From positions 8,245 through 32,244 of the forward strand of contig JAEINP010000053.1 in assembly GCA_016342355.1 (NCBI GenBank): DNA of 24,000 nt. The letters run 5' to 3'. Positions 1 through 24,000 of the stretch are shown here, one piece after another. How positions within the stretch are numbered: position 1 is the first letter of the stretch; each line of letters begins with the position of its first letter. The translations under genes were made by a program, and so were the position numbers. The stretch comes from Desulfatibacillum sp. (GTDB lineage Bacteria > Desulfobacterota > Desulfobacteria > Desulfobacterales > Desulfatibacillaceae). The notes below the pieces were generated by a model. The model did not search any database, was not told where the DNA came from, and saw nothing but the letters and a program-made list of their open reading frames with translations.

Positions 1-1
1 C

Positions 2-949
2 CATGGCACCAACATCATTGCTGGTCTCGGCGTGTCCATGCAGGCGACTGCTGCTCCTGTTATCGCCATCTGCGTCGGTATCTTCATCGCTAATCATTTT
101 GCAGGCCTGTACGGCATCGCCATGGCTGCCATGTCCATGCTGTCCATGACCGGTATGGTTATTGCTGTTGACGCATACGGCCCCATCACCGACAATGCCG
201 GCGGCATCGCTGAAATGGCTGAAATGGACGAATCCGTCCGCGCCGTCACCGACCCCCTGGACGCTGTGGGTAACACCACCAAGGCTGTCACCAAGGGTTA
301 CGCCATCGGCTCCGCCGGTTTGGCTGCTCTGGTTCTGTTCGCTTCCTACGTGTTTGAATTCCAGATTCGTGGCGGCGAAGGCGCTGCAAAAATCGCTTTT
401 GACCTGTCCGACGTGAATGTTATCATTGGCCTGTTCCTCGGTGGTCTGCTGCCTTACCTGTTCGCTTCCATGGCCATGATGGCTGTTGGCCGCGCCGGTG
501 GCGCTGTTGTTGAGGAAGTTCGCCGTCAGTTCCGCGAAATCCCCGGCATCATGGAAGGCACCGCCAAGCCCGATTACGCTGCTTGCGTTGACATCGTCAC
601 CACTTTCGCTCTGAAAGAGATGATGGTTCCCGCTCTGCTGCCCGTGCTGGCTCCTGTTGTTGTTGGCCTGCTCCTTGGCAAGGTTGCTCTGGGCGGTCTG
701 TTGATTGGTTCCATCATCACCGGTCTGTTCGTGGCTATCTCCATGACCACGGGCGGCGCCGCATGGGACAATGCTAAGAAATACATCGAAGACGGCCACC
801 TGGGCGGCAAGGGCTCTGACGCCCATAAAGCTGCTGTCACCGGCGACACCGTAGGCGACCCCTACAAGGACACCGCTGGCCCGGCCGTCAACCCCATGAT
901 CAAGATCCTGAACGTTGTTGCTCTGCTTATGGTGCCTTTCCTGGTTTAA
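2..949 (+). CDS. hppA: Membrane H+-translocating pyrophosphatase, C-terminal ~315 aa (5' end lies outside the window)
   Basis: The frame is open from base 2 ([17 protein letters not shown]...) to TAA at 947-949, with no start in the window. Hallmark H+-PPase motifs are present: [35 protein letters not shown] and [21 protein letters not shown]. The Lys in GNTTKA is the residue associated with K+-independent enzymes. Confidence 0.95.
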
Positions 950-997
950 TCGCACCCGCAGGACGAACACGCTTGATCGCAGTATAAGCAGTACCCG

Positions 998-1030
998 GGG
1001 GCCGATGCCTTGCGCATCGGCCCCTTTTTT
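998..1030 (+). terminator. Rho-independent terminator downstream of hppA
   Basis: An 11-bp GC-rich stem, GGGGCCGATGC (998-1008) pairing with GCATCGGCCCC (1014-1024), has a 5-nt loop and is followed directly by TTTTTT (1025-1030). Confidence 0.8.
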
Positions 1031-1076
1031 GTCATCCCCATCGCCCCCTATTTATTGCGGATATTTTCCGACTGTT

Positions 1077-1105
1077 GCATCTATTCATTTTTTATGATAT
1101 ATATA
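1077..1105 (+). promoter_or_regulatory. Candidate sigma70-type promoter for carD
   Basis: TTGCAT (1077-1082), a 17-nt spacer, then TATATA (1100-1105) inside an (AT)6 run. It sits in an AT-rich stretch about 130 nt upstream of the carD ATG. Pattern match only. Confidence 0.35.
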
Positions 1106-1234
1106 TATTCTGGTAGGCCGGTATGAACTGGCGACCCGTTTATGGAAACGGGAAGAGTGGGCTTCGGATTCCGGAGGATGGGAATAGGAAGCCTCTTGTA
1201 TTTTAATGCGAACGGTAAAATTTAGGTGGATATA

Positions 1235-1768
1235 ATGAGCGAGAATCTGCAGGTAAATACAATCCAGGAACCTTCGGAGGAATATTCCTTTTCCGTCAAC
1301 GACCTGGCCGTTTATCCTGCTCACGGCGTGGGCCGCATCGAAGCAGTGGAGACCCGCACCATTGGCGGAGAAAAGCAAAGTTTTTATATTATGCGCATCC
1401 TGGAAAACGACATGGTCATTATGATCCCTACCCAAAATGTGGAATCTGTGGGCCTGCGGGAAGTCATAGCCAAGGATGACGTGTCACAAGTGTACGCAAT
1501 CCTGGGAGAAAAGGAAATTCCTCCCGACAATCAGACCTGGAATCGCCGTTACCGGGACTATATGGAAAAGATCAAAACGGGAAGCCTTTTTGAAGTCGCA
1601 GGCGTATTCCGGGATCTTTACCTGCTTAAAGTCACCAAAGACCTCTCCTTTGGAGAACGCAAACTTTTGGATACGGCCCAAACCCTTCTGCTCAAGGAAC
1701 TTTCCATTGCCAAATCCTGCGCCGAAGAAGTCATAATGTCGGAAATCGAATCCTTACTGGAATCCTGA
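1235..1768 (+). CDS. carD: CarD/CdnL family RNA polymerase-binding transcription regulator
   Basis: The N-terminal CarD_TRCF-like module (FSVNDLAVYPAHGVGRIEAVETRTIGGEKQSFYIMRI) and the helical C-terminal half (WNRRYRDYMEKIKTGSLFEVAGVFRDLYLL) are typical of CarD/CdnL. I prefer ATG 1235 over GTG 1226 because AGGTGGA (1224-1230) sits 4 nt upstream of 1235. Confidence 0.9.
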   Translation: MSENLQVNTIQEPSEEYSFSVNDLAVYPAHGVGRIEAVETRTIGGEKQSFYIMRILENDMVIMIPTQNVESVGLREVIAKDDVSQVYAILGEKEIPPDNQTWNRRYRDYMEKIKTGSLFEVAGVFRDLYLLKVTKDLSFGERKLLDTAQTLLLKELSIAKSCAEEVIMSEIESLLES

Positions 1769-1839
1769 TTCTCTCCGGTTCGGGTCCCATTCAGAGCTCA
1801 GCCCTCTCGGTTCCACTTTCCGGGGGGAGGATTAAACCC

Positions 1840-2811
1840 ATGACGGGTGTTCAATCCCACCAATTTATTGTAAATGATACGGAACAGGGACAAAGGCTTG
1901 ACGCTTTTGTCCCTGTTCGTTGTTCCACCCTGTCCCGCAATGCCTGTTTGCGCCTCATCAAACAAGGCCAGATCACCGTTGATAACCAAATCAAAAAACC
2001 GGCCTATACCCTTAAAGCCGGACAAACCATATGCATAGTGGTGCCGGAACCGGAAACCTCGGACATTCTGCCCCAGGACATGGACCTGGATATTCTTTTT
2101 GAAGATAAGGATATCGTGGTGGTTAACAAGGCGCCAGGCTTGGTGGTGCATCCGGGGCCTGGCCATGGACACAATACCCTTGTAAACGCCCTCCTGTACC
2201 ACTGTAAAGATCTTTCCGGTATAGGGGGGGTGCAAAGACCAGGTATAGTCCACAGGCTGGATAAGGACACCTCGGGGGTTATTCTGATCGCCAAAAACGA
2301 CCTTGCTCACCTTGGCCTGGCGCACCAGTTTGCCAATCGGACCATGGATAAAATGTATCTTGCCCTGGCCCATGGGGTGATCAAGGAAGACACGGGAAAA
2401 GTGGACCTGCCCATAGGAAGACATCCGTCAGACCGCAAGCGCATGCATGTGTCCACCCCGGCACGCGGCCGGGAGGCCCTTAGCCTATGGAAAGTAAGGG
2501 AACGATTTCAGGACGCCACCTTTGTGGAAGTGGCAATCAAGACAGGCAGAACCCATCAGATAAGGGTGCATTTGGCCGCCCTGCACCATCCGGCCATTGG
2601 GGACCCTGTGTACGGCGGCAGAAAAAAACGAGGGCGCTTGCCTGCCTCACTGCAGGGAAAACTTCCAGTCCCGGAACGCCAGATGCTCCACGCGCACATC
2701 ATTCAATTTAACCATCCCGTATCCGGGGAGAGGCTCACCTGTACAGCGTCCCTGCCAAAGGATATGGCGGATTTATTGTCGGTGCTTAGGGAACAACAGA
2801 AAAAAAATTGA
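1840..2811 (+). CDS. rluD: RluA/RluD-family 23S rRNA pseudouridine synthase (S4 domain plus catalytic domain)
   Basis: An N-terminal S4-like RNA-binding region (QRLDAFV...RLIKQGQITVDN) is followed by the catalytic motif HRLDKDTSGVILIAK and then KTGRTHQIRVHLA. The SD GGAGG (1826-1830) lies 9 nt upstream of the ATG. Confidence 0.9.
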   Translation: MTGVQSHQFIVNDTEQGQRLDAFVPVRCSTLSRNACLRLIKQGQITVDNQIKKPAYTLKAGQTICIVVPEPETSDILPQDMDLDILFEDKDIVVVNKAPGLVVHPGPGHGHNTLVNALLYHCKDLSGIGGVQRPGIVHRLDKDTSGVILIAKNDLAHLGLAHQFANRTMDKMYLALAHGVIKEDTGKVDLPIGRHPSDRKRMHVSTPARGREALSLWKVRERFQDATFVEVAIKTGRTHQIRVHLAALHHPAIGDPVYGGRKKRGRLPASLQGKLPVPERQMLHAHIIQFNHPVSGERLTCTASLPKDMADLLSVLREQQKKN

Positions 2812-2830
2812 GGATTCGGCGTCAGAGCAA

Positions 2831-4441
2831 TCAGACAGGATCTTCCTGCCCAAGCAAAATTAACGCATTGCAGGCGGCATCCTGTTCGGCGGCCTTTTTG
2901 CTCCGTCCCTGGCCTTCGGAGGAATACTCGTCATTCACGATTACTTTGGCAATGAAGATTTTTTCGTGGTCCGGGCCGAATTCCCGAATCAACTCGTAGC
3001 TGGGCGTCGTACGCAGTTGTGACTGGGAGAATTCCTGAAGCCGTGTTTTGTAGTCCAAGGTGTTGGCCACGGCGGGTTCTTTGGGAATAAGGGGGGCAAT
3101 CAGGGCCTGAACCGTTTTAAATGCCCCTTTGTATCCCGTGTCTGAATAAATGGCACCGAAAACCGCTTCCAGGCTGTCTGCAAGTATGGAATTCTTGTCC
3201 CATCCCCGGCCCCGGGCTTCCCCTTTGCCAAGGAGAATGTGCTGGCCGATTCCCAGGCCCCGGGCAATTTCCGCCAATTGTCCCTCGTTGACTAAACTGG
3301 CGCGCAGGCGGGAAAGGTCTCCTTCCCGGTTTTTGGCGTATTTGGTCATAAGCATGTCGCTCACCACCAGGTTCAACACCGCGTCGCCCAAAAACTCCAG
3401 GCGTTCATTATGGGACCAGGCGCACTCCGGATGTTCGTTCACATAAGAGCTGTGGCACATGGCTTCCAGCAACCATTCCTTATTGCGGAAGCTGTAATTC
3501 AAAGACTTCTCCAGGACGGAAAGATCTTTTCCAGGAATGATTTCCACGGGCGCACTTTGACATGTTGCCTGTTCCCGATGAAACTCCGCCATACGTTCGT
3601 ATAACTCCGAAGGAACAAACAGATCGCCTTTTCCCGTTCCAATTTGTATGTCCGGCTTGCTTGCCCCATGAAAATCCGAGCCCCCGGTGATCAGCAGGTT
3701 CAGCTTTTTGGCCATGGCAAAATACCGGGACACCAGGTCCGGCCCGTGCTGAGGATAATACACTTCCAGCCCGGCAAGGCCCCACTCTTTAAGCTGGGCT
3801 AAAAAGTCCAAAGCCTTTTCAGGAGAAAAATCAAGGGAAAACGGATGGGCGCAAACAGGCAGGCCACCGGCCTGTAGGATGAGTTCTATGGCCTTTTGGG
3901 CCGATAGGCGATATTTCCCCACATAGGCGGCCTGATCCTTGGCAAGATAATAGTCAAAGGCTTCCCGGGTGGTGTTGACCATGCCCTTGCGCACCAGAAC
4001 CTGGGCAATGTGAGGCCTGCCAACCTGTCCGCCGCCGGAAATCTCTTCCGCCTCGGCCAGGGTGACATCCAGGCCCAAACCTTGCAATTTTCTGATGATT
4101 TTAGGGTTCCGGTCCGCCCTGGCGTCCTGAAGCACCTTAAGCGCCCTTTCGAGCTCGGACTCCTGAAGATCGATAAAATATCCCAGGATATGAAGACTTC
4201 CCTTGGAAGGAAAGGAAGACGGGATGTCTGCAGAAATCTCCACTCCGGTGACAAACTGCAATCCGGGAGGAATCCCGGAATCCAGAGCTTCTTTGGTTCC
4301 GTCTATGGTATCATGATCCGTGATGGCAATCGCATACATGCCAAGGCCTTGGGCGGTTGCCAGAATCTCCCCGGGAGTAAGCGTGCCATCTGAGGCAGTG
4401 GAGTGGATATGCAGGTCTATCCGGCCATCCCTATATGCCAA
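2831..4441 (-). CDS. rnc: Fusion protein: N-terminal PHP-family phosphoesterase (YciV/TrpH-like) plus C-terminal ribonuclease III with dsRBD
   Basis: One continuous 536-codon frame. Residues 1-285 carry the PHP metal-ligand pattern: DLHIHSTASDG, ITDHDT, LHILGY, CAHP, GGSDFHG. Residues ~305-536 are a full RNase III: ERLEFLGDAVL, NSILADSLEAVFGAIY, and a dsRBD tail ending in RSKKAAEQDAACNAL. The start is TTG at 4441 with a GGGAGAG SD just upstream; there is no in-frame ATG near the N-terminus. Confidence 0.85.
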   Translation of the reverse strand: MAYRDGRIDLHIHSTASDGTLTPGEILATAQGLGMYAIAITDHDTIDGTKEALDSGIPPGLQFVTGVEISADIPSSFPSKGSLHILGYFIDLQESELERALKVLQDARADRNPKIIRKLQGLGLDVTLAEAEEISGGGQVGRPHIAQVLVRKGMVNTTREAFDYYLAKDQAAYVGKYRLSAQKAIELILQAGGLPVCAHPFSLDFSPEKALDFLAQLKEWGLAGLEVYYPQHGPDLVSRYFAMAKKLNLLITGGSDFHGASKPDIQIGTGKGDLFVPSELYERMAEFHREQATCQSAPVEIIPGKDLSVLEKSLNYSFRNKEWLLEAMCHSSYVNEHPECAWSHNERLEFLGDAVLNLVVSDMLMTKYAKNREGDLSRLRASLVNEGQLAEIARGLGIGQHILLGKGEARGRGWDKNSILADSLEAVFGAIYSDTGYKGAFKTVQALIAPLIPKEPAVANTLDYKTRLQEFSQSQLRTTPSYELIREFGPDHEKIFIAKVIVNDEYSSEGQGRSKKAAEQDAACNALILLGQEDPV

Positions 4442-4793
4442 GGGCTCTCTCCCTGGCTTCGGCCTTGGTTTTACAGTCTATGCATTGGGTCGTAACAGGC
4501 CTGGCCTTTAGACGTTCAACGGAGATATCTTCGCCGCATTCCTCACAAATGCCAAATTCTCCAGTATCAATTCTATCCAGGGTTTTGCGGATTTTTTTGA
4601 TAAGTTTGCTTTCTCTGTCACGAATCCTGAGCATAAAATTACGGTCCGTCTCAACGGAAGCGCGATCGGTGGGGTCGGGAAAATTTTCCTTGCGCTCGGA
4701 CATATCCGTCACAGTGTCACCGGCGTAATGCAGCAACTCATGTAATTGATCTTCGAGCAGCTTTCTGAACATTTCCAGGTCTTTTTTCTTCAT
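4431..4793 (-). CDS. dksA: RNA polymerase-binding transcription factor DksA (C4 zinc finger)
   Basis: The 120-aa product aligns by eye with E. coli DksA. It has the coiled-coil tip NFPDPTDRASVE (DxxDxA), then RDRESKLIKKIRKTLDRI and the C4 finger CEECGEDI...CIDCK. I chose ATG 4793 (GAGG SD upstream) over the ORF-track start at 4913. The TAG stop at 4431-4433 overlaps the downstream TTG start by 11 nt. Confidence 0.9.
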   Translation of the reverse strand: MKKKDLEMFRKLLEDQLHELLHYAGDTVTDMSERKENFPDPTDRASVETDRNFMLRIRDRESKLIKKIRKTLDRIDTGEFGICEECGEDISVERLKARPVTTQCIDCKTKAEARERALGI

Positions 4794-5108
4794 AGCAATA
4801 CCTCGAAATCCTGAACTTTTAAACTCGAACCAAAATAGCAGCCTCAACCGAAAAGGAAACTTGCCTATCATGATTACTTGGGCTTGTAAAGTCCTATCTC
4901 GGTTTTGCTCCAATTTCTCCCAGGCATTTTACAAGCCCCAGGCCTGTAATTACTATCGGCCATGCATGTTGATTGCTTTAATGTCAGATGTTTATCCGAA
5001 CTAGAGTGACATGGTTGCTTCGTCACGGCCTAATGGAGCCTTGCGAAAAACATGCCGCCCCAACTTTGGGGAATCTGTAAAAGTGGCTATTTCAGCAAAC
5101 CCAAAAAG

Positions 5109-5312
5109 TTAAATTTTTCCGGCTGTTACCAGTCGGGCAAAATGCTCGAAGGAGCGGTCATAGGTGGCTTCCGCATCCGGGGGAAAGGCGCAGCCTGGCA
5201 ATTGCCTGCTTTTCAAATGATAGGCAATGCATTCGCAACAAATGCCCTGCTTGGCGCAGGAAGAATAGGTGCAGGTGCATCGTTCCAGATTTTTTTCCTT
5301 TTTACATTCCAT
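5109..5312 (-). CDS. Small Cys-rich protein (67 aa), resembles the DUF6485-type family
   Basis: MECKKEKNLERCTCTYSSCAKQGICCECIAYHLKSRQLPGCAFPPDAEATYDRSFEHF contains 8 Cys in CxC / CCxC / PxC spacing, which I recognise from a widespread ~65-aa family of unknown function. ATG 5312 has a GAGGA SD upstream. The longer ORF-track version (to 5483) has an unconvincing N-terminus. Confidence 0.7.
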   Translation of the reverse strand: MECKKEKNLERCTCTYSSCAKQGICCECIAYHLKSRQLPGCAFPPDAEATYDRSFEHFARLVTAGKI

Positions 5313-5365
5313 GGCGTTTTCCTCTGAAGTCAACAGAATGGCCCATACATGGGCATTCAAGGGTT

Positions 5366-5584
5366 TTACTGGTTTCCGAATCCGTTCTGTCCCCCGCAGT
5401 CCGGGCACTGCCAGGTGATCCCGTTGCAGGACATGCCCCAAAAATTCTCTTCCATGCAGTTTTGGCAAATCTGGAACCCGCACCGGCAGGTCCAGTTGAA
5501 CTCTGTTTCCGCTTTACAGCAGGAGCATATGTGGCCCCGTGCCTCACGTTTCAGCCGGTAGGCGCTCTTTTTCTTTTCGTTCAT
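5366..5584 (-). CDS. Small Cys-rich zinc-ribbon-like protein (72 aa), function unknown
   Basis: The product has 10 Cys, including the paired motifs CQNC and CPDC (HICSCCKAETEFNWTCRCGFQICQNCMEENFWGMSCNGITWQCPDCGG) and a basic N-terminus. The SD GGGAGA lies about 9 nt upstream of the ATG at 5584. It is on the same strand as the DUF6485-like gene and 53 nt upstream of it. Confidence 0.55.
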   Translation of the reverse strand: MNEKKKSAYRLKREARGHICSCCKAETEFNWTCRCGFQICQNCMEENFWGMSCNGITWQCPDCGGQNGFGNQ

Positions 5585-5685
5585 TGTCCCAAATCTCCCG
5601 TGTTAAAGCACTGTATAACACGGATCTTGTACTTTTGAACAACAGATGATAGCCTGCCCCGAAAAGTTAAATAAGGAGGCGTACA

Positions 5686-6264
5686 ATGTCAAGTAAGGAA
5701 AGTGTGGGGATTTCCCGGGAAGAGGCTCTTTCCCTTTTAAGGGAATATGTTCAGAACGAAAAAACCGTGGGCCATTGCCTGGCTTCCGAAGCCATTATGC
5801 GGGCGCTGGCCCGTCGTTTTTCCCAGGATGAGGAATTGTGGGGCTTGTCAGGACTCCTCCATGATCTGGATTATGAAATCATTGGCGAAGACATGTCCGT
5901 GCACGGAAAAAAAGCCGGGGAAATCCTGGAAGCCAAAGGCTGCTCGCCAACTTTGATTGAGGTCATCGCCAAACACAATGCTGAAGGCCTGGGCCTGGAA
6001 CGGACCACCCAATTTGAACACGCCCTTGCCTGCGCCGAAAGCATTACAGGCCTGATCGCCGCCACGGCCCTGGTCCAGCCGGACAAGAAACTGGCCAGCG
6101 TCAAAGCCAAAAGCGTCGCCAAACGCATGAAGCAGAACGCTTTTGCCAGGACAGTCAGCCGGGAATGCGTGATGGAGTGCGAAGTCATTGGCATTCCCAT
6201 TGCCGAGTTCTGCGCATTAGGCCTTGAAGCCATGAAAACAATATCGGACGACCTGGGCCTCTAA
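5686..6264 (+). CDS. HD/HDIG-domain metal-dependent phosphohydrolase
   Basis: H...HD signature: GHCLASEAIMRALA ... LSGLLHDLDYE ... AKHNAEG. A strong SD, AAGGAGG, lies 6 nt upstream of the ATG. Confidence 0.8.
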   Translation: MSSKESVGISREEALSLLREYVQNEKTVGHCLASEAIMRALARRFSQDEELWGLSGLLHDLDYEIIGEDMSVHGKKAGEILEAKGCSPTLIEVIAKHNAEGLGLERTTQFEHALACAESITGLIAATALVQPDKKLASVKAKSVAKRMKQNAFARTVSRECVMECEVIGIPIAEFCALGLEAMKTISDDLGL

Positions 6265-6288
6265 ACCCTCGCCTGCCACGGAGACTGC

Positions 6289-8958
6289 ATGAAAACCATA
6301 TATCTTGTTGACGGAAGCGCCTTCATCCATCGGGCTTTCCACGTGGTCCGGGACCTTTCCAACTCCCGGGGGCTGCCAACCAACGCCATTTTTGGGTTCA
6401 CCAAAATGATGCTCAAATTGGTGGCTGACAAAAAACCCGAATATGCCGCCATGGTATTTGACGCCAAAGGCCCCACCTTTCGCCATGACATGTTCCAGGA
6501 CTATAAAGCCAACCGTTCTGCCATGGACGAAGCCCTGGTCGTTCAAATTCCTTATATCAAGGACGTCACCCGGGCCTTTAACATGCCTATGCTGGAAATG
6601 CAGGGCTTTGAGGCCGACGACCTTATAGGCGCCCTGGCCCGGCAGGCGGAAGAAGCAGGATTTATGGTGGTCATGGTCACTAGCGACAAGGACTTCAACC
6701 AACTGGTCACCCACAAATCCGTGGTGTGGGACCCCATGAAGGACGAAACCCGCACCGTGGAAAGCATTAAGGAGACCACGGGTCTGGAGCCGCAAAGCCT
6801 TATCGAAGTCATGGCCCTTTCCGGAGACACTTCGGACAATATCCCCGGCGTCGCGGGCATCGGGCCGAAAACGGCCATCGCCCTCATCCAGGAATTCGGA
6901 AGCCTGGAAGGGGTTTACGAAAACATAGACGCCATAACCAAGAAAAAACAAAAGGAAAACCTCCTGAAATTCAAAGAGGAGGCCTATTTAAGCCGCAAGC
7001 TGGTGACAATCGACACCCATTCCCCCGTGGATTTTAACCCCGAATTCTTCCTCCTGTCAGAACCGGATTCCCCAAAACTAGCCAAACTCTTTTCCGAACT
7101 GGAATTCAGGGATCTGGTTAAGGCCTATCCGGTAAAAACCGACCTCAGCAAAAAAGAATACATCGCCATCACCAAGGCTGAGGATCTCAAAACACTGGCC
7201 GCCAACCTGGAAAAGGCGGGCATTTTTGCGGTGGATACGGAAACCACGGGCATTGATCCCATGCGGGCAGCCCTGGTGGGCATGTCCTTTTCCTATGAGC
7301 CGGACAAGGCTTATTACGTGCCCTGCGCCCATGATTATTTCGGCGCCCCGGATCACCTGTCCGTCAAGGAGGCCGTGGACATCCTGGGTCCGGTCCTGGC
7401 TAACCCGAAAATCGCCAAGGTAGGCCAGAACATCAAATACGACTGGATTATCCTGGCGCGGCATGGGGTGGATCTCCAGGGGGTTTTCTTTGACACCATG
7501 GTGGCCTCGTACCTCCTCAATCCGTCCCACAGGAGCCACGGCCTGGACCAGATCGCCATGGACCTCCTGAACCACCGCATGATCTCCTACGAGGAAGTAT
7601 GCGGCAAAGGCGCCAAGGCCATCACCTTTAACCAGGTGCCCCTGGAACAAGCAGTGCCCTACGCCTGCGAGGACGCCGACGTCACTTTCCAGATTTTTGG
7701 TATTCTCAAACCCAAACTGGAGGAAAACGGCCTTCTGGAACTTTTTGAAACCATGGAAATGCCCCTGGTCAGCGTCCTGGTAAAAATGGAGATGGAAGGC
7801 ATTACCGTGGACCCGGACCAACTCCAGGCCCTGTCCACGGAATTCCAGATAGAACTGGAAAAATCGGAAAAGGAAATCTACCTGATGGCGGGCGAGGAGT
7901 TCAATATTGCATCGCCCCAGCAACTGGGACAGATCCTTTTTGAAAAACTGGGTCTGCCCACCCAAAAGAAAACCAAAAAGAAAACCGGGTATTCCACGGA
8001 CGTCAACGTCCTAACTACTCTGGCGTCCAAGCACGAGTTGCCCGCCCTCATTCTTCGTCACAGGACCGTGGCCAAGCTGAAAAGCACCTACGTGGACGCT
8101 CTGGCCTCCCTGATTCACCCGGAAACCGGGCGGGTCCACACCTCGTTCAACCAGAACGTGACCGCCACGGGCAGGCTGAGCTCCAGCAATCCCAATTTGC
8201 AGAATATCCCCATACGCACCCCCGAGGGAAAACGCATCCGGGAGGCTTTTGTGCCCAGGCCGGGGTGGGAAATGCTTTGCGCGGACTATTCCCAAATCGA
8301 GCTACGCATCCTGGCCCATTTATCCCAGGACAAATTTCTCATTGAATTGTTTCAGCAGGGAGAGGACATTCATACGCGCACAGCCTCGGAAGTGTTTGAA
8401 CTGTTCCCCGAGTTTGTCACCGATGAAATGCGGCGGCAGGCCAAGGCCATCAATTTCGGGATTATCTACGGCATGGGGGCTTTTCGCCTTTCCAACGAAA
8501 TCGGTGTCAGCCGCAAGACCGCCCAACGGTACATCGACAACTATTTCATCTCCTACAAGGGCGTGAAGGAATTCATCGACAGAACCATCGCCCAGGCCCA
8601 CGAAACCGGTATGACCAAAACCCTGGCGGGCCGCACAAGGCCCCTGCCGGACATCAATGCCAAAAACAGGGTCTTGCAGGAGGCTGCCGAACGCATCGCC
8701 GTAAACACCCCCATCCAGGGAACCGCTGCAGATCTTATCAAGATCGCCATGATCCGGGTTCAAAACGCCCTGGAGGAAAAGGGCATGCAGACAAAAATGC
8801 TGCTGACTGTCCACGATGAATTGGTTTTCGAATCCCCGCCCGAAGAGATTTTTCAGGCTCAGATTTTGGCGGAACAACTCATGGAAGGGGTGTGGGATAT
8901 GGATGTTGAGCTGAAGGTCAATATCGAGTCGGGAAAAAGCTGGGCCGAAGCCCATTAA
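6289..8958 (+). CDS. polA: DNA polymerase I (5'-3' exonuclease, 3'-5' exonuclease and polymerase domains)
   Basis: The 889-aa product has the 5'-nuclease region (LSGDTSDNIPGVAGIGPKTA), the Exo I motif FAVDTETTG, and polymerase motifs A (LLCADYSQIELRILAH), B (RRQAKAINFGIIYGM) and C (LTVHDELVFE). Confidence 0.98.
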   Translation: MKTIYLVDGSAFIHRAFHVVRDLSNSRGLPTNAIFGFTKMMLKLVADKKPEYAAMVFDAKGPTFRHDMFQDYKANRSAMDEALVVQIPYIKDVTRAFNMPMLEMQGFEADDLIGALARQAEEAGFMVVMVTSDKDFNQLVTHKSVVWDPMKDETRTVESIKETTGLEPQSLIEVMALSGDTSDNIPGVAGIGPKTAIALIQEFGSLEGVYENIDAITKKKQKENLLKFKEEAYLSRKLVTIDTHSPVDFNPEFFLLSEPDSPKLAKLFSELEFRDLVKAYPVKTDLSKKEYIAITKAEDLKTLAANLEKAGIFAVDTETTGIDPMRAALVGMSFSYEPDKAYYVPCAHDYFGAPDHLSVKEAVDILGPVLANPKIAKVGQNIKYDWIILARHGVDLQGVFFDTMVASYLLNPSHRSHGLDQIAMDLLNHRMISYEEVCGKGAKAITFNQVPLEQAVPYACEDADVTFQIFGILKPKLEENGLLELFETMEMPLVSVLVKMEMEGITVDPDQLQALSTEFQIELEKSEKEIYLMAGEEFNIASPQQLGQILFEKLGLPTQKKTKKKTGYSTDVNVLTTLASKHELPALILRHRTVAKLKSTYVDALASLIHPETGRVHTSFNQNVTATGRLSSSNPNLQNIPIRTPEGKRIREAFVPRPGWEMLCADYSQIELRILAHLSQDKFLIELFQQGEDIHTRTASEVFELFPEFVTDEMRRQAKAINFGIIYGMGAFRLSNEIGVSRKTAQRYIDNYFISYKGVKEFIDRTIAQAHETGMTKTLAGRTRPLPDINAKNRVLQEAAERIAVNTPIQGTAADLIKIAMIRVQNALEEKGMQTKMLLTVHDELVFESPPEEIFQAQILAEQLMEGVWDMDVELKVNIESGKSWAEAH

Positions 8959-9094
8959 AAGCAAAACAGCGGAAAGCTGAAAAAGGGTGTTCCATCCGAA
9001 TAGGAGGTCTTCCGAGCAGTACGTTTTTTCGTTCGAAAGTCTGCGTAGGGGCGCCGCTTGCTGCGCCCTGTGGTTTGGTCCCCCAATCCTCGGG

Positions 9095-9126
9095 GCAGGG
9101 CAAGCCCTGCGGCTACATTGCTGTGG
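9095..9126 (+). repeat. REP-like hairpin repeat, copy 1 (forward)
   Basis: GCAGGGCAAGCCCTGCGGCTACATTGCTGTGG is 32/32 identical to 9921-9952. It contains the palindrome GCAGGGC/GCCCTGC. Confidence 0.7.
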
Positions 9127-9184
9127 TGAAATTCGCGGTGTTTCGGGCGGCTATGCCTGTTGGAATTCATAGGGGGTAAAGCAC

Positions 9185-9695
9185 ATGGCCGACAATCGGT
9201 TAACAGGCCCTTACCGTTCCCTCCGTTTAAAGAGATCCGACTATTCCCGCGCGGGAGCCTATTTCATAACCATTTGCGCCAAGGATCGGAGATGTATCTT
9301 CGGGCATATATCGAAGGAGACAATGGTTTTGGACGATTCCGGGCGGTTGGTGCATAATGCCTGGTATGAATTCCCGGAGCGGTTTCCCCGCCTGCAACTG
9401 GATGCGTTCACAATCATGCCGAAGCATGTTCACGGCATCCTGATTTTTTCTGTCAAAATAGATGGCCCGGTAAAAGGCTTAAAAATGACGTGTTTGCATA
9501 TCGCAACCTGCTGATTATATTAGGTGCGATTTTTCAAAAAAAATGACTTTTTGCATAATCATCAAAATAGTGAAATCAATAGATAGTAATGTCGATTCGT
9601 TTCAAGGCGCGAAAGGCGAGGGGTGTTTCCAGGGCCTGTCCCTTCATCTGCCCAAAATCCTTCCCATCGCAATGTAGACGCAGGGCTTGCCCTGC
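9185..9695 (+). pseudogene. Truncated, disrupted RAYT (IS200/IS605-like HUH-Y1 transposase) copy: HUH half only
   Basis: The first 88 codons differ at only 7 positions from the full-length copy at 10011 and include HVHGILIF. The frame then runs into a ~110-bp AT-rich insert and a stop at 9512-9514. The linker remnant at 9583-9695 is homologous to 10303-10413 but is 1 nt shorter, so it is frameshifted. No catalytic-Tyr half follows. Confidence 0.75.
9664..9695 (-). repeat. REP-like hairpin repeat, copy 2 (inverted)
   Basis: CCATCGCAATGTAGACGCAGGGCTTGCCCTGC. Its reverse complement matches copy 1 at about 29 of 32 positions, and it is identical to 10382-10413. Confidence 0.7.
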
Positions 9696-9819
9696 AAAAA
9701 TTGAATCCGGATTTGCCTCTCATTGGCATGGGGTTGAATTCGGCGCGAATCTTCGCCGGAGCTCAGCATGGAAATTTTTTTGGGCTATTAGGAGTCAATT
9801 TTGATAGGCATAAGTGTAT

Positions 9820-9848
9820 TTGATTTAGTGGTGTTAAAATGGTAATAT
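9820..9848 (+). promoter_or_regulatory. Candidate sigma70-type promoter reading into the full-length RAYT gene
   Basis: TTGATT (9820-9825), exactly 17 nt of spacer, then TAATAT (9843-9848), in a locally AT-rich stretch. A transcript from here would carry the forward REP hairpin in its 5' UTR. Pattern match only. Confidence 0.4.
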
Positions 9849-9920
9849 GAATTATATATGGGATCTTCCGTGACAAGAACGAGTTATCTGCTCATGTGGC
9901 ATCCGCGCCTTTCGAACAAG

Positions 9921-9952
9921 GCAGGGCAAGCCCTGCGGCTACATTGCTGTGG
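9921..9952 (+). repeat. REP-like hairpin repeat, copy 3 (forward)
   Basis: Identical to 9095-9126. It lies 59 nt upstream of the RAYT ATG at 10011. Confidence 0.7.
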
Positions 9953-10010
9953 TGACATTTGCGGTATTTTGAATGGCTATGTCGATTGGAATTACTACGG
10001 AGTAAAGCAC

Positions 10011-10802
10011 ATGGCCGACAATCGGCAAACAGGCCCTTTCCGATCCCTCCGTTTGAAGAGATACGACTATTCCAGGGCAGGAGCCTATTTCATAACCATT
10101 TGCGCTAAGGATCGGAGATGTATCTTCGGGCGCATATCGAAGGAGACAATGGTTTTGAACGATTCCGGGCGGTTGGTGCATAATGCCTGGTATGAATTGC
10201 CGGAGCGGTTTCCCCGCTTGCAACTGGATGCGTTCACAATCATGCCCAACCATGTCCACGGCATTTTGATTTTTTTCGGTGCAATAAACAAATCAGCAGA
10301 CAAGAATGCCGATCGGATTCAAGGCCCAAACGGCGAGGGAGTTTCCAGGGCCTGCATCCCTTCATCCTCCCGAAAACCTTCCCATCGCAATGTAGACGCA
10401 GGGCTTGCCCTGCCTCAGGGAAAGGCTCGTCTTTCCCTGGATAAATCCTCGGCGGAAAGACCTGATTCAGGCAAGGATAGATTGACAATGTCCCATGAAG
10501 CGCAACCCGGCTTTACCTTGGGAGACGTGGTTCGAACCTTCAAATCACTTTCCACAAGGGATATCAACCGCCAATTAAGCCGATCCGGCCCGATCTGGCA
10601 ACGCAATTATTACGAACACGTGATCCGAAACGCCCAATCCCTGAACCTCGCCAGGGAATACATTTTTAACAATTCGGCCAAATGGGCATATGATCGGGAA
10701 AGCCAGGGCATCCATCAAAATGGTTTGGGCTTTTTTAAAACCAAACTTCATTGCCCTTGCCCGGCTTTTTGCAATTCCGCGGCTTTTTGGAAATCCTCCT
10801 GA
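10011..10802 (+). CDS. REP-associated tyrosine transposase (RAYT; IS200/IS605-like HUH-Y1 family), full length, 263 aa
   Basis: The N-terminal RSLRLKRYDYSRAGAYFITICAKDR, the HUH motif MPNHVHGILIF and the catalytic-Tyr helix IWQRNYYEHVIRN, followed by AREYIFNNSAKWAYDRE, are the family signature. I chose ATG 10011 (GGAG SD 8 nt upstream; the same start is conserved in the truncated copy) rather than the ORF-track start at 9858, which reads through the REP. Confidence 0.85.
   Translation: MADNRQTGPFRSLRLKRYDYSRAGAYFITICAKDRRCIFGRISKETMVLNDSGRLVHNAWYELPERFPRLQLDAFTIMPNHVHGILIFFGAINKSADKNADRIQGPNGEGVSRACIPSSSRKPSHRNVDAGLALPQGKARLSLDKSSAERPDSGKDRLTMSHEAQPGFTLGDVVRTFKSLSTRDINRQLSRSGPIWQRNYYEHVIRNAQSLNLAREYIFNNSAKWAYDRESQGIHQNGLGFFKTKLHCPCPAFCNSAAFWKSS
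10382..10413 (-). repeat. REP-like hairpin repeat, copy 4 (inverted), inside the RAYT coding sequence
   Basis: Identical to 9664-9695. It is translated in frame as PSHRNVDAGLALP in the linker between the HUH and Tyr motifs. Confidence 0.7.
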
Positions 10803-11515
10803 GCCTTGGCGGGTTCGTTCATCTGCTGGTAGGTCAGGCCCCTAAAATAAAAAGCCTCGGCGAATTCGGGATATAACTGGATAATCCGGGAAAAATCCTC
10901 CACCGCCCCCTCGTAATCCTTGGTGCCGAACCGGATCACCCCCCGCTTCATGAGGCTTTTGTAAATGCCTTCATGGCCCAGTTCTATGGCTTTGTCCAGA
11001 TCCGGGATGGCCATGTCAAAACGTTTGAGGGCGCTCCATGCCAGGCCCCGATTGGAATAGGCCAGGCCGTTATTTGCGTCCAGGTCGATGGCCTGGGTGT
11101 AATCCTGGATGGCCTTGTCCATCTCATTCATATCGGCGTACACGTTTCCCCGGTTGATAAAGGTCGGGGCCGAGGCAGTGTCCATTTCAATGGCCTGGCT
11201 GAAATCCTCAATGGCTTCGTTGTAGCGTTTCAGGGTCCAATACACCGTACCCCGGTTGTTGAGAGCCGGGACCGCGTATTGGGGGGCATCCTTGTGCAGG
11301 TCTATGTATCGGGTGTACTGGTCGATGGCGGCCAGATATCGGCCTTTGCCTGCTGCGTCAATGGCCCGTTCAAAATAGGTTGTTCCCGGAACCGGCTCCT
11401 GGGGGGTCGGGGCCGAGGCGCAGGACGCGGCCACCATGGCGCATAGGAAGATTGCAGCCGCACGGGTTGCAAACCATGAAACAAACCGTCTGATTTGTTC
11501 GGATTTTTCCAGCAT
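10748..11515 (-). CDS. TPR-repeat protein with an N-terminal signal peptide (probable lipoprotein)
   Basis: The 255-aa product has the signal-like N-terminus RRFVSWFATRAAAIFLCAMVAASCASAP (relaxed lipobox VAASC). At least five TPR units follow (e.g. AYSNRGLAWSALKRFDMAIPDLDKAIEL, AEAFYFRGLTYQQMNEPAKAQEDFQKAAEL). I chose ATG 11515 with AGGAGG upstream. The 448-aa ORF-track extension would overlap cutA and reads as junk. Confidence 0.85.
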   Translation of the reverse strand: MLEKSEQIRRFVSWFATRAAAIFLCAMVAASCASAPTPQEPVPGTTYFERAIDAAGKGRYLAAIDQYTRYIDLHKDAPQYAVPALNNRGTVYWTLKRYNEAIEDFSQAIEMDTASAPTFINRGNVYADMNEMDKAIQDYTQAIDLDANNGLAYSNRGLAWSALKRFDMAIPDLDKAIELGHEGIYKSLMKRGVIRFGTKDYEGAVEDFSRIIQLYPEFAEAFYFRGLTYQQMNEPAKAQEDFQKAAELQKAGQGQ

Positions 11516-11761
11516 GATGATCAAGGCCTCCTGAAATCCCAGTGGATGGATCGGATTTTCCCTATCCAATATCAAAGACATGCCGCGTCTGCAAGAAAAC
11601 CTGAAATAATCATGAATTTTCGGCCTATTGGCGGTCCAAATTGCTTGACACAATGGCTCTTTGTGGTAAAGCCTGCCAGGATGAAATGGTTTACCCTGCG
11701 GTAAATAAAGGCTATCTTCAGTACGGATGGCTTTTTTTCCGGGAACAGGCTGCGGCCTGCC

Positions 11762-12097
11762 ATGGAAAAACAAGGGAATGGCGTGGACGCAATCCTTGTA
11801 TATATGACGGCTCCAAATATGGACGAGGCCCGGGCCATCGCCTCGGCCCTGGTGGAAGAACGGCTGGCCGCGTGCGCCAACGTCCTGCCCCATATGGAGT
11901 CGGTTTATCAATGGAAAGGCAAGATGGAACGCGACTCCGAGGTGGTGGTCATCGCCAAGACCAAGGCGTCTCTGGCTGATAGGCTCACGGCCCGGGTTTT
12001 GGAATTGCATAGCTACGAGGTTCCCTGTGTCGTGACCATGCCTGTCACGGGAGGCAATCCGGCGTTTTTGGCCTGGATTGACGGGGAAACCCAATAG
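11762..12097 (+). CDS. cutA: Divalent-cation tolerance protein CutA
   Basis: The 111-aa product has LVYMTAPNMDEARAIASALVEERLAACANVLPHMESVYQWKGKMERDSEVVVIAKT ... LHSYEVPCVV, the typical CutA1 fold signature. The start is uncertain because no clear SD is present. Confidence 0.88.
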   Translation: MEKQGNGVDAILVYMTAPNMDEARAIASALVEERLAACANVLPHMESVYQWKGKMERDSEVVVIAKTKASLADRLTARVLELHSYEVPCVVTMPVTGGNPAFLAWIDGETQ

Positions 12098-12182
12098 GAT
12101 TTGACTTGGCCCGCCGGTCGCCCATACCGTGCAGGCCCTCTGGTTTTATAAATGGTTATTATCAACAAGCATTGGAGGAAGC

Positions 12183-13070
12183 ATGAAGGTCACAACCGAA
12201 CAATCTGATTTCAGGTCCCAGAACGTAACCTGCGATGGGGAATTTATGTTGCCTCAGGGCGTGGAAAATCCGCCCGTGGTTATTTTGGCCCATGGCTTTT
12301 GCGGCGAAAAGGCCTTTAAATTGTATGATTACGCCCAGGTCTTCGCGGAACGCGGCATCGCTGCCTTTTTGTTTGATTATCGCGGATTCGGCAAAAGCCA
12401 GGGCGCGCCTCGCCACCATGTGAGCCCCAAAAAGCATATCCAGGACTGGAAAGCGGCTATAGAGCATGTGCGAAAATCCGGCAAGGTGAATCCCCACAAG
12501 ATCGCCCTTTGGGGCTCTTCTTTTTCCGGCGGGCACGTACTCAAGGTGGCTGCCGAAGACCGCGCTGTCCGCGCCGTGGTTTCCCAGGTTCCTTTTGTGG
12601 ACGGGTTTGATTCCCTCAGCATCTCGGGTCCCCAGTTTCTCTTGAAGAGCCTCAAGGCTATTTCCCGGGATTTGTGGGCTAAAATGACTATGGGCGACCC
12701 CATTTACATCCCGGCTATTGGCCAGCCCGGAACCCTGGCCGCCCTGAACCAGCCCGGCAACCTGGATGAATTCCTGGCTATTATGCCCGAGGATACGGAA
12801 TGGGAAAACAAGGTCACGGCCCGCAGTCTTTTGGAAGCCTCGAATTACCGTCCGGGCTTTGCCGCCGCCGAACTGGCCTGCCCGGCTTTTTTCGTGCTGG
12901 CTGAAAAGGATAACCTGTGCCTTTACGCCAGCACCAAACGCTTTGCCAAGTCGGCCATCTACGGCGAAATCCTGAGCCTGCCCGTGGGTCATTTTGACGT
13001 GTACGCGGGCGACATGTTCGATAAGGTCGCCAATGCTGAAGCGGATTTCCTGGAAAAAGTCCTGGCATAA
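12183..13070 (+). CDS. Alpha/beta-fold hydrolase
   Basis: The nucleophile elbow is LWGSSFSGGH (GxSxG) and oxyanion-region sequences VVILAHGF and FDYRGFGKS are present. The putative acid is in LAEKDNL and the His in PVGHFD. I prefer ATG 12183 (GGAGGA SD 12174-12179) over GTG 12129. Confidence 0.8.
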   Translation: MKVTTEQSDFRSQNVTCDGEFMLPQGVENPPVVILAHGFCGEKAFKLYDYAQVFAERGIAAFLFDYRGFGKSQGAPRHHVSPKKHIQDWKAAIEHVRKSGKVNPHKIALWGSSFSGGHVLKVAAEDRAVRAVVSQVPFVDGFDSLSISGPQFLLKSLKAISRDLWAKMTMGDPIYIPAIGQPGTLAALNQPGNLDEFLAIMPEDTEWENKVTARSLLEASNYRPGFAAAELACPAFFVLAEKDNLCLYASTKRFAKSAIYGEILSLPVGHFDVYAGDMFDKVANAEADFLEKVLA

Positions 13071-13108
13071 GAGACATCACGCCCGCATGACGGGTTGAAA
13101 CACAAGCC

Positions 13109-13152
13109 GGAGCCCGGGAAGGCGCCATTTCCTCCCGGGCTCCCGCCATTTT
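13109..13152 (+). terminator. Possible terminator or stem-loop after the first hydrolase gene
   Basis: GGAGCCCGGGAAGG (13109-13122) pairs with CCTCCCGGGCTCC (13131-13143) with one bulge. It is followed by CGCCATTTT, so the T-run is short and not immediately adjacent. Confidence 0.35.
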
Positions 13153-13237
13153 CCCTACAACCAACCTCTCCCGCTCGAAACACACAAAGCAATCCAAAAG
13201 AAGCGGAAGAATAATCTATCCGAAAAGGGGCGCAGCC

Positions 13238-14092
13238 ATGCCATACAGCCCATATACGGTTCCTGGAGTGACCTTCCGGGAGGAATTAGTGAGGGTGTCT
13301 GACGGGGTGACCCTGAAAGTGGTGGAGTTCATCCCCCCGGACGAAGACGAGTCCCTGCCTGTCATGGTTTTTGTGGCCGGGTGGATTTCCCTGATCAAGG
13401 GATGGACCGAGGTATTGCAGGAACTCACCCCCCGATTCCGGACTTTGTACGTGGAAACCCGGGAAAAAATCAGCGCGGACCTGCCGGATTTCAAAAACCT
13501 GGATTTTTCCGTGGCCCGCATGGCCCGGGATGTGGTCGAGGTTGTGGACGCCATGGTCCCCGCGGACCGCGTTTTCGCCTATGGAGGAAGCTCCCTGGGC
13601 TCCACCGTGGTCCTGGAACTCATGAGTTGGGACGAGCGTCAGCCTGCGGCCGGGCTGCTGGTGGGGCCGGTCCCAGAGTTTCATTTTCCCGCCTGGGGCA
13701 TACCAATCATCCGTCATTGTCCCCCGTCCCTGTACACGATAGTCAAGCCCATCATCAAGTGGTACCTCAAATACATCCGGGTGGACCGCAAAAACGAGCC
13801 CGAGCAAATCGCCAAGTATTACGGCACGCTGGATGCGGCGGAACCCGCCCGGCTCAAGGCCAACGCCATGTGCCTGCAAAATTTCAGCCTGTGGGAAAAG
13901 CTGCCTGATGTGAAAGCGCCCGTGGTGATCATCGGCACCAAGACCGACAGCCTCCACGGCCTGGAAGTCCTGGAAAAAGTGGTGGACCTGCTCCCCCAGG
14001 GCGAAATGGCCCTCATGGACTCCAACAAGGACGCCCACAGCGCCAAAGCAGGTCAGCTTATGGTGGAGCGTTTGGACAGGATAGCCAAATAG
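13238..14092 (+). CDS. Alpha/beta-fold hydrolase
   Basis: The nucleophile elbow is YGGSSLGSTV, preceded by VMVFVAGW. The C-terminal IIGTKTDSLH and NKDAHS are candidates for the acid and His. The SD AAGGGG lies upstream of the ATG. Confidence 0.75.
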   Translation: MPYSPYTVPGVTFREELVRVSDGVTLKVVEFIPPDEDESLPVMVFVAGWISLIKGWTEVLQELTPRFRTLYVETREKISADLPDFKNLDFSVARMARDVVEVVDAMVPADRVFAYGGSSLGSTVVLELMSWDERQPAAGLLVGPVPEFHFPAWGIPIIRHCPPSLYTIVKPIIKWYLKYIRVDRKNEPEQIAKYYGTLDAAEPARLKANAMCLQNFSLWEKLPDVKAPVVIIGTKTDSLHGLEVLEKVVDLLPQGEMALMDSNKDAHSAKAGQLMVERLDRIAK

Positions 14093-14127
14093 AGCGTGTG
14101 CAGGAAAAAATGGTTGTGCGGAATTCG

Positions 14128-14174
14128 CCCGCAGGGGGGACGGCATTCGCCATCCCCCCTGCGGGTTTTTATTT
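14128..14174. terminator. Strong hairpin terminator between convergent genes (probably bidirectional)
   Basis: A 12-bp stem, CCCGCAGGGGGG (14128-14139) pairing with CCCCCCTGCGGG (14154-14165), is followed by TTTTTATTT on the plus strand. On the minus strand the same hairpin is preceded by an A-tract. It lies between the hydrolase stop (14092) and the clpB stop (14190). Confidence 0.75.
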
Positions 14175-14189
14175 GCCGGACTTCAGGGT

Positions 14190-16775
14190 TTAGCTGAAGT
14201 CGAAGATGATGTCTTCGTCCAGGGCGTCCACGGTGACGGTGGAGTCCGGGGCGATTTTCCCTTCCAAAATGAGCATGGCCAGACGATTTTCCAAATGCCT
14301 TTGGATAACCCGTTTGAGTGGCCTTGCCCCGTAGGCCGGATCATAGCCTTTTTTGCCCAGGAGTTTGAGGGCCGCCTCAGTAATTTCCAGGTTTACATGC
14401 TGGTCCGCCAAACGTTTGCTCAGGCGGCCTGTCTGGATTTTCACCACGTCTGCCAGTTCCTCTATGGTCAGGCTGTTGAACACCACGGTTTCGTCCACCC
14501 GGTTCAGGAACTCGGGGCGGAAGGTGGCCCGGAGCGCTTCCATGACCCGCCTGCGCATTTCCTCGGGGTTATCTCCCAGTTCCTGGATAAACTGGCTGCC
14601 CACGTTGGAGGTCATGATGATGATGGTGTTCTTGAAATCCACGGTTTTGCCGTGGCCGTCCGTCATGCGTCCGTCGTCCAGGATTTGCAGGAGCACGTTG
14701 AACACGTCCGGATGGGCCTTTTCGATCTCGTCGAACAGGATCACCGAGTAGGGCCTGCGGCGCACGGCTTCTGTCAGGTATCCGCCTTCGTCGTAGCCAA
14801 CGTATCCCGGAGGCGCTCCGATGAGCCGGGAGACCGAATGCTTTTCCATGTATTCGCTCATGTCCACCCGGACAATGGCTTGTTCGTCGTCAAAGATGAA
14901 CTCGGCCAGGGCCTTGGCCAGTTCGGTTTTGCCCACGCCCGTGGGGCCCATGAAGATGAACGAACCTACGGGGCGATTGGGGTCCTGGAGGCCGGAGCGG
15001 GCCCGGCGGACGGCATTGGATACGGCCACAATGGCGTCGTGTTGCCCGATAACCCGCTTTTCAAGCCGATTTTCCATGCGAATGAGTTTTTCCCGCTCGC
15101 CCTCCAGCATTTTGGATACGGGAATGCCGGTCCAGCGGGAGACGACTGCGGCAATGTCTTCGTCGTCCACTTCCTCCTTGAGCATTTTGCGGTCCTTCTG
15201 GAGGTCGGCCAGTTTGGCGTGGGCTGTTTCCATGGCCTTTTTCAACTCATTGGCCTTGCCGTAGCGGAGTTCGGCCACGCGGCTGAGGTCGCCCAGCCTT
15301 TCGGCTTTTTCTTCCTCAATGCTGGCGCGTTCCTGCTCTTCCTTGATTTTGGTGATCTCGTTGATGGCTTCCTTTTCATTCTGCCAGTGGTATTTCATCT
15401 CCCGCATGGACTCTTCCATTTCCGAGAGTTCCTGCTCCAGCTTGGCCAAACGCTCTTTACTTGCCGGGTCCTTCTCCTTTTTCAGGGCCTGTTTTTCGAT
15501 CTGGACCTGGGTGATTTTGCGCTGCACCTCATCGATTTCCTGGGGCATGCTGTCAATTTCAATACGCAGTTTGGAAGCGCTTTCATCCACTAGGTCAATG
15601 GCCTTGTCCGGTAAAAAACGGTCGGAAATGTACCGGTCCGAAAGGGTGGCGGCGGCCACGATGGCGGCATCGGTAATGCGCACCCCGTGATGCACCTCGT
15701 ATTTTTCCTTCAGCCCCCGAAGGATGGAAATGGTGTCCTGGACCGTGGGCTCGGAAGCCAGCACAGGCGCAAAGCGGCGTTCCAGGGCCGCATCCTTTTC
15801 AATATATTTGCGGTATTCGTTAAGCGTGGTTGCGCCCACGCACCGGAGGCTTCCCCGGGCCAGGGCGGGTTTGAGCATGTTGGAGGCGTCAAGCGCCCCC
15901 TCGGTGGCGCCTGCGCCCACCAGGGTGTGCATTTCGTCGATAAAGAGGATGATTTCGCCTTCAGCGTCCTCGATTTCCTTGAGCACGGCCTTGAGGCGGT
16001 CTTCGAACTCGCCCCGGTACTTGGCGCCGGCAATGAGGGAGCCCATGTCCAGGGCAACCAGACGCCGGTTTTTCAGGGATTCGGACACGTCGCCCCGCAC
16101 AATGCGTTGGGCCAGACCTTCCACAATGGCGGTCTTGCCCACGCCGGGTTCGCCGATGAGCACCGGGTTGTTTTTGGTGCGGCGGCTCAGGACCTGGACA
16201 ATGCGCCGGATTTCGTCATCCCGGCCTATGACCGGGTCCAGCTTGCCCATGCGGGCCAGCTCCGTAAGATCCCTGGAGTATTTTTCCAGGGCCTGGTATT
16301 TTTCCTCGGGATTCTGGTCCGTGACCCTTTGGGAACCCCGGATGTTCTGGAGGACTTTAAGCAAAGAGTCCCGGGAGATGCCGTGGGCCGCCAGGGTGCG
16401 GGCCGCGTCGCTGTTTTTTTCGTCGCAGACCGCCAGGAGAATATGCTCCAGGCTCACATATTCGTCCTTCATCTTGGAGGCTTCGGCCATGGCGGCCTGA
16501 AGCACCTGCTTGGACCGGTTGGACAGATAACTCTCGCCCAATCCGGTACCGCTGATTTTGGGAAGTCTTTCGATGATGGCGTTGAATTCATTGGTAACGC
16601 CGCTTGGGGAAACCCCCATTTTCCGAAACATGGACCGGGCCATGCCCTTGTCTTCCAACAGCATGGCTGTGACCAGATGTTCGGGCTCAATCTGCTGGTG
16701 TCCCTTGGAGGCAGCAAGGTTTTGAGCCTCGCCCAATAATTCCTGGGACTTGATGGTGAATTTGTCAAAGCGCAT
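14190..16775 (-). CDS. clpB: ATP-dependent chaperone/disaggregase ClpB
   Basis: The 861-aa product has a Clp N-domain, two AAA+ modules (Walker [14 protein letters not shown] and [13 protein letters not shown]; Walker B ILFIDEMH and [11 protein letters not shown]) and a long coiled-coil middle domain between them. An AAGGAG SD lies upstream of the ATG. Confidence 0.98.
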
Positions 16776-16838
16776 GGGTACGACTCCTTATATATTAGAA
16801 TGTGTTAATTTACCGGGTAGTTATGTTTCTTTCATCAA

Positions 16839-16866
16839 AAAATAATCACTTGCCTTTCCTTGTCAA
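16839..16866 (-). promoter_or_regulatory. Candidate promoter for clpB
   Basis: The minus strand reads TTGACA (16866-16861), a 16-nt spacer, then TATTTT (16844-16839), about 65 nt upstream of the clpB ATG. I saw no CIRCE element. Pattern match only. Confidence 0.3.
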
Positions 16867-16957
16867 TTCGCGATAAGGGTCAATGTGGTAAAAAAGATCT
16901 TATCCATGACGAATAATTGGGGAGAATTCGCCTTTTTTTCTCGCACGGGAAAATATT

Positions 16958-17719
16958 ATGAAAATCACCATATTGGGCTCCGGCACATGCGTTCCTTCCC
17001 TGGAAAGGGGAACCTGCTCGGCCCTCGTCCGTGCGGGGGACAGCCAGATGCTTTTTGACTCCGGGGCCGGCGTCATGCGGCGGTTATTGGAGGCGGGCGC
17101 GGGCATTGGGGATGTCACCCACATTTTTTACAGCCATTTGCACCCGGACCATACGGGGGAGTTTGCGTCCTTTTTGTTTTCCACCAAATACCCCCGTGAC
17201 TTTGCCCGAAGAACCCCCTTTGTGGTGATTGCGGGCAGGGGCTTTGAAAAATTTTACCGGAACCTGCAAACGGCCTTTGGCGACTGGATTGTTTTGGACC
17301 CCGGGATCATGGAAATTGTGGAAATGGATACCACCGGACCGGACATGCGCAATTTCGCCGATTTTACCCTGGAAACCCGGCCCATGGATCATACGGACCA
17401 AAGCGTGGGTTTTCGGATCAACGCCGGGGGAAAGTCCTTTGTATATTCCGGGGATACGGATTACTGCCAGGATCTGGTGGATCTGTCTATGAATGCGGAC
17501 TTGCTTTTATGCGAATGCGCCATGCCTGACGCGTTAAAGGTCCCGGGACACCTGACCCCTTCCCGGGCCGGAGACATAGCCGCCCGGGCCGGAGTGAAAA
17601 GGCTGGTGCTCACCCATTTTTACCCGGAATGCGATAAAACCGATGTGGCGGCCCAATGCCGAACCACCTGGGACGGTCCCCTGGATCTGGCCCAGGACCT
17701 TATGGAGATCATAATCTGA
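16958..17719 (+). CDS. MBL-fold metallo-hydrolase (RNase Z / PhnP-like)
   Basis: MKITILGSGT..., the HxHxDH motif YSHLHPDHTGE, then later YSGDTDY and LVLTHF. Confidence 0.8.
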   Translation: MKITILGSGTCVPSLERGTCSALVRAGDSQMLFDSGAGVMRRLLEAGAGIGDVTHIFYSHLHPDHTGEFASFLFSTKYPRDFARRTPFVVIAGRGFEKFYRNLQTAFGDWIVLDPGIMEIVEMDTTGPDMRNFADFTLETRPMDHTDQSVGFRINAGGKSFVYSGDTDYCQDLVDLSMNADLLLCECAMPDALKVPGHLTPSRAGDIAARAGVKRLVLTHFYPECDKTDVAAQCRTTWDGPLDLAQDLMEIII

Positions 17720-17720
17720 T

Positions 17721-18413
17721 ATGCGGTATTACCCGGCTATGCTGGACATTGCAGATAAAAAATGCGTGGTCATAGGAGGCGGCGCCGTAGGCGCACGCAA
17801 GGTGAAAACCCTGCTGGAGTGCTGCGCCAAAGTGAGCGTCATCAGCCCCCAAGCCCATGCTTCCCTGGATGCGTTGGCGGACCAGGGAAAAATCACCCTT
17901 CATTTGAGGGGCTATGAAAGCAACGACCTGGACGGCGCCTTTTTGGTGATTGGGGCCACGGACGATGAAGACCTGAACGCCCGCATCAGCCAGGACGCCA
18001 ACCAGCGGAACCTGTTGTGCAACATTGCGGACAGGCCCGCGGCCTGCAATTTCATTCTGCCGTCCATTGTGAAGCAAAAGGATCTGGTTATCGCCATATC
18101 CACCTGCGGCCAAAGCCCGGCTTTCGCCAAAAAGGTGCGCCAGGACCTCCAGTGCCAGTTTGGGGCGGAATACGGGGTTTTTCTGGAACTCATGGGCGCT
18201 GTCAGAAAAAAGCTCCTGGCCCAGGCCCATGCGCCCGAGGAGCACAAGCCCCTGTTCAATCAACTGATAACCGGGGGATTGCTGGATCTGTTGGCAGCCA
18301 GGGACGAACAAGGCGCGGACGATTTGATTGAAAGGATTTTGGGGCCCGGGTATTCCATTCGGGAAATGATTGGAGATCTGGAGGCCCAACTCACATGCAC
18401 GGAGGACGGATGA
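17721..18413 (+). CDS. sirC: Precorrin-2 dehydrogenase / sirohydrochlorin ferrochelatase (SirC/Met8-like, siroheme synthase N-terminal domain type)
   Basis: YYPAMLDIADKKCVVIGGGAVGARKVKTLLECCAKVSVISP is an N-terminal Rossmann GGGxVA signature. Further on, NIADRPAACNFILPSIV and ISTCGQSPAFAKKVR are characteristic of CysG-N/SirC. The start lies 1 nt after the MBL gene stop. Confidence 0.85.
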   Translation: MRYYPAMLDIADKKCVVIGGGAVGARKVKTLLECCAKVSVISPQAHASLDALADQGKITLHLRGYESNDLDGAFLVIGATDDEDLNARISQDANQRNLLCNIADRPAACNFILPSIVKQKDLVIAISTCGQSPAFAKKVRQDLQCQFGAEYGVFLELMGAVRKKLLAQAHAPEEHKPLFNQLITGGLLDLLAARDEQGADDLIERILGPGYSIREMIGDLEAQLTCTEDG

Positions 18414-19219
18414 GCCCCGCGCATAGGGACAGGCCTGACAAGAAAAATGAAAATCCCTGGACCCAATACACGGAATCTGCAAGCCAGCAGGATGGTGAAT
18501 CGCCAAAAGGCTGGAAGCATACTGTCCTTGGGTGCTTGCCTGCTGTTTTCGTGATGGCGGTGCTCCTGGCCCTGATTGTCTATTTTGGGCGGGCCCGCGG
18601 CTTGTTTGCAGGCCAGGACGGAAAGTACGACCTGGGGTATGCCATCGCCATGGTTTTGCTGGTCGGGGCTTTGGTCCAGGGTTTGCCCCGGCAGGGATAC
18701 ATGAGGGCGGGCAAGCAGATTTTGTTGTGGATCGGGGTTCTCTTTGTTTTCATTCTGGCCTACGCTTATCGGGGAGAATTGGGCGATGTACGTGACAGGA
18801 TGATGGCTGTTTTAGTCCCTGATCGCGGCATGGCCGTGGCCGAAGGCGTTCGATCCTTTGAAATAGCCGATGACGGGCATTTTTACATCCAAGCCAGGGT
18901 GAATGGTCTTCCTGTTTTGTTTTTGGCGGATACAGGCGCCACCAACGTTGTGTTGACCCGATATGATGCCCAAAGAATAGGCATGGACACCGAGAACCTT
19001 GACTATGACGGACGCGCCAGTACGGCCAATGGCATGGTTCGGGTCGCCAGGATTTCCCTGAATACTTTGGAAGTTGGCGATTATACCCTGGATAATTTTC
19101 CCGCTTCGGTCAATGATTCGGAACTGGATACATCCCTGCTTGGCATGAGCTTTTTTTCCAGGCTTGAGAGTTATGGGGTCGAGGGAAAAACCCTGACCAT
19201 CACATGGCGCACTGATTAA
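18410..19219 (+). CDS. Membrane-anchored retropepsin-like (clan AA) aspartic protease
   Basis: Three predicted TM helices (e.g. LPAVFVMAVLLALIVYF, ILLWIGVLFVFILAYAY) precede a retropepsin-type domain. That domain carries FLADTGATNVVLT (DTG active site) and a C-terminal LLGMSFF. I prefer ATG 18410, which forms an ATGA overlap with the sirC stop and has a GGAGGA SD at 18401-18406. Confidence 0.75.
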   Translation: MSPAHRDRPDKKNENPWTQYTESASQQDGESPKGWKHTVLGCLPAVFVMAVLLALIVYFGRARGLFAGQDGKYDLGYAIAMVLLVGALVQGLPRQGYMRAGKQILLWIGVLFVFILAYAYRGELGDVRDRMMAVLVPDRGMAVAEGVRSFEIADDGHFYIQARVNGLPVLFLADTGATNVVLTRYDAQRIGMDTENLDYDGRASTANGMVRVARISLNTLEVGDYTLDNFPASVNDSELDTSLLGMSFFSRLESYGVEGKTLTITWRTD

Positions 19220-19279
19220 AAAATATAGCGGCCTTTACACCCAAAGCCGTTTTTTCCGTTTAACGGAGGCAAATCACTC

Positions 19280-20092
19280 ATGATGTTTGTGCTTGCATTA
19301 TCAGCCTACTTGACAGGATCTTTCGGATACCTGGGGTACCTGATTTTCCACCAGGAGCTTTACCACAAGGTAGGGCAGTGTTTTTTTGTCCTTGGCTTGG
19401 CCGTGCATACCTTTTTTCTGGTTTCAGGATTTATAAGTTCCGGCGTCATGCCTGTGGAGAATCTGCGGGCGACCCTGAGTTTTGCGTCCTGGGCCATCGC
19501 CGTCATTTATCTGGCTTTTAATGTGCGGTATCGTTTGATGATCCTGGGGGCTTTTGTGGCGCCCTTGGTGTGCGCCATCATGGTTTTGTCCTCGTTGTTT
19601 TCAGGAACAACCACGGTGGAACCCGAATTGCTGAAAGGCATCTGGACCGTAGTACACATCACGGCCATATTTCTGGGCGACGGCGCCTTTGTGCTGGCGG
19701 CTTGCGTGGGAATCATTTATCTGATGCAGGAAAGGGCCATCAAGAAAAAACACCACGGATTTTTGTTTCGGAGGCTTCCATCCCTGGAAGTTCTGGACAG
19801 GATGGGGTATGCATGCGTGGCTTTTGGGTTTCCCATGCTCACCTTTGGCATGATCGCCGGGTTTATTTTCGCCCAATCTGTTTGGGGAAGATGGTGGAAC
19901 TGGGACCCCAAGGAGGTTTGGTCCGTGGTGACGTGGTTGTTTTACGCGGCGCTCATTCACGAACGCCTGACCGTGGGATGGCGGGGCAAGCGTGCAGCTG
20001 TCATGGCCATTATTGGTCTGGTGGTTATTATAATAACCTTTGGCGTTAATTTTTTCTTAATGGGCCATCACACACAGTTCACCAAGTTTTGA
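19280..20092 (+). CDS. CcsA/HemX-like cytochrome c assembly family membrane protein
   Basis: A polytopic membrane protein with the Trp-rich motif WGRWWNWDPKEVWSVVTWLFYAALIH, typical of the CcsA/CcmC/HemX family. It lies immediately upstream of hemA, 1 nt from the hemA start. Confidence 0.8.
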   Translation: MMFVLALSAYLTGSFGYLGYLIFHQELYHKVGQCFFVLGLAVHTFFLVSGFISSGVMPVENLRATLSFASWAIAVIYLAFNVRYRLMILGAFVAPLVCAIMVLSSLFSGTTTVEPELLKGIWTVVHITAIFLGDGAFVLAACVGIIYLMQERAIKKKHHGFLFRRLPSLEVLDRMGYACVAFGFPMLTFGMIAGFIFAQSVWGRWWNWDPKEVWSVVTWLFYAALIHERLTVGWRGKRAAVMAIIGLVVIIITFGVNFFLMGHHTQFTKF

Positions 20093-20093
20093 T

Positions 20094-21395
20094 ATGGAAA
20101 TCGTACTAGTAGGGTTAAATCATAAAACAGCGCCGGTGGGCATCCGCGAGTGCTTTGCCTTTGACGCCTTGGAGGCGGAAGAAGGGTTACGAGCCCTAGG
20201 TCTTCTCCCGGAACTCGCCGAAATTGTGCTCATTTCCACATGCAACCGGGTGGAAGTGGTGGCCAGTTGCCAGGAACCGGACCAGGCTGTAACCGCCATC
20301 AAGGAATTCCTGTCCCGCACAAAGAATATGCCTCTGGAGCAGTTTGAGGAAAATCTTTTTGTACACAAAGGGGACGAAGCTGTGCAGCACGTGTTCCGGG
20401 TGGCTGCCAGCCTGGATTCCATGGTTTTGGGAGAACCGCAAATTCTAGGACAGATGAAGGAGTCCTTTCGAAAAGCGACAACCGTCAAGACCACGGGGGC
20501 GGTTCTCAACCGGCTCATGCACCGGTGTTTCATGACCGCCAAAAGGGTGAGGAAGGAAACCGGCATCGGAGACCATGCCGTATCCATCAGTTATGCAGCC
20601 GTGGAGCTGGCCCGGAAGATTTTCGGGGAATTGTCGGAAAAAAAGGTGCTGTTGATCGGCGCGGGAGAAATGGCTGAGTTGGCCGTGGAGCATCTGCTCA
20701 CCCACCGGGCGTCAGGAGTGTTTGTGGCTAACCGGACCTTTGAGAGGGCAGTTTCGCTGGCCCAGCGTTTTCAAGGGACCCCCATTCGCTTTTCGGAAAT
20801 TGAGGAATACCTTAAGATAGCGGACATCATCATCAGCTCCACCGGCGCCCCGGGCTATGTGCTGGAAAAAAAGGATGTCAAAAAGGTCCTTCGGGCCAGG
20901 AAAAACCGGCCCTTGTTTTTTATTGATATCGCAGTGCCCAGGGACATTGATCCGGATATTAATGACCTGTCCAACAACTTCGTATATGATATCGACGATC
21001 TTCAGGGTGTAATCGACCGGAATCTTGATGAAAGGCAAAAAGAGGCGGTCCGGGCCGAACGCATTGTGGATGAAAACGTCATCACCTTCCGCAAATGGCT
21101 CGAAGGCCTGGACATTGTGCCAACCATCGTCAGCCTCCAGCAAAAACTGGAGGCCATTCGCCAGGCCGAAATGGCCAAAACCCTGGCGTACATTCCGAAT
21201 CTTGACGCAAACGGCCGCGACGCCATTGACCGGCTGACCCAGTCCATCATCAATAAGGTCATGCACGACCCCATCCTGTTTCTTAAAGCCGGGGGGCACA
21301 GGGAAAAACAAAAAAAGGACATCCTCGGGTTTGCTCGGGACATGTTCAATTTAAATAATTCGGAAGACGGCGGGTGTAGCCCCCACAAGGAGTGA
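20094..21395 (+). CDS. hemA: Glutamyl-tRNA reductase
   Basis: MEIVLVGLNHKTAPVGIRE, the active-site region ISTCNRVEV, GEPQILGQMK, and the NADPH-binding LLIGAGEMAELAVEHL. Confidence 0.97.
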   Translation: MEIVLVGLNHKTAPVGIRECFAFDALEAEEGLRALGLLPELAEIVLISTCNRVEVVASCQEPDQAVTAIKEFLSRTKNMPLEQFEENLFVHKGDEAVQHVFRVAASLDSMVLGEPQILGQMKESFRKATTVKTTGAVLNRLMHRCFMTAKRVRKETGIGDHAVSISYAAVELARKIFGELSEKKVLLIGAGEMAELAVEHLLTHRASGVFVANRTFERAVSLAQRFQGTPIRFSEIEEYLKIADIIISSTGAPGYVLEKKDVKKVLRARKNRPLFFIDIAVPRDIDPDINDLSNNFVYDIDDLQGVIDRNLDERQKEAVRAERIVDENVITFRKWLEGLDIVPTIVSLQQKLEAIRQAEMAKTLAYIPNLDANGRDAIDRLTQSIINKVMHDPILFLKAGGHREKQKKDILGFARDMFNLNNSEDGGCSPHKE

Positions 21396-21401
21396 CAATC
21401 A

Positions 21402-22340
21402 GTGGAAAACACGATTTTCATGTTTCCCGGCCAGGGGTCCCAGTTTGTGGGCATGGGCCAGGATTTGCACGATGAATTTGTTTTTGTGCGCGAGTTGTTC
21501 GACATGGTGGACGATATATGCAAGCGCCATATCCGCAAGCTGTGCTTTCAGGGTCCCATGGAAGACCTCACCGAGACAGTCAACCTCCAACCCGCCATCA
21601 CCGCCGTCAATCTGGCCTGTCTTGCAGCTATTACCCGGGAAGGGATTAAACCTTCACAAAGCGCGGGCCACAGCCTGGGGGAATACAGCGCCTTATGCTG
21701 CGCCGGGGTTTTGACCCCGGAGGATTGCTTTCGCCTGGTTTTCAAAAGGGGCGAATTGATGCACCGGGAGGCCTGCGCTAATAAGGGAACCATGGCGGCC
21801 CTCATGGGCCTGGACATTAAAACTGCGAATGTGGTTGTCAAGCAGGCTCAAAAAGCGGGCATTGTGTCGGTAGCCAACCACAACACCCAGAATCAGATTG
21901 TCATTACAGGCTCTGTCGAAGGGGTGGAAAAAGCCTGCTCCTTGGCCGGGGAGTTGAAAGCGCGGGCCATTCCGTTGAAGGTGAGCGGGGCCTGGCACAG
22001 TAGGCTCATGGAAGGTGCGAAGGATGAATTCGCCGCGTTCCTGGATAATTTTGAATTCCATAAGGCGGAATGTCCGGTGGTTTTGAATGTCAACGCCACC
22101 CCCTGTTCCGACGCCGCAGAAATAAAGAAAATCATGGCTGTCCAGTTGACCAGCCCGGTCAGGTGGTGCGATTCCCTGCTGTCCATGCAGGAGTCCGGCG
22201 TGGAAACCTTTGTGGAGGTGGGACCCAAAAACGTGCTGACCGGCATGGTGAAAAAGGTTTTGGATAAAGACAAACCCTTTGCCATCCACAACGTGCAGGA
22301 CTTGAAAAGCCTTGAGGCTTTTTTAAAGGCCGTAACCTAA
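21402..22340 (+). CDS. fabD: Malonyl-CoA:ACP transacylase
   Basis: FMFPGQGSQFVGMG, the active-site GHSLGEYSAL, and later SGAWHSRLM. The GTG start at 21402 has an AAGGAG SD 9 nt upstream; the alternative ATG is at 21420. Confidence 0.93.
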   Translation: MENTIFMFPGQGSQFVGMGQDLHDEFVFVRELFDMVDDICKRHIRKLCFQGPMEDLTETVNLQPAITAVNLACLAAITREGIKPSQSAGHSLGEYSALCCAGVLTPEDCFRLVFKRGELMHREACANKGTMAALMGLDIKTANVVVKQAQKAGIVSVANHNTQNQIVITGSVEGVEKACSLAGELKARAIPLKVSGAWHSRLMEGAKDEFAAFLDNFEFHKAECPVVLNVNATPCSDAAEIKKIMAVQLTSPVRWCDSLLSMQESGVETFVEVGPKNVLTGMVKKVLDKDKPFAIHNVQDLKSLEAFLKAVT

Positions 22341-22367
22341 CGGATTATTTCGCTTCGGAGTATAATC

Positions 22368-23273
22368 ATGCCTCTCGTGCTGAAAAACTTTGTCCGGTAT
22401 TCCCTGATTGCATTGGTTTTTTTGGCCATGGCTCCCATATGCCATGCAGGCTACGTGACCATTCAAACCCAGATGGGCGCCCAGGTGGCGGGAAAACGTC
22501 TGGAGGTGATCGCCAAGATCGCCAATTTGGGCAACGCCCCGGCCAATGAGGTTTCGGCGGTGCTGGATGTTTTGGGGCATAAGCGCAAGGGGCAGTTGTT
22601 GTCTCCTGAGAATGTTGCAGTCTGGTCGCAAAAAGGGGGCGTGGAAAGCCTGCTGGAATACACCGATGTGCGCCTGCGTAAAAATGGGGACAGCCTGGGC
22701 CCCGGGGAGGCCGTGGTTTTCAAATATTCCCTGGACCTGTCGGAAAGCACTCTGGGATCCTACCCTGCCATCCTCCATATTGAATACAAGGACGAAAACA
22801 GCCTGCCTTTTTTTTCCCTGGCTGGAATCGTCTTCAAAACCCCTGGCGCTCCGCTTCCCAAACTTAAGGCGGCCATTACGGAAAAACGGAAAAATGGGGC
22901 TGTAGTCATGGCGGTTAATCTTTCCAATGCCAGTGACCATACCATTCAGGTCCAGGCCAATTTGGCCCTGCCGGAAGCGCTGGCCTGCCAGGACCCGAAT
23001 CGGAACCTGAAAATGGCTTCCGGCGGGCAGACCGCGCTGGAATTTGTTGTGGAAAACCTGACGGACAGACAGGGAACCCACGCAGTATTTTGTGTATTGG
23101 AATACCAGGACGGGCAAACCCACCACGCGGTGCTTGCAGCCAGCACTCTGGAGATAACACCCCGGCCGCACTGGTTTTCCCGCACCAGACCATGGTGGAT
23201 TGGTCTGGACGCCATTCTGATTTGTCTGTTTTTGGGCGCATGGGGGACGGTGTGGCGTTTTCAAAATTCATAA
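22368..23273 (+). CDS. Hypothetical exported protein with a signal peptide, two tandem beta-sandwich-like (CARDB-like) repeats and a C-terminal TM anchor
   Basis: The signal-like N-terminus is LIALVFLAMAPICHAG. Two internally similar modules follow (LEVIAKIANLGNAPANEV...YPAILHIEYKDEN versus AVVMAVNLSNASDHTI...HAVFCVLEYQDGQ). The C-terminal hydrophobic helix is WWIGLDAILICLFLGAWGTVW. I did not recognise a named family. Confidence 0.6.
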   Translation: MPLVLKNFVRYSLIALVFLAMAPICHAGYVTIQTQMGAQVAGKRLEVIAKIANLGNAPANEVSAVLDVLGHKRKGQLLSPENVAVWSQKGGVESLLEYTDVRLRKNGDSLGPGEAVVFKYSLDLSESTLGSYPAILHIEYKDENSLPFFSLAGIVFKTPGAPLPKLKAAITEKRKNGAVVMAVNLSNASDHTIQVQANLALPEALACQDPNRNLKMASGGQTALEFVVENLTDRQGTHAVFCVLEYQDGQTHHAVLAASTLEITPRPHWFSRTRPWWIGLDAILICLFLGAWGTVWRFQNS

Positions 23274-23394
23274 GCCCTGTCCCGCCCCCAAAGGCCTCCC
23301 ATATTCCGATTGCATTTTTTAACGGCTATGCTAAATGGTAACCGTCTTAAGCAAATGACGCCGGATAATAATCTTTTTTAAGAGGTGAAAGAAT

Positions 23395-24000
23395 ATGAAA
23401 ATGACCAACAGGTATGCGAAGATGTTTGTGGTATTGGCGGCGGTTTTTTGTCTGTGTGCTGGTCCCGCCCTGGCGGACGAGATTACGGACACTATCAACG
23501 AGGCCCTGAGCCAATACAAGGCCGGACAGTTTACGGAAGCCGCAGGCACCCTGGATTACGCTTCTCAGATGATCCGCCAGAAAAAAGGCGGCTCCCTGGA
23601 AACCCTGCTCCCCGAGCCCCTGAATGGATGGACGGCTGATGCGCCCACCTCCGTAGCAGCCGGCGCCGCTATGTTCGGCGGCGGTGTGACAGCAGAGAGA
23701 ACCTATTACAAGGGCGATAGCTCCATGACCGTGTCCTTTGTCACCGATTCTCCGGTTCTCCAGAGCATGATGATGATGATGACCAATCCGGCCTTTGCTG
23801 CTTCTTCCGGCATGAAGATAGACAAAGTGAAGGGCCAACGGGCCATGTATGAATACGATCCCAGCGACAAGAGCGGTGAGATGACCATGGTGGTGGCCAA
23901 TAAATTCCTGGTGACGGTTTCCGGTAGCGGCGTGGAGCGGGAAGAAATTAAAGCCTACGCCGAGGCTGTTGATTTCGCCAAGTTGGAGGCTCTGCAATAG
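23395..24000 (+). CDS. Hypothetical secreted/periplasmic protein (201 aa)
   Basis: The signal peptide MFVVLAAVFCLCAGPALA|DE and a GAGGTGA SD upstream support the call. The mature part contains an unusual MMMMM run. The TAG stop at 23998-24000 coincides with the window end. No family recognised. Confidence 0.6.
   Translation: MKMTNRYAKMFVVLAAVFCLCAGPALADEITDTINEALSQYKAGQFTEAAGTLDYASQMIRQKKGGSLETLLPEPLNGWTADAPTSVAAGAAMFGGGVTAERTYYKGDSSMTVSFVTDSPVLQSMMMMMTNPAFAASSGMKIDKVKGQRAMYEYDPSDKSGEMTMVVANKFLVTVSGSGVEREEIKAYAEAVDFAKLEALQ

Follow-up and report, generated by a model that had tools for sequence, protein, structure and literature searches.

REP-associated transposases and related systems

An intragenic REP is a published hallmark of TnpAREP subclass 2.4 (PMC6006769), which corresponds to RAYT group 4 (Bertels et al. 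2017; Quentin, Siguier, Chandler and Fichant 2018, PMC6006769). Partial sequences were set aside in that survey, and half-gene copies bounded by the internal REP are not described there. The E. coli REPtron, a TnpAREP gene flanked by REPs, belongs to group 2 (PDB 4ER8; Ton-Hoang 2012, PMC3333891; Messing 2012, PMC3479197). Its enzyme binds GTAG plus the hairpin, cleaves single-stranded DNA at a C|T next to the palindrome of the inverted REP, and is capable of strand transfer (PMC3333891); such C|T cuts occur to both sides of the inverted REP, and also 3' of REPs (PMC3333891; PMC8266576). In REPINs, two inverted REPs bound a unit that is able to fold back in single-stranded DNA and is thought to be mobilised by RAYT (PMC3116915); these non-coding units measure about 100 bp and occur dispersed, in tens to hundreds of copies (Bertels and Rainey 2011, PMC3116915). 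GTAG palindromes (REP/RPE) have also been found inserted in frame in coding regions, where they are tolerated in loops (Di Nocera et al. 2013, PMC3733652).

A RAYT gene with an in-frame linker REP

The window, the whole 24,000-nt stretch of Desulfatibacillum sp. DNA analysed here, contains one complete RAYT gene (gene B), a transposase gene of the domesticated kind, with the following features.

10011..10802, + strand: RAYT/TnpAREP gene B, 263 aa; NHVH at 10248-10259, WQ at 10596-10601, catalytic-Tyr motif YIFNNS at 10659-10676
9920..9952, - strand: left REP arm of block B, REP1(-); GTAG 9942-9939, hairpin 9936-9921; 59 nt 5' of the RAYT start
10382..10413, + strand: linker REP1(+); GTAG 10392-10395, hairpin 10398-10413; in frame, H-R-N-V-D-A-G-L-A-L; homology to block A ends at 10413
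10416..10440, + strand: second in-frame hairpin, CAGGGAAAG-gctcgt-CTTTCCCTG, encoding Q-G-K-A-R-L-S-L; outside the duplicated block

Profile searches with the gene B product returned Pfam Y1_Tnp at 25.1 bits (cutoff 23) and NCBIfam NF047646 REP_Tyr_transpos, an equivalog model built on other RAYT groups, at 61 bits (E 1e-16), below the curated 80-bit cutoff, the match being divided in two by the linker. NHVH occupies residues 80-83, the tyrosine is Y217 in YIFNNS, HuH and YYEH are 116 aa apart, and 23/23 invariant family columns are kept. The AlphaFold model has a core with pLDDT above 90 and a disordered linker; in a Foldseek search against the PDB it matched 4er8_A first (E 2e-5), and the top 30 matches were all TnpAREP, IS608, ISDra2 or IS200 transposases. 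4er8_A was also the best PDB match by sequence, and E. coli TnpAREP shares only about 15% identity with gene B. By its motifs and its modelled Y1 fold the product is a RAYT-type HUH-Y1 protein, the identity proposed in the sequence-only reading. The IS200/IS605-like HUH-Y1 superfamily is defined by an HUH metal-binding motif and a catalytic Tyr carried by a C-terminal helix of the ferredoxin-like Y1 fold. The last ~30 codons of gene B overlap a convergent TPR gene. Promoter and terminator scans gave nothing beyond shuffled expectation, Rfam gave just one sub-threshold match (whalefall-1), and a tRNA scan of the relic loci found none.

The subclass 2.4 signatures NH[IFV]H, WQ and YIxNNP appear in gene B as NHVH, IWQRN and YIFNNS (S for P); relatives P0002 and P0003 have YI[IR]NNP. 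Canonical REPs, GC-rich hairpins with 5' GT[AG]G at their foot, lie within +/-1000 nt of the gene, the nearest being the REP1(-) 59 nt upstream, with others at 9095-9116, 9674-9695 and, for REP2, 9045-9068. Further likenesses to the subclass are the HUH-Y1 core, a long variable HuH-Y insertion built of in-frame REPs, canonical GT[AG]G-tagged REPs less than 1 kb from the gene, and a patchy distribution with more than one copy per genus. On these sequence features the locus is assigned to the REPtrons of TnpAREP/RAYT subclass 2.4 (Bertels group 4). It differs from the subclass in that REP1 has a short, perfect 7-bp stem 2 nt from GTAG, and in that the REP was found only beside RAYT genes in the DNA compared.

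Repeats were classed by a scan for GTAG-tagged hairpins. The scan agreed with the earlier description of the repeats as REPs: the hairpins are canonical (GTAG-N2-GCAGGGC-TT-GCCCTGC), and their GTAG heads face into the block. The 16-nt hairpin has four sites in the 24-kb window, all in this region, against 0.35 expected (0/100 shuffles matched). The linker REP, GTAG-N2-GCAGGGCTTGCCCTGC (10392-10413), encodes V-D-A-G-L-A-L-P between the HUH and Tyr motifs of the 263-aa protein, in the position and frame of V-G-A-G-L-A-L-P in homologs. The right-hand REP of block B is intragenic and in frame, not extragenic, and it was not placed by the duplication, because the orthologous linkers of three relatives (L001-L003) also carry REP1. 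The second linker hairpin is kept as GGAAAGGC-TT-GCCTTTCC in the D. alkenivorans linker (L001). The DNA of 10375-10450 folds at -15 kcal/mol (z = -3.5). A C|T lies one base past each hairpin foot of copy B, on both strands (10414|10415 on the linker side), giving GCCCTGCC|T as the candidate cut site. No REP was found 3' of gene B in the window by hairpin matching or the GTAG scan. In E. coli, by comparison, the REPs lie outside genes, are long and imperfect and number in the hundreds, none lies inside the tnpAREP gene, and no REP-bounded partial gene copies have been reported for the REPtron. The insertions of Di Nocera et al. lie in unrelated host genes, whereas here the gene carrying the insert encodes the nuclease presumed to act on that REP, and a rearrangement breakpoint lies at the insert.

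A second, partial copy ends at the REP feet

Upstream of gene B, between it and polA, lie a partial copy of the gene and the sequences that flank it.

9045..9068, + strand: REP2, a different GTAG-tagged hairpin, GTAG-GGGCGCCGC-TT-GCTGCGCCC; 26 nt left of block A; from the GTAG-hairpin scan
9094..9126, - strand: left REP arm of block A, REP1; GTAG 9116-9113, hairpin 9110-9095; 33/33 identical to 9920-9952
9185..9514, + strand: ORF A, HUH-half RAYT relic; 109 codons, premature stop; tblastn 58.7% identity to B residues 1-143
9464..9572, no strand: 109-nt AT-rich insertion, block A only; GC ~0.35; breaks the reading frame; alignment columns 425-533, gapped in B
9664..9695, + strand: right REP arm of block A, REP1(+); GTAG 9674-9677, hairpin 9680-9695; 9659-9695 versus 10377-10413 37/37
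9696..9919, no strand: spacer S between the blocks; 224 nt, unique; AT-rich upstream of gene B

Block A (9094-9695) and block B (9920-10413) are direct repeats of about 90% identity, and the 826-bp offset noted earlier was recovered by repeat search, blastn and MAFFT alignment. The repeat search paired 9094-9393 with 9920-10219 (300 nt, 90%, spacing 826) and 9639-9695 with 10357-10413 (57 nt, 93%), and blastn aligned 356 nt at 90.4% (E 1e-140) and 125 nt at 84%. In the MAFFT alignment no sequence is shared on the left until one G ahead of GCAGGGCAAGCCCTGC, at 9094/9920, and on the right homology ends in ...GCAGGGCTTGCCCTGC, at 9695/10413, where the flanks differ at once (AAAAATTG versus CTCAGGGA). 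Both edges therefore fall where the sequence-only reading had put them, at the outer edges of the hairpins, and the left arm is identical over an even longer stretch (33/33). Block homology starts and stops at most 1 nt from the outer foot of a GTAG-tagged hairpin, and the alignment showed unrelated flanks on both sides rather than homology running well past the hairpins. The two ends of block A lie within 1 nt of a REP's 3' foot, one on each strand.

The two copies are identical in the left REP arm (33/33) and in the final 37 nt of the right one (37/37), and match at 44/58 positions (76%) in the leader and 244/264 in the coding part. At ~9.5% divergence, the chance of 70/70 unchanged positions in the REP arms is ~1e-3. 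At neutral-like sites pS is ~0.19 (~20% diverged), and the copies are old. The arms of block B form an inverted repeat of 58 nt (9919-9976/10358-10415, 78% complementary) and those of block A one of 32 nt (9095-9126/9664-9695, 91% complementary); the spacer between the REPs, 381 nt in B and 537 nt in A, encodes the HUH half. Only one Tyr (C-terminal) half was found in the window by tblastn, following block B. Spacer S gave no tblastn or blastn match to the Tyr half or to the other loci compared, and no other copies of spacer S or of the 109-nt insertion were found in the window or in related loci.

ORF A matches NCBIfam REP_Tyr_transpos in the N-half only (E 1.5e-4). The HUH halves differ at 7/88 residues, the count given earlier together with the restriction of the Tyr half to copy B, and all changes fall on the A lineage; N50D, L63F and N80K affect invariant or near-invariant family positions, N80 being the invariant N of NHVH. 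The B linker has the same length as those of P0002 and P0003, and the 109 nt are extra in A; the insertion holds a 14-nt direct repeat (9481-9494/9539-9552). With its insertion, stop and lost invariant residues, block A is a decaying pseudogene relic. The A versus B pN/pS of 0.22 and the A-branch omega of ~0.4 (p ~0.03 versus neutrality, on just 20 substitutions) hint that A may once have evolved as a coding gene for a while, and that a once-complete copy may fit better than a copy born truncated.

Comparison with REPINs and IS200/IS605 elements

In both blocks two REPs are inverted to each other, as in a REPIN. The blocks differ from REPINs in being 493-601 bp long, in containing half a gene, in occurring as two side-by-side copies and in having GTAG heads that point inward, whereas doublets of gene B's own RAYT family, including 9045-9116, have heads outward. 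The latter doublet consists of REP2 and the REP1(-) 26 nt to its right, just 3' of where polA stops (8958); on the minus strand it follows the order of the family linker consensus V-G-A-G-L-A-L-P ... G-A-A-S-S-A-P-T. An inverted REP pair is thus present here, and the short non-coding spacer and many dispersed copies of a REPIN are absent. The proposal that a REPIN-like unit was copied stands as regards a segment delimited by REPs to 1 nt; it does not stand as a stretched REPIN, given the inward heads, the 381-537-nt spacer and only two adjacent copies.

Nor was evidence found that REP1 is a dispersed family. Its 27-mer core occurred once in 185,579 representative genomes (beside the RAYT gene of D. 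alkenivorans, L001), in a set that lacks the source MAG and with a strict pattern by which variants such as those of L002/L003 would be missed. In ~109 kb of Desulfatibacillum DNA, all 12 copies of REP1 lay at most 1.1 kb from a RAYT gene, and none was found in L084/L086/L087. These data suggest that REP1 is not a dispersed REPIN family; the pattern is like that of the Marinomonas REPtrons, in which REPs cluster round tnpA (PMC8266576).

The likeness to IS200/IS605 elements is one of fold and chemistry. In those elements (IS608, ISDra2) subterminal hairpins and a 5' guide tetranucleotide set the cleavage sites, and there is no target duplication. Their ends lie on the same strand around the whole tnpA, and multiple copies are nearly identical, whereas here inverted REPs surround the HUH half only; no REP lies 3' of gene B, the enclosed segment is a half-gene, and of the two copies, ~10% diverged, one is complete.

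Relatives and other partial copies

Neither RAYT nor REP1 is present between polA and the TPR gene in D. alkenivorans DSM 16219 (L084/L085/L086) or in an ENA relative (L087), and the entire locus is therefore an acquired, lineage-specific insert; PolA of these relatives is 85-89% identical. The search for an empty site, suggested earlier, thus yielded two relatives without the whole RAYT locus and, among these two, none lacking block A alone. In L002 and L003 the 5' REP(-) and linker REP(+) are kept 380-390 nt apart, and L001, without the 5' REP, has the linker REP(+) and a 3' REP(-) 379 nt apart.

A metagenome scan with the N-half gave 80 subclass-2.4-like loci for comparison (best identity 58%, no close relative). 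Over 40 of ~75 metagenome loci carry an in-frame linker REP, and in most subclass 2.4 loci the flanking REPs differ in number and position. The N-half-only copy of L048 is 97-98% identical to full genes and ends within the hairpin loop; in L013 and L026/27 the N-half stops past the linker REPs; and in L057 a tandem duplicate of the C-half starts at the linker REP. The linker REP is a recurrent breakpoint across independent loci (L048, L013, L027, L057). The search was seeded with the N-half, and the numbers of N-only and C-only relics are therefore not comparable. L002/L003 also hold a partial copy of the 5' REP and leader whose end is not at a REP.

Origin of the half-copy

It is plausible but unproven that block A is a scar of cutting or recombination at REP hairpins. 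The reading we favour, which we rate about evenly likely to be right or wrong, is that block A arose when DNA was broken and rejoined at REP hairpin feet, with the RAYT as the most likely cutter. Either the REP-bounded 5' segment would have been copied to, or inserted at, a site 224 bp upstream, or a second gene copy, complete at first, would have dropped its 3' half at the linker REP; the latter explains the data as well as a copy born truncated does, and by either route the internal REP would have served as the breakpoint. Block A would then have decayed through the insertion, the stop and the loss of invariant residues, the REP arms being kept identical presumably by continued enzyme binding or use, or by homogenisation. 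We infer catalysis by the RAYT itself by analogy, because characterised TnpAREP cuts at C|T by the palindrome and copy B has C|T one base past the foot, the cleavage rules applied to subclass 2.4 being extrapolated from groups 2 and 3. Against cutting by the RAYT, the two C|T sites lie on different strands, the + strand carries no C|T at the left boundary, and the right boundary stops 1 nt before its C|T; excision of a single strand by HUH enzymes requires both cuts on one strand. The broader proposition, that the in-frame linker REP of subclass 2.4, far from being a passive passenger, is a live recombination site and that the enzyme, by acting on the REP pair around its own HUH half, moves, duplicates or swaps half-genes, we consider unlikely.

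A host-mediated event without RAYT catalysis is possible, if somewhat less than probable. Two full REPtrons would have been neighbours (or one transferred), and the upstream one would then have been deprived of its 3' half, either by a deletion stimulated by the hairpin or by REP-REP homologous recombination, such as Campbell-type integration of a circle across the 37 identical nt of the REPs; on the left, the boundary would just be where REPtron homology naturally ends. The REP1 arms, identical over 33-37 nt, could suffice for ordinary homologous recombination. Such an event accords with the low pN/pS, the replacements all lying on the A branch yet being fewer than the neutral expectation, and with the fuller REPtron-like 5' flank at A (the REP2/REP1 doublet). 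Elsewhere, the L048 break, in the loop and not the foot, looks more like host palindrome processing, which predicts such a position; L057 is a simple tandem duplication; and the partial copy of L002/L003 does not end at a REP. What it leaves unaccounted for is that the left end too, and not just the right, lies within 1 nt of a hairpin foot, that the spacer holds no trace of the Tyr half or of REPtron 3' sequence, and that the C|T beside both feet suits a nuclease. Moreover, a simple REP-REP crossover would yield an inversion and not a duplication, because the paired REPs are mutually inverted.

An assembly chimera, in which the contig fuses strain variants or paralogous loci at the identical REP arms and A and B are nowhere adjacent, is improbable. 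In its favour, the sequence comes from a metagenome-assembled genome ('MAG: Desulfatibacillum sp.' in the names of P0001 and P0121), and repeats of 33-37 identical nt could act as junctions in an assembly graph. Against it, A and B cannot be alleles that were collapsed or unrolled, because they are just ~90% identical with distinct unique flanks on each side; and polA and the TPR gene, which flank the locus here and neighbour each other in two relatives, anchor both ends of the region in conserved synteny. A misjoin would also require an extra REP1(+) directly left of the spacer in another genome, and analogous layouts occur in unrelated contigs (L048, L057).

Still less credible, and very improbable in our view, is a functional module in which the 5' REP(-)/linker REP(+) pair lets the RAYT invert, excise or exchange its own HUH half, for self-regulation or cassette exchange, with block A as a silent or spent cassette. 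The REP pair with its ~380-nt spacing is found in 3/4 Desulfatibacillum-clade loci, the REP arms are perfectly kept against ~20% divergence at neutral sites, and the arms of B are 58-nt inverted repeats with 78% complementarity; but block A is clearly decaying (stop codon, insertion, N80 lost), an inverted or excised configuration was seen in no locus, and L001 lacks the 5' REP, flanking REPs being variable in most subclass 2.4 loci. A slippage event giving a plain tandem duplication, with no part played by the hairpins, has a negligible probability: only the direct repeats 826 bp apart would speak for it, and it is excluded because the segment is delimited by REPs to within 1 nt, homology passing neither hairpin, the spacer being unlike the sequence 3' of B and without a Tyr-half relic, and the sequence 5' of A being unlike the spacer.

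Implications for RAYT biology

The hairpin-in-gene layout is already published, and the window alone amounts to one more REPtron of a described subclass with a pseudogene relic; it does not reveal the identity of the cutter. If the linker REP is indeed a live recombination site at which the RAYT acts, which we consider unlikely, block A and the half-copies in L048, L013, L027 and L057 would be natural in vivo footprints of RAYT cutting and joining. As for how REPs and REPINs move in cells, TnpAREP cleavage and strand transfer have been shown in vitro only, and the literature reports no evidence of tnpAREP mobility (PMC8266576). Rearranged segments whose ends match REP feet to the nucleotide give concrete junction sequences that are testable with purified enzyme, and such loci define a class of event in which a partial RAYT copy is broken off at its intragenic REP and which lends itself to a survey of thousands of subclass 2.4 genes.

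Duplicated blocks and their REP boundaries

The locus holds two REP-bounded direct repeats, block B, which takes in the HUH half of an intact RAYT gene (gene B), and block A, a relic of the HUH half. REP1 denotes the GTAG-tagged hairpin at the block edges and REP2 a different GTAG hairpin.

Features of the RAYT locus
9045-9068: REP2, GTAGGGGCGCCGCTTGCTGCGCCC, 26 nt left of block A (GTAG-hairpin scan)
9094-9695: block A, direct repeat of block B (repeat finding, MAFFT, blastn/tblastn)
9920-10413: block B, direct repeat of block A (repeat finding, MAFFT, blastn/tblastn)
10011-10802, plus strand: RAYT gene B, ORF of 263 aa with a Pfam Y1_Tnp match
10392-10413, plus strand: linker REP1, in frame as V-D-A-G-L-A-L-P, between the HUH half and the Tyr helix
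10416-10440: second in-frame hairpin, CAGGGAAAG/CTTTCCCTG, directly after the linker REP (DNA fold z = -3.5)

Alignment with MAFFT fixed the limits of homology at 9094/9695 and 9920/10413, one G ahead of GCAGGGCAAGCCCTGC on the left and at the final C of GCAGGGCTTGCCCTGC on the right, with unrelated DNA outside both ends; each end of the duplicated block thus lies no more than 1 nt from a REP hairpin foot. Matches between the blocks comprised 356 nt at 90.4% identity (E 1e-140) and 125 nt at 84% (blastn), separated in block A by 109 nt (9464-9572, GC ~0.35) that are absent from block B. At the protein level, 7 of 88 residues distinguish the two HUH halves, and the Tyr half follows block B only (tblastn). 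The sequence-only reading, which had described direct repeats with homology ending at the hairpins, an HUH half in each and a Tyr half after B alone, was borne out on each of these counts by MAFFT, blastn, tblastn and repeat finding. Because the block ends coincide with REP feet and the flanks are unrelated, a simple tandem duplication is excluded and break-and-join at the REPs is implied.

Every REP1 copy is a canonical GTAG-tagged REP (5'-GTAG-N2-GCAGGGC-TT-GCCCTGC-3'; GTAG-hairpin scan), and the 24-kb window contains the 16-nt hairpin four times, each time at the A/B locus (~0.35 expected; equalled in 0 of 100 shuffles). The left REP of either block is a minus-strand copy and the right REP a plus-strand copy, which turns the GTAG heads inward and leaves the hairpins at the outer edges; in block B the arms reach 58 nt at 78% complementarity (repeat finding). 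The 27-nt core of the REP recurs unchanged beside a D. alkenivorans RAYT, in its 3' flank, and the protein of that RAYT is only 52% identical. REP2, 26 nt and an inverted REP1 (9045-9116) make up a heads-outward doublet just past the polA stop, which looks like a true REPIN-type unit of the RAYT family lying outside any gene. Read on the minus strand, this doublet follows the order V-G-A-G-L-A-L-P ... G-A-A-S-G-A-P-T seen in the linker of distant RAYT homologues. Rfam returned a sub-threshold match to whalefall-1 (RF01762) over the linker REP (10387-10427, plus strand; 18.3 bits, where the gathering score is 37; E 0.1-0.3), where the hairpin has a CUUG loop followed by UCAGGG; RF01762 is an orphan metagenomic motif and might itself be a REP-like element.

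RAYT gene B

The product of gene B matched Pfam Y1_Tnp above threshold, NCBIfam REP_Tyr_transpos at E 1e-16 (61 bits, under the curated cutoff of 80 bits) and E. coli TnpAREP 4ER8 weakly in sequence. An AlphaFold model, generated with 46 homologues as input, had a core (residues 21-90 and 170-230) with pLDDT >90 and a linker (93-165) below ~55, and retrieved 4er8_A first from the PDB, followed solely by IS608, ISDra2 and IS200 transposases. No invariant position of the family alignment is lost (23/23 kept), and the motifs NHVH, WQ and YIFNNS are present. The database annotates gene B as a 'hypothetical protein' of 215 aa (P0001, from MAG Desulfatibacillum sp.) with TTG 10155 as its first codon; this leaves out 48 codons at the 5' end, the start supported by homologues being ATG 10011. 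The ORF extends ~30 codons past the homologues' end at WAYD-x-ENP (region 10710-10802), and this tail, of low pLDDT, overlaps the convergent TPR gene (minus strand, ending at 10748) by 55 nt. The 3' end of the REPtron (the RAYT gene with its REPs) may be truncated, since the window has no 3' REP of gene B, unlike the Desulfatibacillum-clade loci L001-L003. A direct repeat with a 102-nt period in the minus-strand gene at 10976-11334 (4 copies, 63-78% identity) reflects the 34-residue unit of TPR repeats and has no bearing on the REP/RAYT finding.

The intragenic REP as a family trait

The in-gene REP layout is shared by P0002-P0004, homologues from D. alkenivorans and related contigs, and the second hairpin (10416-10440), which has no GTAG tag and lies outside the duplicated block, takes the form GGAAAGGC-TT-GCCTTTCC in D. 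alkenivorans (L001), where it is conserved. Among the top 120 homologues, which span many phyla, most have a linker reading V-G-A-G-L-A-L-P ... G-A-A-S-S-A-P-T or analogous peptides, at times in 2-4 tandem copies; these peptides are translated GTAG-headed palindromes. Among 80 metagenome loci recovered by an N-half search, more than 40 carry GTAG/CTAC-tagged GC-rich linker hairpins of very diverse stem sequence, repeated in the flanks in ~18 of them. Quentin, Siguier, Chandler and Fichant (2018; PMC6006769) characterise TnpAREP subclass 2.4 (Bertels RAYT group 4) by NH[IFV]H, WQ and YIxNNP, and the REP-in-gene layout is already published there as a trait of that subclass. Being shared by relatives and described for subclass 2.4, the layout is a family trait and was not made by the A/B duplication; the locus belongs to a described kind, the subclass 2.4 REPtron whose REP lies inside the gene. 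REP-encoded peptides are inserted in frame in some homologues (P0005, P0033), with a repeated ...NHVHGI / ...RIHAIAAF segment on either side, as though part of the HUH strand had been duplicated when the REP entered the linker.

The linker REP as a recurrent breakpoint

Several loci of the metagenome set have an HUH half without a Tyr half, distant from contig ends; the survey was seeded with the N-half, which biases such frequencies. In L013 the ORF stops directly past a double-foot REP and is followed by the ribosome-binding site of the next gene, and in L026/L027 unrelated DNA follows two linker REPs. L048 has an N-half-only copy (2036-2400) 1.85 kb from a full copy, 97-98% identical to the latter and to the full gene of L044, on another contig; homology stops inside the last linker hairpin (GGGCGGGG-GCAAG-CCCCGCCC), in its loop. 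The mirror case is L057 (400-990), a subclass 2.4 RAYT with a tandem duplicate of the Tyr half (297 nt, 89% identical) that starts ~10 nt ahead of the linker REP; the same REP, GGAACGGATAAATCCGTTCC-CTAC, precedes each Tyr-half copy, and the second copy is frameshifted. Judged from these sequences, breakage at or in the intragenic REP is clearly not unique to the window. No description of half-gene breakage at an intragenic REP was found in the literature; Quentin et al. explicitly removed partial sequences (PMC6006769).

Locus context in relatives

In D. alkenivorans DSM 16219 (L084-L086; PolA 85%) and in L087 (PolA 89%), the orthologous polA likewise has a convergent TPR gene behind it, and homology to the window ends at 8966-8986. 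The polA-TPR spacers of these relatives (0.76-1.3 kb) contain neither a RAYT nor REP1; the A-spacer-B locus as a whole is therefore specific to the lineage and occupies a variable site. Relatives without block A, sought as the empty site, thus exist but lack the entire RAYT locus; a state without block A alone was not found among the loci compared. The RAYT-less spacer of L087 has two other GTAG-tagged hairpins, at 8511 (plus) and 8777 (minus), inverted and ~266 nt apart; in this lineage REP-like elements seem to accumulate between polA and the TPR gene.

RAYT paralogues of the genus lie elsewhere, L002/L003 beside lutC-like genes and L001 between mrr-like and trkH-like genes. In L002 and L003 a REP(-) lies 75-95 nt upstream and the linker REP(+) 380-390 nt beyond it. 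The third REP of these loci, a REP(-) 0.66-1.0 kb downstream, has behind it a repeat of the 5' leader, 87-126 nt long (L002 11332-11457, including the first 10 codons; L003 11554-11640; 83-85% identity); these repeats are further partial REPtron copies, not ending at a REP. In L001 the linker REP(+) and 3' REP(-) are 379 nt apart. Across ~109 kb of Desulfatibacillum DNA, all 12 REP1 copies lie within 1.1 kb of a RAYT gene, with no sign of a dispersed REP family, similar to the clustering of REPs around tnpA in Marinomonas REPtrons (PMC8266576).

Block A as a relic

Block A is an old, decaying relic. It contains the 109-nt insertion, its ORF stops at 9512-9514, and 7/7 replacements fall on the A branch (outgroups P0002 and P0003), N50D, L63F and N80K striking invariant or >=90%-conserved positions. 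Divergence from B reaches a pS of 0.19, with 44/58 leader positions identical. The REP arms are identical at 33/33 and 37/37 positions; at ~9.5% divergence, 70 unchanged positions have a chance of ~1e-3, so the arms are either constrained or homogenised. With pN/pS at 0.22 over 20 substitutions, and omega at ~0.4 when all replacements are put on A (p ~0.03 against neutrality, uncorrected for transition bias), there is only a hint that A may have been coding for part of its history. Block A may have arisen already truncated, or may have shed its 3' half afterwards.

Mechanism and comparison with REPINs

The sequence-only reading had proposed that a REPIN-like unit with cargo was copied; break-and-join at the REPs stands, and the cargo-bearing REPIN was rejected on spacer size, copy number and polarity. 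The block resembles a REPIN in its inverted REP pair but differs in its coding spacer of 381-537 nt, in its two adjacent copies, and in its heads-in polarity, whereas doublets of the RAYT family (among them 9045-9116 and the metagenome linker doublets) are heads-out.

Block A would have been made by breakage and rejoining at REP feet, with the RAYT, we infer by analogy, as the most likely cutting agent, a reading we hold with roughly even confidence. E. coli TnpAREP binds GTAG plus hairpin on ssDNA, cleaves at C|T either side of an inverted REP and in linkers, and performs strand transfer (PMC3333891), and S. maltophilia TnpAREP cleaves at CT 3' of its REP (PMC8266576). REP1, like Marinomonas REPs, is a short perfect palindrome 2 nt from GTAG (PMC8266576). 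Under these cleavage rules, taken from enzymes outside subclass 2.4, copy B has C|T after the hairpin foot on both strands (GCCCTGCC|TCAGG plus, GCCCTGCC|TTGTT minus), and homology ends exactly at C|T on the left and 1 nt before it on the right. Against RAYT agency, the C|T sites are on opposite strands, while single-strand excision requires both on one, and the L048 break lies in a hairpin loop. Purely host-mediated truncation or recombination is possible, if rather unlikely: the identical 33-37-nt arms could mediate it, and a circle [spacer-REP(-)-HUH-REP(+)] integrating via the linker REP would yield the exact order observed. An assembly chimera is improbable, given the unique flanks and the polA-TPR synteny anchoring both ends, and that the locus is a functional self-rearranging module we consider very improbable.

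What the analysis adds is a half-gene relic delimited by REPs to the nucleotide, and evidence from other loci for the intragenic REP as a recurrent breakpoint. Without being a demonstration of RAYT activity in vivo, the relic and the recurrent breakpoints make such activity testable.

Follow-up and report, generated by a model that had tools for sequence, protein, structure and literature searches.

In-frame insertion of REP DNA into a RAYT gene is not a new phenomenon. A 2018 study reported it as the feature that sets apart subclass 2.4 of the TnpA_Y1 transposases, in which REPs are inserted between the HuH and Tyr motifs (Quentin, Siguier, Chandler & Fichant 2018, BMC Genomics 19:475, PMC6006769), and the arrangement analysed here is a correct rediscovery of it. 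Members of this subclass, which is equivalent to RAYT group 4 of Bertels et al. 2017 (PMC5581495), have the signature NH[IFV]H / WQ / YIxNNP (Table 1 of PMC6006769), an 8-aa insertion at the end of helix alphaB, and a variable HuH-Y spacing with a median of 88 aa. Their cognate REPs are either “long”, with three G-C pairs at the bottom of the stem, or of a “double foot” type, GT[AG]G...C[TC]AC. On the basis of a structural model, the variable region was read as a peripheral extension that is tolerated and likely has little impact on activity (PMC6006769). The 16-mers that flank group 4 genes number about 14 per replicon (PMC5581495).

Three further systems are related more distantly. E. coli TnpA_REP (YafM, structure 4ER8; Ton-Hoang et al. 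2012, PMC3333891; Messing et al. 2012, PMC3479197) shares with the protein described here the HuH/Y1 fold and the W and Tyr motifs, and in both cases GTAG-footed hairpins adjoin the gene (a REPtron), those of E. coli being substrates; it differs in that it belongs to subclass 2.2, is compact (35 aa from HuH to W), has no REP within its gene and is associated with a high-copy REP family. The TnpA proteins of IS200/IS605 elements (IS608, ISDra2) are Y1 HuH enzymes of the same class and recognise subterminal hairpins together with a guide tetranucleotide on single-stranded DNA, but in these elements the hairpins lie on either side of the gene and delimit a mobile unit found in many identical copies, whereas in our case the coding sequence itself contains one hairpin and the gene has essentially one copy. 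The Rickettsia RPEs and the intragenic GTAG/CGTC REPs (Di Nocera et al. 2013, PMC3733652) are likewise small palindromic repeats tolerated in frame within surface loops; those, however, reside in unrelated housekeeping genes at varying sites, while in the present family the repeat sits at one fixed site in the gene of its own transposase.

The gene in question is located on a 24,000-nucleotide stretch of a Desulfatibacillum genome (the window, to which positions refer unless a contig is named). A plus-strand ORF (9858–10802) holds a conserved protein of 263 aa when read from the ATG at 10011, which is preceded by GGAG about 8 nt upstream, so that the intact RAYT (TnpA_REP) gene spans 10011–10802. 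Judged from the alignment, this ATG is the start codon and not the internal TTG selected by the gene caller, because the N-terminus is conserved from about residue 11 onwards in homologues. The recorded protein (P0001, 215 aa) begins at that TTG (L49; 10011–10155 in the window) and so loses the N-terminal strand (RSLRLKRYDYS...AYFITIC) which is conserved in all homologues.

A homology search returned 5381 relatives. In the homologue alignment (A2), N80, H81 and H83 of the HuH motif NHVH (N80–H83; 10248–10259) are invariant columns, as are W196, Q197, Y217, I218 and N221 in the stretch that begins with WQRNYYEH (W196) and ends with the catalytic Tyr motif YIFNNS (Y217; 10596–10676). This stretch pairs with WQPRFWEH...YIYINP of 4ER8. 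The initial annotation had placed a linker between the HuH and Tyr motifs; its position stands, but WQRNYYEH is the conserved W motif, and the Tyr motif is YIFNNS. Pfam Y1_Tnp matches with 25 bits in the C-terminal half of the protein only, and the score against NCBIfam REP_Tyr_transpos (61 bits) stays below the 80-bit cutoff because the linker splits the domain. The sole PDB match of the homologue profile is 4ER8, which is also the best structural match of the AF2 model, followed by the ISDra2 and IS608 transposases. Alignment, PDB matches and model agree on a Y1 HuH fold with intact HuH motif and catalytic Tyr. The final ~33 codons, past ...AKWAYDRE, are a non-conserved tail (10703–10802) that overlaps the 3' end of a convergent TPR gene (10748–12094, minus strand). 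No REP follows the RAYT gene, so the REPtron may no longer have its original 3' end.

The best-supported assignment, as far as the sequence allows, is to TnpA_Y1 subclass 2.4, that is, RAYT group 4. NHVH fits NH[IFV]H, W196-Q197 fits WQ, and the positions YIxNN of the Tyr motif are shared, Y217, I218 and N221 being conserved; only the final residue deviates, as it is S here and P in at least 90% of the sequences in A2. Also in common are a frame-keeping insertion of REP DNA, variable in length and sequence, after strand beta3 and before helix alphaC, the presence of GTAG-footed REPs no more than 1 kb away from the gene, a low copy number of the repeat (18 16-mers, compared with the ~14 of group 4) and a patchy taxonomic spread. 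The locus departs from the subclass in its HuH-Y distance (136 aa against the median of 88), in about 40 additional non-REP residues on the N-terminal side of the REP, in the absence of a CTAC foot from the partner hairpin and of a downstream REP, and in the form of the foot: GTAG is separated by AC from a 7-bp stem (GCAGGGC) that has neither a GGG/CCC bottom nor a double foot, instead of the canonical GTAGGGGC, while most homologues fit the form of the subclass.

Compact RAYT/TnpA proteins had been suggested to have a far shorter spacing, as is the case for E. coli TnpA_REP (4ER8), in which 35 aa separate H59 from W94, as opposed to 115 aa between H81 and W196 here. The extra length lies in a variable linker of about 80 aa (residues 89–169; 10275–10517) between the HuH strand beta3 and helix alphaC. 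In the homologue alignment it pairs with gaps or with REP-derived peptides, and the alignment, the 4ER8 structure and the AF2 model together identify it as an insertion relative to the core Y1/HuH fold. The core (residues 21–90 and 170–225) is modelled with pLDDT above 90, the linker with pLDDT of 35–60 and no secondary structure, and the peptides encoded by the two hairpins described below sit in the stretch of lowest confidence. The linker is thus predicted to be translated as a disordered loop, and a conserved structured domain is not found at this position.

The coordinates, sequences and translations originally given for both hairpins were exact on recheck. The first (10382–10413) is a 32-nt REP unit composed of a conserved head, a GTAG foot at 10392–10395, a 2-nt spacer and the hairpin GCAGGGC-TT-GCCCTGC at 10398–10413, and is translated in frame as ...SHRNVDAGLALP (residues 124–135). 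Two nucleotides further on begins a second perfect hairpin (10416–10439), CAGGGAAAG-GCTCGT-CTTTCCCTG, with a 9-bp stem and a 6-nt loop, translated in frame as QGKARLSL (residues 136–143). It occupies the position taken by the inverted partner REP in most family members and has no CTAC foot. By an arithmetic estimate, about 0.02 perfect 9-bp stems would be expected by chance in a gene of 792 nt. Both hairpins are present in the minimum free energy and centroid folds predicted for single-stranded DNA (-15.2 kcal/mol, z = -3.2) and for RNA (-26 kcal/mol, z = -2.3). An Rfam scan of the whole window gave no family above threshold, and in a promoter and terminator scan of 8800–11200 the counts did not exceed those in shuffles, with none at the hairpins.

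The first of the two hairpins had been proposed to be an inverted copy of a REP. This holds for its core but is narrower for the full unit, of which only 4 copies exist in the 5.26-Mb genome, all within the window: two inverted ones upstream of gene copies (9095–9126 and 9921–9952) and two forward ones inside them (9664–9695 and 10382–10413). For this reason the claim of enrichment rests on the GTAG-footed 16-nt hairpin core, which has 18 exact copies in the genome and 32 copies with up to one mismatch, while reversed-pattern controls gave 0 matches. GTAG precedes about 26 of these 32 near-copies (a count taken from the genome listing), and the core ranks second in abundance among the 3462 distinct perfect hairpins of the genome. 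It occurs 11 and 14 times in two genomes of the same genus and is absent from one genome of the same family and one of the same order. By this distribution, the first hairpin is a genuine genus-specific, low-copy REP of the GTAG type. The second hairpin is unique, no further copy being found in this genome.

The hairpin might be considered a palindrome that arose by chance, or a REP inserted recently and by accident in this gene alone, as a perfect 7-bp hairpin by itself is not rare (the genome has 3564 perfect hairpins with stems of at least 7 bp). This can be regarded as refuted, with next to no residual probability: the 16-mer is identical to a genus-specific repeat of 18 copies with a GTAG foot, and its position and frame are shared with homologues of 52–57% identity and across the family.

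The intact gene is preceded by a REP (9921–9952, minus strand), with the hairpin at 9921–9936 and CTAC at 9939–9942 (GTAG on the minus strand), so that a repeated GTAG-footed palindrome flanks the gene; together with the in-gene REP it forms a 58-nt imperfect inverted repeat. No REP was found downstream of the gene. Other RAYTs are encoded elsewhere in the genome. An unrelated one on contig C46 also has a GCAGGGC REP in its flank, about 550 nt downstream. Because it shares the same core, the enzyme servicing this REP family is ambiguous, and we have rejected the assignment of the family to a single owner. The RAYT-type genes at C46:12900–14684 and C4:1–1300 have other abundant hairpins in their vicinity, namely CCTTCCCCCCTTGCGGGGGAAGG, which with 22 copies ranks first in the genome, and CCCTCCCCC...GGGGGAGGG (9 copies). 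A compact paralogue of the same subclass with a short linker (NHIH...WQRSYFEH...YISNNP; contig C103:30900–32300, loci L011/L028) has a different GTAG REP on either side (GTAG-GGGCAGAG-TYC-CTCTGCCC); as it has a REP of its own, at least two RAYT/REP pairs of this type exist in the genome.

Across the family, the distance from HuH to W varies from 43 to 162 aa, and the variable part contains recurring peptides (VGAGLALP, GAASSAPT, VGAGLKPAPT, VGALLAAP...GRASPAPT, VGARHAVPL), with NVDAGLALP of this protein pairing with VGAGLALP. The initial annotation had suspected that GAGLALP-like linker peptides occur family-wide, and this was borne out: in the DNA of 80 homologous loci from many phyla, the linker peptides are translations of GTAG-GGGC...hairpin and hairpin...GCCC-CTAC elements, which often form inverted pairs or perfect “double-foot” palindromes with a stem of 13 bp. 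The added suggestion that such a feature had not been explained does not hold, as in-frame REPs between HuH and Y had already been reported (PMC6006769). Hairpins were counted in 75 loci, 59 of which have at least one perfect hairpin with a GT[AG]G/C[TC]AC foot in the linker, which gives 5.5 such hairpins per kb of linker, compared with 0.38 per kb elsewhere in these genes. Their inner stems fall into 52 distinct sequences. GTAG is read in frame 0 (GTA GGG) 40 times and in frame 1 (xGT AGG) 16 times, but never in the frame in which TAG is a stop. From these numbers it follows that the palindrome is maintained at the nucleic acid level and the peptide is not, an open frame being the sole filter on translation. 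The linker hairpins contain only 9 mismatches in 89, too few for a count of G-T versus A-C by REP orientation to separate selection on the RNA from selection on single-stranded DNA.

Linker hairpins also match the repeats of their own genomes. With up to 2 mismatches they recur in the flanks of their own gene in 20 of 59 loci, compared with 1.8% in the flanks of other loci, and genome-wide searches gave 49 strand-matches (about 30 sites) in a Dehalococcoidia genome, 12 matches in a Desulfatiglandales genome and 3 in strain HdN1, with 0 in the controls.

A different interpretation would be selection on the peptide itself (of the VGAGLALP or GAASSAPT type), which might serve, for example, as an interaction motif or a flexible spacer and would make the palindromes in the DNA incidental. 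The recurrence of these peptides in many homologues, always at the same linker position of the fold, could be understood in this way. However, one and the same DNA element is read in two frames to give unrelated peptides (VGAG... and xRGG...), the 52 different stems are all perfectly paired, the same sequences are also found outside genes, in flanks and genome-wide, and AF2 predicts no structure there, with pLDDT below 50. The two reading frames and the diversity of stems largely refute a function at the peptide level, which we consider very unlikely.

Comparison with close relatives is instructive for the DNA itself. Two homologues from Desulfatibacillum have 52–57% amino acid identity and ~68–72% nucleotide identity in the coding region. 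Their REP hairpin is identical at 15–16 of 16 nt (14–16 over the homologues of the genus), with position and frame kept, and the second hairpin is retained in variant form, as GGAAAGGC-TT-GCCTTTCC or, with a single mismatch, as CAGGAAAAGGCTTGCCTTTCCCTG. Compared with ~68–72% for the coding sequence, the in-gene hairpins are thus better conserved than the DNA of the catalytic core.

Upstream of the intact gene lies a degraded duplicate (9094–9695, plus strand) with the structure “inverted REP – 5' half of the gene – forward REP”, its REPs being at 9095–9126 and 9664–9695. By tblastn it is 89% identical over residues 1–92. Alignment of the two copies (A1) shows homology from 9094/9920 to 9695/10413 only, that is, to the outer hairpin edges at both ends, and the flanks of the copies are unrelated; as the homology ends at the outer REP edges, the in-gene REP marked a rearrangement boundary. 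The ORF of the degraded copy is broken by a 109-nt AT-rich insert (9462–9570) which does not occur in the intact copy and is bracketed by a 9-nt direct repeat, TCAAAATAG (9453–9461 and 9562–9570), resembling a small element with a target-site duplication. The region 9045–9126 is a BIME-like cluster of three hairpins, in the order GTAGGGGCGCCGCTTGCTGCGCCC, GGTTTGGTCCCCCAATCC and the GCAGGGC REP in inverted orientation; REP A is joined to hairpin B six times in the genome (contigs C19, C78, C90 and C134 and the window).

A truncated copy in a genome of the same genus (G001:C8; locus L019, G001:C8:70908–74246, ~1500–2000) consists of a frameshifted 5' half of this RAYT, with a degenerate inverted REP upstream, and its homology stops inside the second hairpin. 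Rearrangement breakpoints coincide with the in-gene hairpins. The process that made them may have been RAYT action, REP-mediated recombination or deletion, all of which are possible. These breakpoints are the sole hint that the in-gene REP may be an active DNA site.

On this hint, one might go further and regard the in-gene REP as a working end that, together with the flanking inverted REP, defines a REPIN-like unit holding half of the transposase gene, which the RAYT or REP-directed recombination could duplicate, delete or exchange. We regard this as doubtful. If it were true, subclass 2.4 genes would be self-targeting and modular, their HuH and Tyr halves being shuffled or switched off at the hairpin, and this process would have produced both the duplicate at 9094–9695 and the truncated copy from the same genus that ends in the second hairpin.

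Of the possible explanations, we favour (with a probability of roughly 0.6) that this is a subclass 2.4 RAYT which carries in frame a REP from the adjacent REP population, kept palindromic at the DNA level, with the peptide as a passenger. By analogy with E. coli TnpA_REP, the enzyme would bind and cut single-stranded GTAG-hairpin DNA, and the REPs beside and inside the gene would form one repeat population. Homogenisation of REPs, whether through the copying process or through gene conversion, or else selection acting on the hairpin would keep these near-perfect, while selection on the enzyme would purge versions that shift the frame or carry TAG in frame; the encoded peptide would simply be carried along. 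The in-gene REP would remain a live DNA site and in the present case would have served as one boundary of the duplicated, REP-bounded half-gene segment. Several points do not sit easily with this explanation: the foot is atypical, with GTAG 2 nt away from a 7-bp stem rather than a GTAGGGGC stem, the Tyr motif is YIFNNS and not YIxNNP, and the RAYT on contig C46 shares the REP core, which leaves the cognate enzyme ambiguous. Hairpins are also present almost universally at one site in many phyla, and a selected function would explain this no less well than passive tolerance.

This last point leads to the main rival, in which selection would maintain the in-gene REP as a cis-regulatory or self-targeting site that caps or switches the output of the transposase. 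The RAYT might bind or cut the hairpin of its own gene when the coding strand is single-stranded in replication or transcription, or the two mRNA hairpins might slow translation or direct RNA decay. Such a role would account for the near-constant presence of the feature at one position in a family spanning many phyla, for perfect hairpins that persist while the peptide drifts, for the predicted stability of both hairpins in RNA and single-stranded DNA, and for truncated gene copies in two genomes that end at these hairpins. It is at odds with the rare hairpin-free members (P0057, P0074, P0094 and P0108, with a spacing of 46–49 aa), which keep all catalytic motifs, and with the in-gene repeats themselves, which among close relatives vary widely in copy number and length (43–162 aa from HuH to W), unlike what would be expected of a tuned element. 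We consider a selected site of this kind to be unlikely on balance and prefer the REP carried as a passenger at the peptide level.

Thousands of annotated transposases contain low-complexity peptides of the “VGAGLALP...GAASSAPT” type, and these are REP hairpins in translation and not protein motifs. The biological question that they raise is why a transposase family keeps its own substrate inside its coding sequence. The locus described here, with a half-gene duplicate bounded exactly by REPs, represents a small natural experiment that bears on whether RAYTs act on their own genes.
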